Shown piece after piece: positions 1 through 64,000 of a stretch of DNA of 64,000 nucleotides; position 1 is the first letter of the stretch; each line of letters opens with the position of its first letter. The notes beneath the pieces were generated by a model that saw only the letters and a program-made list of their open reading frames with translations, did no database searches and had not been told where the DNA came from. Source of the DNA: an uncultured Clostridia bacterium (GTDB taxonomy: Bacteria; Bacillota; Clostridia; TANB77; CAG-508); assembly GCA_947649935.1 (NCBI GenBank), contig CANSTR010000006.1, forward strand, positions 4,494 to 68,493. Reading direction: 5' to 3'. Made by a program: the position numbers and the translations under genes.

Positions 1-3
1 GCG

Positions 4-34
4 AAAAATCCAGCGATAAATCGCTGGACTTTTT
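4..34. terminator. Rho-independent terminator hairpin (bidirectional geometry)
   Basis: 8-bp stem TCCAGCGA/TCGCTGGA (9-16 / 21-28), TAAA loop, A-run before and T-run after. Confidence 0.6.
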
Positions 35-244
35 GCATTTATCTTCTCTTCATTTCCTTCAATATCTCTTTTTGCTCTTTAGTTTCATTCAAAGTTTGTT
101 TCACCTCTTTCCCATTAGAAAAAGCCATTGTAGTTTCAAAATGGAATTACTTCCAATTGTTATATTACATAATAATTTTATTCCATAAAAAAGAAACCCC
201 TGCAAAAAACGCAGGAGCCTCCTTTCGCACCACGAGAACATGCC

Positions 245-574
245 TCATTCATCAATAACGATAACCTCTTTTTTGGTTATCTTGATGAAGTTGGGTTCTG
301 CAATTACCTCGCAGTCCCCAAAAGTTAACAGACTTTTTTCCGCTAACTGGACTTCCCACAGTGCAGTCCAGATTGCTTTCACAACCCGGTTGTCCACAAC
401 AATCCCATCTCCGGAAATTGTCACGGACTTGTCCTCAAGGCTCGCAACTGCCTTAAGAACAATTGTTTCAACAGGTGTTTCGATGCTGATTGTCTTGCCA
501 TCAAACTTCACCTGCTCTTTTGTAAGTTTTCTTAAGCGACGTAATCGCCGCCATTTCTTAAGAGAATCAAACAT
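245..574 (-). CDS. Small hypothetical protein (109 aa, basic N-terminus) downstream of spoIVB
   Basis: ORF 245..607 trimmed to the ATG at 574, which has GGAGG (583-587) 8 nt upstream; no family recognised. Confidence 0.6.
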   Translation of the reverse strand: MFDSLKKWRRLRRLRKLTKEQVKFDGKTISIETPVETIVLKAVASLEDKSVTISGDGIVVDNRVVKAIWTALWEVQLAEKSLLTFGDCEVIAEPNFIKITKKEVIVIDE

Positions 575-623
575 GTTGATCCCCTCCTTTCTTTTAATGC
601 AAAACATCGGTTTCTAAATTTTA

Positions 624-652
624 ATAATATCATATTTTACATAATTTGTCAA
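624..652 (-). promoter_or_regulatory. Sigma-A type promoter TTGACA-17-TATTAT
   Basis: Minus strand reads TTGACAAATTATGTAAAATATGATATTAT; about 45 nt upstream of the 574 start codon. Confidence 0.6.
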
Positions 653-702
653 GTGTTTTTGTAAACTTTTTATGGTCATTTTGTTTTTTACACTTTTTTA
701 GC

Positions 703-1890
703 CTATTTTCTCATCTCTTTTATCATCATATCCCCAAAAATAGCATACCCAATTTCTGGATTGGAAACTAGCACATTCGTAACAGCGCCAACAAATTTCC
801 CGTTTTGCACAATGGGGCTTCCTGACAAACCTCGAATAATCCCGCCAGTATTCTGAATCAACGCGTCATCCACCACGCGAATTAACATACTTTTATTATC
901 GTAATTATTATTCGTAAAAATCTTCTCTATTTTAATCTTATATTCCTGCGTCGTCTTTCCATCCAGACTGCACAACAGCGTCGCGTCGCCAACTTTAATC
1001 TCACTTCTTAAAGCAACTGGCATCGATTTATTCGTATCAATATTCAACGTTGTTAAATTGTCCAACTTTCCATAAATCCCAAATTGCGTATTTTTCTCCA
1101 CTTCGCCAATCGTTTTTTGATTCATAATTGTTCCGCGAATTTCGCCTGGGCTGTTGATATCCGCCTTCGTAATAGACATCACTTGAGATGTCACAATTTC
1201 GCCTGACTCAATATCAATCAACTGCTCCGTGTCGCTATCCATAATTCCGTGCCCCAGCGCCGCAAAACTGCCTGTGTTTTTCTCGTAATACGTCATGGTT
1301 CCGACGCCAGTGGCAGCATCTTTCACCCACAAACCAAGCTTGTATTCGTCATCTTCCGTCTGTACAGGCGTGATATTGGAAGTTACGATACTGCCATTGC
1401 GAATCAGGGTCAGTAGCACATTTTCTCCATTGCAATCATTCACGACTTCTTGCAGATTGCCAATATTGTCAATTTCTTTGTCGTTCACTTTAATAATCGT
1501 ATCACCTTCTTGGATATCGCAATTGACAAACGGGCTCACATATTGCTTGTCCGCATTTTCAATCTGCGACATTCCCACAATTAATACGCCATTTGTGTAT
1601 AATTTCATGCCAATAATTTTGCCAATTGGCACAACCTCCACATTTTCCAGCGTATCAATCGTTACATTTTTGACTTTGTTGCCAAACAAAGTCACCTCCA
1701 TGTTGACCGTATTTTCGTTGTCATTCGAAGTCGTTATGGTTTCGATGGTATCCACTCCTATCAGCTTTTTTATTTTATACGGTTCGTTTTCTAATAAAAT
1801 AATGTGCTCCGGAATTAACGTAATATTTGCTACATAACAATACACAACGATTAAAATAAAAAAAGTTATCGTAATTTTAAAATTTTTCAT
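703..1890 (-). CDS. spoIVB: SpoIVB stage IV sporulation serine peptidase (S55, PDZ + protease)
   Basis: N-terminal TM segment, PDZ-like GDTIIKVNDKEI, S55 signatures GTMTYYEKNTGSFAALGHGI and GLSGSPIVQNGKFVGAVTNV. Confidence 0.9.
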   Translation of the reverse strand: MKNFKITITFFILIVVYCYVANITLIPEHIILLENEPYKIKKLIGVDTIETITTSNDNENTVNMEVTLFGNKVKNVTIDTLENVEVVPIGKIIGMKLYTNGVLIVGMSQIENADKQYVSPFVNCDIQEGDTIIKVNDKEIDNIGNLQEVVNDCNGENVLLTLIRNGSIVTSNITPVQTEDDEYKLGLWVKDAATGVGTMTYYEKNTGSFAALGHGIMDSDTEQLIDIESGEIVTSQVMSITKADINSPGEIRGTIMNQKTIGEVEKNTQFGIYGKLDNLTTLNIDTNKSMPVALRSEIKVGDATLLCSLDGKTTQEYKIKIEKIFTNNNYDNKSMLIRVVDDALIQNTGGIIRGLSGSPIVQNGKFVGAVTNVLVSNPEIGYAIFGDMMIKEMRK

Positions 1891-1998
1891 AAAATTAGGA
1901 TAACCAATTTTCTTTATTTTATAATAAGAATGCTAATTATTAATTTGGGAGTGACTTGTGGGGACCGTTCAAAAATTATCAAAATCTTTGATTTTAAG

Positions 1999-2028
1999 TA
2001 GTTAATATTTTTTCAAAAATATTAACTA
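1999..2028. other. 14-bp-arm perfect AT-rich inverted repeat between polA stop and spoIVB start (terminator or operator; function unclear)
   Basis: TAGTTAATATTTTT-TC-AAAAATATTAACTA read directly; no clean U-run on the minus strand. Confidence 0.3.
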
Positions 2029-2127
2029 AGTTATCTGTATAGCTCATACTTCGCTAACAGCTAACTTATTTAGAATGGGGAGAACGGAAAAATTCATAAT
2101 TAGCATTCTTGCACTCAAATTTAAATT

Positions 2128-4824
2128 TTACTTCGTATCAAACCAACTCTTTCCAACCTGCAAATCCACATCCAAATGTACTGAAAGTTTGGCAGCATTT
2201 TCCATTTCGTTTTTTAAAATTTCGCTCACTTCCTCTTTTTCTTCCTCTAGCGCCTCAATAATCAACTCATCATGAATTTGCAAAACAATCTTCGATTGTA
2301 AATTTCGCTTTTTCAATTGTCGATAAACATTCACCATCGCAATCTTCATAATGTCAGCCGCCGTTCCCTGAATTGGCGCATTCATCGCAGCACGGTCACC
2401 AAACTTTCTGACCATATAATTATTGGAACTAATTTCCGGAATGTATCTTCTGCGACGAAACATCGTTTCCACAAACCCTTGCGCCTTCGCAATCTCAATT
2501 TGCTCCTCCATATATTCCCTAATTTTATGATACTTTTCCAAATACGAATCAATATATTGTTTCGCCTCTTTTCGCTTAATTCCCAATTGCTCCGCTAACC
2601 CAAAATCGCTAATTCCATACACAATTCCAAAATTGACCGCTTTCGCATGACTTCTCATTTCCTTCGTCACATTCTCCAACGCCACACCAAACACCTGTGA
2701 CGCACAAATCGCATGAATATCCTGATTCTCATTAAATGCCTTAATCATAATTTCGTCCTGCGACATATCCGCCAAAACACGCAACTCGATTTGCGAATAA
2801 TCCGCATCAATAAAAACTTTGCCATTTTCTGCTTTGAACAATTTTCGAATTTGTTTGCCCAATTTCGTTCGGGTTGGAATGTTTTGCAAATTCGGGTCTG
2901 AACTGCTCAGCCTTCCCGTCGCAGCAACCGTTTGATGAAACGTTGTGTGAATGCGATTTGTGTTCGGATTGATAAATGGCAACATGCCTTCCACAAACGT
3001 AGAATTCAACTTCGCCATTTGACGATACGCCAAAATTTTCTCAATAATGGGATGCTCCTCTTGCAATTTTTCAAGGGTATCTACATCTGTCGAATAGCCA
3101 TTTTTCGTTTTCTTTTTGTATGGCAATTCCAATTTCTCAAATAAAATTTCGCCCAGTTGTTTTGGAGAATTGATATTAAATTCCTGCCCAGCCAACTGAT
3201 AAATTTCCTGACTCAAATTTTCAATTTGCCCTTTCATATAGGCAGACATTTCTTCAATTTCTTTTTTATCCGCATACACACCAGCATAGCGCATTTCTGC
3301 CAAAACTTCCGCTGTCGGCATTTCGATTTTTTCGAATAACTCCAGTTGATTCACTTTTGCCAAAGCGTCTTCCAAAATCGGTTTCACCTCGCCAATCACG
3401 TAACTGTAACTCGCAAATTGATAATTATTTTCTGGCGCTTGTTGTTCACAATCAAAAAAGCTCGTCTGCACATTTTCGTCTGTTTTCCCACCTTGATAAT
3501 ATTCCTCAATATCCAAATTCAAATACTGCTTTGCCACCTCTTCCAAAGAATAACTGTTGGTTCCCGAATTTAGCAAATACATCGCAATTCGGCAATCAAA
3601 CATCATATTTTGAGGCTGAATTCCCGCTTGTTTTAGCAAAATAAAATCGTCTTTGATTTGGTAACCACATTTTAAAATCTCGGCATCTTCAAAAACTTCC
3701 TTAAATTTTTCGGGCGAAAAATCCAAACCATACACTTTTTTCTTTGACTTGTCATAAACATTCACTTTTTTAATCGCCTTTGGAATTACCAAATTTTCAT
3801 TGGACTGCGCTGTTTCGAAAAAGTAAAACATTTCTTTTTGCTGTTTGATTTGCGCCATTATTTTTTCCACATTTTCTACTTTTTCATAAGCAAACAAATC
3901 CTCAATCTTTTTCTCTTTTGCCTCTTGGGGTTGCGCATTTTCCAAATCAAAACGGTCGATAAATCGCTTAAAACGTAGCTCCTTAAAAAGCGCCAAAACT
4001 GTTTCATTATCCCAAGGCTCAACCTCAAAAGCTTCCAACGATTTTTCAATTGGCGCATCCAAATCAATCGTTCCAAGCGTCCTCGAAAGATACGCCAATT
4101 CTTTATTTTCCACCAATTTTTCTCTTTGCTTACCCTTGATGGCTGGGTCGCCATTTTCAATGGCTTCGTAAAGTTTGTCAATATTTTCGTATTTTTGAAT
4201 CAGACTTAGCGCCGTTTTTTCGCCAATTCCTGGCACGCCTGGAATGTTGTCAGAAGTATCGCCCATCAAACCTTTCACTTCAATCATTTGTTTTGGCGTA
4301 ACGCCATATTTTTCCATGACTTTTTTATCGTCAAAATCTTCCACTTCCGTTTTGCCCTTGCTGGTTCGTGGCAGGCGAATGGTAACATTGTCAGTTGCCA
4401 ATTGAAACGAATCCCTATCTCCAGTTAGGAGAATAACACGCAACTGATTTTGCGTGCCCCAAACGCTCAAAGTTCCCAAAATATCATCTGCCTCGTAACC
4501 TGGCTTTTCTAAAATCGCAATATTCATTGCCTGCAAAACCGATTTTATCAATGGCAACTGCACCGCCAATTCATCTGGCATGCCTTTGCGCGTTCCTTTG
4601 TAATCACTGTACATCTCGTGCCTTTTGGTTGGTGCTTTCACATCAAACGCAACTACCAAATAATCTGGATTTTCTTCTTCCAGCTGTTTAAATAAAATCG
4701 CCAAAAATCCGTATACGGCATTGGTATACGTTCCATCCGCCGTCTGCAACATTTTACTTCCCATAATGCCATAAAATGCTCGATTTAAAATACTATTTCC
4801 GTCAATTACTAATAATTTTTTCAA
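2128..4824 (-). CDS. polA: DNA polymerase I (5'-3' exonuclease + 3'-5' exonuclease-like + polymerase domains)
   Basis: 898 aa; conserved LVIDGNS, GDTSDNIPGVPGIGEKTA, DYSQIELRVLA, QIHDELI motifs; TTG start with GGAGG 6 nt upstream. Confidence 0.97.
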   Translation of the reverse strand: MKKLLVIDGNSILNRAFYGIMGSKMLQTADGTYTNAVYGFLAILFKQLEEENPDYLVVAFDVKAPTKRHEMYSDYKGTRKGMPDELAVQLPLIKSVLQAMNIAILEKPGYEADDILGTLSVWGTQNQLRVILLTGDRDSFQLATDNVTIRLPRTSKGKTEVEDFDDKKVMEKYGVTPKQMIEVKGLMGDTSDNIPGVPGIGEKTALSLIQKYENIDKLYEAIENGDPAIKGKQREKLVENKELAYLSRTLGTIDLDAPIEKSLEAFEVEPWDNETVLALFKELRFKRFIDRFDLENAQPQEAKEKKIEDLFAYEKVENVEKIMAQIKQQKEMFYFFETAQSNENLVIPKAIKKVNVYDKSKKKVYGLDFSPEKFKEVFEDAEILKCGYQIKDDFILLKQAGIQPQNMMFDCRIAMYLLNSGTNSYSLEEVAKQYLNLDIEEYYQGGKTDENVQTSFFDCEQQAPENNYQFASYSYVIGEVKPILEDALAKVNQLELFEKIEMPTAEVLAEMRYAGVYADKKEIEEMSAYMKGQIENLSQEIYQLAGQEFNINSPKQLGEILFEKLELPYKKKTKNGYSTDVDTLEKLQEEHPIIEKILAYRQMAKLNSTFVEGMLPFINPNTNRIHTTFHQTVAATGRLSSSDPNLQNIPTRTKLGKQIRKLFKAENGKVFIDADYSQIELRVLADMSQDEIMIKAFNENQDIHAICASQVFGVALENVTKEMRSHAKAVNFGIVYGISDFGLAEQLGIKRKEAKQYIDSYLEKYHKIREYMEEQIEIAKAQGFVETMFRRRRYIPEISSNNYMVRKFGDRAAMNAPIQGTAADIMKIAMVNVYRQLKKRNLQSKIVLQIHDELIIEALEEEKEEVSEILKNEMENAAKLSVHLDVDLQVGKSWFDTK

Positions 4825-4849
4825 AATTTGCCTCCTACACTTGTTTACT

Positions 4850-4940
4850 TTTTAAATATGACATCAAAATGTCATATTTAACTTCTCCTTGTTTTCTGTA
4901 TTTTGAACTATTAAGGATTCCTTAATAGTTCGTTTTTCGC
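4850..4940. repeat. Composite intergenic repeat, copy A (palindrome 1 at 4854-4879 + palindrome 2 at 4905-4931)
   Basis: About 90 nt nearly identical to 6810-6900. P1 = AAATATGACAT-CAAA-ATGTCATATTT; P2 = GAACTATTAAGGATTCCTTAATAGTTC. Lies just upstream of the polA RBS. Confidence 0.85.
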
Positions 4941-4966
4941 ACCATTTCATAAATTTTCTGATTCTT

Positions 4967-6181
4967 CTATCTTTCTTTCAAATTTTCAAAAACTTCAATT
5001 TTATCTACTTCTTGAAACTTCTTCAAATCCTCAAAAATATAAGATTTCTTTTTTTCTGGCATACTTTTATCTTGCACTTCAATCGCCAATTTTCTTGGCA
5101 AATCTCTTGTATTTTCATACACAAATGTATCAGCATTTATCCCTTCCACAAAATTTTTATCTTCACATTTTGATAACATCCATTTAACCATTCTTTCAAA
5201 ATCGTATGCAGTTGGTCTACCGACTGTTTTCAATGTTTCCACCTTTTGCAAAAAATTCTCTGCCTTTTCAAAATTATCTTTTCCTTGTAGCGTATTCACA
5301 AATTGTATCAAATCTTTATCTGTGTAATCTCCACCAAATTCCTCTAAATATCCTGTGGTCCTATCCAATTCTTCAACTGTATGTTGATCCATACTTTCGA
5401 ATTGATAACCTTCAACTTCTGTATCTTCTAAGTGATGACCATTCGCTTGAAATTGTTCTTCCGAAATCGCAAAATTTTGCATTTTCAAACCAAATTTGGC
5501 AGCCACAGAATCAAACGTAGAATCTGTTAAATAATCCTTCTGTTCTTCCGTGGTTATTGCAACATAAGCATGATCTTCTTCAGACAGAATATTGCTTTCC
5601 AAGCCAGCTTTGTAACACATATAATCATAGCCAGCCGCAAATGATGAACATAAACCCCAATTTTTAGCAACTGCCGTAAAAATATTTCTAGCATATTTAT
5701 CATGAAAAATACCATACTCATCGTATCTCAAAACATTCAAATCATAAGATAACATCTGCCCAATTTTATTGTACAAGTATTTATATTTTTGTTCTTCTGA
5801 CCATTCTTTTTTCATTCCTGCTAAAATTTCATCAAAAATCTTTTCCCCTTCAAAAAATTCTTTACTACTAATTGGAACCATTGACTTTGTTCCTGGCTTT
5901 TCCGTTTTAAATCTAACTTTAAACTCAGGAGCCAATTCCTCCAAAATTTTCATTGCAATCGGACTTGGGATATAACCACTTGTTACAATAGGAGAAATAT
6001 ACCTTTTTAAATTGGTAAAAATATCGCGCAATTCTTCTTCTGAAAGAGTATCTATATTTTCTAAAACGGAATTTTTAACAATTAATTTCCCATTTTTCTT
6101 AATATTAATACGCCCTTGAAATGCTGTTAATTCCGGCAGTTCATTTATTGAATCTAAATCAATTAAAACTTCATTATTCAT
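4967..6181 (-). CDS. Cytoplasmic transglutaminase-like (papain-fold Cys-His-Asp) domain protein
   Basis: 404 aa, no signal peptide; core WGLCSSFAAGYDYMCYKAGL ... EEDHAYVAI ... DSTFD resembles the transglutaminase-core C/H/D arrangement. Confidence 0.55.
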   Translation of the reverse strand: MNNEVLIDLDSINELPELTAFQGRINIKKNGKLIVKNSVLENIDTLSEEELRDIFTNLKRYISPIVTSGYIPSPIAMKILEELAPEFKVRFKTEKPGTKSMVPISSKEFFEGEKIFDEILAGMKKEWSEEQKYKYLYNKIGQMLSYDLNVLRYDEYGIFHDKYARNIFTAVAKNWGLCSSFAAGYDYMCYKAGLESNILSEEDHAYVAITTEEQKDYLTDSTFDSVAAKFGLKMQNFAISEEQFQANGHHLEDTEVEGYQFESMDQHTVEELDRTTGYLEEFGGDYTDKDLIQFVNTLQGKDNFEKAENFLQKVETLKTVGRPTAYDFERMVKWMLSKCEDKNFVEGINADTFVYENTRDLPRKLAIEVQDKSMPEKKKSYIFEDLKKFQEVDKIEVFENLKER

Positions 6182-6198
6182 CCTTTTCTTCTTTCTTT

Positions 6199-6224
6199 AA
6201 ATATGACATTAAAATGTCATATTT
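6199..6224. repeat. Palindrome-1-only copy (copy C) in the 48-nt gap between the HD gene and the transglutaminase-like gene
   Basis: AAATATGACAT-TAAA-ATGTCATATTT, 11-bp arms identical to copy A; the central tetranucleotide differs by one base. Confidence 0.85.
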
Positions 6225-6229
6225 AGTCA

Positions 6230-6787
6230 TTAATCTAATTTAAGCCAATTTTCATATGACTTCCAAAATTCATCTATTATTACAAAGTCTTTCTCTAACA
6301 TTTCCTTGGCTGCATTTGTCATTAACTTTTCGCGAAATCGCTTTTGTACTTCCATTGTATCCTTTATTGCATTTTCCCAATTTTTATCCCTAGCTTTTAC
6401 ATTACAAATTATTTCTCTTATCATTCCATATGCACTAAGTACCTCAATGGCATCCGCATCATATACAATTTTCGCTTCTAACAATGATTCTTCCGTTATC
6501 TTAGATGGTCTACATTTTGCAATTTCATACAATTTATTTTTAATATCTTGTTCTAAATTTAAAGAATCAATAAATTCTTTGACTTCTTCCAAATTGTCAT
6601 GAAATTGATGCAACCACGCACCTGCTTCCACTAAAAATTCATCTGCATTTTCTTCTTTATCCATAATCCTTCTAGCATTTCTCACAACTCTTTTTCCATG
6701 TTCAAAGTTATGTGCAAAATCCAATTGTTCATAAAACTTTTTAGCAAATTTTATGATTTCATCCATTATTTTATCATTACATTTCAT
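6230..6787 (-). CDS. HD-domain metal-dependent phosphohydrolase
   Basis: 185 aa; HNFEHGKRV and WLHQFHD (HD dyad), later YDADAIE. Confidence 0.75.
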   Translation of the reverse strand: MKCNDKIMDEIIKFAKKFYEQLDFAHNFEHGKRVVRNARRIMDKEENADEFLVEAGAWLHQFHDNLEEVKEFIDSLNLEQDIKNKLYEIAKCRPSKITEESLLEAKIVYDADAIEVLSAYGMIREIICNVKARDKNWENAIKDTMEVQKRFREKLMTNAAKEMLEKDFVIIDEFWKSYENWLKLD

Positions 6788-6809
6788 ATATAAAATCTCC
6801 CCTTCAATT

Positions 6810-6900
6810 TCTTAATATGACATCAAAATGTCATATTTTACCTTCTCCTTGTTTTCTGCATTTTGAACTATTAAGGATTCCTTAATAGTTCGTTTTTTGC
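6810..6900. repeat. Composite intergenic repeat, copy B (palindrome 1 at 6814-6837 + palindrome 2 at 6865-6891)
   Basis: Nearly identical to 4850-4940 (a handful of mismatches by eye); lies just upstream of the HD-gene RBS. Confidence 0.85.
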
Positions 6901-6904
6901 ATTT

Positions 6905-7239
6905 TTACAATACTTTTCCTTCCTCGTAACAGGCATAAATGTAACCTGGATTTTCATAATACATACTACTATTATAATTATCTATTTTTTCCACAATTCA
7001 AGAAGTTAAAACTTTTATTAACATTTCTGCATATTTTTCTTCTGCATCATTTACCATCAAAATTAATCTTTGGTAAACTTTTTCAATGTCCCAGTAACTT
7101 GGAACACTGTATTTACAACTAGCAACTGGGTCATACATCCCCATTGGTATCTGTGCTTCTTCAATAAATTCACTTACCACATATTCAAGCAGACTACATG
7201 TATAAACAAATCATTTTCCTTCTGTGGCTCTCCTAGCAT
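6905..7239 (-). pseudogene. Degraded small gene (about 110 codons): frameshift after about 10-20 codons plus an in-frame TGA
   Basis: ATG at 7239 with GGAGG upstream opens a 21-codon frame. The 60-aa ORF 6998..7180 continues in another frame. After its TGA (6998-7000) the same frame stays open for 30 more coding-like codons (IVEKIDNYNSSMYYENPGYIYACYEEGKVL) to a TAA at 6905. Confidence 0.45.
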
Positions 7240-7404
7240 TTTACTTTTCCTCCACTTTTAAAAATTTTATACATTGCATTGCCTCTTAGGTACAAAAAGC
7301 AATCTGTTTTAACACTTTCTCCTCTCATTCTTTTTTCACTATATCACACTTTTGCATTTTTAGCCACATAAATTTGTATTTTATGAAAATTATTTTGCAA
7401 AAAT

Positions 7405-7433
7405 TTGACTTTTTATAAATCATTTATTAAAAT
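7405..7433 (+). promoter_or_regulatory. Candidate sigma-A promoter TTGACT-17-TAAAAT for the GH30 gene
   Basis: TTGACT at 7405-7410, 17-nt spacer, TAAAAT at 7428-7433; about 75 nt upstream of the start codon. Confidence 0.4.
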
Positions 7434-7508
7434 GTTTTTGATAATAATTCAACTTAAAAATAACATATTTAAAACAACCCAGAATACAATATTTCAAGGA
7501 GGTATCGC

Positions 7509-8840
7509 ATGTTTCGAAAAATTGAAACCAATCTAAAAAGAAAATTATTTTTGCATGAAACGAAAAATTTGTCTTTCTCTTCCATTCGTGACTCGTTGGA
7601 AAATCAAGTGATTTACGTCGAACCTGATTTTCATTTTCAAACTTTGTTAGGCTTTGGTGGAGCTTTTACGCAAAGTACCGGAGCCACATTAAGCTTGGTT
7701 AGCGAGGAAATTCGTCATCAAATTTTGCAAAATTATTTTTCAAGCGACGGCTTGAATTATTCGCTTGCTCGCTTGCCGATTGGAAGTTGCGATTTTTCAC
7801 CTGAAAGCTATTCGTATTCGTACCAAAATGATTTGGCGGATTTTACAATTGAAAAAGATGAAAAATACATTCTCCCTTTTGTGAAATCTGCTCTGCAAAT
7901 TCGAAATGAGAAAATCACTTTTCTTGCTTCCCCTTGGTCGCCTCCTGCTTTTATGAAGGATCATAAAGATTTGTATCATGGTGGAAAATTATTAGATTTC
8001 TACAAAAAAACTTGGGCTCAATATTTGGTTAAATTTGTGAAATCCTATGCAGAAGAAGGCATTTCCATTGATTTTATGACCATTCAAAACGAGCCAAATG
8101 CGTCGCAACCTTGGGAATCTTGTCGCTATAACGCTTCCGAAGAAGCAGATTTACTGAAAAATTATCTGTTTCCTAGTTTTCAAAAAAATCGTTTGAAAAC
8201 GAAATTTTTAATTTGGGACCACAATAAAGATGCGATTTTGCAACGCGCAACCGACTGTTTGGTCAGAAATGGTGCGCTTGATTTTGCTGCTGGCATCGCG
8301 TTTCATTGGTACACAGGAAGTCATTTTGAAAATCTGAATTTAACGCGTCAATTATTTCCGAATAAGTTGTTAATTCACACAGAAGGTTGCACGGGCTATT
8401 CGAAATTTAAGCCTCGCGATGAATTGGCAAATGCGGAAATGTACGCGAGCGAAATCATTGGCGATTTGAACCATGGTGCAAATGGATTTGTGGATTGGAA
8501 TTTGGTGTTGGATTATCAGGGCGGGCCAAATCATAAGCATAATTATTGCAACAGCCCTATTATGTTAAATAAAAAGCATTCTGATTTTATCAAAACGCCT
8601 TCTTTTTACTATATTGCGCATTTTAGCAAATACATTCAACCAAATGCCAAGCGAATTCATATTAGCACTTTTTCGGAAAATATTTTGGCAACTGCTTTTG
8701 AAAATCCCGACAAAAGTGTAGTTGTTGTGTTGTGTAATCCTCATGATTTTAATATCGAATATAATTTGTGTTTGGGAAACCAATTTTTTCATGATAATTT
8801 AGATAGTCACGCGATTGTGACATTGGTTGGTGCGCCATAG
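7509..8840 (+). CDS. Glycoside hydrolase family 30 (glucosylceramidase-like O-glycosyl hydrolase)
   Basis: 443 aa; GFGGAFT near the N-terminus, TIQNEPN (acid/base Glu context), LIHTEGC (nucleophile context); AGGAGG RBS. Confidence 0.85.
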   Translation: MFRKIETNLKRKLFLHETKNLSFSSIRDSLENQVIYVEPDFHFQTLLGFGGAFTQSTGATLSLVSEEIRHQILQNYFSSDGLNYSLARLPIGSCDFSPESYSYSYQNDLADFTIEKDEKYILPFVKSALQIRNEKITFLASPWSPPAFMKDHKDLYHGGKLLDFYKKTWAQYLVKFVKSYAEEGISIDFMTIQNEPNASQPWESCRYNASEEADLLKNYLFPSFQKNRLKTKFLIWDHNKDAILQRATDCLVRNGALDFAAGIAFHWYTGSHFENLNLTRQLFPNKLLIHTEGCTGYSKFKPRDELANAEMYASEIIGDLNHGANGFVDWNLVLDYQGGPNHKHNYCNSPIMLNKKHSDFIKTPSFYYIAHFSKYIQPNAKRIHISTFSENILATAFENPDKSVVVVLCNPHDFNIEYNLCLGNQFFHDNLDSHAIVTLVGAP

Positions 8841-8903
8841 AGGGGTCGAACCTCCGACCATCAGATTAAGAGTCTGCTGCTCTACCAACTGAGCTAATGG
8901 CGC
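8828..8903 (-). tRNA. tRNA-Lys (anticodon CUU), CCA encoded
   Basis: Reverse complement folds by hand as a cloverleaf. Acceptor GCGCCAT/ATGGCGC, D arm GCTC-AGTTGGTA-GAGC, anticodon loop CT-CTT-AA, T arm GGAGG-TTCGACC-CCTCT, then ACCA; 76 nt. Confidence 0.9.
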
Positions 8904-8944
8904 ATTACTAACGTTATTTATTATAACCTAAATCACCTGGCTTG

Positions 8945-9385
8945 TCAATAGTTTTTGCAATTTATTTCTCGACATCTTTTTTTCCAATCCTTATTAAACA
9001 TAGCAATTCCCTCTATGTTAAATCCGAATTTTTCGTAATACTCCTTTTTATCTACTTCAGTTGTTAAGATACGCCTGCCAAATCCATCAAATTTTGCCAA
9101 AAAATCGTGCATCATTTTTGTGCCCAATCCCGTTTTTTGATAATCGGGATGCACCAATAAATAGGTAATAAAAACATTAATATAGCCATCGCTAATAGCC
9201 GAAATCAGCCCGACTAATTTTCCGGCATCCCAAACAGACATCACGTAATCACTATTTTGAATTGCGCAATGTAAACGATTGGGATATTCCGCCGTTTTCC
9301 AGCCAACTGATTCAAATAAACTTACCAATTGTGCTTTTTCAATATCTTTTTCATATTGATACGAAAAATTATTGTTCTCTTTCAT
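8945..9385 (-). CDS. GNAT family N-acetyltransferase
   Basis: 146 aa; acetyl-CoA motif A YQKTGLGTKMM and C-terminal YEKFGF. Confidence 0.8.
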   Translation of the reverse strand: MKENNNFSYQYEKDIEKAQLVSLFESVGWKTAEYPNRLHCAIQNSDYVMSVWDAGKLVGLISAISDGYINVFITYLLVHPDYQKTGLGTKMMHDFLAKFDGFGRRILTTEVDKKEYYEKFGFNIEGIAMFNKDWKKRCREINCKNY

Positions 9386-9413
9386 ATTCGCTACACTTTC
9401 TTATCATAAAATC

Positions 9414-9875
9414 TCAAATTAATTTCTTAGACATATCAACATGCTCTATTCCTGTTTTTTCTTCAATATACATTTCTGAAATAGGAAGATAACCTAATTT
9501 TTCATAAAATTCTTTTGCATGATATTGTGCATGTAACTCTAAGTGATTTATTCCATTTTTCTGCGCATATTCTTCTATAAAATTTATTAATTTCCTTGCA
9601 TAACCTTGATTTCTAAATTTGGTTTTGATTGCTACTCTTTGCAATTGAGCTTTTCCATCAGATAATATAATATATCTACTCGTCCCAATTCCCTCATTGC
9701 CTAAGCAAATCAAAAAATGAACAACATTACAATTCAAATTATCATATCTATCTACCTCAATTTCTACAGGAATCTTTTGTTCATCTGTAAAAACATTTCT
9801 CCTTACACTCTTGCATATTTCTAATTCTTCTTGTGAATCTACTCTTTTAATTTTTACTTCATTATCTACTAACAT
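9414..9875 (-). CDS. GNAT family N-acetyltransferase
   Basis: 153 aa; motif A FRNQGYARKLI and YEKLGY. Confidence 0.8.
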   Translation of the reverse strand: MLVDNEVKIKRVDSQEELEICKSVRRNVFTDEQKIPVEIEVDRYDNLNCNVVHFLICLGNEGIGTSRYIILSDGKAQLQRVAIKTKFRNQGYARKLINFIEEYAQKNGINHLELHAQYHAKEFYEKLGYLPISEMYIEEKTGIEHVDMSKKLI

Positions 9876-9927
9876 TTCTATTCCTCCCTCATTCTATTTT
9901 ACCACAATCTATCAGAAAAGTAAAGTT

Positions 9928-10491
9928 TTACACATTCTTATTTTTAATATAACTCCCCAAAAACTCCTCCGCCAAAATATCCATTTGTACATCATCATAA
10001 TATTTCCCATTCAAGAAATAACTTTGACGCCTTCTGCCAAATTCTTGAAAACCAACTTTTTGGTAGCAAGCAATTGCCCTTTCATTAAACGATTTCACAT
10101 TTAGCATAATATTATTCAAATTCAAATAATTGAAACCATAATCCAACAACAATCGCAAAGCCTCCGCGCCATAGCCATGATTTCTATTCTCCTCATCGCC
10201 TATAAAAATCCCAACTGTTCCAATTCTATGTTGATGATTAATCTCATTAAATCCACAAGTTCCTAACAATTTATCTTCTGCCAAACTCACAATGGCAAAA
10301 TGCAAATCGCATTTTTTCAGCGTTTTCTCAAGCCACTCTTTCTCCTCCTCAAGAGTCATCATATTTCCGCTCGTGCCCAAACCATCTGTCATCGAAAAAT
10401 CAGAAAACCATTCCACATATTTTTCCGCATCCTCCATATTCAATGGCGACAAATAAATCTTTTCTCCTACTAACTTTTTAAAATATTTCAT
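9928..10491 (-). CDS. GNAT family N-acetyltransferase (RimJ/RimL-like)
   Basis: 187 aa; NRNHGYGAEALRLLLDYGF, YQKVGFQEFG. Confidence 0.8.
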   Translation of the reverse strand: MKYFKKLVGEKIYLSPLNMEDAEKYVEWFSDFSMTDGLGTSGNMMTLEEEKEWLEKTLKKCDLHFAIVSLAEDKLLGTCGFNEINHQHRIGTVGIFIGDEENRNHGYGAEALRLLLDYGFNYLNLNNIMLNVKSFNERAIACYQKVGFQEFGRRRQSYFLNGKYYDDVQMDILAEEFLGSYIKNKNV

Positions 10492-10500
10492 TTTTTCCTC

Positions 10501-10965
10501 CTAAATTTTCATTAAATATTCTATGCTTTTTACTGTAAAGCCAAATTTTTCATACAACTTAATTGCATTTTTATTTTCTTCGTTCGCTGTCAAAAATAAA
10601 TCTGTGCAATTATTCTCCTTTGCTTTTTCTTTTGCAAACTTCAATAATTCCGTTCCAATGCCATTTCCTCTGGATTTTTCGTTCACACAAATCGCATCTA
10701 TTTTCAGATATTTTCGGAATCTTACTCCATAATTATCTTTCTCCGAAATACTGAAAGTCATATACCCCACAATTTCATCTTGCCTTTTTGCAACAACAAT
10801 ATTTTCATTTTTCAGCATCTCTTCAAAATCTTCTCGCGGAATTACTTCCTCAACATCTAAAAACAAATCTGGTCTCCACTCAACATGCAACTGATGTACC
10901 TGTTTTGCCAATTTATTCACACATTCAAAATCCTCTGATTTTGACATTTCTATTGTTACTTCCAT
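10501..10965 (-). CDS. GNAT family N-acetyltransferase
   Basis: ORF 10501..10980 trimmed to the ATG at 10965 (GGAGG 7-8 nt upstream); motif A SRGNGIGTELL, YEKFGF. Confidence 0.8.
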   Translation of the reverse strand: MEVTIEMSKSEDFECVNKLAKQVHQLHVEWRPDLFLDVEEVIPREDFEEMLKNENIVVAKRQDEIVGYMTFSISEKDNYGVRFRKYLKIDAICVNEKSRGNGIGTELLKFAKEKAKENNCTDLFLTANEENKNAIKLYEKFGFTVKSIEYLMKI

Positions 10966-10982
10966 TTTTGCTCCTCCCAATC

Positions 10983-12029
10983 TTATTCAATATTTTTTCT
11001 TTGTTCTAATTGTATTTTCGCCTTTTCAATACTGTCTATCAATTTTTGCTCCAACATTTCTTTCGGTATATATTCCGTCAAATATTGTGCTACATGAATT
11101 CCGCTGTTATCCAATTCTAATAATTGCGCCACCATATAACTTTTGTCAGCACATAATATAATGGCTATTGGCGTCTCCTCTCCATCTGCTCTTTCATATT
11201 TATTTAGCCACTTTAAATAAAGTTCCACTTGTCCTTTATACTCTGGTCTAAATTTATCTAACTTTAGTTCAATAACTACCAACCTTTTCATTTTTCTGTG
11301 ATAAAATAACAAATCAATATAGTAATCTTCGCCATCTATCGTTATTCTTTTTTGCCTCCCTAAAAACGCAAAATCATTTCCCATTTCCAAAATAAATTTT
11401 TCCAATTCATTGATAATTGCATTCTCTAAATCTTTCTCACTATAAGTATCTTTCAACTCTAAAAAATCCAAAACATAGGGATCTCTAAAAAATAAATTTG
11501 TCGTCATTTTATTTTCCTTGCTTAATAACGATAAATCATTTATAATGGTTTGTTCTGGCTTTTTCTATATAGCCGTCCTCTCAAACAATGCCGAGCCAAT
11601 TCTTTCTCTCAGTGTTCGTACAGATCAAAATTCATTTGCGCACATTGTTGCATAAAATTCTCTTTTCAATTCATCTTGTATTTGCAACAACTCAACAAAA
11701 TGCGACCAAGTCAATTTTGTCGACAGTGTCGACAATTTTTCAAAATCTGAAAAACATTCATAAAACTTCATCATCCTAAATATATTTCTTTCGCCATATC
11801 CCTTTCCATATTTAGTTACCAATTTTTGACTTAACACACTAATAACCGATTTTCCATATTCAGATTTCTGATTACTCAGCACATTTTCTGTAATATCTTT
11901 CCCAATATTCCAATACAAAAAAGTCATTTCACTATTTACTTTTACAGCTACATTTCTTTTCGCATTTTCAACTAGTTCAACTATTCTATTATATAAATTA
12001 TCAATATTTTTCTTTTCTAAATCTGCCAT
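10983..12029 (-). pseudogene. YhcG-like DUF1016 / PD-(D/E)XK nuclease-family gene with two in-frame stop codons
   Basis: ORFs 11625..12029 and 10983..11507 are in the same frame. The gap reads ...CANEF-TGA-SVRTLRERIGSALFERTAI-TAG-KKPEQTIINDLSLLSKENK-MTTNLFFRDPYVLDFL. TGA at 11625-11627 (where I recall Trp in this family), TAG at 11565-11567. C-terminal ITIDGEDYYIDLLFYHRKMKRLVVIELK is the restriction-endonuclease-like core. Confidence 0.8.
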
Positions 12030-12037
12030 TTTCCCTC

Positions 12038-12602
12038 CTACAAACCAAATCTTTCTTGTATCATTTTCGCGACTTCTTCTGCCGACAAATTCTCATTATT
12101 TATCTTCCAAAAATTCGGAAAAAACTTCTCACCTTCTCCTGGCTCCGAATTTAAGCGGTGCTTTATCGTCGAAAGTAACAATCTTTGCTCACTTTTTTCC
12201 AAATCTCGCTTCGACGCCTTATTCGCTAGACGATTTGCCGTTTTATTGCGGCGCAATCGTTCCTCCACAGACGCCTCCAATTCTACCACATAGACCTCAT
12301 CAAACAAAGCCATCCACTTTTCAAACTCTGCTCTCTCCTCTTCAATATCTCTTCCAAAATCAAAGCATGCCGAAAAAATGATTCCATCCAAATCACTTTT
12401 TGCAACTTCTTCAAAAATTAAATATCGAAACGTGCTTGTCAATCTTCTTCTAGCTCCATCGCCAAATTCAAAAATATTGAGCAACAAATCAATCGTCTCA
12501 TGATTGTGCATAAATTTTAAATCCGTCAATTTAGCAAGTTCTTGCCCAACCGTCATTTTCCCGGACTGCCTCTGGACCAATTATCATAACAAACTTCGAC
12601 AT
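12038..12602 (-). pseudogene. P-loop ATPase/kinase-like gene with a 1-nt frameshift inside the Walker A codons (or a sequencing indel)
   Basis: The ATG at 12602 abuts the DUF402 stop (TAAATG) and reads MSKFVMIIGPEAV. The long ORF in the +1 frame continues GKMTVGQELAKL. Removing one base in the CC/GGG run at 12560-12565 restores GPEAVGKMT. Confidence 0.6.
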
Positions 12603-13148
12603 TTAAAATTCCTCCTTTTCCAACATCTTCTGCAAATATTTATCCGTAAAATCTCTCACTTTATCTTGATTCCCTTGAAGCCTCTTCATCAAATTTCTGG
12701 CAATTTCATACGCCTCGTCAAATTCTTTTTTCGTCATTTCCATTCGCTCAAACGCCTCTTTTAACTCGTCCTCATCTAACAAGACTGTTTCGCCATTTGG
12801 CTTTAGCACAACATCCAAATACAAATCATCTTCATACGGAACTCCGTTTTCTTTGCCAATTTCTCTTGCTATATCAAAATACCATTCCACAATTTCATTT
12901 TTTTCATTGTATATTGCCGTCAAACAAATCTTCGAATCATCATCATAAAATTGCAACCATTTATAATTCGCGTCAATCAAACACAAGCCATTTTCCAATA
13001 AAGTTGGATTTTTTACTTGTGTAAAATCATTCAAAAAAACATTACCACAAAAATCATTTTCATAAATTTCTAACATTTTTTGCTCCACTGCCAAAACATT
13101 GGCACGTTTTTTCGGACTATTTGCAAAACGCCTTTTGTTAATTTTCAT
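12603..13148 (-). CDS. DUF402 (FomD/Ntdp-like nucleoside di/triphosphatase family) protein
   Basis: ORF trimmed to the ATG at 13148 (GGGGGAG upstream); WYFDIAREIG...PYEDDLYLDVVLKPNGETVLLDEDELKEA resembles the DUF402 core. Confidence 0.6.
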   Translation of the reverse strand: MKINKRRFANSPKKRANVLAVEQKMLEIYENDFCGNVFLNDFTQVKNPTLLENGLCLIDANYKWLQFYDDDSKICLTAIYNEKNEIVEWYFDIAREIGKENGVPYEDDLYLDVVLKPNGETVLLDEDELKEAFERMEMTKKEFDEAYEIARNLMKRLQGNQDKVRDFTDKYLQKMLEKEEF

Positions 13149-13164
13149 AAATTTTTTTCTCCCC

Positions 13165-13581
13165 CTACTTCTCAACCACTTTCTTCATTCCATACCCCGT
13201 ATATTCATATGGAATTCTCTGAAATCCACATTTTTCATAAAATTCCTCTTTGCCAGCCATGGAAACCAAATTAACACTCATTGCCTCGCCTTCTTTTATA
13301 CTTTTCTCGATTTCATCCAATAATTCCTGCATCAATTTTTTACCAATTCCCTTATTTTGATAATTTGGACTAATGATTACATCAACCACAAAAGCATAAA
13401 TTCCATCACTAATCACTCTCGCCATTCCAATTGTTTCATGATTTACGACAACTTTTTTCACAAATCGACTACTCTTGATTGCCTCTTCCACTCGTTTTAA
13501 ATCATGTGGTTTCCAACCAATTTTTTCTCTCAAATCATTATATTCTTTTGGTGTAATACTATTTTCAAACTGAATATCCAT
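13165..13581 (-). CDS. GNAT family N-acetyltransferase (first gene of the operon)
   Basis: 138 aa; motif A YQNKGIGKKLM, YEKCGF; GGGAGG RBS. Confidence 0.8.
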   Translation of the reverse strand: MDIQFENSITPKEYNDLREKIGWKPHDLKRVEEAIKSSRFVKKVVVNHETIGMARVISDGIYAFVVDVIISPNYQNKGIGKKLMQELLDEIEKSIKEGEAMSVNLVSMAGKEEFYEKCGFQRIPYEYTGYGMKKVVEK

Positions 13582-13597
13582 CTACAATCCTCCCTAC

Positions 13598-13644
13598 CAA
13601 AAAAGCCTCGCAAAAAAATCCTTTTAAGACTCCTTTGCAAGACT
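13598..13644 (-). terminator. Intrinsic-terminator-like hairpin inside the 5' leader of the GNAT operon (attenuator candidate)
   Basis: Minus-strand RNA: AGUCUUGCAAA ... UUUGCGAGGCU, an 11-bp stem with two G-U pairs, followed by UUUUUU. It ends about 17 nt before the ATG at 13581. The two G-U pairs become C-A mismatches on the plus strand, so the hairpin is strand-specific. Confidence 0.5.
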
Positions 13645-13726
13645 TCAAAATCTCTGCTCAGTGTAAATAACTTCCGTTATTCTATATCGCTCAGAAAACA
13701 AATTTCCTAGATATACTCTTATATTT

Positions 13727-13755
13727 ATTATACCATATTTTTCCTAATTTGTCAA
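13727..13755 (-). promoter_or_regulatory. Sigma-A promoter TTGACA-17-TATAAT with TG extension
   Basis: Minus strand TTGACAAATTAGGAAAAATATGGTATAAT; about 140 nt upstream of the GNAT start. Confidence 0.65.
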
Positions 13756-13830
13756 ATGTTTCAAAAACTTGAAACAAATTTAAAAAAACTATGTACTTTT
13801 TCAAAAATATCGTGTATAATATAAATAGTT

Positions 13831-13858
13831 AATAAAATAGTTGGTCTGTAAAGACCAA
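13831..13858 (-). terminator. Terminator of the DUF262-DUF3800 cassette
   Basis: Stem TTGGTCT/AGACCAA (7 bp, 4-nt loop) followed on the minus strand by CTATTTTATT; about 35 nt after the DUF3800 stop. Confidence 0.5.
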
Positions 13859-13892
13859 ACCCATGCAGACACAGAGTGTCGCAAAAAGTCAT

Positions 13893-14591
13893 TCATGCGG
13901 ATGGCTTTTTATATTGCCATCTTTTACTTTCCAATTGTTTCAGGATTCCCAAAATTTCTTTTCCACTAAAAAAATATTGCTCCGCTTTGGTTAATGGTAT
14001 ATGATTTTGATATTTATACACCATTTTATCAACAAATGTTAACATATCCGAGATTTGAAACAACCTTTTTTCTTTATGGTCAAATTGTACTCTATGCTCC
14101 ACATTATGCTTTGTAACCAACAGTGTATCCAGCATTTTTCCTAGCGAACCTTGTCCATTATCGTAATAAATAACCACTTTTTCAAATCCATCTATATAAT
14201 TGCCAATCGAATCCAAAAAATCATTGATTTTCCCCGCCAATTCTCTATTGAATCCTTTTTCACTCTTGAACTTTTTGTTCAAGATAATAGTATGTACTTT
14301 CACTTTCACTCGTTTCGAAAAATAAAAAATCGACCAAAAAATATCTTTTCTTCGCTTGAAATCAAAATCTGCATAATCTCCACGTCTTGCCACCAAATCA
14401 GCTAGGTGTATCATGCCATCATAATTAGCTTTCTTTAATCGATCCTTTAAATAAGCCACATCGTTTTCTATGAAATTGTCACTTTCATGCATTGTAAATG
14501 AAACGCCATATAATTCTGAACTTCCTTTCGAAAATCCAAAATCGCCACTTTCATCCACAAATATATTCAGTCTTCGCTTCATCTTCACCAC
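13893..14591 (-). CDS. DUF3800 family protein
   Basis: 232 aa; N-terminal LNIFVDESGDFG and C-terminal LFQISDMLTF match my memory of the DUF3800 hallmarks; AGGTGG RBS; 12-nt gap from the upstream gene. Confidence 0.65.
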   Translation of the reverse strand: MVKMKRRLNIFVDESGDFGFSKGSSELYGVSFTMHESDNFIENDVAYLKDRLKKANYDGMIHLADLVARRGDYADFDFKRRKDIFWSIFYFSKRVKVKVHTIILNKKFKSEKGFNRELAGKINDFLDSIGNYIDGFEKVVIYYDNGQGSLGKMLDTLLVTKHNVEHRVQFDHKEKRLFQISDMLTFVDKMVYKYQNHIPLTKAEQYFFSGKEILGILKQLESKRWQYKKPSA

Positions 14592-14603
14592 CTACTTTAA
14601 AAT

Positions 14604-15779
14604 TTATTCCATTGGTATGCCTGACGGCTTTTCTTTTTCTTGTCCATGATTCACATAATATGCCAATATCTCCATTCTATTTCTGACTCTTTCTAAAGTC
14701 TGCGCTCCCTTACTAACCAGCGCAATCGAACGAAGTTCATCAATCACCTCATCTGCATATCCTTCAAATTCTTCCTTCTCAATACCAGGTTTTGTTGAAA
14801 AAAATACTGAAAATTTGTCATCTAACTTCTGTAACGTACCCAACTTGTATTCTGTATCTACTGTAAAATCAATCAGTCCAAAACCAATTAACAGCATAAA
14901 AAATTTTACAAATCTTTTCTTAATATTGTGCAAAATAACTCTATTTTTAAATTCCGCTGTAATAAAATTAATTTGAAATAATAAATCTTCCACATCTTCT
15001 TTTCCTTCTGTTAATTCATCTGTGCTTATCACATATTTTTTTATAATACTATCTGGTACACCAAGTGAAATTTTACGGTCAATTAAACCAATAATATTAT
15101 AAAACAATTTATCAAATTCTTTTCTTTTATTATCAAATCCAATCATGTGGCAAAAAGCATCTCTGTCTTCTATTTGTGCTAAATACTTTTCCATTTTTGA
15201 ATCTGATAATGAAGTTAAAATTTCTCCCGCACGTAGTCTTTCTTGATTCTGCAAAAATTGGAAGTATTCTGTAATATCAAATTCTGTCGCCTCTGATATT
15301 TTGGTCACAGAAATATTAAAAGATTCAAATATGGCTCTAACCACAGACGGTAAATCAGCATATCTTAATCTGATATTCCCTTTATTTTGCAATTTCTTTT
15401 TTAGTTTTTCAAATTCTGAACCAAGTTTATCCCCATAAAAATCCTGGATTTCCTCTATAATTTTTCTAGAAAACTCGCTGGTTATTTCGTACTTTCCTTC
15501 TACAAAATCATAAATGGTCGTTAGGCGCTGTTGTCCATCAACGATTTCTGACATAGCTCCCTTTTCATTTGGCACATTTAATTTTCTGAGAATAATACTT
15601 CCTATCGGGTAACTTTTTATAATGCTATAAAGCAATTTATCCTTAAAATCATTTTTCCAAATATAGTTTCTCTGGTATTTTGGTTGCAAATCTAATCCAC
15701 CAAATTCCACCGTTCTAATTTCTGTAATCAATGTCATAATCGCACGTGATTCTACAGAAAATTCTAACTTTTTCCCCAT
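14604..15779 (-). CDS. DUF262 (ParB/Srx-fold, GmrSD N-terminal-type) domain protein without a recognisable DUF1524/HNH half
   Basis: 391 aa; PKYQRNYIWKNDF ... SYPIGSIIL ... EIVDGQQRLTTIYDF; GGAGG RBS 6 nt upstream of the ATG. Confidence 0.75.
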   Translation of the reverse strand: MGKKLEFSVESRAIMTLITEIRTVEFGGLDLQPKYQRNYIWKNDFKDKLLYSIIKSYPIGSIILRKLNVPNEKGAMSEIVDGQQRLTTIYDFVEGKYEITSEFSRKIIEEIQDFYGDKLGSEFEKLKKKLQNKGNIRLRYADLPSVVRAIFESFNISVTKISEATEFDITEYFQFLQNQERLRAGEILTSLSDSKMEKYLAQIEDRDAFCHMIGFDNKRKEFDKLFYNIIGLIDRKISLGVPDSIIKKYVISTDELTEGKEDVEDLLFQINFITAEFKNRVILHNIKKRFVKFFMLLIGFGLIDFTVDTEYKLGTLQKLDDKFSVFFSTKPGIEKEEFEGYADEVIDELRSIALVSKGAQTLERVRNRMEILAYYVNHGQEKEKPSGIPME

Positions 15780-15799
15780 TTTTTGCCTCCTATATTTGC

Positions 15800-15827
15800 A
15801 TTATATCATCTTTTTCAAAAAAGTCAA
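15800..15827 (-). promoter_or_regulatory. Sigma-A promoter TTGACT-16-TATAAT (TG-extended) for the DUF262 cassette
   Basis: Minus strand TTGACTTTTTTGAAAAAGATGATATAAT, about 20 nt upstream of the RBS. Confidence 0.6.
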
Positions 15828-15887
15828 TCTATTTTTCAAAAATTCTATATAGAATCTCTGTTTTTTTAAAATATTCTTTTAGAAAGT

Positions 15888-15919
15888 AAAAAATCAATCC
15901 TATTTCAGATTGATTTTTT
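15888..15919 (-). terminator. Terminator after the DUF368 gene
   Basis: 9-bp stem AAATCAATC/GATTGATTT with an 8-nt loop and flanking A/T runs. Confidence 0.5.
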
Positions 15920-15939
15920 AGATAATTTTAGATAAATTT

Positions 15940-16821
15940 CTATTTTTCTTCTTTCTTCTCAAAAACCGTTCGCAATTTTTGCAAACCAACAATCACCACA
16001 CCACCAATGATAAAAAATACAATGCTAAACGTTTGAAAACTCATTGCATCTTGTGGCACATCTAAAGTCATTGGACCTCGTACAATCGAAACAAGTGAGC
16101 CAATCATCAATCCAATGACAAAATAAATGGTTTGACTTCTGTGTTTTTCCAAGCATTTGCGAATCAATTTGATAATCGAAACAATGCCAACAAGCATACC
16201 AATTCCAGCTACACACAATGCAGGAAAATAAGCAAAATTCAAATGCAACAATTCTTTAATTCCGGTCACAATCGGCAAATATAAACCAAAAATCAACAAT
16301 AACGTCGAACCTGAAATTCCTGGCAAAACCATTGCCGTAATTGCAATTGCACCTGTTATAAAAATATAAATTGCGGATCCAAACGTCAAATGAGCAATAT
16401 CCACATCAGCTGTTGGATTGAAAATAGAAATCAATACAACTAGCACCGCTCCTATCACAGCAAAAATAATATTTTTGTATTTTCCTTTTAAAACTTCCTT
16501 TTCTTCCATGATAATTATCGGAATCGAAACCATGACAAATCCTAAAAACAGCGAACTAATCGCATAAATGTGACTTTCAAACACGCTTCCCAAAACTAAC
16601 ATCGCAAGCACAAAACCAACAATCCAGCCAATCCCCAGTTTAATTAAAAAGAAAACCGCTTCTTTTCGCTCCTCTTTCGTGCCTGAAATTAAATTGTCTA
16701 ATGCGCCAATAAATTTGTCATAAAACCCCAACAAAAAGGCAATGGTTCCTCCTGAAACGCCAGGAACGCTGTCCGCCAAAGCCATGCAAAAGCCACGAAT
16801 AAAATTTAACACATAATTCAT
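15940..16821 (-). CDS. DUF368 family polytopic membrane protein (family linked to undecaprenyl-phosphate recycling)
   Basis: 293 aa, multi-TM; N-terminal ADSVPGVSGGTIAFLLGFYDKFI and second-half VLPGISGSTLLLIFGLY repeat. Confidence 0.8.
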   Translation of the reverse strand: MNYVLNFIRGFCMALADSVPGVSGGTIAFLLGFYDKFIGALDNLISGTKEERKEAVFFLIKLGIGWIVGFVLAMLVLGSVFESHIYAISSLFLGFVMVSIPIIIMEEKEVLKGKYKNIIFAVIGAVLVVLISIFNPTADVDIAHLTFGSAIYIFITGAIAITAMVLPGISGSTLLLIFGLYLPIVTGIKELLHLNFAYFPALCVAGIGMLVGIVSIIKLIRKCLEKHRSQTIYFVIGLMIGSLVSIVRGPMTLDVPQDAMSFQTFSIVFFIIGGVVIVGLQKLRTVFEKKEEK

Positions 16822-16933
16822 CTTTTTCTCCCTTCCTCATCTTATTTTTTTATTGTATCATATATATATTTTTTTGCAACATTTTTATGCTTTATTTTTC
16901 CTTATTTTTGCCACAAAAAATCCTTCATACCAT

Positions 16934-17785
16934 TCATTTGGCACAATACATAAAGTTTCCTTCAATTTGACTGGCAATCTTGGCAACTCTTCTATTCCGT
17001 GGAAATTCAATTGGCACAATTTCTGCTTTCACAAAACGCAACGCCTTTTCCACAATTTCTTCATTTTCACACGCCAAAATCGAGCAAGTCGAATATACCA
17101 TTTCATGCCCTGGTTTCAAAATTGTCAATGCTTTTTTCAGCAAACTTAATTGCGATTTCGTCGACTTTTCAATTAACTTCATCGTAAATCTCTTCTCCAA
17201 ATTACTATGATTTCCACACAATGTTCCACTACCGCTACACGGACTATCCAGCAAAATATTATCAAACGAAAAAAAATCATCCAGTTTACGACTATCTTTT
17301 TCCATTAAATACACGCTCGATGCGCCCTGCTTTTCCAAATTATACTGCAAGCGTTCTGCACGAATGTGATTCATTTCGCATGCCGTAATATGTGCCTGAT
17401 TTTGCGTCATAGCCGCCAATTGCGTCGTTTTTCCGCCAGGTGCTGCTGCCATATCCAAAATATCCGTATTAGTATTCGGATTTAGAACAATTGCAGGTAA
17501 CATCGAAGACAAACTCTGCAGATAAATTTCGCCATTTTTATACATCTCCAATTCACGCAAATCCTTCTCATTTGCTTTCTCTAAAATCAACGCCTCTTTG
17601 CTCCACGCCACACTTTGATAGGCAATTCCGAATTGGTCCAATTCAGCTTTCACTTTCTCCAAGTTACTTTTTATGGTATTGACACGAAACGTGGTTTTTC
17701 GATTCGCAAAAAAACCTTGATGGATTTCCTCCGCTATTTTTTCACCATATTGCTCTTTTAATAAACTCATTAAAAATTCTGGCAT
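16934..17785 (-). CDS. RsmB/RsmF (NOL1/NOP2/Sun) family rRNA cytosine-C5 methyltransferase
   Basis: 283 aa; SAM motif DMAAAPGGKTT, catalytic DSPCSGSGT and YSTCS. Confidence 0.85.
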   Translation of the reverse strand: MPEFLMSLLKEQYGEKIAEEIHQGFFANRKTTFRVNTIKSNLEKVKAELDQFGIAYQSVAWSKEALILEKANEKDLRELEMYKNGEIYLQSLSSMLPAIVLNPNTNTDILDMAAAPGGKTTQLAAMTQNQAHITACEMNHIRAERLQYNLEKQGASSVYLMEKDSRKLDDFFSFDNILLDSPCSGSGTLCGNHSNLEKRFTMKLIEKSTKSQLSLLKKALTILKPGHEMVYSTCSILACENEEIVEKALRFVKAEIVPIEFPRNRRVAKIASQIEGNFMYCAK

Positions 17786-17869
17786 TTTTGTTTCCTCCTG
17801 CAGAATTATAACATATTAACACCATTTTTTCAATCCCATCATATGATATAATATAAAGGAGGGATATTT

Positions 17870-18283
17870 ATGTGTATGAATAAAGGAACAAATAATCCAT
17901 GCTGTTGTGCTTTTAGCATCATTGGTGCATTGTTAGCAGCAGTTGGAATTGCTGGTATTTTCTATGCAGGACTAATTGTTGCAATCATACCATTGGTTTA
18001 TGTGACTTTAGTTCTAGGAATTCTAGTATTATTATATGCGTTTATCACTGCATTTTGTGGTGGAAGACATCAATGTGCTGCACTTGATTCTTGCTTAATT
18101 TCAACTGCTGTTGGCTCTGTTATCACAAGTGCATTTGCATTAGCAGCTACTACACTACCTGCTGCTTCTCTTACAGTTGGTATATTAATTGCTGCCGTTG
18201 CCTTTTTCCTAGTTTCAAACTTATTTAATATTGTCAACCTAATCATTGGGAAATTGTGCAAAGGATATTGCAAAGAAGCATAA
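17870..18283 (+). CDS. Small hydrophobic Cys-rich membrane protein, unknown function
   Basis: 137 aa, about 4 predicted TM stretches, N-terminal NNPCCC and C-terminal CKGYCK; AAGGAGGG RBS. Confidence 0.6.
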   Translation: MCMNKGTNNPCCCAFSIIGALLAAVGIAGIFYAGLIVAIIPLVYVTLVLGILVLLYAFITAFCGGRHQCAALDSCLISTAVGSVITSAFALAATTLPAASLTVGILIAAVAFFLVSNLFNIVNLIIGKLCKGYCKEA

Positions 18284-18324
18284 AATTTAAAAAAGGATAG
18301 TCATAAAAACTATAAACTTGTAAA

Positions 18325-18369
18325 ATGAAAGTAGACACAAAAAAAGAAAGTGTTTACTTTCATTTTTTA
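18325..18369 (+). terminator. Rho-independent terminator
   Basis: Stem ATGAAAGTAGACAC/GTGTTTACTTTCAT (one mismatch) followed by TTTTTT. Confidence 0.75.
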
Positions 18370-18450
18370 TTTTATCGCGGAAGGATTTATTACACAACTT
18401 TTCTGATACTGTTCATTATATAGCTCATAATTTGCATGTTAAATATTGTT

Positions 18451-18787
18451 TTATTTATTATTAATTATAATAAATTCAAAATTATGTTTTTTCCCACCTT
18501 TTATGACTTTTTCAGCTTCGTTTGACCAAAAATCAACTATATCATTCATGAGTGTTTCTACTATATTAGAAATATCTCCAGTTATCTTTATTATAATATT
18601 TTTTTCACTAATCCATGATAAATCACAAGCCCAATCCAAAAATCCATCAGTTGTCATTTCATCATAACTACTTTCAGTTGCATGATTCAATATATCTAAA
18701 GCTTCACCTAATTTTTCTTTAAATTCTGTTTTAGAATCATTATCTAATTTAATTTCTCTAAAATATACATCTTTTAATATGATTCAT
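18451..18787 (-). pseudogene. Small acidic protein, possibly barstar/immunity-like, with a frameshift in an A4 run after codon 5
   Basis: AGAGGTGAA-ATG at 18787 reads MNHIK and then hits TAG. The +1 frame reads DVYFREIKLDNDSKTEFKEKLGEALDILNHATESS... and joins ORF 18451..18690. DGFLDWACDLSW loosely resembles the barstar NLDALWDCL motif. Confidence 0.5.
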
Positions 18788-18922
18788 TTCACCTCTTTTT
18801 TATTTATTCGTTATCTATTTGACTTAATATTACCAAAACAGATATTTTAATTTTCTTGATAAAAACTATTGCATTCATATAGTTAGTTTCATATATGTGT
18901 CTCGTTAGAGCAGCATTTTTAT

Positions 18923-18968
18923 TCAAACAAAAATAGCTAGAAGTTCTATAAAATTAGCTTCTAGCTAT
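18923..18968 (-). terminator. Terminator after the cohesin-anchor gene
   Basis: 11-bp stem ATAGCTAGAAG/CTTCTAGCTAT, then TTTTGTTTG on the minus strand. Confidence 0.75.
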
Positions 18969-18984
18969 TCATTTTCAACTAAAT

Positions 18985-19857
18985 CTATTTGCCACTCATC
19001 TTTCTGTCTATTATTTTAATTTTAATATAGAAAATTGCTACAAAAACAACTGCTACTCCAATCAAAATTAAAATGATATTCACTGCAGCTCCAGCCTTTG
19101 GTAAAATTCCTTTTTTGATTGAATCTTTTTGAGTATTGTTGCTGGTGCTAGCTACAATTGTTTTATTTTCATTTTTATTTGTGCCATTATTTCCACTTGA
19201 ACTAGAATTACTGCCATTATTATTGGCACTATTTCCACCATTTCCATTTGAATTACTGTCACTTGGATTTGTTGGCTGAGTTGGTGTAACTGGAGTGGAA
19301 GGTGTACTTGGCGTGTCTGGAGTTGTTGGTTTATCCGGTGTGGTTGGCTTATCTGGAGTCGTTGGTGTATCAGGCGTTGTTGTTCCCGCTTTTATCGTAA
19401 TCGTCTTCGTTGCATTTGGCACAGCAATATCTTCTATTCCATTGGATGTAGAAATATTCTTTAATGTAACAGAAGTAGAACCAGTAGCTCCTTCGTTTAC
19501 TTTAAACGTCATCTTTAGGACAACTTCATCCGTTGTTGCCAAACCTCCTCGATCCATTACCAATTTTCCATTTGCTTCATTATAGGAAAGGGGGCTCACT
19601 GGCGTAGACCAGCTATTTTGCCCTGTCATTCCTACCAAAGTCAAACTCTTTTTGTCATATTCCAAAGTCGCAATTAAAGCAATAATTCCACTTTCTGCTT
19701 GAATGTTGGATAAATTAACATCCACTACAAATTCTTCATTTTTGCTAAACTCATTCTTAGCTGTCTGTAAGTTAATAGAACATGAAGCCGCATATACCTT
19801 TGTTATGATACACATTACACTTAATAAAATCAATCCTATTTTTACAATTTTTTTCAT
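18985..19857 (-). CDS. Cell-wall-anchored cohesin-domain protein (signal peptide, cohesin-like module, Pro/Thr linker, LPKAG sorting-signal-like C-terminus)
   Basis: Signal peptide ending VYA-AS. Cohesin-like FVVDVNLSNIQAESGIIALIATLEYDKKSLTL. TPDKPTTPDKPTTPDTPSTPSTP linker. LPKAG + hydrophobic segment + KIKIIDRK tail. Confidence 0.7.
   Translation of the reverse strand: MKKIVKIGLILLSVMCIITKVYAASCSINLQTAKNEFSKNEEFVVDVNLSNIQAESGIIALIATLEYDKKSLTLVGMTGQNSWSTPVSPLSYNEANGKLVMDRGGLATTDEVVLKMTFKVNEGATGSTSVTLKNISTSNGIEDIAVPNATKTITIKAGTTTPDTPTTPDKPTTPDKPTTPDTPSTPSTPVTPTQPTNPSDSNSNGNGGNSANNNGSNSSSSGNNGTNKNENKTIVASTSNNTQKDSIKKGILPKAGAAVNIILILIGVAVVFVAIFYIKIKIIDRKMSGK
19264..19383 (-). repeat. Coding tandem repeat (Pro/Thr-rich linker, about 15-nt units)
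   Basis: aa 159-198 TTPDTPTTPDKPTTPDKPTTPDTPSTPSTPVTPTQPTNP; the periodicity is visible in the DNA. Confidence 0.8.
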
Positions 19858-19873
19858 AGCTTCTCCTTTAGTT

Positions 19874-22800
19874 TTATTTAATCAACATTAACTTAAGTTG
19901 TGCTAAATCTGTTATCGTGATTTGATTATCATCTTTGATATCGGCAGCTTTGAATGCATTTCCTGTCAATAACTCTTTTTCAATCAAATGCAATTTGATT
20001 TTTGCAAGGTCCGTTACTGTCACTTCTCCATTTCCATCCACATCTGCAATTACGATTAATGTATAATTTTTCGTTTTACCTACTTCTAATGTCATACCTG
20101 TTGCTAAAACGCTATCTTCTCCAAGCACATTTCCTGCTTTATCTTTAATCACTAATGCTTGATTTGTTTTCACATTTGTTTTAAATACAGCAACTGTCGT
20201 TCCTGCAGGAATTCTTGAAACAAAACCATCTTCTACTGTATAAACATCGGATGTAAGTTCTGTAGGAGTTGGTTGAATTTCTACTGCTAATTCAGCATTA
20301 CTCGTAGAAATATCATTTTCTCCATCACTTGCTACAATGTCTTTTACTTTAACCAATGTTTGAACTGGATTGATTCCATCTGTTACACTGTCTTTTACTC
20401 TAAATTTTATTTTGAAAATAGAGCTATCTTTATTGACATATTTACCGTTATCAATCACAAATTTTAAATTGGTTTCATTAAATCCATTTTTACCAATTTC
20501 CCAACCATCTGTTGATTCTGCTATGGTTAGATTTTCCAAAATGCTGTTATCATATTCCAATTGACCTGTTAAGGCAATCAAACCTTCTTTAATATTTTTC
20601 AAGTTTTGAATTTTTACATTCAATTCCACTTCATCACCTGGATGAATAGCTGTTTCTGTTGTTTTTTCAATGACAGTTGCAAAACTTGCTGTTGTTGGCG
20701 TGTCTACATCTACAAGTGTTGGAGGAACAACAACTGTTTCACCTCTAGCAGCTTCTTCTTGCACTACTGATTTTGCAACAAATGTTGCTTCAGCAATACA
20801 ATTCTCAGAAGTTACATCACTGTAATTTACAGTAATATCCATTGCATCTTTGTTTGTTACATCAACTTGTTTTCCACAAACTGTAATAGTTTCGATTTCA
20901 TAACCAGCATCTGGTCTTACATTCAATGTTTTTGAACCACCTTCTGCAAGAGTAACAATATTTCCTTCTTCTCGATTGGCTCCTTCAATATTACCACCAT
21001 CTGTAGCTGATACAACAATTGATTTATTGACTGGTACAGTTCCATCATTTTCCACAACTGCAATCGCAAATGGACTAAAAGAATCACAAGTTACAACCAA
21101 TCCATATTGTGTTACCACACAAGGAATTTCTTCTACTCCTGTAACATTTCCTGCGCTATCTCTTTTAAAGTGATATGCCTTAAAAGTAACTCCTGCATCT
21201 TCTGGTCCATATCCTGCTGGAAATCCTAAAGATATTCTTAGTCTATGACCAGTTTTTACAACATATTTCTTACATACATTTAACGAAATATTATATGTTT
21301 CACTTGTTACTAATTCTTGACCACCTAACTCATTTTCCATTAAGTTATTCATTGTTTCTCTTTCAGTTTTTGTTGTTCTTGTTGTTACTAAAGCAATTCT
21401 ACTTTTTAATTTGTCAGAAACTGCTTCCCCATCACTTGTTTGCCAACCATTCATTGAAAGGTCTTCATTTTCAAGAAGAGTTGGTGTACCAAATACTTCC
21501 CAATTTTTTGCTTTATTCATGCTAAATGAACATGCTATTGTATTAACAGCTCCATAGCTTATTTCCATTGGTGCTTTTCCACTATTTTTTCCAACTAGAC
21601 CTGTTAAATAAATATGGTACGTTGCTCCATCGTCAGCCCACATTTTACTGAATTTCAAATCAAATGTTACTCGATTTTTTCCGTCAAATACAAAATTTGT
21701 TATTTCTGCCTTATCTGCTCCTGTTGGTCCTGTTGAATCTAATGTATAACCTACTTCTGTTGCTCCTTCTGCTAACACTAAATCATCATCATAAGTAACA
21801 TCTACATGATAAGTAGGTCCAACTGAAAGTGTTGCTGTTGGTGCTGGTGTTTGTTTTTTAATGTATGGCTTACTTTTATAAATTCCATTTGGATTGTATA
21901 ATTTTCCTGATTGTGCTACAAAGTCAGATTCGTCACCTTGATACGTATAACCTGCTAGCCCTTCACTTGGTGCTAATGTCGTTACAGCAAATTCAACATA
22001 TTCTCCATTTGCAACGATAATATAAATATGATCTCCATAATCTTGAAAGGCTCCTGGTGCATATAATTCTGGATTCATATAACCCCACTTGCCTTCAATC
22101 CATATATCATCTCCTGGTCTATATTCATGATATTTCATCAAGATATATTTTCCTTCTTTTACTGCTTCTGCATATCCCTTATTGTTATAACTGATATAAA
22201 AATCTCCTGCTTTGTATTCTTCTGTTTCAGTTCCTTCCTGTTTGAATTTTACTAACAATCCATTAACATTTGTTACATTATCAATTCCATAGTCTTCTGA
22301 ATATAACTCTGGATATCTGAACACATAAAATCCTGCTGCTTCAACTGATTCTAAAACAACATGTTCTTTATTCATTGTTTCTGTTCCCACTAAACAATAT
22401 CTTGTGTTTTCAAATCCTTCTGTGATATCGTCTCCTGGATTATATTCTGGTTGGGTTGTATCAATATGTGGGTTTCTTAAAAATGGATCATCTAGTGTAC
22501 AGTCTACTGCATACCAAACCTTTTCTCCTGTTCTAGCTACTGTCGATTTTTCAATTTCAACATAATTCCACATATGAGGAACTGCTGCCGAACCCTCATT
22601 TTGATGAGTTCCTTGTACAAGAATACTGTTAATTCCTACTTTATCTAAAACTGTTTTGAATGCTCTTGCATATCCTTCGCATACTGCTTCTTTTTTTACA
22701 AGAGCACCATAAGGTGTAGAAATAAATTCCTCATTTCCTGCCTTACAATCAGTTTCTAATCTGTAACCTGTATTATAAATAATTTCATTGTGAACAAATT

Positions 22801-23359
22801 TGATTTGTTCTGCTGTCTTGTTTTGATTTACTTCTACTTCCATATTTTTTGCTTTTTCAGCAATTTCATTCACACGGCTATTAAATTCACCAATTGCTGT
22901 GTCTACTTCAGCTTGGCTAGTAAAGCCATCTGTGTAGTAATTAGCAAATCTTCCAGAACCAATATAGGCATGATATTTGTTATCTGCATCCTTTGTCGTT
23001 CTGATACTAAGTTTTTGGAAATTCACATAAAAAATTTCAGGATAGTCTGCATAAAAAGCGTATCTTGCAGCATTCATCGCTGAAGTCAATGTTGTGTTTC
23101 CTTTCTCATATTCTTTGATTTCGTCTTCTGTAAAAAATCCATTGTCTACAAGGTCATAGCCTTGTGTTCCTGTTTTGAATACACCTTTTGTGTACATATT
23201 GTACATTGCTTGGTATATTTTTTTTGCCTCCGCCCCAAGTTGTTCATAATGGAAATTGGCTTCCACTCCACTTCCTGCTGCTTCTACATGAATCCAACTA
23301 AATTGTGCAACAAAAAGCACTGCAAGTAAAAAAATAGCAATTAATTTTTTTAACTTCAT
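19874..23359 (-). CDS. Large secreted protein: transglutaminase-like cysteine-protease core + Ig-like/unknown middle + cohesin-like module + C-terminal type-I-like dockerin
   Basis: 1161 aa; signal peptide. AVCEGYARAFKTVLDKVG (Cys codon at 22679-22681) ... PHMWNYVEI ... YAVDCTLDD. Cohesin-like VELNVKIQNLKNIKEGLIALTGQLEYDNSIL (about 20270-20650). Dockerin duplicated Ca-loop DVDGNGEVTVTDLAKIKLHL / DIKDDNQITITDLAQLKLML (about 19877-20060). Confidence 0.75.
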   Translation of the reverse strand: MKLKKLIAIFLLAVLFVAQFSWIHVEAAGSGVEANFHYEQLGAEAKKIYQAMYNMYTKGVFKTGTQGYDLVDNGFFTEDEIKEYEKGNTTLTSAMNAARYAFYADYPEIFYVNFQKLSIRTTKDADNKYHAYIGSGRFANYYTDGFTSQAEVDTAIGEFNSRVNEIAEKAKNMEVEVNQNKTAEQIKFVHNEIIYNTGYRLETDCKAGNEEFISTPYGALVKKEAVCEGYARAFKTVLDKVGINSILVQGTHQNEGSAAVPHMWNYVEIEKSTVARTGEKVWYAVDCTLDDPFLRNPHIDTTQPEYNPGDDITEGFENTRYCLVGTETMNKEHVVLESVEAAGFYVFRYPELYSEDYGIDNVTNVNGLLVKFKQEGTETEEYKAGDFYISYNNKGYAEAVKEGKYILMKYHEYRPGDDIWIEGKWGYMNPELYAPGAFQDYGDHIYIIVANGEYVEFAVTTLAPSEGLAGYTYQGDESDFVAQSGKLYNPNGIYKSKPYIKKQTPAPTATLSVGPTYHVDVTYDDDLVLAEGATEVGYTLDSTGPTGADKAEITNFVFDGKNRVTFDLKFSKMWADDGATYHIYLTGLVGKNSGKAPMEISYGAVNTIACSFSMNKAKNWEVFGTPTLLENEDLSMNGWQTSDGEAVSDKLKSRIALVTTRTTKTERETMNNLMENELGGQELVTSETYNISLNVCKKYVVKTGHRLRISLGFPAGYGPEDAGVTFKAYHFKRDSAGNVTGVEEIPCVVTQYGLVVTCDSFSPFAIAVVENDGTVPVNKSIVVSATDGGNIEGANREEGNIVTLAEGGSKTLNVRPDAGYEIETITVCGKQVDVTNKDAMDITVNYSDVTSENCIAEATFVAKSVVQEEAARGETVVVPPTLVDVDTPTTASFATVIEKTTETAIHPGDEVELNVKIQNLKNIKEGLIALTGQLEYDNSILENLTIAESTDGWEIGKNGFNETNLKFVIDNGKYVNKDSSIFKIKFRVKDSVTDGINPVQTLVKVKDIVASDGENDISTSNAELAVEIQPTPTELTSDVYTVEDGFVSRIPAGTTVAVFKTNVKTNQALVIKDKAGNVLGEDSVLATGMTLEVGKTKNYTLIVIADVDGNGEVTVTDLAKIKLHLIEKELLTGNAFKAADIKDDNQITITDLAQLKLMLIK

Positions 23360-23427
23360 ATTTAACTCTCCTTTTATATATATTTTCTCTAGAATGCTTA
23401 TAAATTGCTAAACATCTAGATATTTTT

Positions 23428-23456
23428 ATTATACTATAAAAAGGGAGTTTTGTCAA
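23428..23456 (-). promoter_or_regulatory. Sigma-A promoter TTGACA-17-TATAAT for the dockerin-protein operon
   Basis: Minus strand TTGACAAAACTCCCTTTTTATAGTATAAT. Confidence 0.6.
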
Positions 23457-23510
23457 TAGATTCCAATAGACGAAAAGTACAATTTTTAAAATTGCACTCT
23501 CTGTATCTTC

Positions 23511-24236
23511 TTATTTTTCATTGACTGTTTTTAAAATATCTTTTGCCACTTTTTCTTTATCAAAACGATTTATAATTAGGATAAGAATGACAACTAAAAT
23601 TAAAACAATTCCGTACAAAATGAGTCCCATTTTCCAATCACCAACTGCCAAATTGGCTCCCGCTAATGTGGACGAAATCACGGACGGAAAACGTGCAAAG
23701 GTGGAAATTAGGATAAAGCGAATTGGTTTTATCGGAAGCAAGCCTGCTACATATACTAGCAAATCTTTTGGCATTCCTGGAACAAGAAAACAAATCAGCA
23801 TAATTCTTTCGATTTTTTTCGGATTTTGAAAAAGTTTGCTATTTTCAATTTTAGCTACCTTTTTTTCATCACAAAAACTGCACACAAATTTTCGACCAAA
23901 TTTTCGGACCATTCCAAAAATCATCACTGATATGATGCACGCAGATGCCATAATAAAGACGGTTCCACCCCAAGCTCCATAACACATTCCTGCTAAAATC
24001 TCAAGCGGTTCTCCTGGCACAATGATGAGAAAAATTTGTGCAACTTGCAAGCCAAATAATGTTAACATTCCCATCATACCAGAACTTTCCACTTTTGCCT
24101 TAAAGGCTTCTTGTCCCTCTAAAGAAGACAAATTTTTCATCACAGGAAATAAATAAACAATCATGCCAATCATCACAATCAAAACCAAAATGGTTGCTAT
24201 TTTTTTGAAAATATTTATGCTCTTTTTTTGTTTCAT
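23511..24236 (-). CDS. TVP38/TMEM64 (DedA-related) family membrane protein
   Basis: 241 aa, multi-TM, characteristic VPGEPLEILAG motif. Confidence 0.75.
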   Translation of the reverse strand: MKQKKSINIFKKIATILVLIVMIGMIVYLFPVMKNLSSLEGQEAFKAKVESSGMMGMLTLFGLQVAQIFLIIVPGEPLEILAGMCYGAWGGTVFIMASACIISVMIFGMVRKFGRKFVCSFCDEKKVAKIENSKLFQNPKKIERIMLICFLVPGMPKDLLVYVAGLLPIKPIRFILISTFARFPSVISSTLAGANLAVGDWKMGLILYGIVLILVVILILIINRFDKEKVAKDILKTVNEK

Positions 24237-24811
24237 ACAATCACTTCTCTCCTTCTACCATTCATAATTCTTTCTAAAACCTTTCCTTTTTCTACTTTGT
24301 AATCTTTCAGTTTTCCTTGGTATACCAGTTTGATGTTAGCAAGTTGTTTAAAGCTTTCTGGTCGAATCAATTCTGGCAAATTGGTTCCAATTCCAGCTTG
24401 TTCTAATACATATTTAACAAATTCGGCACAATAAAAAGCATGGTCAGAATGAATTCTTTTGTGGATTCCTACAGCAAATAAACCAATTACGTTAAAGTTG
24501 TGCAACGCTTTGGTTGCTTCTATGTAATGGATGATGGATTGAATTTGCTGATATTGCTCATCTTCCACTGTTAAAGCGTACACATTCGCCCACGTTGCCT
24601 GGAAGCGTTTGAAAGTTCCGCAGTCAATCCCTTCGTGTACAAATCCACCCCAAAATGGATTATACGGATTTAACCTTCCAAAACTATACATTTCTTTTAG
24701 TTCCCTATCTAACGAAATGGAACTATGGGAAAATTCATCTTTGGTACAACTTCTGATAATTTTGGATAAGGTCGTTCCTGTATGTGTTAAAACAATATAG
24801 ATTTGCTTCAT
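24233..24811 (-). CDS. YiiX-like permuted papain-fold (NlpC/P60 superfamily) hydrolase candidate
   Basis: 192 aa; His early (DEFSHSSISLD) and Cys late (AFYCAEFVKYV) fit the permuted order; 4-nt overlap with the downstream gene. Confidence 0.45.
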   Translation of the reverse strand: MKQIYIVLTHTGTTLSKIIRSCTKDEFSHSSISLDRELKEMYSFGRLNPYNPFWGGFVHEGIDCGTFKRFQATWANVYALTVEDEQYQQIQSIIHYIEATKALHNFNVIGLFAVGIHKRIHSDHAFYCAEFVKYVLEQAGIGTNLPELIRPESFKQLANIKLVYQGKLKDYKVEKGKVLERIMNGRRREVIV

Positions 24812-24855
24812 TTTTTACTTCATCCCTTTCTTCACTTTCTATTTTACCACTTTTT

Positions 24856-26856
24856 TTAAACGGATTCAATATTTCTGATAAATTGTACATCTGTTGCTAC
24901 AAAATAAATGCCATATACCATCATAAATAAGCTATAAATGCTGACTATATTTTGCCAAACTTCTGCCATTGAAACAGCAATCTTGAATGGAATGGCAATG
25001 CTTAATATTGCTGGAATGCTCATCACAAATGGAATTAACATCGGCAAGGCAAAATAGTAAAATAGCTGTTTTAAAATGGTTTTATTAATCGTTAATTCGT
25101 CTACCCCTAATTTTCTTAACAAAGCATAACGATATTTATATTTTTCTGAATCGCTTAGTTGCTGAATAGCCAAAAGTGTCGCAGTCGCCATGACGAAAAT
25201 TAACGCTACATAAAAGGCTAAAAAGGATACCATTGTATAAAAACTTTTTGTTACAGACATTCTTTTTCCTTTTGTCATGACATTTCCAAGAGAGATAGAA
25301 ACATTAAATGTTTGCTCTTCACCAGCAATTTCTTGTGTCATTGGTATTTCTTTTGTCATAATAAATTCACACAACTCATCGTAAAATGTTTCGTCTGTGC
25401 TTTCTTCTGTGGTAACAACTAAGCGGTAACCAAAATCGTTGCTGTTGTAATCGAAATTGTCAGTGCCCTTACAAATTCTTTCTTGCTCCGCTTTTACGGT
25501 ATCTACAAGACTGTCTGGCACAACAAAAATAAAACGGTCTCCATTAAAGGAAAGTTGCCCAAAATTCTCTGTTCTAACTTCTTTTATTTTGACTTTTTTA
25601 TCCCCAATCGTAGTTTCGCCTTTTTGTTTGACTTGGTCTTCGTACTTCTTTTTTAAGGTTCGCAGACAATGAATTATGACTTCGTCATCGTTTAAATCTA
25701 CCGTTTCATGTCCCAACATTTTTCTTAAATGATTGTAATCGCTCAGTCCCATGTAATAAAGATTTCCGTCATAATAAGTTTGATATTCATACATTTGTTT
25801 GACTTGTGCATTTTTTTCAATATATTCTTTATATTGCGAAAAATCACCATCTGGCGAACTTACCATAATTTCAAATGGATAGCCCATTTCAATTTCGTTG
25901 TTTAGCATATTGTTCATCAAAAGTGCGACATTTCCGCCAATTAATATGATGATAAACATCATGGCTATTGTGCCCATCGTCAAACTCATAGTGTTAATTT
26001 TGGAAGTCAAATTTCGGTACAAAAATAAATTTGTTTTTTGGTACTTTTTTGTTTTATTTTCTAAATATCGTTTTACGATAAAACTTGAAATGCTAATATA
26101 AAATAAGTAAATTCCTACAATTGCTAAAACTATTGCAAAAAACACATTTCTAGGCTTCATCTCTGTTTCTGACGAAAATTCATGATGATTTAAAAACAGT
26201 GCTATTCCAAATAAAACAAATGATAATATGAATAGAAAAACATTTCCTCTTGACTTTTGAATCATCGTATTTTCATTTTGTTTGGTAGCATACAATAAAT
26301 CATACACTTTTGTTTTTTGAATTTTTCTTCTGCAATTAAGTAGCACAATTATAAAAATGCCAAAAAAGTAAATCGCTGTTTTCCCTACTGCCTTTGGGTC
26401 AAATGTTATTTTGATTTGGTATGGTTGCTGAAATAAATTCATAATAATCGATGTAAATACTTGATACAAAAATACTCCTGCCAAAATTCCAATGCCAAAA
26501 GCGACTATTCCAATTACCAAATTTTCTAAAGTAAACATGTTTGCAATATCTTTTTTCTCAATGCCCAGAATTTGGTAAGTTCCAAATTCCTTGCTTCTTT
26601 TTTCTAGCATAAATTTCATGGTATAATGAATCAGCCATGCCATCACAAAAATAATTAAAATGCTGATACCTGTAATGGCTTTCCCAAATTCATTCATGTA
26701 GCTGGATAACTCGCTAATGTCTTTTGATGCAGCAATTGAGTTGAAACTAAACATCAACGCTGCTGACAAAATGACGGTGATGAAATAAATCATATAATCT
26801 TTGGCTTGCCTTTTTGCGTTTCTGATTGATAATTTACCTAACATCTCGTGCATCAC
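24856..26856 (-). CDS. BceB-type ABC transporter permease (FtsX-like, 10 TM with a large extracellular loop)
   Basis: 666 aa; N-terminal LSIRNAKRQAKDY, two FtsX-type 4-TM bundles flanking a soluble region of about 200 aa; the exact start is ambiguous (overlaps the ATPase gene). Confidence 0.85.
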   Translation of the reverse strand: MMHEMLGKLSIRNAKRQAKDYMIYFITVILSAALMFSFNSIAASKDISELSSYMNEFGKAITGISILIIFVMAWLIHYTMKFMLEKRSKEFGTYQILGIEKKDIANMFTLENLVIGIVAFGIGILAGVFLYQVFTSIIMNLFQQPYQIKITFDPKAVGKTAIYFFGIFIIVLLNCRRKIQKTKVYDLLYATKQNENTMIQKSRGNVFLFILSFVLFGIALFLNHHEFSSETEMKPRNVFFAIVLAIVGIYLFYISISSFIVKRYLENKTKKYQKTNLFLYRNLTSKINTMSLTMGTIAMMFIIILIGGNVALLMNNMLNNEIEMGYPFEIMVSSPDGDFSQYKEYIEKNAQVKQMYEYQTYYDGNLYYMGLSDYNHLRKMLGHETVDLNDDEVIIHCLRTLKKKYEDQVKQKGETTIGDKKVKIKEVRTENFGQLSFNGDRFIFVVPDSLVDTVKAEQERICKGTDNFDYNSNDFGYRLVVTTEESTDETFYDELCEFIMTKEIPMTQEIAGEEQTFNVSISLGNVMTKGKRMSVTKSFYTMVSFLAFYVALIFVMATATLLAIQQLSDSEKYKYRYALLRKLGVDELTINKTILKQLFYYFALPMLIPFVMSIPAILSIAIPFKIAVSMAEVWQNIVSIYSLFMMVYGIYFVATDVQFIRNIESV

Positions 26857-27607
26857 CTCCTAGAAGTGCTAACACATCCAAGATTTCGCTGTAAAAAGTA
26901 TTTCTGTTTTTCTCGCCTTTTTCGATGCGATTAAAAATCTTCCCATCCTTCAAAAATAAAATTTTATTGCAGTAACTGGCCGATACTGGATCATGGGTTA
27001 CCATCAAAATGGTTGCTTTCATGGTACGGTTCATGTCTTCCATAATTTCTAATAATTGTCTAGCTGCCTTGCTATCTAAACTTCCAGTTGGCTCATCTGC
27101 CAAAATAATTTTAGGCTGATTGATAATCGCGCGACAAGCAGCGCATCGTTGCTTTTGCCCGCCAGATACTTGGTAAGGAAATTTTTGCAAGATATTTTCG
27201 ATATCAAGTTTTTTGGCAATCTCTAAAATTTTCTCATCAATTTCTTTTTCTGGCACTTTGTTAATCGTCAAAATCAACGCGATGTTTTCCTCAATGGTTA
27301 AGGTATCTAACAAGTTAAAATCCTGAAAAATGAACCCCAAATTTTTTCTTCTAAACTGTGCAATTTCCTCTTCTTTGATTTCCGTAATATCTTGGTCTTC
27401 CAAATAAATATGTCCACTGCTTACGGTATCAATCGTGGAAATCGCGTTCAAAAGCGTTGTTTTTCCACTCCCACTGGCGCCCATTATACCAATAAATTCG
27501 CCTTCTTCTACCTCAAAGCTAATGTCATCAATGGCTTTTGTGAGATTATCTTTGTTGCCATAATATTTCTGGATTTGCTCCACTTTCAAAATTTTTTTCA
27601 AAATCAT
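26834..27607 (-). CDS. BceA-type ABC transporter ATP-binding protein
   Basis: Walker A GASGSGKTT, signature VSGGQKQR, Walker B ILADEPTGSLD; the start is one of the clustered GTG/ATG/TTG codons after GGAG. Confidence 0.9.
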   Translation of the reverse strand: MILKKILKVEQIQKYYGNKDNLTKAIDDISFEVEEGEFIGIMGASGSGKTTLLNAISTIDTVSSGHIYLEDQDITEIKEEEIAQFRRKNLGFIFQDFNLLDTLTIEENIALILTINKVPEKEIDEKILEIAKKLDIENILQKFPYQVSGGQKQRCAACRAIINQPKIILADEPTGSLDSKAARQLLEIMEDMNRTMKATILMVTHDPVSASYCNKILFLKDGKIFNRIEKGEKNRNTFYSEILDVLALLGGDARDVR

Positions 27608-27694
27608 CACTCCTTCTAAATTTGCTTGTCATATTTTCTATGACTAAATTAAGTATACCTTAATTTTTCAGCATTTCATATAGAAATCATTTGC

Positions 27695-28720
27695 TTAAAC
27701 CTTACAATTTTGTAAGATTTCTTTTTTATCTCTCGGAATGATGATACTCATTTTGGTATATTCATTTTCTTGGCTTTGCACCTCAAGCGTCATCGCCAAT
27801 TCTTCGCATAATCGCTTGCATAAGTACAAGCCAATCCCTGTAGATTTTTTTGTTTTTCTGCCATTGGTTCCTGTGAAACCTTTGTCAAATATTCTGCCAA
27901 TTTCGCTTATTTTTATGCCAATGCCATTATCTTGAATGATTAATTTAACATTTTCTTTATTTTCTTGGACTTCAATTTGGATTTGGGCGCCGTCTTCTTT
28001 TTTGTATTGCACACTGTTTATCAAAATTTGATGCAAAATAAAAGCCAGCCATTTTTCATCTGTATAAATAAAAACATCACAATTTTTCAAATCCACTTTC
28101 ATGTGATTTTGAATCATCAGTTTTTTATGACGCGCCAGCACTTCTCTGACCACTTCTTCCAAATTGACCTCACGTATGAAAAAATCATTTGACACTGAAT
28201 CAAGTCTTGCATAAAAAAGCGCCTGTTCCACAAAATGATTGATTTCTTCCATTTGCTCATCAATTTTCTCACTCGTCTGTGATGGGTGATTTTGACAAAG
28301 CAATTTGACAGTCGTAATCGGAATTTTGATTTCATGCACCCAACTTTCGATGTATTCTTTATACGCTTTTTGCGCCATTCGCGCCTTGGTTACATTTTCT
28401 AGCATGGATTTGTTGATTCGTTTCAACATACGATAATACGCCAAATCTTCTGCATTTCTCGGTTTTTCCATCACTTCTGAAAGCAAATATTTTTCCGGTA
28501 AATGTTCTAGCATTTGATTCAAATTCGCAAAATAACGATTTTTCTCCCAGAAGAAAATCAAAAATCGAAACCCTAAAAACGCCCATAAAACAACCAGCGT
28601 AATGACGATAACATTGGCGTTTACTTGCATTGCTTTGAAATAGGCAAACATTACCAAACTAAAAATTAACCAACTTAATAGCTTGCCAATATTGTCTTTT
28701 AGACAATCTCCGAAATTCAT
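27695..28720 (-). CDS. BceS-type intramembrane-sensing histidine kinase
   Basis: 341 aa, two N-terminal TM segments with no extracellular domain, H-box WVHEIKIPIT, HATPase DNGIGI ... GIGLYLC. Confidence 0.85.
   Translation of the reverse strand: MNFGDCLKDNIGKLLSWLIFSLVMFAYFKAMQVNANVIVITLVVLWAFLGFRFLIFFWEKNRYFANLNQMLEHLPEKYLLSEVMEKPRNAEDLAYYRMLKRINKSMLENVTKARMAQKAYKEYIESWVHEIKIPITTVKLLCQNHPSQTSEKIDEQMEEINHFVEQALFYARLDSVSNDFFIREVNLEEVVREVLARHKKLMIQNHMKVDLKNCDVFIYTDEKWLAFILHQILINSVQYKKEDGAQIQIEVQENKENVKLIIQDNGIGIKISEIGRIFDKGFTGTNGRKTKKSTGIGLYLCKRLCEELAMTLEVQSQENEYTKMSIIIPRDKKEILQNCKV
27701..27716 (-). promoter_or_regulatory. BceR-type response-regulator operator (inverted repeat TTACA-N4-TGTAA) upstream of the ABC transporter genes
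   Basis: CTTACAATTTTGTAAG lies within the last codons of the kinase gene, about 90 nt upstream of the ATPase start; TATACT -10-like hexamer downstream. Confidence 0.6.
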
Positions 28721-29385
28721 ATTTTGTATCCTTGCCCTCTCTTTGTTTCAATCAAATTTTCCACGCCTAAATCTTTCAATTTTTCTCGCAAACGCGTGAT
28801 AATCACGCTCAAGCTGTTGTCGTCTGCGTATACGCCATTGTCCCACAAGTAATCAATGATTTTCTCGCGTGGCACAATTTGATTTTGATTTTTGAATAAA
28901 TAATACAAAGTTTTCAATTCTGTTTTGGTTAAGTCAATCTCTTTTTTGTCACGCAAAATAGCAGATTTCAAAATATCCAATGTGACATTTCGATACGTGA
29001 TTTTGCTTTCCTTTTCTTCTTTTGGGTAAATACGATTCAGCAAATTCTGTATCCTTGCTAGCAAAATTGGCACATCGTATGGCTTTTCGATATAATCGTC
29101 AGCACCTAGCATTAAGCCATTTAATTCTTCCATAGCTTGGTTTCTACTGGTTACAAAAATAATCGGAACTTTGGATTTTGCACGAACTTTTCGGCAAATT
29201 TCGTATCCATTTTTGCCTGGCAAATTGACATCTAACAAAACAAGATGCGAATTGAGCTCCAAAATTTGCTGCGCCACTTCTTCAAAGTTTAGAATCGCAC
29301 TCACTTCATATCCACTATTTTCCAACAGAACTTTCAATTCTTCACGAATTTCCTCATCGTCTTCCACAATTAAAATATGAAACAT
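28717..29385 (-). CDS. BceR-type OmpR-family response regulator
   Basis: 222 aa; receiver ILIVEDD ... LLDVNLPGKNG; winged-helix C-terminus; ATGA overlap with the kinase gene. Confidence 0.9.
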   Translation of the reverse strand: MFHILIVEDDEEIREELKVLLENSGYEVSAILNFEEVAQQILELNSHLVLLDVNLPGKNGYEICRKVRAKSKVPIIFVTSRNQAMEELNGLMLGADDYIEKPYDVPILLARIQNLLNRIYPKEEKESKITYRNVTLDILKSAILRDKKEIDLTKTELKTLYYLFKNQNQIVPREKIIDYLWDNGVYADDNSLSVIITRLREKLKDLGVENLIETKRGQGYKI

Positions 29386-29400
29386 GCTAATTCCCCTTCC

Positions 29401-30045
29401 TTAATAGGCTAACTTTTTGTTCGCAAAAATTTCATCCATCACTTCATTTGGATAATGCTCATCTAAAAACAAATCCAAATCACTTTGTGGCGCGATATTT
29501 CTGACTCTTTCTGACTGCCTATACGCTGCCATGCAAGAAATATTAATATCCAAAATCATGCCAACCAAAACAAAACTTGTCACAATTTTCATGCTTTTTC
29601 TCGGCATTGCAATTTTCCACTGCTCGATTTTCGGCTCCACAAAAGTCACATACAAAACGCCTGCAATTCCCCAATAGGTGCAATGTAGCAAGCTCGTCCT
29701 TCCTGCTAAGTTAAATTTCAAATACGAATAATCCCAGGATATCGTGCCAAATGCTTTTTGTTGAACTAACGAACATAGATATTCCGTGACGCCGCCAAGC
29801 AACATGGTAATCAAAAATACTTTGGGTTTGTTACGCGTTTTCACTATTTTTAAAGTTGCATAATAAATCAATATTCCGATACCATATACCGGTGTAAATG
29901 GTCCATAAATTAGCCCTTGCCTTGACTCAAAATGCCCCTTTTGAAACAACACAACAATCATTTCATAAACATAACCAATGACACTTCCTAAAATAAACAA
30001 CCAAAATAAATTCATTCCTTCTTCCAAAATTTTTCTCTTTTTCAT
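29401..30045 (-). CDS. Putative ABC-transporter type IV / CmpB-like (PF06541-like) membrane protein
   Basis: 214 aa multi-TM; FILGSVIGYVYEMIVV ... LIYGPFTPVYGIG pattern. Confidence 0.55.
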   Translation of the reverse strand: MKKRKILEEGMNLFWLFILGSVIGYVYEMIVVLFQKGHFESRQGLIYGPFTPVYGIGILIYYATLKIVKTRNKPKVFLITMLLGGVTEYLCSLVQQKAFGTISWDYSYLKFNLAGRTSLLHCTYWGIAGVLYVTFVEPKIEQWKIAMPRKSMKIVTSFVLVGMILDINISCMAAYRQSERVRNIAPQSDLDLFLDEHYPNEVMDEIFANKKLAY

Positions 30046-30114
30046 ATACGCTCCTTTACTTTTCTATTCTATCAATTTTTTTGCTTTTTTACTATTTAAG
30101 TTTCTTACAGGAAC

Positions 30115-30130
30115 CTTACAAATTTGTAAG
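30115..30130 (-). promoter_or_regulatory. Second BceR-type operator palindrome, upstream of the CmpB-like gene and bceRS
   Basis: Perfect 8+8 palindrome CTTACAAATTTGTAAG, an extra half-site CTTACAG at 30104-30110, TG-extended TAGAAT -10 about 30 nt downstream on the minus strand. Confidence 0.55.
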
Positions 30131-30232
30131 ATTAATTTTTGGTTTTTATTTGTTATTTTACTTATATCATAAAAAGATTGATTTGATAAGTGTTTTTCCT
30201 GTATTTTAAGAAAAGATTAAGAATTATTTGAC

Positions 30233-30269
30233 ATAAAAAGAACTGGTAGCATTTTTCTCTTTGCTACCA
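30233..30269 (-). terminator. Terminator ending the vanY-like transcript
   Basis: Stem TGGTAGC/GCTACCA (7 bp), followed on the minus strand by TTCTTTTTA. Confidence 0.55.
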
Positions 30270-30303
30270 ATCCTTTTTATGTTGAAATCACAACCAATAT
30301 TTT

Positions 30304-30428
30304 GTAGGGGCGTCTATCAGACGTCCGTGACCACAGAGAACTTTCCTAAAATTTTTCTATCATTTATATTCATTTTGAATAATTTTAGAAATGTCTTCAT
30401 AGAACAGGCGATTGCTAATCGCCCCTAC
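30304..30428. repeat. REP/REPIN-like doublet: two inverted GTAG-headed GC-rich hairpins flanking an AT-rich spacer
   Basis: Plus strand GTAGGGGCGTCTATCAGACGTCC at 30304-30326. Minus strand GTAGGGGCGATTAGCAATCGCC at 30428-30407. Both share the 9-nt head GTAGGGGCG, and each is followed by a 7-8-bp hairpin. Confidence 0.5.
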
Positions 30429-30455
30429 ATCTATCTTTCATTTCATTGTTCACCA

Positions 30456-31187
30456 TTAACTCTGCTGTCTCAAATATTGTACATATTCCTCCAAACACAT
30501 CCCCAACTCATTCATTTTCACAGCATGCTCTTTGCCCACATAACGCCAATGCCACGGCTCATATTCGACTTTTGTAATCGCCTCTTTTTCTTTGCCATAA
30601 CGTAGCACAAATCCATACTCCTGCGCATGTTCCATCAGCCATGCAAAACCTTTTGTGGTATCAAAATCTCCTTTCACATAATTAAAATCGACCGCCAGCC
30701 CCAAATTATGCTCACTTGTGCCCGGCTTGTTGATGGCTTGAAGTGCTAATATTTCCGCCTGTTCTCTCGTATTTCCTTGCTCCATATACTCCTTTATTTT
30801 TCTCTCAAACAAATCCTCCTGCCTTTCTACACTTCTGTACGCAGATTGTACCCACACATTCGTAATTCCGTCTTGTTTCATGTGCTCCAACATTTGATGC
30901 AATTCGTCAAACACTCTTGCATCAATTTTTCTGATTTTGTCAATGTTGACCAATTCCATTTCATAATTTTCTGGAAGAACATTTTCATAATTTACTAGCG
31001 TTAATCTCCAATCATTGATTTCTTTTGGCTCTTTTTCCACAACTAGATTTTCCGCTACTTCCTGATAATCCTCTTCAACATGCTCCGAAAAATCAGCCTT
31101 ATGCAGTTTCTTTGTACACACTATCATGATTATAATCATCATGCTTAAAAAGATAACTCTTCGCAAAATTCTTTTCTTCCTCATCAT
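30456..31187 (-). CDS. VanY-like D-alanyl-D-alanine carboxypeptidase (peptidase M15B)
   Basis: 243 aa, N-terminal TM anchor; SAYRSVERQ, GTSEHNLGLAVD, EPWHWRYVG. Confidence 0.85.
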   Translation of the reverse strand: MMRKKRILRRVIFLSMMIIIMIVCTKKLHKADFSEHVEEDYQEVAENLVVEKEPKEINDWRLTLVNYENVLPENYEMELVNIDKIRKIDARVFDELHQMLEHMKQDGITNVWVQSAYRSVERQEDLFERKIKEYMEQGNTREQAEILALQAINKPGTSEHNLGLAVDFNYVKGDFDTTKGFAWLMEHAQEYGFVLRYGKEKEAITKVEYEPWHWRYVGKEHAVKMNELGMCLEEYVQYLRQQS

Positions 31188-31903
31188 TCTACATCTCTTT
31201 CTCCGTTTTTTTTTCGAATCAAAATAAGTGGCGTTTGTTGCCTACCTTGACCTGCTGGATTGTCTTTTATCAATTGTTTCAAATGCGCTTCATCTAGCAC
31301 AATATCCTCTGATTTTCCTAAAATTTCTTGACCAAAATCATTGGAATCCACAATCATCATGCTAATACCCAATTTTTCTTTGATTTCATTGCAAACTTCA
31401 TTCGGATTTTCCGGTATTTCAATTCCAATATCGTGATATTGCTCCCACGCTCCGTCATAAAATCCATCCAAGCCCGCCACTTCTTGTCCCACAATCTGAT
31501 AAAACACACCTTTTATGCCAAACAACTTAGTAATTCCACTCGCGATGCTCGCCACCAAAACACGCAAAACACCAACTTTATTCATTGCATACTGCATATT
31601 AATCGGCATGCCAACACCATAACCACCTCGATTTTGCTGACTTGCAAACTTTGCCAAAAACTTTGCCAGCCAACCAATTTTGATATCATCCCTTCTAACT
31701 ACACGATTTTGGCAAAGCGCAATGATTTTTTCACTGCTCGAAACAATATCACCCTCTTGATACAATGGACTTACGTATTCTCTAAAAAGTTGCATATAAT
31801 CGTCACCCTGCTTCACAAATCTCGTTTTAATCGCATGCCTTAAATAAATTTCTCCGTCTACTTCAATCTGTACCTTTTTTCCCTCATTTGCAACAAATTC
31901 CAT
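31184..31903 (-). CDS. CofE-like (F420-0:gamma-glutamyl ligase fold) family protein
   Basis: 239 aa; GDIVSSSEKIIALCQNRVV, MMIVDSNDFG and a C-terminal GQG segment parallel the CofE layout; ATGA overlap with vanY-like. Confidence 0.5.
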   Translation of the reverse strand: MEFVANEGKKVQIEVDGEIYLRHAIKTRFVKQGDDYMQLFREYVSPLYQEGDIVSSSEKIIALCQNRVVRRDDIKIGWLAKFLAKFASQQNRGGYGVGMPINMQYAMNKVGVLRVLVASIASGITKLFGIKGVFYQIVGQEVAGLDGFYDGAWEQYHDIGIEIPENPNEVCNEIKEKLGISMMIVDSNDFGQEILGKSEDIVLDEAHLKQLIKDNPAGQGRQQTPLILIRKKNGERDVE

Positions 31904-31978
31904 ACTTACCTCCTCACTACATTTTATGATAGCGTAAGCTTGTATCGAATTTGTATGAAACTTGTATCTAGCTTGTAT

Positions 31979-32710
31979 CTAATCACTACCGCCCCAATAT
32001 TCAACGACTGTATTTCTAGGCTCATTCATAATACCAATTTCCAATGTACAATATTTCTCATTCATAACCAAAATCACTTCCAATTGTGCTTTTTGAGAAA
32101 CCATTTTTCCATTTTCAAATTGCCAATCATCCACAATATATAAATCCAAATATTGAATGTAATTTTGCATAATTTCCTGTTTTTCTAAATCTGCTAGCAT
32201 GTCTTTGGGAAATGAAAACGTCATGCACTTTCCCATTTTGCTTTCGATTTCTGCAAAAATTTCTCCCTTAGTAAAAATGTTTGTCTGGTAATTTACTTCG
32301 TCTTTACGATACCATTTCTCCGTCTGTATCATTGGCGAATCTTCCTTCCATTCTGCTTTTTTTAAAATGCCAAGTTTTTGCATTTTTTCCATTTCTTGTT
32401 TCACCTGCGTATCTTCCCCTTGTTTCACATACGAAATCGCCTGATTAGACGTTTTTTCTACAACCTCTACTTCTTTGTATGGCGTAATTTTCACCATAAA
32501 TTTTCCCTCTTTCATATCGTGAATAGCTTTGACCAAATAAATATTTTCTGCTTGCACATCCAGTTTACCGCTCGCTTTTTCCCTTTTAAAAATCATTTTA
32601 GAACAGCTGGCATCTTCCATTTCAAACAAAATCTGTGGCATTTGAAACGAAAAAATCAGCATCAGGAAAACGGCAAAATAAATCATTCCGTTTTTTATTT
32701 TAGTTTTCAT
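31979..32710 (-). CDS. Hypothetical membrane-anchored/secreted protein
   Basis: ORF trimmed to the ATG at 32710 (GGAGGTG 7 nt upstream; 11-nt overlap with the kinase stop); N-terminal hydrophobic segment MIYFAVFLMLIFSF. Confidence 0.6.
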   Translation of the reverse strand: MKTKIKNGMIYFAVFLMLIFSFQMPQILFEMEDASCSKMIFKREKASGKLDVQAENIYLVKAIHDMKEGKFMVKITPYKEVEVVEKTSNQAISYVKQGEDTQVKQEMEKMQKLGILKKAEWKEDSPMIQTEKWYRKDEVNYQTNIFTKGEIFAEIESKMGKCMTFSFPKDMLADLEKQEIMQNYIQYLDLYIVDDWQFENGKMVSQKAQLEVILVMNEKYCTLEIGIMNEPRNTVVEYWGGSD

Positions 32711-34109
32711 GTTCCGCCACCTCCAAAACAAAAGATACGGTTGTTCCTTGATTTTCTTCGCTTCCAATGCTCAATTTCGTATGATGTTGCTCCAAAATTT
32801 TTTGGCACAAAGAAAGTCCAATACCACTTCCGCCATTTTGTCTGCTACGCGATTTATCTACCATATAAAAATCCTCAGTAACTCTTTCTACATGCTCCTT
32901 GGGAATTCCTTTTCCTGTATCAATTACCGAAATGCGATATTGCTTTTCGCCAACACGTTTCCCTTCCACTAAAATAAACCTTTCTTTCGGCTCCGCTTTT
33001 CTGCTATTTTCCACCAAATTTCGAATCACAACTTCTAGCAATTCCTTATCTGCTTTCACAATTGCTGGCTCGATTTCTAATTTTAATTCGTATTCATCTA
33101 ATACAATTTTTTGCGAAACTTTCTCCAAAAAGTCTTGTATCGCAATCTTTTCTAGCTCAATTCGTTCTTCTGACAAAGACATCAAACACATTAATTTTTG
33201 GGAAAGCATCTCCAATCTTTTTGCCTCGGAATAAATATAATTCAATGCCTTGCTTGTTACTTCTTCATCGCATTTTTTGAAACGCAGTAAGTCGGCGTAA
33301 CCCATAATGGCTGTCATTGGCGTTTTTAATTCATGTGTAAATCCATTCATAAAATCACTTTTTTGCTGAATGGAAAGACTTAAGGAATTGATTTTATGTT
33401 CAATTTGCTCTGCCATTTGGTTAAAACTGTTCGCCAACTCGCCAATTTCATCTTTGCTTTTGACGCTTACTCTTTCATGAATTTGCCCTGACGCAATTTT
33501 TTTGCTTGCTTCATTTAATTGGTGAATTGGTCTAGTCAAAAGCAGCGAGAAAATCGAAATAAAAATCGAAGCTACGCTCAAGATAATCACATCTGCCACA
33601 ATGGTGTCTAACATTTGCCTATCTCTTTCTTTATAAACTGCTGTTACATCATAAATATGAATGATATAAATCATTTCATTATTCACAGACCAATAGGAAG
33701 AAAAAAATAAATAATGCTGATTTTCTAATTTTCGCAAAACATACATATCTGTTTCTTGGTTAAAAAGTTCGTCTAATTCAATCCCATGCATTTTATCAAA
33801 GTTCGAAAAAATTTTCTCGTGGTTTTCGTCGTACAATGCCACTTTTTCTGAATGACTTTCCATGTAGCCATATAAATCTTCAATCGATTCTATGATTTTT
33901 TCGCTCGTCATTTCCTCGCCTCTGATAATAGCATCCACCATATTACTTTCCAAATGATACCTTTCCAGCAGATTTTGATTCACACTTTGGCTCGCTGTTC
34001 TTTCAATGGAATTCATAAAATTTTGCCTAATCATCAGAAATCGACTGCACGACAAAATCATCGAAATCATCACCAAAATACTCAAATCCAACTTCACCCA
34101 AAACTTCAT
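32700..34109 (-). CDS. Sensor histidine kinase (TM - extracellular region - TM - HAMP - HisKA - HATPase)
   Basis: 469 aa; H-box FTHELKTPMTAIMGYADLL; DTGKGIP ... GGSGIGLSLC. Confidence 0.9.
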   Translation of the reverse strand: MKFWVKLDLSILVMISMILSCSRFLMIRQNFMNSIERTASQSVNQNLLERYHLESNMVDAIIRGEEMTSEKIIESIEDLYGYMESHSEKVALYDENHEKIFSNFDKMHGIELDELFNQETDMYVLRKLENQHYLFFSSYWSVNNEMIYIIHIYDVTAVYKERDRQMLDTIVADVIILSVASIFISIFSLLLTRPIHQLNEASKKIASGQIHERVSVKSKDEIGELANSFNQMAEQIEHKINSLSLSIQQKSDFMNGFTHELKTPMTAIMGYADLLRFKKCDEEVTSKALNYIYSEAKRLEMLSQKLMCLMSLSEERIELEKIAIQDFLEKVSQKIVLDEYELKLEIEPAIVKADKELLEVVIRNLVENSRKAEPKERFILVEGKRVGEKQYRISVIDTGKGIPKEHVERVTEDFYMVDKSRSRQNGGSGIGLSLCQKILEQHHTKLSIGSEENQGTTVSFVLEVAEHEN

Positions 34110-34110
34110 T

Positions 34111-34770
34111 TCACACCTCTAGCCTATATCCGATTCGATAAACAGTTTTTATTTTGTCTTTCCAATCCAGTTTCTTTCGCAATCTCTGAATATGCAAATC
34201 CAGGGTTCGTGTTTCAAATTCCATTTCTTCGCCCCACACTTTTTCAAAAATCACTTCGCGATAAAGTGCCATATTTTTGTTTTGAACCAGTAGTAACAAC
34301 AAGTCAAATTCTTTTGGCGTCAAATCAATCTCTTGATTTTCTTTTTTGACACTTCTTGCCACCACCTGAATTGTGACATTTCCGATTTCAATTTTATCTG
34401 TTGTTTTGTGATAACGTCTTAAAACTGCTTCTACTCGGGCAGTCAATTCTTCTATTTCAAATGGCTTGGTGATATAATCATCAGCGCCTTGTTTCAAACC
34501 TTTTATTTTATCTTTCGTCTGACTTTTTGCAGTTATAAAAATAACAGGAATTTCGTATTTTGTTTGCCTAATATATTCTAGCAATTCGTATCCATCTACC
34601 TTGGGAAGCATGATGTCTAGCAAGATTAAATCGTAATTTTCCTGTTCGATTAAATCAGCAGCTATTTCTCCATCTTCGGCAACTTGGCAGTTACACCCTT
34701 GTGAATCCAACGTAATTTTGATTAATTCACGAATTGCCTGCTCATCTTCCACAATCAAAATTTTATTCAT
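34111..34770 (-). CDS. OmpR-family response regulator
   Basis: 219 aa; ILIVEDE ... LLDIMLPKVDG ... winged helix ending YRIGYRLEV. Confidence 0.9.
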   Translation of the reverse strand: MNKILIVEDEQAIRELIKITLDSQGCNCQVAEDGEIAADLIEQENYDLILLDIMLPKVDGYELLEYIRQTKYEIPVIFITAKSQTKDKIKGLKQGADDYITKPFEIEELTARVEAVLRRYHKTTDKIEIGNVTIQVVARSVKKENQEIDLTPKEFDLLLLLVQNKNMALYREVIFEKVWGEEMEFETRTLDLHIQRLRKKLDWKDKIKTVYRIGYRLEV

Positions 34771-34813
34771 TTTTTCACCCTATCTTATGATAACCAAAAA
34801 ATGTATCTAAGTT

Positions 34814-34837
34814 GTAAAAAAAGGAGGTGTCCTCCTT
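34814..34837 (-). terminator. Terminator of the IbrAB-like cassette
   Basis: Stem AAGGAGG/CCTCCTT with a 3-nt loop, followed on the minus strand by TTTTTTT. Confidence 0.7.
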
Positions 34838-34853
34838 GATTTATGCTTATTTT

Positions 34854-34880
34854 GAACTACCGCGGAATCCTCAGTAGTTC
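34854..34880. repeat. Degenerate copy of palindrome 2 of the composite repeat
   Basis: TTTTGAACTACCGCGGAATCCTCAGTAGTTCGATTTTT compared with TTTTGAACTATTAAGGATTCCTTAATAGTTCGTTTTT at 4901-4937. Confidence 0.6.
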
Positions 34881-34885
34881 GATTT

Positions 34886-35419
34886 TTAATCTTTTTTAAA
34901 AATATTCTCTTCTAAATCATTCCATGCTTTGCTAAATTTGTGGTTGGCAAACATATCTTTCAAACCTGTAATTTGCTTTAAGCGAATGATTTCATCTAAC
35001 TCCATTCCTAAATGTTTTGATATTTCACTTTCAGACCAGCCATTGTCTGTTAATGTTAGCACAATATGGGACATATCAATAATTTGGTGCGTTCCTCTTG
35101 CTCGGTTATGGCGAATCGTACTTGCCATACGATTTTCTAAATCTTTGTCAATCGTAACAATCGGAATTTGTTTCAAATTGAAATATTCTTTTGCACAACG
35201 ATAACGGTGGAAACCATCCACAACAATGTAAATATCTCTTTCTTTATCATAATATGTTACAATTGGTTGTGTGTAGCCATCTTCCTCAATGGAATGTTTT
35301 AACAACTGCATTTCTGGCGGAGCTACTTTGTTTGGATTATAATCATTGGCAATTACTTTGTCAATATCGACCATTTTTACATTTAATACTGGAAATTCTA
35401 TTTCGTCTTTTTCTTTCAT
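34886..35419 (-). CDS. ParB/Sulfiredoxin-fold (ParB-like nuclease domain) protein, IbrB-like
   Basis: 177 aa; VIANDYNPNKV ... SIEEDGYTQPIV ... VVDGFHRYRCAKE; C-terminal HTH-like segment. Confidence 0.7.
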   Translation of the reverse strand: MKEKDEIEFPVLNVKMVDIDKVIANDYNPNKVAPPEMQLLKHSIEEDGYTQPIVTYYDKERDIYIVVDGFHRYRCAKEYFNLKQIPIVTIDKDLENRMASTIRHNRARGTHQIIDMSHIVLTLTDNGWSESEISKHLGMELDEIIRLKQITGLKDMFANHKFSKAWNDLEENIFKKD

Positions 35420-35433
35420 TTATACTTCCTTTC

Positions 35434-35808
35434 TTAGCTTTCTTTTTGCTCCCCATAAATCGTAACAAAATTCTTATAGGCTTGTCCTTGGTCAATGATA
35501 AAACCACATTTTTCGTAAATTTCTGTATAGAAATTTGTGACTGTACTATAAGTGATTGGCATTTCTTTTTTGATTTTGTTCAATACTTTTTCCAAATATT
35601 CATCTTTGGTTGTATAAACATTTTTGATGACATTCTTACTAACTGACACAAACGCCTTTACTTTTTCATCTTCTATGTATAAATACCAGTCTTTGCTGTC
35701 ATCATCGTAAATTCTGTCATTGGTCTGTCTTTCGACAACTCTCGAACCAAAAAATTTGCCCATGTACAAATAAAATTTTTCTTCTTTATTATTCATTTTA
35801 ATAATCAT
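35434..35808 (-). CDS. Small GNAT-like protein (124 aa) between the IbrA-like and IbrB-like genes
   Basis: ORF trimmed to the ATG at 35808 (AAGGAG 8 nt upstream); C-terminal YEKCGF motif; otherwise unrecognised. Confidence 0.45.
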   Translation of the reverse strand: MIIKMNNKEEKFYLYMGKFFGSRVVERQTNDRIYDDDSKDWYLYIEDEKVKAFVSVSKNVIKNVYTTKDEYLEKVLNKIKKEMPITYSTVTNFYTEIYEKCGFIIDQGQAYKNFVTIYGEQKES

Positions 35809-35824
35809 ATTTCTTCTCCTTATT

Positions 35825-45907: not shown

Positions 45908-47722
45908 ATGGAAAATACCAACTCATTAATTGCAATGCTAATTTCAGAAGCTCTTATTTTAGTATTATTTTTAACTATCTTTTTTACTCAGAAAAAAGGA
46001 AGTCAATTAAAAAACGCTTTTCTTACTTACATTAGCTTAATTTTTATTTGGATACTAGGATCTATCATACAAATATTATTCCAGTATTCTAATATTGATC
46101 CATTTTTATTTGAAAAATTCTCTGGTTTTGGAGTTGTTTCAGCTCCAGTTGCCTTTCTTTTGTTATGCATGATTTTTTCTAAAACCAAAATAAAATTATC
46201 AAAAAAATATTTACTATTACTAGTCATTCCTATTATAACAGCCATTCTATTTTTAACAAATGAGAAACATCATTTAGTATTCGAACATTATTCCACTAAC
46301 ATTCAGGAAGTTGTCTATGGAAAATACTTCTTTGTACACTCACTTTATACTTATGGACTTTACTTAGTTGGGCTTGTTTATTTACTAAAATATTCTTTTA
46401 AAAACTCAGGATTCTTTTCAAGACAATCCTTATTATTAATTGGTGGAACTTCAATTCCTCTTATTTTAAATTTTCTAGGAACAGCAAAAGTTATATCAGC
46501 TTCTATGTATACCACTCCAATTTCATTTTCTTTTATGGCAGTGTTTTATGCTCTAGCAATCTTTAAATTTAAATTCATTTCTTCTACGCCAATTGCCCTT
46601 CAGAAAATCGTTGACCGAATTTCTGACAGCTATCTTGTACTAGATGAAAATTATAATATTACAGATTTTAACGAAACTTTTTTGCATACATTTAACACTA
46701 AAACAGATTATGTTAGAGGAAGAAATATATTTAAATTAACAAATTCTACTGGTGATATAAAAATAAACAAACTCTTTGAAAAAGCATTTGAAAAAATAAA
46801 GGATTCAACAGAAACATTTCAATTCGAGCAAGCTATTCCTGAAATCCAAAAAGTATTTATGGTTGAAATTAACAATATCTACACCAAAAACAACTTCCTA
46901 GGAATCCTAGTATTGTTTAAAGACATCACACAACACAAACAAGACATTCAAACCATCCAAAACAATCAGGACATCCTAATCGAGCAAGAACGTCTTGCCT
47001 CTCTTGGACAAATGATTGGCGGAATTGCCCATAACTTAAAAACGCCAATTTTCTCCGTTACTGGTGGGTTAGAAGGCTTATCCGATTTAATCAATGAATT
47101 TGACATGTCAATTGACAATGCATCCGTCACTCCTACTGATATGCATGAAATTGCATCCGACATGCGCGAGTGGATTGAAAAATTAAAAGGTCACATCTCC
47201 TATATGTCAGATGTCATCACAACCGTAAAAGGTCAAGCTGTTACCTTATCCGAAAGCGAATCCATGAATTTTTCCATTACGGAATTATTTAAACGTGTCG
47301 ATATTTTAATGAAACACGAAATTAAAAACGCCTTGGCAACACTCGATATTCAAAATCAAGTTGGAGATGCAGAATTGCTAACTGGAAACATCAATAGCTT
47401 AGTGCAAATCATCAACAACATCATTTCCAACGCCATCGAAGCCTATGGAAACGACTATGCCAATAAAAAAATAGAACTATTGGCAAGTCTGGAAAACAAA
47501 AATGTCATCATCTCCATCAAAGACTATGGACCAGGCATTTCTGAAATAGCACAACAAAAACTCTTCAAAGAAATGATAACCACAAAAGGAAAAAACGGCA
47601 CTGGACTAGGCATGTTTATGTCCTACTCGAACATAAAAGTCCACTTCAATGGCAACCTAACCTACAAAACAGAGCCTGGCAAAGGCACAACATTTTATAT
47701 CACAATCCCAGCAAAAACGTAA
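45908..47722 (+). CDS. Orphan sensor histidine kinase (N-terminal 6-7 TM sensor, PAS-like, HisKA, HATPase), directly following the NRPS stop codon
   Basis: 604 aa; ATG immediately follows the NRPS TAA, and AAGGAGG lies inside the NRPS 3' end. H-box GGIAHNLKTPI (His codon 47030-47032). DYGPGIS ... GTGLGMFMS. Confidence 0.85.
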   Translation: MENTNSLIAMLISEALILVLFLTIFFTQKKGSQLKNAFLTYISLIFIWILGSIIQILFQYSNIDPFLFEKFSGFGVVSAPVAFLLLCMIFSKTKIKLSKKYLLLLVIPIITAILFLTNEKHHLVFEHYSTNIQEVVYGKYFFVHSLYTYGLYLVGLVYLLKYSFKNSGFFSRQSLLLIGGTSIPLILNFLGTAKVISASMYTTPISFSFMAVFYALAIFKFKFISSTPIALQKIVDRISDSYLVLDENYNITDFNETFLHTFNTKTDYVRGRNIFKLTNSTGDIKINKLFEKAFEKIKDSTETFQFEQAIPEIQKVFMVEINNIYTKNNFLGILVLFKDITQHKQDIQTIQNNQDILIEQERLASLGQMIGGIAHNLKTPIFSVTGGLEGLSDLINEFDMSIDNASVTPTDMHEIASDMREWIEKLKGHISYMSDVITTVKGQAVTLSESESMNFSITELFKRVDILMKHEIKNALATLDIQNQVGDAELLTGNINSLVQIINNIISNAIEAYGNDYANKKIELLASLENKNVIISIKDYGPGISEIAQQKLFKEMITTKGKNGTGLGMFMSYSNIKVHFNGNLTYKTEPGKGTTFYITIPAKT

Positions 47723-47723
47723 A

Positions 47724-47753
47724 AGGAAAGGAGCATGTCCTTTCCTCTTTTTT
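47724..47753 (+). terminator. Rho-independent terminator of the NRPS-kinase operon
   Basis: 9-bp stem AGGAAAGGA/TCCTTTCCT, 5-nt loop, then CTTTTTT. Confidence 0.8.
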
Positions 47754-47788
47754 ATACAGCAGATTTGGAGAATATCAGCTATTTTTTG

Positions 47789-48142
47789 CTACCATCTATC
47801 CTTTGCTTTCACACACATTTGAATAAAATGATTCCATACTGGTGTAAAAAATGGATAAATAATAATACATTTAATAATGAATCCAACAATGTTATCTAGC
47901 TTCACTATTTTATCTGCTATTGTTCCACCAATAGCTAATAAAATCATGCCAGCAACAAGTATCATAAAATCTTTAGGTTTAGGTGCAATCTCATTAAAGA
48001 TTACACCAACAAAAATACTTACAAATCCCCAAAAAACAACTTGAGGATGTTCTGGTCCTTTCATAATTGTAAAAATTAACATGGCTAAAAGTAAAGCCAT
48101 TTCAAAAAAATAAATTAAAACCCGAAAATTACCGTTTTTCAT
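47789..48142 (-). CDS. Small membrane protein, unknown function
   Basis: ORF trimmed to the ATG at 48142 (GGAGG 7 nt upstream). The longer ORF-track version would run through its own promoter. About 3-4 TM segments. Confidence 0.6.
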   Translation of the reverse strand: MKNGNFRVLIYFFEMALLLAMLIFTIMKGPEHPQVVFWGFVSIFVGVIFNEIAPKPKDFMILVAGMILLAIGGTIADKIVKLDNIVGFIIKCIIIYPFFTPVWNHFIQMCVKAKDRW

Positions 48143-48206
48143 ATTCATTCCTCCTTCTATAATGCACAATCTGCACTGCACCCTCCACCTGCAGTAAAAC
48201 ACCTTA

Positions 48207-48235
48207 ATTATACCATATTTTACATAATTTGTCAA
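48207..48235 (-). promoter_or_regulatory. Sigma-A promoter TTGACA-17-TATAAT (TG-extended)
   Basis: Minus strand TTGACAAATTATGTAAAATATGGTATAAT; differs at 2 of 29 positions from the promoter at 624-652. Confidence 0.65.
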
Positions 48236-48315
48236 GTTTTATGTAGATTTTTGCATCAAAAAAGTCTTATCAAAAATGATAAAACTTTTCCCAATGTTAT
48301 TCAATTATCAATTCC

Positions 48316-50352
48316 TTATTCAATCTCCGAAAAATACTCATGAATGCGAATCACCAATTCATCTTTCGCCTCTTCTAACGAAAAACCTTCGAGCTGTGCG
48401 CCAGCAAGCGTAATATGTCCGCCACCGCCCAACTTTTCCAAAATAATTTGCACATTAATATCGCCAATCGAACGTCCACTAATAAACACTTTTTCCCCAA
48501 TTTTTCCCATCACAAACGATGCCGTAATATCACTAATCGTCAACAATTCGTCTGCCGCCTTCGCACAAATCAAATTGGCATTCTCATCCTCTACATTATC
48601 GTAAATCGAAATCGCAATAGTATCATTAATGATTTCCACATTTTTTACAATATCTGCGATTACATTATAACTCTCCAAATCCGCCTGGAACCATTTTTTC
48701 ACACGAATAATATCCACGCCAAATTTTCTCAAATACGCCGCCGCCTCAAACGTTCTCACACCCGTTTTAAACGTAAAATCCTTCGTATCCACCATAATTC
48801 CGCCATACAAACTCTCTGCCTCCAACAACGTCAATTTTACGTCATCAGCCGCATACTGAATAATCTCTGTCACAAGCTCTGCTGCCGAAGATGCATACAC
48901 TTCATGAAACGAAACTAACGCATCCTTGATTGCCTCTGGCGCCTTTCTGTGATGATCAATCACAATTCTTCTCTCAATTTTCGATAGCAACTCCGGAAAC
49001 TCCACATAATTTTCTTTATGCGTATCCACAATAATCAACAACGTATTTTCCTGAACAATTTCCTCCGCTTCTTCCTCAGAAATCATCACGCCTTCGTACT
49101 CTTCATTTTTCGAAAAATCATCCAAAAATTTACCCAACGATTTCCCTTTTGGCTCCGACACAATAAACGCATCTTTCCCCAATGTTTTCGACAAACGATA
49201 CATGCCAAGTCCAGAACCAATCGCGTCAATATCAATATGGCTATGCCCCATAATCAAAACATTGCTTGACTCTTTAATCAAATTCGCAATCGACCCCGCA
49301 ATGGTTCTCGCCTTAACTTTCGTTCTCTTTTCAACCTCTACTGTCTTGCCACCATAAAACTTATATTTTCCATTTTTACGAATGACCGCTTGGTCACCAC
49401 CACGACCCAAAACAATATCCATCGCATCAACCGCAGACTTATACTTCTCGAAATTCGTATCCCCCTCATTCGAAATCGCAATACTCAAAGTAACCTGAAT
49501 ATCTGAATTTTCATTCATATTTTTCACTTTGTCCAATATATTAACCTTGTCTTTTTCAATTCCAGATAAATACTGTTGCTCAAAAATATACAAAAATCGG
49601 TCTCTTTCGGTCTTGACAATCAAGCCACCAGTCTCCTTCGCCCAATCCATCAAGCTTCTTTCCACATTCGTAACCAACTCTGCCCTTTCTTCAGGCATTG
49701 CGCGTTGCATCACATCTTCGTAATTATCAATCATCGCAATTCCAATGCACAATTTTGAACTATTATATTTATCAAACAACTCATTATATTTCGTATCATC
49801 AATAAAATACATGGTCAACTGATACTCACGTTGTTTTCGCTTATCCTTCTTCTTGCTCTTGGAAACACCACAATAAATCTTATAAAATTTTTCCTCAATA
49901 TTGAACTGTTTCGTAATATATTTGTTTTTGTCAAATTCCTGCCCAGTTTCCTCCGCTTCCTTCTCAATATTCATCTTGATTTCTTTCAAAATGGGATTCA
50001 AGCAAGTAATCACATCCACCTCTTTAAAAGCATCAATAAAACTCTTACTTTTCCACACAATCGCCCCATCTGTTTCAATCAACAAAAGCGGAATTGGAGA
50101 ATTAATCAAATTATTTCGATTCGCCACATTCATATCCGTCGTAATTTCTTGAATATGATTCACAATCTCCACTTTTCTCTTATCATTGGACCATACTGCA
50201 TAACAAAGCAAAAGGATGCACAAAACAACGGATGGTACAATAAACTTACTATCATACATACAAAGCAAAATGCAAAGCAACACAATAACAAGCAAATAAA
50301 CATTAAACTTTAAGTTAATTTTATCCAAAATTTCCTGACTTCTTTTCGGCAT
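48316..50352 (-). CDS. gdpP: GdpP-type cyclic-di-AMP phosphodiesterase (2 TM, PAS-like, degenerate GGDEF, DHH/DHHA1)
   Basis: Trimmed to the ATG at 50352 (GGAG upstream); IMGHSHIDIDAIGS, VIDHHR, GGGGH motifs. Confidence 0.88.
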   Translation of the reverse strand: MPKRSQEILDKINLKFNVYLLVIVLLCILLCMYDSKFIVPSVVLCILLLCYAVWSNDKRKVEIVNHIQEITTDMNVANRNNLINSPIPLLLIETDGAIVWKSKSFIDAFKEVDVITCLNPILKEIKMNIEKEAEETGQEFDKNKYITKQFNIEEKFYKIYCGVSKSKKKDKRKQREYQLTMYFIDDTKYNELFDKYNSSKLCIGIAMIDNYEDVMQRAMPEERAELVTNVERSLMDWAKETGGLIVKTERDRFLYIFEQQYLSGIEKDKVNILDKVKNMNENSDIQVTLSIAISNEGDTNFEKYKSAVDAMDIVLGRGGDQAVIRKNGKYKFYGGKTVEVEKRTKVKARTIAGSIANLIKESSNVLIMGHSHIDIDAIGSGLGMYRLSKTLGKDAFIVSEPKGKSLGKFLDDFSKNEEYEGVMISEEEAEEIVQENTLLIIVDTHKENYVEFPELLSKIERRIVIDHHRKAPEAIKDALVSFHEVYASSAAELVTEIIQYAADDVKLTLLEAESLYGGIMVDTKDFTFKTGVRTFEAAAYLRKFGVDIIRVKKWFQADLESYNVIADIVKNVEIINDTIAISIYDNVEDENANLICAKAADELLTISDITASFVMGKIGEKVFISGRSIGDINVQIILEKLGGGGHITLAGAQLEGFSLEEAKDELVIRIHEYFSEIE

Positions 50353-50500
50353 AAACACTCCTTCTCTTTTTATTATACCACATTTTAGCCATAATGTCAA
50401 ATTTTCCTTGTTTTCCAAATCTGACAAAAAATTTCATTTTGCTCTTGATTTCTCAAAAAAACCCTGTTATAATAATTCAAATAAAGAAAGAAGGTCAAAA

Positions 50501-52306
50501 ATGAATCAATCACAAATTTTACTAAAAAAGTATTTTGGCTATGACAACTTCCGACCTGGTCAAAATGAAATCATTGAACAAATCACAAGTGGTAAAGATT
50601 GCTTAGCAATCATGCCAACTGGCGCAGGCAAATCCATTTGTTACCAAATTCCAGCTCTGCTTCTGCCTGGCATCACGCTTGTTATCTCTCCCCTTATTTC
50701 CTTAATGAAAGACCAAGTCAATAGCCTTAATGAAATCGGTATCCCTGCAACTCTCATAAACAGCACACTTACTGAAAACGAATTTCACGAAAACCTCAAA
50801 AAAATTCTATCTCAAGCCTATAAAATAATTTACATTACCCCAGAAAGATTCAGTTCCGATTCTTTCATTCACCTCCTAAAACAATTAGACATTTCCATGA
50901 TTACAATTGATGAAGCACACTGTATATCACAATGGGGTCATGATTTTCGTCCAAGTTACCGAGAAATTGCAAACGTTATTGCCACCTTACAAAAACGTCC
51001 CATTTTGTCTGCCTTCACGGCAACTGCAACACAAATCGTAAAAACGGACATCATCGAATCCCTTCAGTTATCTCATCCTTTTGTTTTAACCACCGGATTT
51101 GACCGCGCCAATTTGCAATTTTCCGTAGAAATGCCTTATAACAAAAGAAATTTCCTTTTTCATTTTCTAAGAAACCATACAAACGATGCTGGCATCATTT
51201 ATTGTTCAACACGAAAACAAGTTGACGCCTTATATGAGGAACTTTCTCTCGCCGAATATCCTGTTTCCAAATACCATGGTGGTATGAGTGAAACCGCCAG
51301 AAATCAAGCCCAAGACGATTTCACTTATGACCGCACTTCCATCATGGTTGCAACCAACGCATTTGGCATGGGAATTGACAAATCCAATATTCGCTATGTC
51401 ATTCATTATAACATGCCCAAAGACCTTGAAAGCTATTACCAAGAAGCCGGCCGTGCAGGACGTGATGGCGACCAAGCACAATGCATTTTGCTGTTTAGCC
51501 AAAGCGACATTCTCACCAATAAATTCCTCATTCAGCAGGCTACGACATCTTCTAATTCCAAAATCGAATACGACAAATTAAATGACATCATCGCCTACTG
51601 CAACACTGACAAATGCTTACGAAAATACATACTCGAATACTTTGGCGAAACGCCAACTTTTGAACATTGCGACCACTGCAGCAACTGTTTATCGGAAATC
51701 GAAACAACCGATATCACCATTGATGCAAAAAAAATTCTATCTTGCATCAAACGCATGAACGAACGATTCGGCGCAGGACTTGTTGCCGATGTATTAAAAG
51801 GTTCCAAAGCCGCAAAAGTAAAGCAATTCGGTTTCCACCAATTGTCCACCTATGGCATCATGAAAGAATATTCGAAAAACACCATCACCAACTTAATCTA
51901 CTTTTTAATCACAGAAGGCTACATCAATACCGTTGGCGAACAATATCCTATTTTGAACTTAACCCAATCTGCAAACACGGTGTTATTTCAAGGGAAACAA
52001 GTTTTCATCAAACGAAAAATCGAAACCGAGCATCCTACTAAAAACACCGAGCTTTCTTATGACGAAAACCTATTTGAAATCTTAAGAACCCTTAGACGCA
52101 ATCTTGCAAATCAGAACAACATTCCACCATTTGTGGTTTTTACGGATGCTACTTTAAAAGAAATGTCCACATATTTTCCCACAACTGAGGAAAACCTGTT
52201 AAAAATCAATGGCGTAGGCAATCAAAAATTAGAAAAATACGGAAAACAATTTATTAACGCTATTTCCAACTATGTAACCCAAAATAATATTTCACCCAAA
52301 AAGTAG
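50501..52306 (+). CDS. recQ: ATP-dependent DNA helicase RecQ
   Basis: Trimmed to the ATG at 50501. FGYDNFRPGQ, MPTGAGKS, DEAHCISQWGHDFRP, zinc-finger Cys cluster CDHCSNC, C-terminal HRDC-like region. Confidence 0.93.
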   Translation: MNQSQILLKKYFGYDNFRPGQNEIIEQITSGKDCLAIMPTGAGKSICYQIPALLLPGITLVISPLISLMKDQVNSLNEIGIPATLINSTLTENEFHENLKKILSQAYKIIYITPERFSSDSFIHLLKQLDISMITIDEAHCISQWGHDFRPSYREIANVIATLQKRPILSAFTATATQIVKTDIIESLQLSHPFVLTTGFDRANLQFSVEMPYNKRNFLFHFLRNHTNDAGIIYCSTRKQVDALYEELSLAEYPVSKYHGGMSETARNQAQDDFTYDRTSIMVATNAFGMGIDKSNIRYVIHYNMPKDLESYYQEAGRAGRDGDQAQCILLFSQSDILTNKFLIQQATTSSNSKIEYDKLNDIIAYCNTDKCLRKYILEYFGETPTFEHCDHCSNCLSEIETTDITIDAKKILSCIKRMNERFGAGLVADVLKGSKAAKVKQFGFHQLSTYGIMKEYSKNTITNLIYFLITEGYINTVGEQYPILNLTQSANTVLFQGKQVFIKRKIETEHPTKNTELSYDENLFEILRTLRRNLANQNNIPPFVVFTDATLKEMSTYFPTTEENLLKINGVGNQKLEKYGKQFINAISNYVTQNNISPKK

Positions 52307-52337
52307 CTGCCTCAAAAAGGCAACTACTTTGCAACTC

Positions 52338-53414
52338 CTATTTCACATATTCATTCAAAGGCTTCATTCTTGCTTGCAAATCACCAAATCGGTCAGTTGG
52401 AATATAGCCTGGCTCACTATTGACCACATCTGGCAATCGATTCACAATTGTTGCACAGGTTAACTCAACCGTAGCCGGCTTTTCTACAACAATCGTTGTG
52501 GTTGGCTCCCCTTCGACTGTCCAAATATTTTTGTCAAATTCATCTGGCGCATACACTTTTCCAATACATTCTGACTCAATCGTAATGCCTTCTTTGGTTT
52601 CACTTGTTACAACAGCGCTCATTCCAGTTGCATCTCCTACTTTGACAGTCATATTCAACGTACTCGAAAAAATATCTTCTGAATGCGTTTGTGGCACACA
52701 TTTTTGCGTTTGCGAACTAATTGTCAATCCCAACTTTTCTGCTAACCAACCATTCACATTCCACATATACGATGGCAAATAGTCTCCATTTTCAATGACT
52801 TTTTGCCTTTCCTCATCACTAATTCTATCCGCAGACGCAATTTCTTTATCAAATTCGTCCAACGTCAATCCTGCGCCATGCGCTTTTGCCAAAGCAATTC
52901 CATAATCCTCCACATTGTAACTCGAACTACCTTTTATTTTCGTAATTTTCTGCGTTGAACCAGTAATTGACGTAATCAATTGTCCCCAGTAAATATCTTG
53001 ATAGCCACTTCCCGTAATCGTGCAACCATTTTTCTTCGCCAACTCATCGATTTTCTTCGTCAAATTTGGATTCGAATTCATTGGGAAAAACGCTTCTTCG
53101 CAAGTGGTAATTGCATTAATTCCAAGTTCTGCACACAACAGCAAAGCATCTTTTACATCTTTCAACAAACTCATCGTCGTTACAATCACAACATCTGGCT
53201 TTGTTTCCTGCAAAACTGTTCTTGCTTCTTTTGCATCATGAACTGTAACACCTTTTTTCTCGGAACCCATAATTTCGCCAATATCTTTCCCAACAACTGC
53301 TGGGTTCACATCTACAGCGCCAACAATTTCGGCACCTTTCTCATATACATAACGCATCGTATATACCGCCATTTTGCCAGTTCCATACTGAAATACCTTC
53401 AATTTTCTCTCCAT
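52338..53414 (-). CDS. DapB-like NAD(P)-dependent amine dehydrogenase family protein (2,4-diaminopentanoate dehydrogenase-like)
   Basis: 358 aa; N-terminal Rossmann KVFQYGTGKMAVYTMRYVYEKGAEIVGAVD; family assignment from memory only. Confidence 0.5.
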   Translation of the reverse strand: MERKLKVFQYGTGKMAVYTMRYVYEKGAEIVGAVDVNPAVVGKDIGEIMGSEKKGVTVHDAKEARTVLQETKPDVVIVTTMSLLKDVKDALLLCAELGINAITTCEEAFFPMNSNPNLTKKIDELAKKNGCTITGSGYQDIYWGQLITSITGSTQKITKIKGSSSYNVEDYGIALAKAHGAGLTLDEFDKEIASADRISDEERQKVIENGDYLPSYMWNVNGWLAEKLGLTISSQTQKCVPQTHSEDIFSSTLNMTVKVGDATGMSAVVTSETKEGITIESECIGKVYAPDEFDKNIWTVEGEPTTTIVVEKPATVELTCATIVNRLPDVVNSEPGYIPTDRFGDLQARMKPLNEYVK

Positions 53415-53579
53415 AAATTACCTCCCAAAATTATGATTCATCTTTCATTTAATATATCAATTATATCAAATAATATTTTTCACAAAAATAGTTTTCACAA
53501 AAAAATTAAAAATTATCATTTTAATTTTAGTTCTATTTCCAAAACTTGTACATATATACTTAATATAATGGAGGGAATT

Positions 53580-54581
53580 ATGCGATTTATTGTTATTTCA
53601 ATCAAAAAATATTTTTTTACGGTACTTTTTTTGTTGTTCACCTTAAGCCTCATTTTATTTTCTGCAACCAATTTAGAAGCAGCTAAAAACGGCTTAATTT
53701 TGTGGGCAAACTCAGTTGTGCCAACCCTATTTCCATTTTTTGTCGCAACCGAATTATTATGCAAAACAAACTTTATACAAATTCTCGGAAAATCCTTAAA
53801 TCAATTTATGAAACCTGTTTTCAACGTTCCCGGCGAAAGCGCTATTGCAATTATTATGGGCATTATCAGTGGTTATCCTGTTGGAGCCAAAGTCGTATGC
53901 AACTTATACGACAACAAAATCTGCTCCAAATCAGAAGCAGAGCGCCTCATTGCCTTCACTAACAATTCTGGTCCCATTTTTATTTTAGGCTCTGTTGGCG
54001 TGTCCCTTTTAGGCAACGTAACCCTTGGCAAAACATTGTTAATCAGCCATATTCTCGCCTCGCTTTGCGTAGGTCTTGTTTTTCGTTTTTGGAAAAAAGA
54101 TAAAGTTGACATCACTTTTAGAAATTTCAGGTCAGAAAGTAAAGAACTCATTCGCATTTCCAATCTAGGCGAAATCCTAGGTGACGCTATTAAAAAGTCA
54201 ATTTCAACCATTCTATCCATTGGTGGATTTGTGGTTTTATTTTCCGTTATTATTTCGATTTTGTCAAACTTGGAAATTTTAACTGGAATCGCTAGTTTTC
54301 TAGCAAATTTCGGTATTCCGTATGACATTGCTTTTAGCATTTTAACTGGCATCATCGAAATGACAAATGGAGTTAACCTAGCAAGCAACTGCTATGCAAG
54401 TCTACCTATTCCTTGCCTTTTAACTTGCAGTTTTCTGCTAGGATTTGGTGGAATTTCTGTGCTATTGCAAGTGTTTTCCATCATCTCAAAATCAAAAATT
54501 TCCATCAAGCCCTACCTTTATGGAAAACTGCTACAAGGCACTTTTTCTGTTATCTTTACTTTTATCTTATTGCAAATATAA
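53580..54581 (+). CDS. ylbJ: Sporulation integral membrane protein YlbJ (nucleoside-recognition/Gate domain)
   Basis: Real start is the ATG at 53580 (GGAGGG RBS). The first 200 aa of ORF 52980..54581 are antisense to the neighbouring gene. WANSVVPTLFPFFV, PGESAIAIIMGIISGYPVGAKV, AFTNNSGPIF. Confidence 0.8.
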   Translation: MRFIVISIKKYFFTVLFLLFTLSLILFSATNLEAAKNGLILWANSVVPTLFPFFVATELLCKTNFIQILGKSLNQFMKPVFNVPGESAIAIIMGIISGYPVGAKVVCNLYDNKICSKSEAERLIAFTNNSGPIFILGSVGVSLLGNVTLGKTLLISHILASLCVGLVFRFWKKDKVDITFRNFRSESKELIRISNLGEILGDAIKKSISTILSIGGFVVLFSVIISILSNLEILTGIASFLANFGIPYDIAFSILTGIIEMTNGVNLASNCYASLPIPCLLTCSFLLGFGGISVLLQVFSIISKSKISIKPYLYGKLLQGTFSVIFTFILLQI

Positions 54582-54626
54582 AAAAGCACGAGAGAAATTT
54601 TGCAAAACAAAATTTCTCTCGTTTTC
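54582..54626. terminator. Bidirectional rho-independent terminator
   Basis: 13-bp perfect stem CGAGAGAAATTTT/AAAATTTCTCTCG, A-run upstream, T-run downstream; sits between convergent genes. Confidence 0.85.
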
Positions 54627-54638
54627 ACATGATTCAAT

Positions 54639-56396
54639 CTATTCCATTTCATAGTCATCTATGAAATCTCTTTCCTTCTCAATGGCTTTAACTTGTTTTT
54701 TTATCTGTTTCTTATAGAAATTAAATGTTTTTATATAAGCTCTTTCTCGTTCTCTTTCAGGTGTTCTTCTCTTTGTTTGATTTTTTCGACCTTTTAATAT
54801 ATCCTTTGTCTTTTTCATCAAAGAACCTATCTCATCTAAGGACATAGCTGGAATAGAACTTCCTTGCTTAAACTGCGCTTTATATACTGCTATAAGAGCA
54901 GACCTTTTCAACAAATCAAGCAATACTCTTTCATTTTCTGTTCCTTCTATTCCTTTAATATGTATTATTGGCTCTGGTGTATTGGTCTTTTTCTCTGCTT
55001 CTTCCTTCTTAACACTTTCTTGATCAACCAATCCATCATATTTCTGTCTAGCTCTCTCAGCTTGCGTCTTCAACACTCGCATCTCGCCCTCTCGTAGCGT
55101 AATATCTTTCTCTATTTCTTTTCTCTCAACCGAACCTTCTGGAAAAGAATCTCGTTTCGCTTTTAACGCATCTATTTCGTTTTTCCTACGGTTTACCGAA
55201 TTAGTAAACGCATTTACTTCTTCTGTTAGCTGAATCATTTTTTCTTTTCGTTCCTCAGCACTTTTTTCATCCGTTGAATTTGCAACTCCTGTCGACACTA
55301 GAGCATTTTCTGGTTTTGAATTTTGATTCATATTTTCTCCTTTCTTCTCTTCTTCAAAGTTTCCTGACTGTTGTACTCCTTGTTTCCATTCAGTTGCTAC
55401 GGTTTCTTTCGTTGGATTTGGAGCCTCCACCTCTGGTTGTTCTTCCTCTGATACTTCCTCCTGTTCTTGAGAAATCACCCCAAACTTTTCAGACAAACAC
55501 TCTTTTAGCATTTCCAAATCCTGCATTATCCAATCCTTTAATTCGCCTTCTGATTTAAATAGAAAATCGACATCAACATAATTCATTGCATTTTCTATAA
55601 AATCGATTATCTCTGTTTTGTTTTGTTCTGGTATTGTTTGTGGGACAGCATCTCGTAAATTTCCAAACTTCTCCAACATCTTTTCTTTTAATTCATCTCC
55701 AGTAGTACTTTCAAGATCTGCCTTTATATTGTCTATCTGTTGCAAAATAACATTCATTGCATCTTGATTTGCTGTTACCGTTGGTTCTTCTTCCTGTTCC
55801 TCTTCTTGATTTAACCCAAATTTCTCTGCAACAATTTCTTCTAATTTTTCTAAATCAGCTATTACGCCTTCTCCTAATGTACTCTCAGGCATTTTCTCAA
55901 AAGCATTTTTGCATATATCCTCACATTCTGCTCTAAGATTTCTTATACGCGCTATGATATCTACTCCTTTTTGAGCCTTTTCACTTAATCCATATCTTGT
56001 TGCTTGCTCTCTTTTTACTTCTTCCTCAATTTTCGCAAAAATTTCTTCTGATGATTGTTTTGTTTCAACAACCTGCTCATCAGTTTCTTTACTGATTTCT
56101 GAATTTAATTTCTTATCTATTATAGATTCATTTTCATCATGCGTTTCAATTGGCTTCTCTTCTGAATATTCACTATCTCCACTATCAGGAATTTCTTCCT
56201 CCTCAATAACAAGAGTTTCTGCCTTGTATTGCTCTCTTAATGCTTTTCCCATTTCAGTTAATTCTTCCAGCATAGCTTTTTTTTCTTGTTCCAATTTCTT
56301 TATTTGAGTAATTACTGCTTCTCTTTCCTCACCTATTCTTTTTAATTTTGAATCAAGTCTATCTAATTCCTTATTAATTTCTCTTACATCATCCAT
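54639..56396 (-). CDS. Acidic coiled-coil protein, unknown function
   Basis: 585 aa, Glu/Lys-rich heptad-like stretches, basic C-terminal tail; no family recognised. Confidence 0.6.
   Translation of the reverse strand: MDDVREINKELDRLDSKLKRIGEEREAVITQIKKLEQEKKAMLEELTEMGKALREQYKAETLVIEEEEIPDSGDSEYSEEKPIETHDENESIIDKKLNSEISKETDEQVVETKQSSEEIFAKIEEEVKREQATRYGLSEKAQKGVDIIARIRNLRAECEDICKNAFEKMPESTLGEGVIADLEKLEEIVAEKFGLNQEEEQEEEPTVTANQDAMNVILQQIDNIKADLESTTGDELKEKMLEKFGNLRDAVPQTIPEQNKTEIIDFIENAMNYVDVDFLFKSEGELKDWIMQDLEMLKECLSEKFGVISQEQEEVSEEEQPEVEAPNPTKETVATEWKQGVQQSGNFEEEKKGENMNQNSKPENALVSTGVANSTDEKSAEERKEKMIQLTEEVNAFTNSVNRRKNEIDALKAKRDSFPEGSVERKEIEKDITLREGEMRVLKTQAERARQKYDGLVDQESVKKEEAEKKTNTPEPIIHIKGIEGTENERVLLDLLKRSALIAVYKAQFKQGSSIPAMSLDEIGSLMKKTKDILKGRKNQTKRRTPERERERAYIKTFNFYKKQIKKQVKAIEKERDFIDDYEME

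Positions 56397-64000: not shown

What the first reader, a model, noticed from the sequence alone, without database searches (positions are those of the whole stretch)
13831..15827. Self-contained DUF262 + DUF3800 two-gene cassette: candidate nucleic-acid-targeting defence module without the usual GmrSD nuclease half
Two minus-strand genes 12 nt apart, each with its own RBS, lie between a near-consensus TG-extended promoter (15800-15827) and a hairpin plus U-run (13831-13858). This makes an autonomous unit wedged between a DUF368 transporter gene and a GNAT operon. By eye it is more AT-rich than polA or gdpP.
Gene 1 (391 aa) carries the DUF262 signature (YQRNYIW, DGQQRLTTI). This is the ParB/Srx-fold NTP-binding module found in GmrSD-type type IV restriction enzymes. 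I cannot find a DUF1524 His-Me finger motif in its C-terminal 190 aa. Gene 2 has the DUF3800 hallmarks (IFVDESGDFG, QISD), a family with no assigned biochemical role that I know of.
Inference: a split sensor/effector system in which DUF3800 replaces the HNH half.
Basis: partly seen in the sequence, partly recalled or inferred. Interest (0 to 1): 0.75.

Follow-up and report, generated by a model that had tools for sequence, protein, structure and literature searches.

The report
DUF262–DUF3800 defence cassette with linked RNA

Summary
The two genes, their Pfam signatures and the promoter are real. There is no DUF1524/HNH domain.

Gene 1 matches Menshen NsnA over its full length, so it is closer to NsnA than to GmrSD.

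All 10 sampled lineages of its 391-aa clade (62-100% identity) carry a Pfam-DUF3800 gene 10-106 nt downstream. These lie between about eight different pairs of flanking chromosomal genes. The DUF262 proteins stay 66-78% identical, but the DUF3800 partner has been swapped among three types that are only about 20% identical. This argues for functional coupling.

Each DUF3800 type brings its own conserved structured element immediately 3'. For the gamma and beta types it looks like a convergent small-RNA gene. The window's "terminator hairpin" is stem P2 of the alpha-type element.

One caveat weakens the case. The alpha-type DUF3800+element module also sits on integrative mobilizable elements, next to unrelated known defence genes (PARIS, Old, RosmerTA, PDC-S19, a retron RT). 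In addition, about 50%-identical DUF262 relatives stand alone. Independent co-location therefore remains a live rival.

Function is inferred, not shown. No paper or PADLOC model describes this combination. I rate it a new variant of DUF262-based defence systems.

The parts
15842..15855 (.). Palindrome ATTCTATATAGAAT just upstream of the -35 box; an operator-like site of the DUF262 gene promoter.
   Evidence: It is unique in the 64-kb window, where 0.04 matches are expected by chance. ATTCT-N3/4-AGAAT occupies the same position in 9 of 11 paired loci and in several standalone-clade loci. Only 4 hits occur in 690 kb of alpha-DUF3800 mobile-element loci.
15800..15827 (-). Sigma-A-type promoter TTGACT-16-TATAAT with TG extension.
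   Evidence: 11 of 12 positions. The promoter region is homologous in the related locus L003.
14604..15779 (-). Gene 1: a 391-aa NsnA-like protein with a ParB/DUF262 NTPase domain and a helical C-terminal (ParBDB-like) domain. It has no HNH domain.
   Evidence: Pfam GmrSD_N E=2.8e-21. PADLOC NsnA matches aa 15-371 against profile positions 51-374 of 385, E=5.9e-21. The model has pLDDT 86, and its best PDB matches are BrxU 7p9k and SspE 6jiv.
13893..14591 (-). Gene 2: alpha-type DUF3800 protein (232 aa from GTG; 229 aa from ATG 14582). It is a predicted RNase H-fold nuclease with invariant D10, E11, D141 and D179.
   Evidence: Pfam DUF3800 E=1.3e-6. The alignment shows the invariant residues. 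The model has pLDDT 68, and its best PDB match is RNase HII 1eke (E=6e-4, TM 0.40). The last ~8 codons (YKKPSA) are translated from a degenerate copy of the terminator hairpin seen in the mobile-element copies.
13841..13888 (.). Core of the conserved alpha-type DUF3800-linked structured element. P1 is GACAC/GTGTC (13868-13880). Next comes the conserved single-stranded stretch CATGGGT.
   Evidence: An nhmmer profile of the core gives E=5e-11 here. All 50 hits lie directly 3' of alpha-type DUF3800 genes and nowhere else. P1 carries a compensatory change relative to the mobile-element copies, and variant and tandem copies keep the hairpins with different sequence. There is no Rfam 15 match.
13778..13823 (+). 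Tail block of the same element. It contains TATAAT (13815-13820) on the plus strand, pointing back through P2 and P1 toward gene 2. This is a candidate promoter of a convergent small RNA; its -35 (TGTACT) is weak.
   Evidence: nhmmer gives E=2e-9. The motif TGTATAATT is shared with the gamma and beta types, where it is the -10 of a TTGACA-17-TATAAT promoter. That promoter was called 12 of 12 by the scan in gamma and read by eye in the two beta sequences. The orientation in the window is inferred by analogy.

Best explanation
The locus is an operon-plus-RNA defence cassette with three functional parts.

1. An NsnA-like ParB/DUF262 NTPase with a helical DNA-binding domain acts as the sensor of invading DNA.
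2. A DUF3800 RNase-H-fold nuclease, encoded 12 nt downstream and co-transcribed, acts as the effector in place of the HNH half of GmrSD or the NsnB/NsnC pair of Menshen.
3. A structured non-coding element lies immediately 3' of DUF3800. It is probably a small RNA transcribed convergently. It would either keep the nuclease in check, as an antisense or antitoxin-like regulator, or serve as its RNA partner.

The DUF3800+RNA pair behaves as a portable effector module that has been swapped behind a conserved sensor.

What is shown: gene structure, domain membership, conserved adjacency, module swapping, and conservation and covariation of the elements.

What is inferred: sensing of DNA, nuclease activity, transcription and role of the RNA, and an anti-phage phenotype.
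For: Adjacency.
- All 10 sampled lineages of the 391-aa clade carry a Pfam-DUF3800 gene 10-106 nt downstream.
- They lie between about eight different pairs of flanking chromosomal genes, with no other shared neighbour.

Module swapping.
- The DUF262 proteins are 66-78% identical.
- The partners fall into three DUF3800 types that are about 20% identical.
- The paired clade is monophyletic, with the gamma type basal.

Links of DUF3800 to defence.
- The beta type matches the retron type VII effector model (E=1e-22 to 4e-25). The gamma type matches PDC-M04A.
- The four RNase HII-like carboxylates are invariant, and the best fold matches are RNase HII/HIII.

Sensor.
- Gene 1 matches NsnA over its full length. 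Its DUF262 motifs are invariant.

Non-coding elements.
- Every gamma-type gene is followed by a Y-shaped element with 20 pairs, 5 of them with compensatory changes, and 98% of cells paired against 20-48% in slid controls.
- That element has a G-U pair valid only on the opposite strand, a 12 of 12 promoter on that strand, and a U-run.
- The beta type has an analogous conserved element; its opposite-strand promoter was read by eye.
- The alpha core and tail are found only next to alpha-type genes, including in the window.

Effector cost.
- DUF3800 is frameshifted in 3 of 10 lineages while DUF262 stays intact. This is as expected for a costly effector.

Defence context of relatives.
- Standalone relatives sit in a prophage moron position directly after an endolysin gene.
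Against: - From the DUF3800 side, none of 80 genome loci with alpha-type DUF3800 holds a DUF262 gene. There the upstream slot holds unrelated, self-sufficient defence genes or nothing. The alpha module can therefore exist and persist without DUF262.
- Relatives of gene 1 at 45-54% identity stand alone.
- No DUF262-DUF3800 fusion appears among 150 diverse representatives.
- Only 2 alignment columns of DUF262 track the partner type. That argues against a tight protein-protein interface.
- In the window the element is partly eroded: P3 is lost, the terminator hairpin is degenerate, and the -35 is weak.
- The alpha core is too conserved for strong covariation.
- The DUF3800 model is of moderate quality (pLDDT 68, TM 0.40).
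- There is no experimental evidence of any kind.
Confidence: 0.45

Rival explanations
1. These are two independent modules that merely co-locate. The DUF262 protein is a single-gene defence or DNA-binding factor, as in its standalone relatives. DUF3800 plus its convergent RNA is a self-contained unit, for example a toxin/antisense-RNA addiction module or an independent defence gene. That unit tends to sit beside, and perhaps stabilise, mobile defence cargo.
For: - The alpha-type DUF3800+element is a backbone feature of integrative mobilizable elements that carry a tyrosine integrase, Mob_Pre, RepA_N and DUF6076.
- In those elements, homology begins sharply at the DUF3800 ribosome-binding site.
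- The upstream slot there holds fused PARIS AriAB (E=1e-135), Old, RmrA (E=4e-133), PDC-S19, a retron RT_VI, or nothing.
- In clade B, cargo lies between DUF3800 and the tail block instead.
- Standalone DUF262 relatives exist.
- Frameshifted DUF3800 beside an intact DUF262 also fits decay of a toxin.
- A convergent RNA overlapping a 3' end resembles type I toxin-antitoxin layouts of Firmicutes. This comparison rests on my own knowledge.
Against: - All 10 lineages of one DUF262 clade keep a DUF3800 gene at operon spacing.
- This holds across about eight unrelated gene contexts and three replacement types. Chance co-location does not explain that.
- Outside the mobile elements the cassette contains exactly these genes and no other mobile-element gene. 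The window holds no mobile-element backbone gene.
Confidence: 0.33
2. The cassette is a decaying fragment of a mobile element, and its genes served that element. The ParB-like protein would act in partition or regulation, the RNase-H-like protein in replication or transfer, and the 3' element as an oriT or single-strand origin DNA site. On this reading it is not a defence system.
For: - The window copy carries the mobile-element-type 3' element in eroded form.
- ParB-family proteins act in partition and bind palindromes, and a conserved palindrome sits in the promoter.
- The hairpin-rich element lies in elements that encode a MobV-type relaxase.
Against: - The gamma- and beta-type cassettes sit between housekeeping genes with no mobile-element genes nearby.
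- The ssoA signatures RSB and CS-6 (PMC4598088) are not matched.
- The gamma and beta elements have a full consensus promoter and a U-run on one strand, plus a strand-specific G-U pair. These are features of an RNA gene.
- Gene 1's closest family is a defence protein.
- The mobile-element slot next to DUF3800 is filled with defence genes.
Confidence: 0.1
3. It is an ordinary GmrSD-type type IV restriction enzyme whose nuclease domain was simply missed.
For: - The Pfam GmrSD_N hit.
- BrxU and SspE are the best structural matches.
Against: - There is no DUF1524 or HNH hit.
- The protein has 391 aa against roughly 530-780 positions for the PADLOC GmrSD-, SspE- and HEC-type models it touches only at the N terminus.
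- Residues 166-377 are all helices, with no beta-beta-alpha finger.
- PADLOC GmrSD-type models (HEC-05/06, SspE, Orf5) align only to the N-terminal ~100 residues, whereas NsnA aligns over the full length.
Confidence: 0.02

Closest known systems
Menshen (NsnA-NsnB-NsnC; Millman 2022; Li et al. 2025, PMC12065111)
   Same: Gene 1 aligns to the PADLOC NsnA model over its full length, covering ParB-DUF262 plus the helical ParBDB-like domain. As in Menshen, a conserved sensor is paired with a highly polymorphic downstream effector.
   Different: There is no NsnB ABC ATPase and no NsnC (inactive PIN plus nuclease). The effector is a DUF3800 RNase-H-fold protein with a linked structured element. DUF3800 is not mentioned in the Menshen survey.
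GmrSD / BrxU / SspE type IV restriction enzymes
   Same: They share the N-terminal DUF262 NTPase with DGQQR and QR..W motifs and a helical middle domain. They are the best structural matches.
   Different: There is no DUF1524 His-Me nuclease, and the protein is about half their length. Any nuclease is a separate protein of a different fold.
Retron type VII (RT + ncRNA + DUF3800; Mestre 2020, PMC7736814)
   Same: It uses a DUF3800 effector together with a non-coding RNA. The beta-type partners of this DUF262 clade match the PADLOC DUF3800_VII model.
   Different: There is no reverse transcriptase in the cassette. The window's alpha type does not match the retron model. The RNA elements differ and appear to be convergent.
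DUF3800-I to -XI RNA motifs (Weinberg 2017, PMC5737381)
   Same: These are structured RNAs of unrelated shapes encoded next to DUF3800 genes, in either orientation, several with terminators. The alpha, beta and gamma elements found here fit that description.
   Different: None of the three elements matches any Rfam 15 family, even at E<=1. Here they occur in a defined operon context with a DUF262 gene.
PD-T4-2 and Dazbog (other DUF262-containing systems without DUF1524)
   Same: They are small multi-gene systems built around a DUF262 protein. PD-T4-2_A matches the N-terminal 110 residues of gene 1 (E=1.6e-12).
   Different: The match is limited to the DUF262 domain, and the partner genes differ. 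No Dazbog model matched gene 1.

Membership tests
GmrSD type IV restriction enzyme | N-terminal DUF262 (PF03235) NTPase domain with DGQQR | tested here: met
   Pfam E=2.8e-21. The motif is invariant.
GmrSD type IV restriction enzyme | C-terminal DUF1524 His-Me/HNH nuclease in the same polypeptide | tested here: not met
   There is no Pfam or NCBIfam hit. Residues 166-377 are all-helical. GmrSD-type PADLOC models align only to the N terminus.
Menshen | NsnA: ParB-DUF262 plus ParBDB domain | tested here: met
   PADLOC NsnA matches aa 15-371 against profile positions 51-374 of 385, E=5.9e-21.
Menshen | Adjacent NsnB ABC ATPase (AAA_15 + DUF3696) | tested here: not met
   The cassette has two genes. 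The flanks are PF04018 and GNAT genes. The same holds in the nine other lineages sampled.
Menshen | NsnC effector (inactive PIN plus nuclease) | tested here: not met
   Gene 2 is DUF3800 and has no PADLOC hit at E<=1.
DUF3800 (PF12686) | Pfam score above the gathering threshold; N-terminal DE motif and C-terminal QxxD motif | tested here: met
   29.6 bits against a cut-off of 21. DESGD and QISD are invariant. Q and D are conserved across the alpha, beta and gamma types.
DUF3800 (PF12686) | RNase H-like fold | tested here: inconclusive
   The top Foldseek hits are RNase HII/HIII (E=6e-4 to 1e-2), but TM is only 0.33-0.41 and model pLDDT is 68. This agrees with the published predictions.
Retron type VII | Retron reverse transcriptase adjacent or fused | tested here: not met
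   No RVT domain occurs in the cassette or its flanks. An RT_VI gene sits upstream of an alpha-type DUF3800 in a different locus, L050.
Retron type VII | DUF3800 effector of the type VII kind | tested here: not met
   The window's alpha type has no hit to PADLOC DUF3800_VII. The beta-type partners of sister lineages do match.
Type I toxin-antitoxin (convergent antisense RNA) | Convergent small RNA overlapping the 3' end of the toxin mRNA | tested here: inconclusive
   The gamma type has a consensus promoter called by the scan, covarying structure and a U-run on the opposite strand. The beta type looks the same, but its promoter was read by eye. In the window only a -10 box and eroded stems remain. 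Transcription was not tested.
Type I toxin-antitoxin (convergent antisense RNA) | Small hydrophobic peptide toxin | tested here: not met
   Gene 2 encodes a 229-232 aa soluble alpha/beta protein.

The most novel reading that the evidence does not exclude
DUF3800 proteins are RNA-dependent RNase-H-fold nucleases, either gated or guided by RNA. Each type is inherited together with its own convergently transcribed structured RNA as a portable 'effector+RNA' module. That module can be plugged behind many different sensors. Here the sensor is an NsnA-like DUF262 protein. Elsewhere it is a retron RT, Cas12a2, or the defence cargo of mobilizable elements. This would explain the eleven orphan DUF3800 RNA motifs described in 2017. 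It would also define a new three-part defence architecture of sensor NTPase, RNase-H-like effector and cognate RNA.
Probability: 0.2. Interest if true: 0.85.

Novelty: new variant of a known kind. Interest (0 to 1): 0.62.

Why it matters
DUF262 sensors are known to work with HNH nucleases (GmrSD, SspE) or with an ATPase plus PIN-like effectors (Menshen). A conserved pairing with an RNase-H-fold DUF3800 protein and a cognate structured element would add a new effector branch to this sensor family.

It would also give DUF3800 a tractable two-gene-plus-RNA context. DUF3800 recurs in retrons, Cas12a2 and type VI-F loci and beside 11 orphan RNA motifs, yet has no known biochemistry.

The swapping of whole DUF3800+RNA modules behind a constant sensor is a clean natural experiment in effector modularity.

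The finding also exposes a family of Clostridial mobilizable elements with a defence-cargo slot anchored on the same module.

Tried and rejected
- Rfam 15 scans of the window (gathering threshold), of the locus (E<=10) and of related loci (E<=1) found no known RNA family at any of the elements. This includes any DUF3800 motif held by Rfam.
- PDB sequence searches with both profiles returned nothing.
- Plasmid tblastn found only distant DUF262 N-terminal hits and one weak DUF3800 hit.
- The JGI metagenome scan with the DUF262 profile returned mostly distant relatives and none of the 391-aa clade.
- The representatives search showed no DUF262-DUF3800 fusion by length.
- I considered that GNAT genes downstream of DUF3800 might be linked, because clade B also has GNATs there. 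I rejected this because the similarity is only generic.
- I considered ssoA as the identity of the 3' element. The RSB and CS-6 signatures are not matched.
- I looked for DUF262 residues that covary with partner type and found only 2 columns.
- RNAalifold on the alpha element gave only 1 compensatory pair because the sequences are too alike. A mixed alignment of variant cores supported P1 but misaligned P2.
- A second palindrome hit at 18723 has a different spacer and no promoter context, so I dismissed it.
Full report
**1. Observation**

The minus strand carries two tightly spaced genes.
- Gene 1 spans 14604-15779 (391 aa).
- Gene 2 spans 13893-14591 (232 aa from a GTG 12 nt after gene 1). 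An ATG at 14582 preceded by GGTGG gives 229 aa.
- Pfam assigns gene 1 to GmrSD_N/DUF262 (aa 31-176, E=2.8e-21) and finds nothing else in it. It assigns gene 2 to DUF3800 (29.6 bits against a cut-off of 21).
- The promoter TTGACT-16-TATAAT with TG lies at 15827-15800 and matches 11 of 12 positions.
- The hairpin at 13841-13858 exists but is a poor terminator: -10.1 kcal/mol, z=-1.4.
- The cassette's GC content is 31.6% against 33.8% for the window, which is unremarkable.
- The flanks are a PF04018 (formerly DUF368) gene and a run of GNAT and DUF402 genes.
- A split DUF1016/YhcG gene about 2 kb away matches the PADLOC candidate PDC-S02.

**2. What the proteins are**

*Gene 1*
- It matches the PADLOC Menshen NsnA model over its full length (aa 15-371, E=5.9e-21). 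GmrSD-like models (HEC-05/06, SspE, Orf5) and PD-T4-2_A align only to the N-terminal ~100 residues.
- Its AlphaFold model has pLDDT 86. It shows an alpha/beta N-domain and an all-helical C-terminal half.
- The best PDB matches are BrxU and SspE. No beta-beta-alpha nuclease finger is present.
- I conclude it is an NsnA-like ParB-DUF262 plus ParBDB protein, not a GmrSD.

*Gene 2*
- D10, E11, D141 and D179 are invariant. This parallels the DEAG...D...D carboxylates of RNase HII; that comparison rests on my own knowledge.
- Its model has pLDDT 68 and best matches RNase HII/HIII, but weakly (E=6e-4, TM about 0.4).
- This agrees with published predictions that DUF3800 has an RNase H fold (PMC7736814, PMC10910872, PMC12669027).
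- Those papers place DUF3800 in retron type VII and in V-A2 (Cas12a2) and VI-F CRISPR loci. A 2026 preprint reports TPR-DUF3800 accessory genes at Cas12a3 loci (bioRxiv 10.64898/2026.01.16.699850). PMC5737381 describes 11 unrelated RNA motifs next to DUF3800 genes.
- No paper in the searched library mentions DUF262 and DUF3800 together.

**3. Is the pairing conserved?**

*From the DUF262 side: yes.* I looked up nine homologues spanning 62-78% identity, in addition to the window. Every one has a Pfam-DUF3800 gene 10-106 nt downstream. The flanking genes differ from case to case:

| Homologue | Flanking genes | Note |
|---|---|---|
| window | PF04018 / GNAT | – |
| P0003 | TM1506 / GNAT | DUF3800 frameshifted |
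| P0017 | P-type ATPase / FtsY | – |
| P0035 | next to an MFS gene | DUF3800 frameshifted |
| P0045, P0038 | ZnuABC / PFL activase | – |
| P0053 | HAD / peptidase U32 | DUF3800 frameshifted |
| P0020 | DUF4015 / ECF sigma | – |
| P0057 | next to RpoD-DnaG | – |
| P0058 | short contig | – |

- The DUF262 proteins are 66-78% identical to one another.
- The DUF3800 partners fall into three types that are only about 20% identical. Alpha occurs in the window and P0003. Beta has 238 or 284 aa. Gamma has 242-249 aa. All three pass Pfam.
- The beta type matches the retron type VII effector model, and the gamma type matches PDC-M04A.
- On a DUF262 tree the paired clade is monophyletic. Gamma is basal, with alpha and beta nested inside it.
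- The partner has therefore been replaced at least twice by distant members of the same superfamily while the architecture was kept. I regard this as the strongest argument for functional coupling.

*Relatives at 45-54% identity stand alone.* These proteins have 393-398 aa. Several lie on viral contigs, one directly after a GH25-LysM endolysin.

**4. From the DUF3800 side the picture is different**

- A scan of species-representative genomes gave 80 loci with alpha-type DUF3800 (47-73% identity). None has a DUF262 gene.
- In clade A the order is DUF6076, then a variable gene, then DUF3800, with gaps of 2-54 nt.
- The variable genes include fused PARIS AriAB (E=1e-135), Old, RosmerTA RmrA (E=4e-133), PDC-S19/DUF3644 and a retron RT_VI. 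Sometimes there is no variable gene.
- The surrounding genes are a tyrosine integrase, an Xis-like gene, Mob_Pre, RepA_N or a serine recombinase. These loci are therefore integrative mobilizable elements.
- Homology begins abruptly at the DUF3800 ribosome-binding site AAAGTAGGTG, and the window shares that sequence.
- The window has no mobile-element backbone genes.
- The alpha module can thus live without DUF262, next to self-sufficient defence systems. This is the basis of the main rival reading.

**5. A third component**

*Alpha type*
- Immediately 3' of every alpha-type DUF3800 gene lies a strongly conserved non-coding element.
- In order it comprises a terminator hairpin, P1 (GACGC/GCGTC), the stretch CGGGT, P2 (TTTGGTC/GACCAAA), an AT-rich hairpin P3, and a tail block AAAATTATACAC...GAAAAAAGTAC.
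- Profile searches find the core only there. All 50 hits are on the same strand as the gene and 14-95 nt past the end of the protein match, apart from a second copy in L043 and L080, where the protein match is cut short. The window scores E=5e-11 at 13888-13841. The tail scores E=2e-9 in the window at 13823-13778.
- The window and L003 carry a compensatory GACAC/GTGTC change in P1.
- Variant and tandem cores keep the hairpins with different sequences. The main alignment, however, is too conserved for strong covariation.

*Gamma type*
- It is a three-way junction of 20 pairs, 5 of them with compensatory changes.
- 98% of cells are paired, against 20-48% in slid controls, and no shuffle reached the observed covariation score.
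- It has a G-U pair that works only on the strand opposite DUF3800. A 12 of 12 TTGACA-17-TATAAT promoter lies on that strand. A U-run abuts the DUF3800 stop codon.

*Beta type*
- Beta-type genes have an analogous element: a nearly identical ~90-nt stretch, a covarying hairpin, and what reads by eye as a TTGACA-17-TATAAT promoter on the opposite strand.

*Common features*
- The shared motif AATTATACA is the -10 box TGTATAATT of these promoters.
- None of the elements matches Rfam 15.
- I therefore read the DUF3800 half as a module made of the protein plus a convergent small RNA. This fits the 2017 report of many unrelated DUF3800-linked RNAs.
- In the window the element is partly eroded: P3 is lost, the terminator hairpin is degenerate and translated as a C-terminal YKKPSA extension, and the -35 is weak.

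**6. Regulation**

- A palindrome ATTCT-N3/4-AGAAT lies just upstream of the -35 box of the DUF262 gene. In the window it is ATTCTATATAGAAT at 15842-15855, the only match, where 0.04 are expected.
- It is present at that position in 9 of 11 paired loci and in several standalone loci.
- Only four hits occur in 690 kb of alpha-type mobile-element loci.
- It travels with the DUF262 gene. Autoregulation by the ParB-like protein is a guess.

**7. Mechanism and verdict**

*Best reading (confidence about 0.45)*
- The NsnA-like NTPase senses foreign DNA and controls or cooperates with the DUF3800 RNase-H-like nuclease.
- The linked RNA restrains or partners the nuclease.
- The recurrent frameshifts in DUF3800 (3 of 10 lineages), with DUF262 always intact, fit a costly effector.

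*Main rival (about 0.33)*
- DUF262 and the DUF3800+RNA module are independent units that co-locate in defence contexts.

*Minor rivals*
- A mobile-element relic with maintenance functions (about 0.10).
- An ordinary GmrSD (about 0.02).

*Classification*
- The cassette fails the membership tests for GmrSD (no DUF1524), Menshen (no NsnB or NsnC) and retron type VII (no RT).
- It is not modelled as a system in PADLOC 2.0.0 and does not appear in the searched literature.
- I classify it as a new variant of DUF262-based defence systems. The phenotype and biochemistry are entirely untested.

Noticed in passing
L007-L045 (e.g. L011, L019, L025, L009, L024, L050): A family of integrative mobilizable elements in gut Clostridia (tyrosine integrase, Xis-like gene, DUF6076, Mob_Pre, RepA_N). 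It has a hypervariable slot between DUF6076 and alpha-type DUF3800. The slot holds known defence genes (fused PARIS AriAB, Old, RosmerTA, PDC-S19, a retron RT_VI) or nothing.
   Followed up: partly
L047-L086 (clade B; e.g. L056, L062, L063, L047, L076): In a sister clade of alpha-like DUF3800 (53-60% identity), the variable genes lie downstream instead, between DUF3800 and the conserved tail block. They include ResIII helicases, an HD protein, a 2'-5' RNA ligase-like protein and GNATs. A 600-900 nt gap separates DUF3800 from the upstream Mob_Pre gene.
   Followed up: partly
window 15842-15855; L097-L099, L184, L101-L104, L185-L190: A conserved palindrome ATTCT-N3/4-AGAAT (variants: TAGAGTCTATTGACA) abuts the -35 box of NsnA-like DUF262 genes, both paired and standalone. 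It may be an operator.
   Followed up: partly
L001-L004 7205-7904; L091-L092 5190-5940; L180-L181 4193-4939: The DUF3800 gene is disrupted by a frameshift in three independent lineages, and each frameshift is seen in two or more assemblies. The upstream DUF262 gene is intact in all of them.
   Followed up: yes
window 10983-11507 and 11625-12029 (minus strand): A DUF1016_N/YhcG PDDEXK nuclease gene is split into two ORFs. Both halves match the PADLOC single-gene candidate PDC-S02 (E down to 1e-65). It looks like a second, apparently disrupted, candidate defence gene about 2 kb from the cassette, inside the GNAT gene run.
   Followed up: partly
window 13603-13645 and 13727-13755 (minus strand): A perfect 12 of 12 promoter with TG is followed, about 80 nt later, by a very stable 21-bp hairpin plus U-run (-24 kcal/mol, z=-5.8). 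The hairpin lies just before the GNAT start codon. This could be a leader or attenuator. There is no Rfam match.
   Followed up: no
L184-L190 (IMG/VR contigs); L186 3014-5188: Standalone NsnA-like genes (48-50% identical to gene 1) occur on viral contigs. In L186 the gene sits directly after a GH25-LysM endolysin, a typical prophage moron position.
   Followed up: partly
L182 4283-5137; window 13893-13920: Some DUF3800 ORFs are extended at the C terminus by read-through into the linked non-coding element. L182 gains 46 aa; the window gains about 8 aa (YKKPSA). Gene callers therefore hide part of the element inside a coding sequence.
   Followed up: partly
window 8831-8903 (minus strand): A tRNA gene, the only Rfam gathering-level hit in the window.
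   Followed up: no
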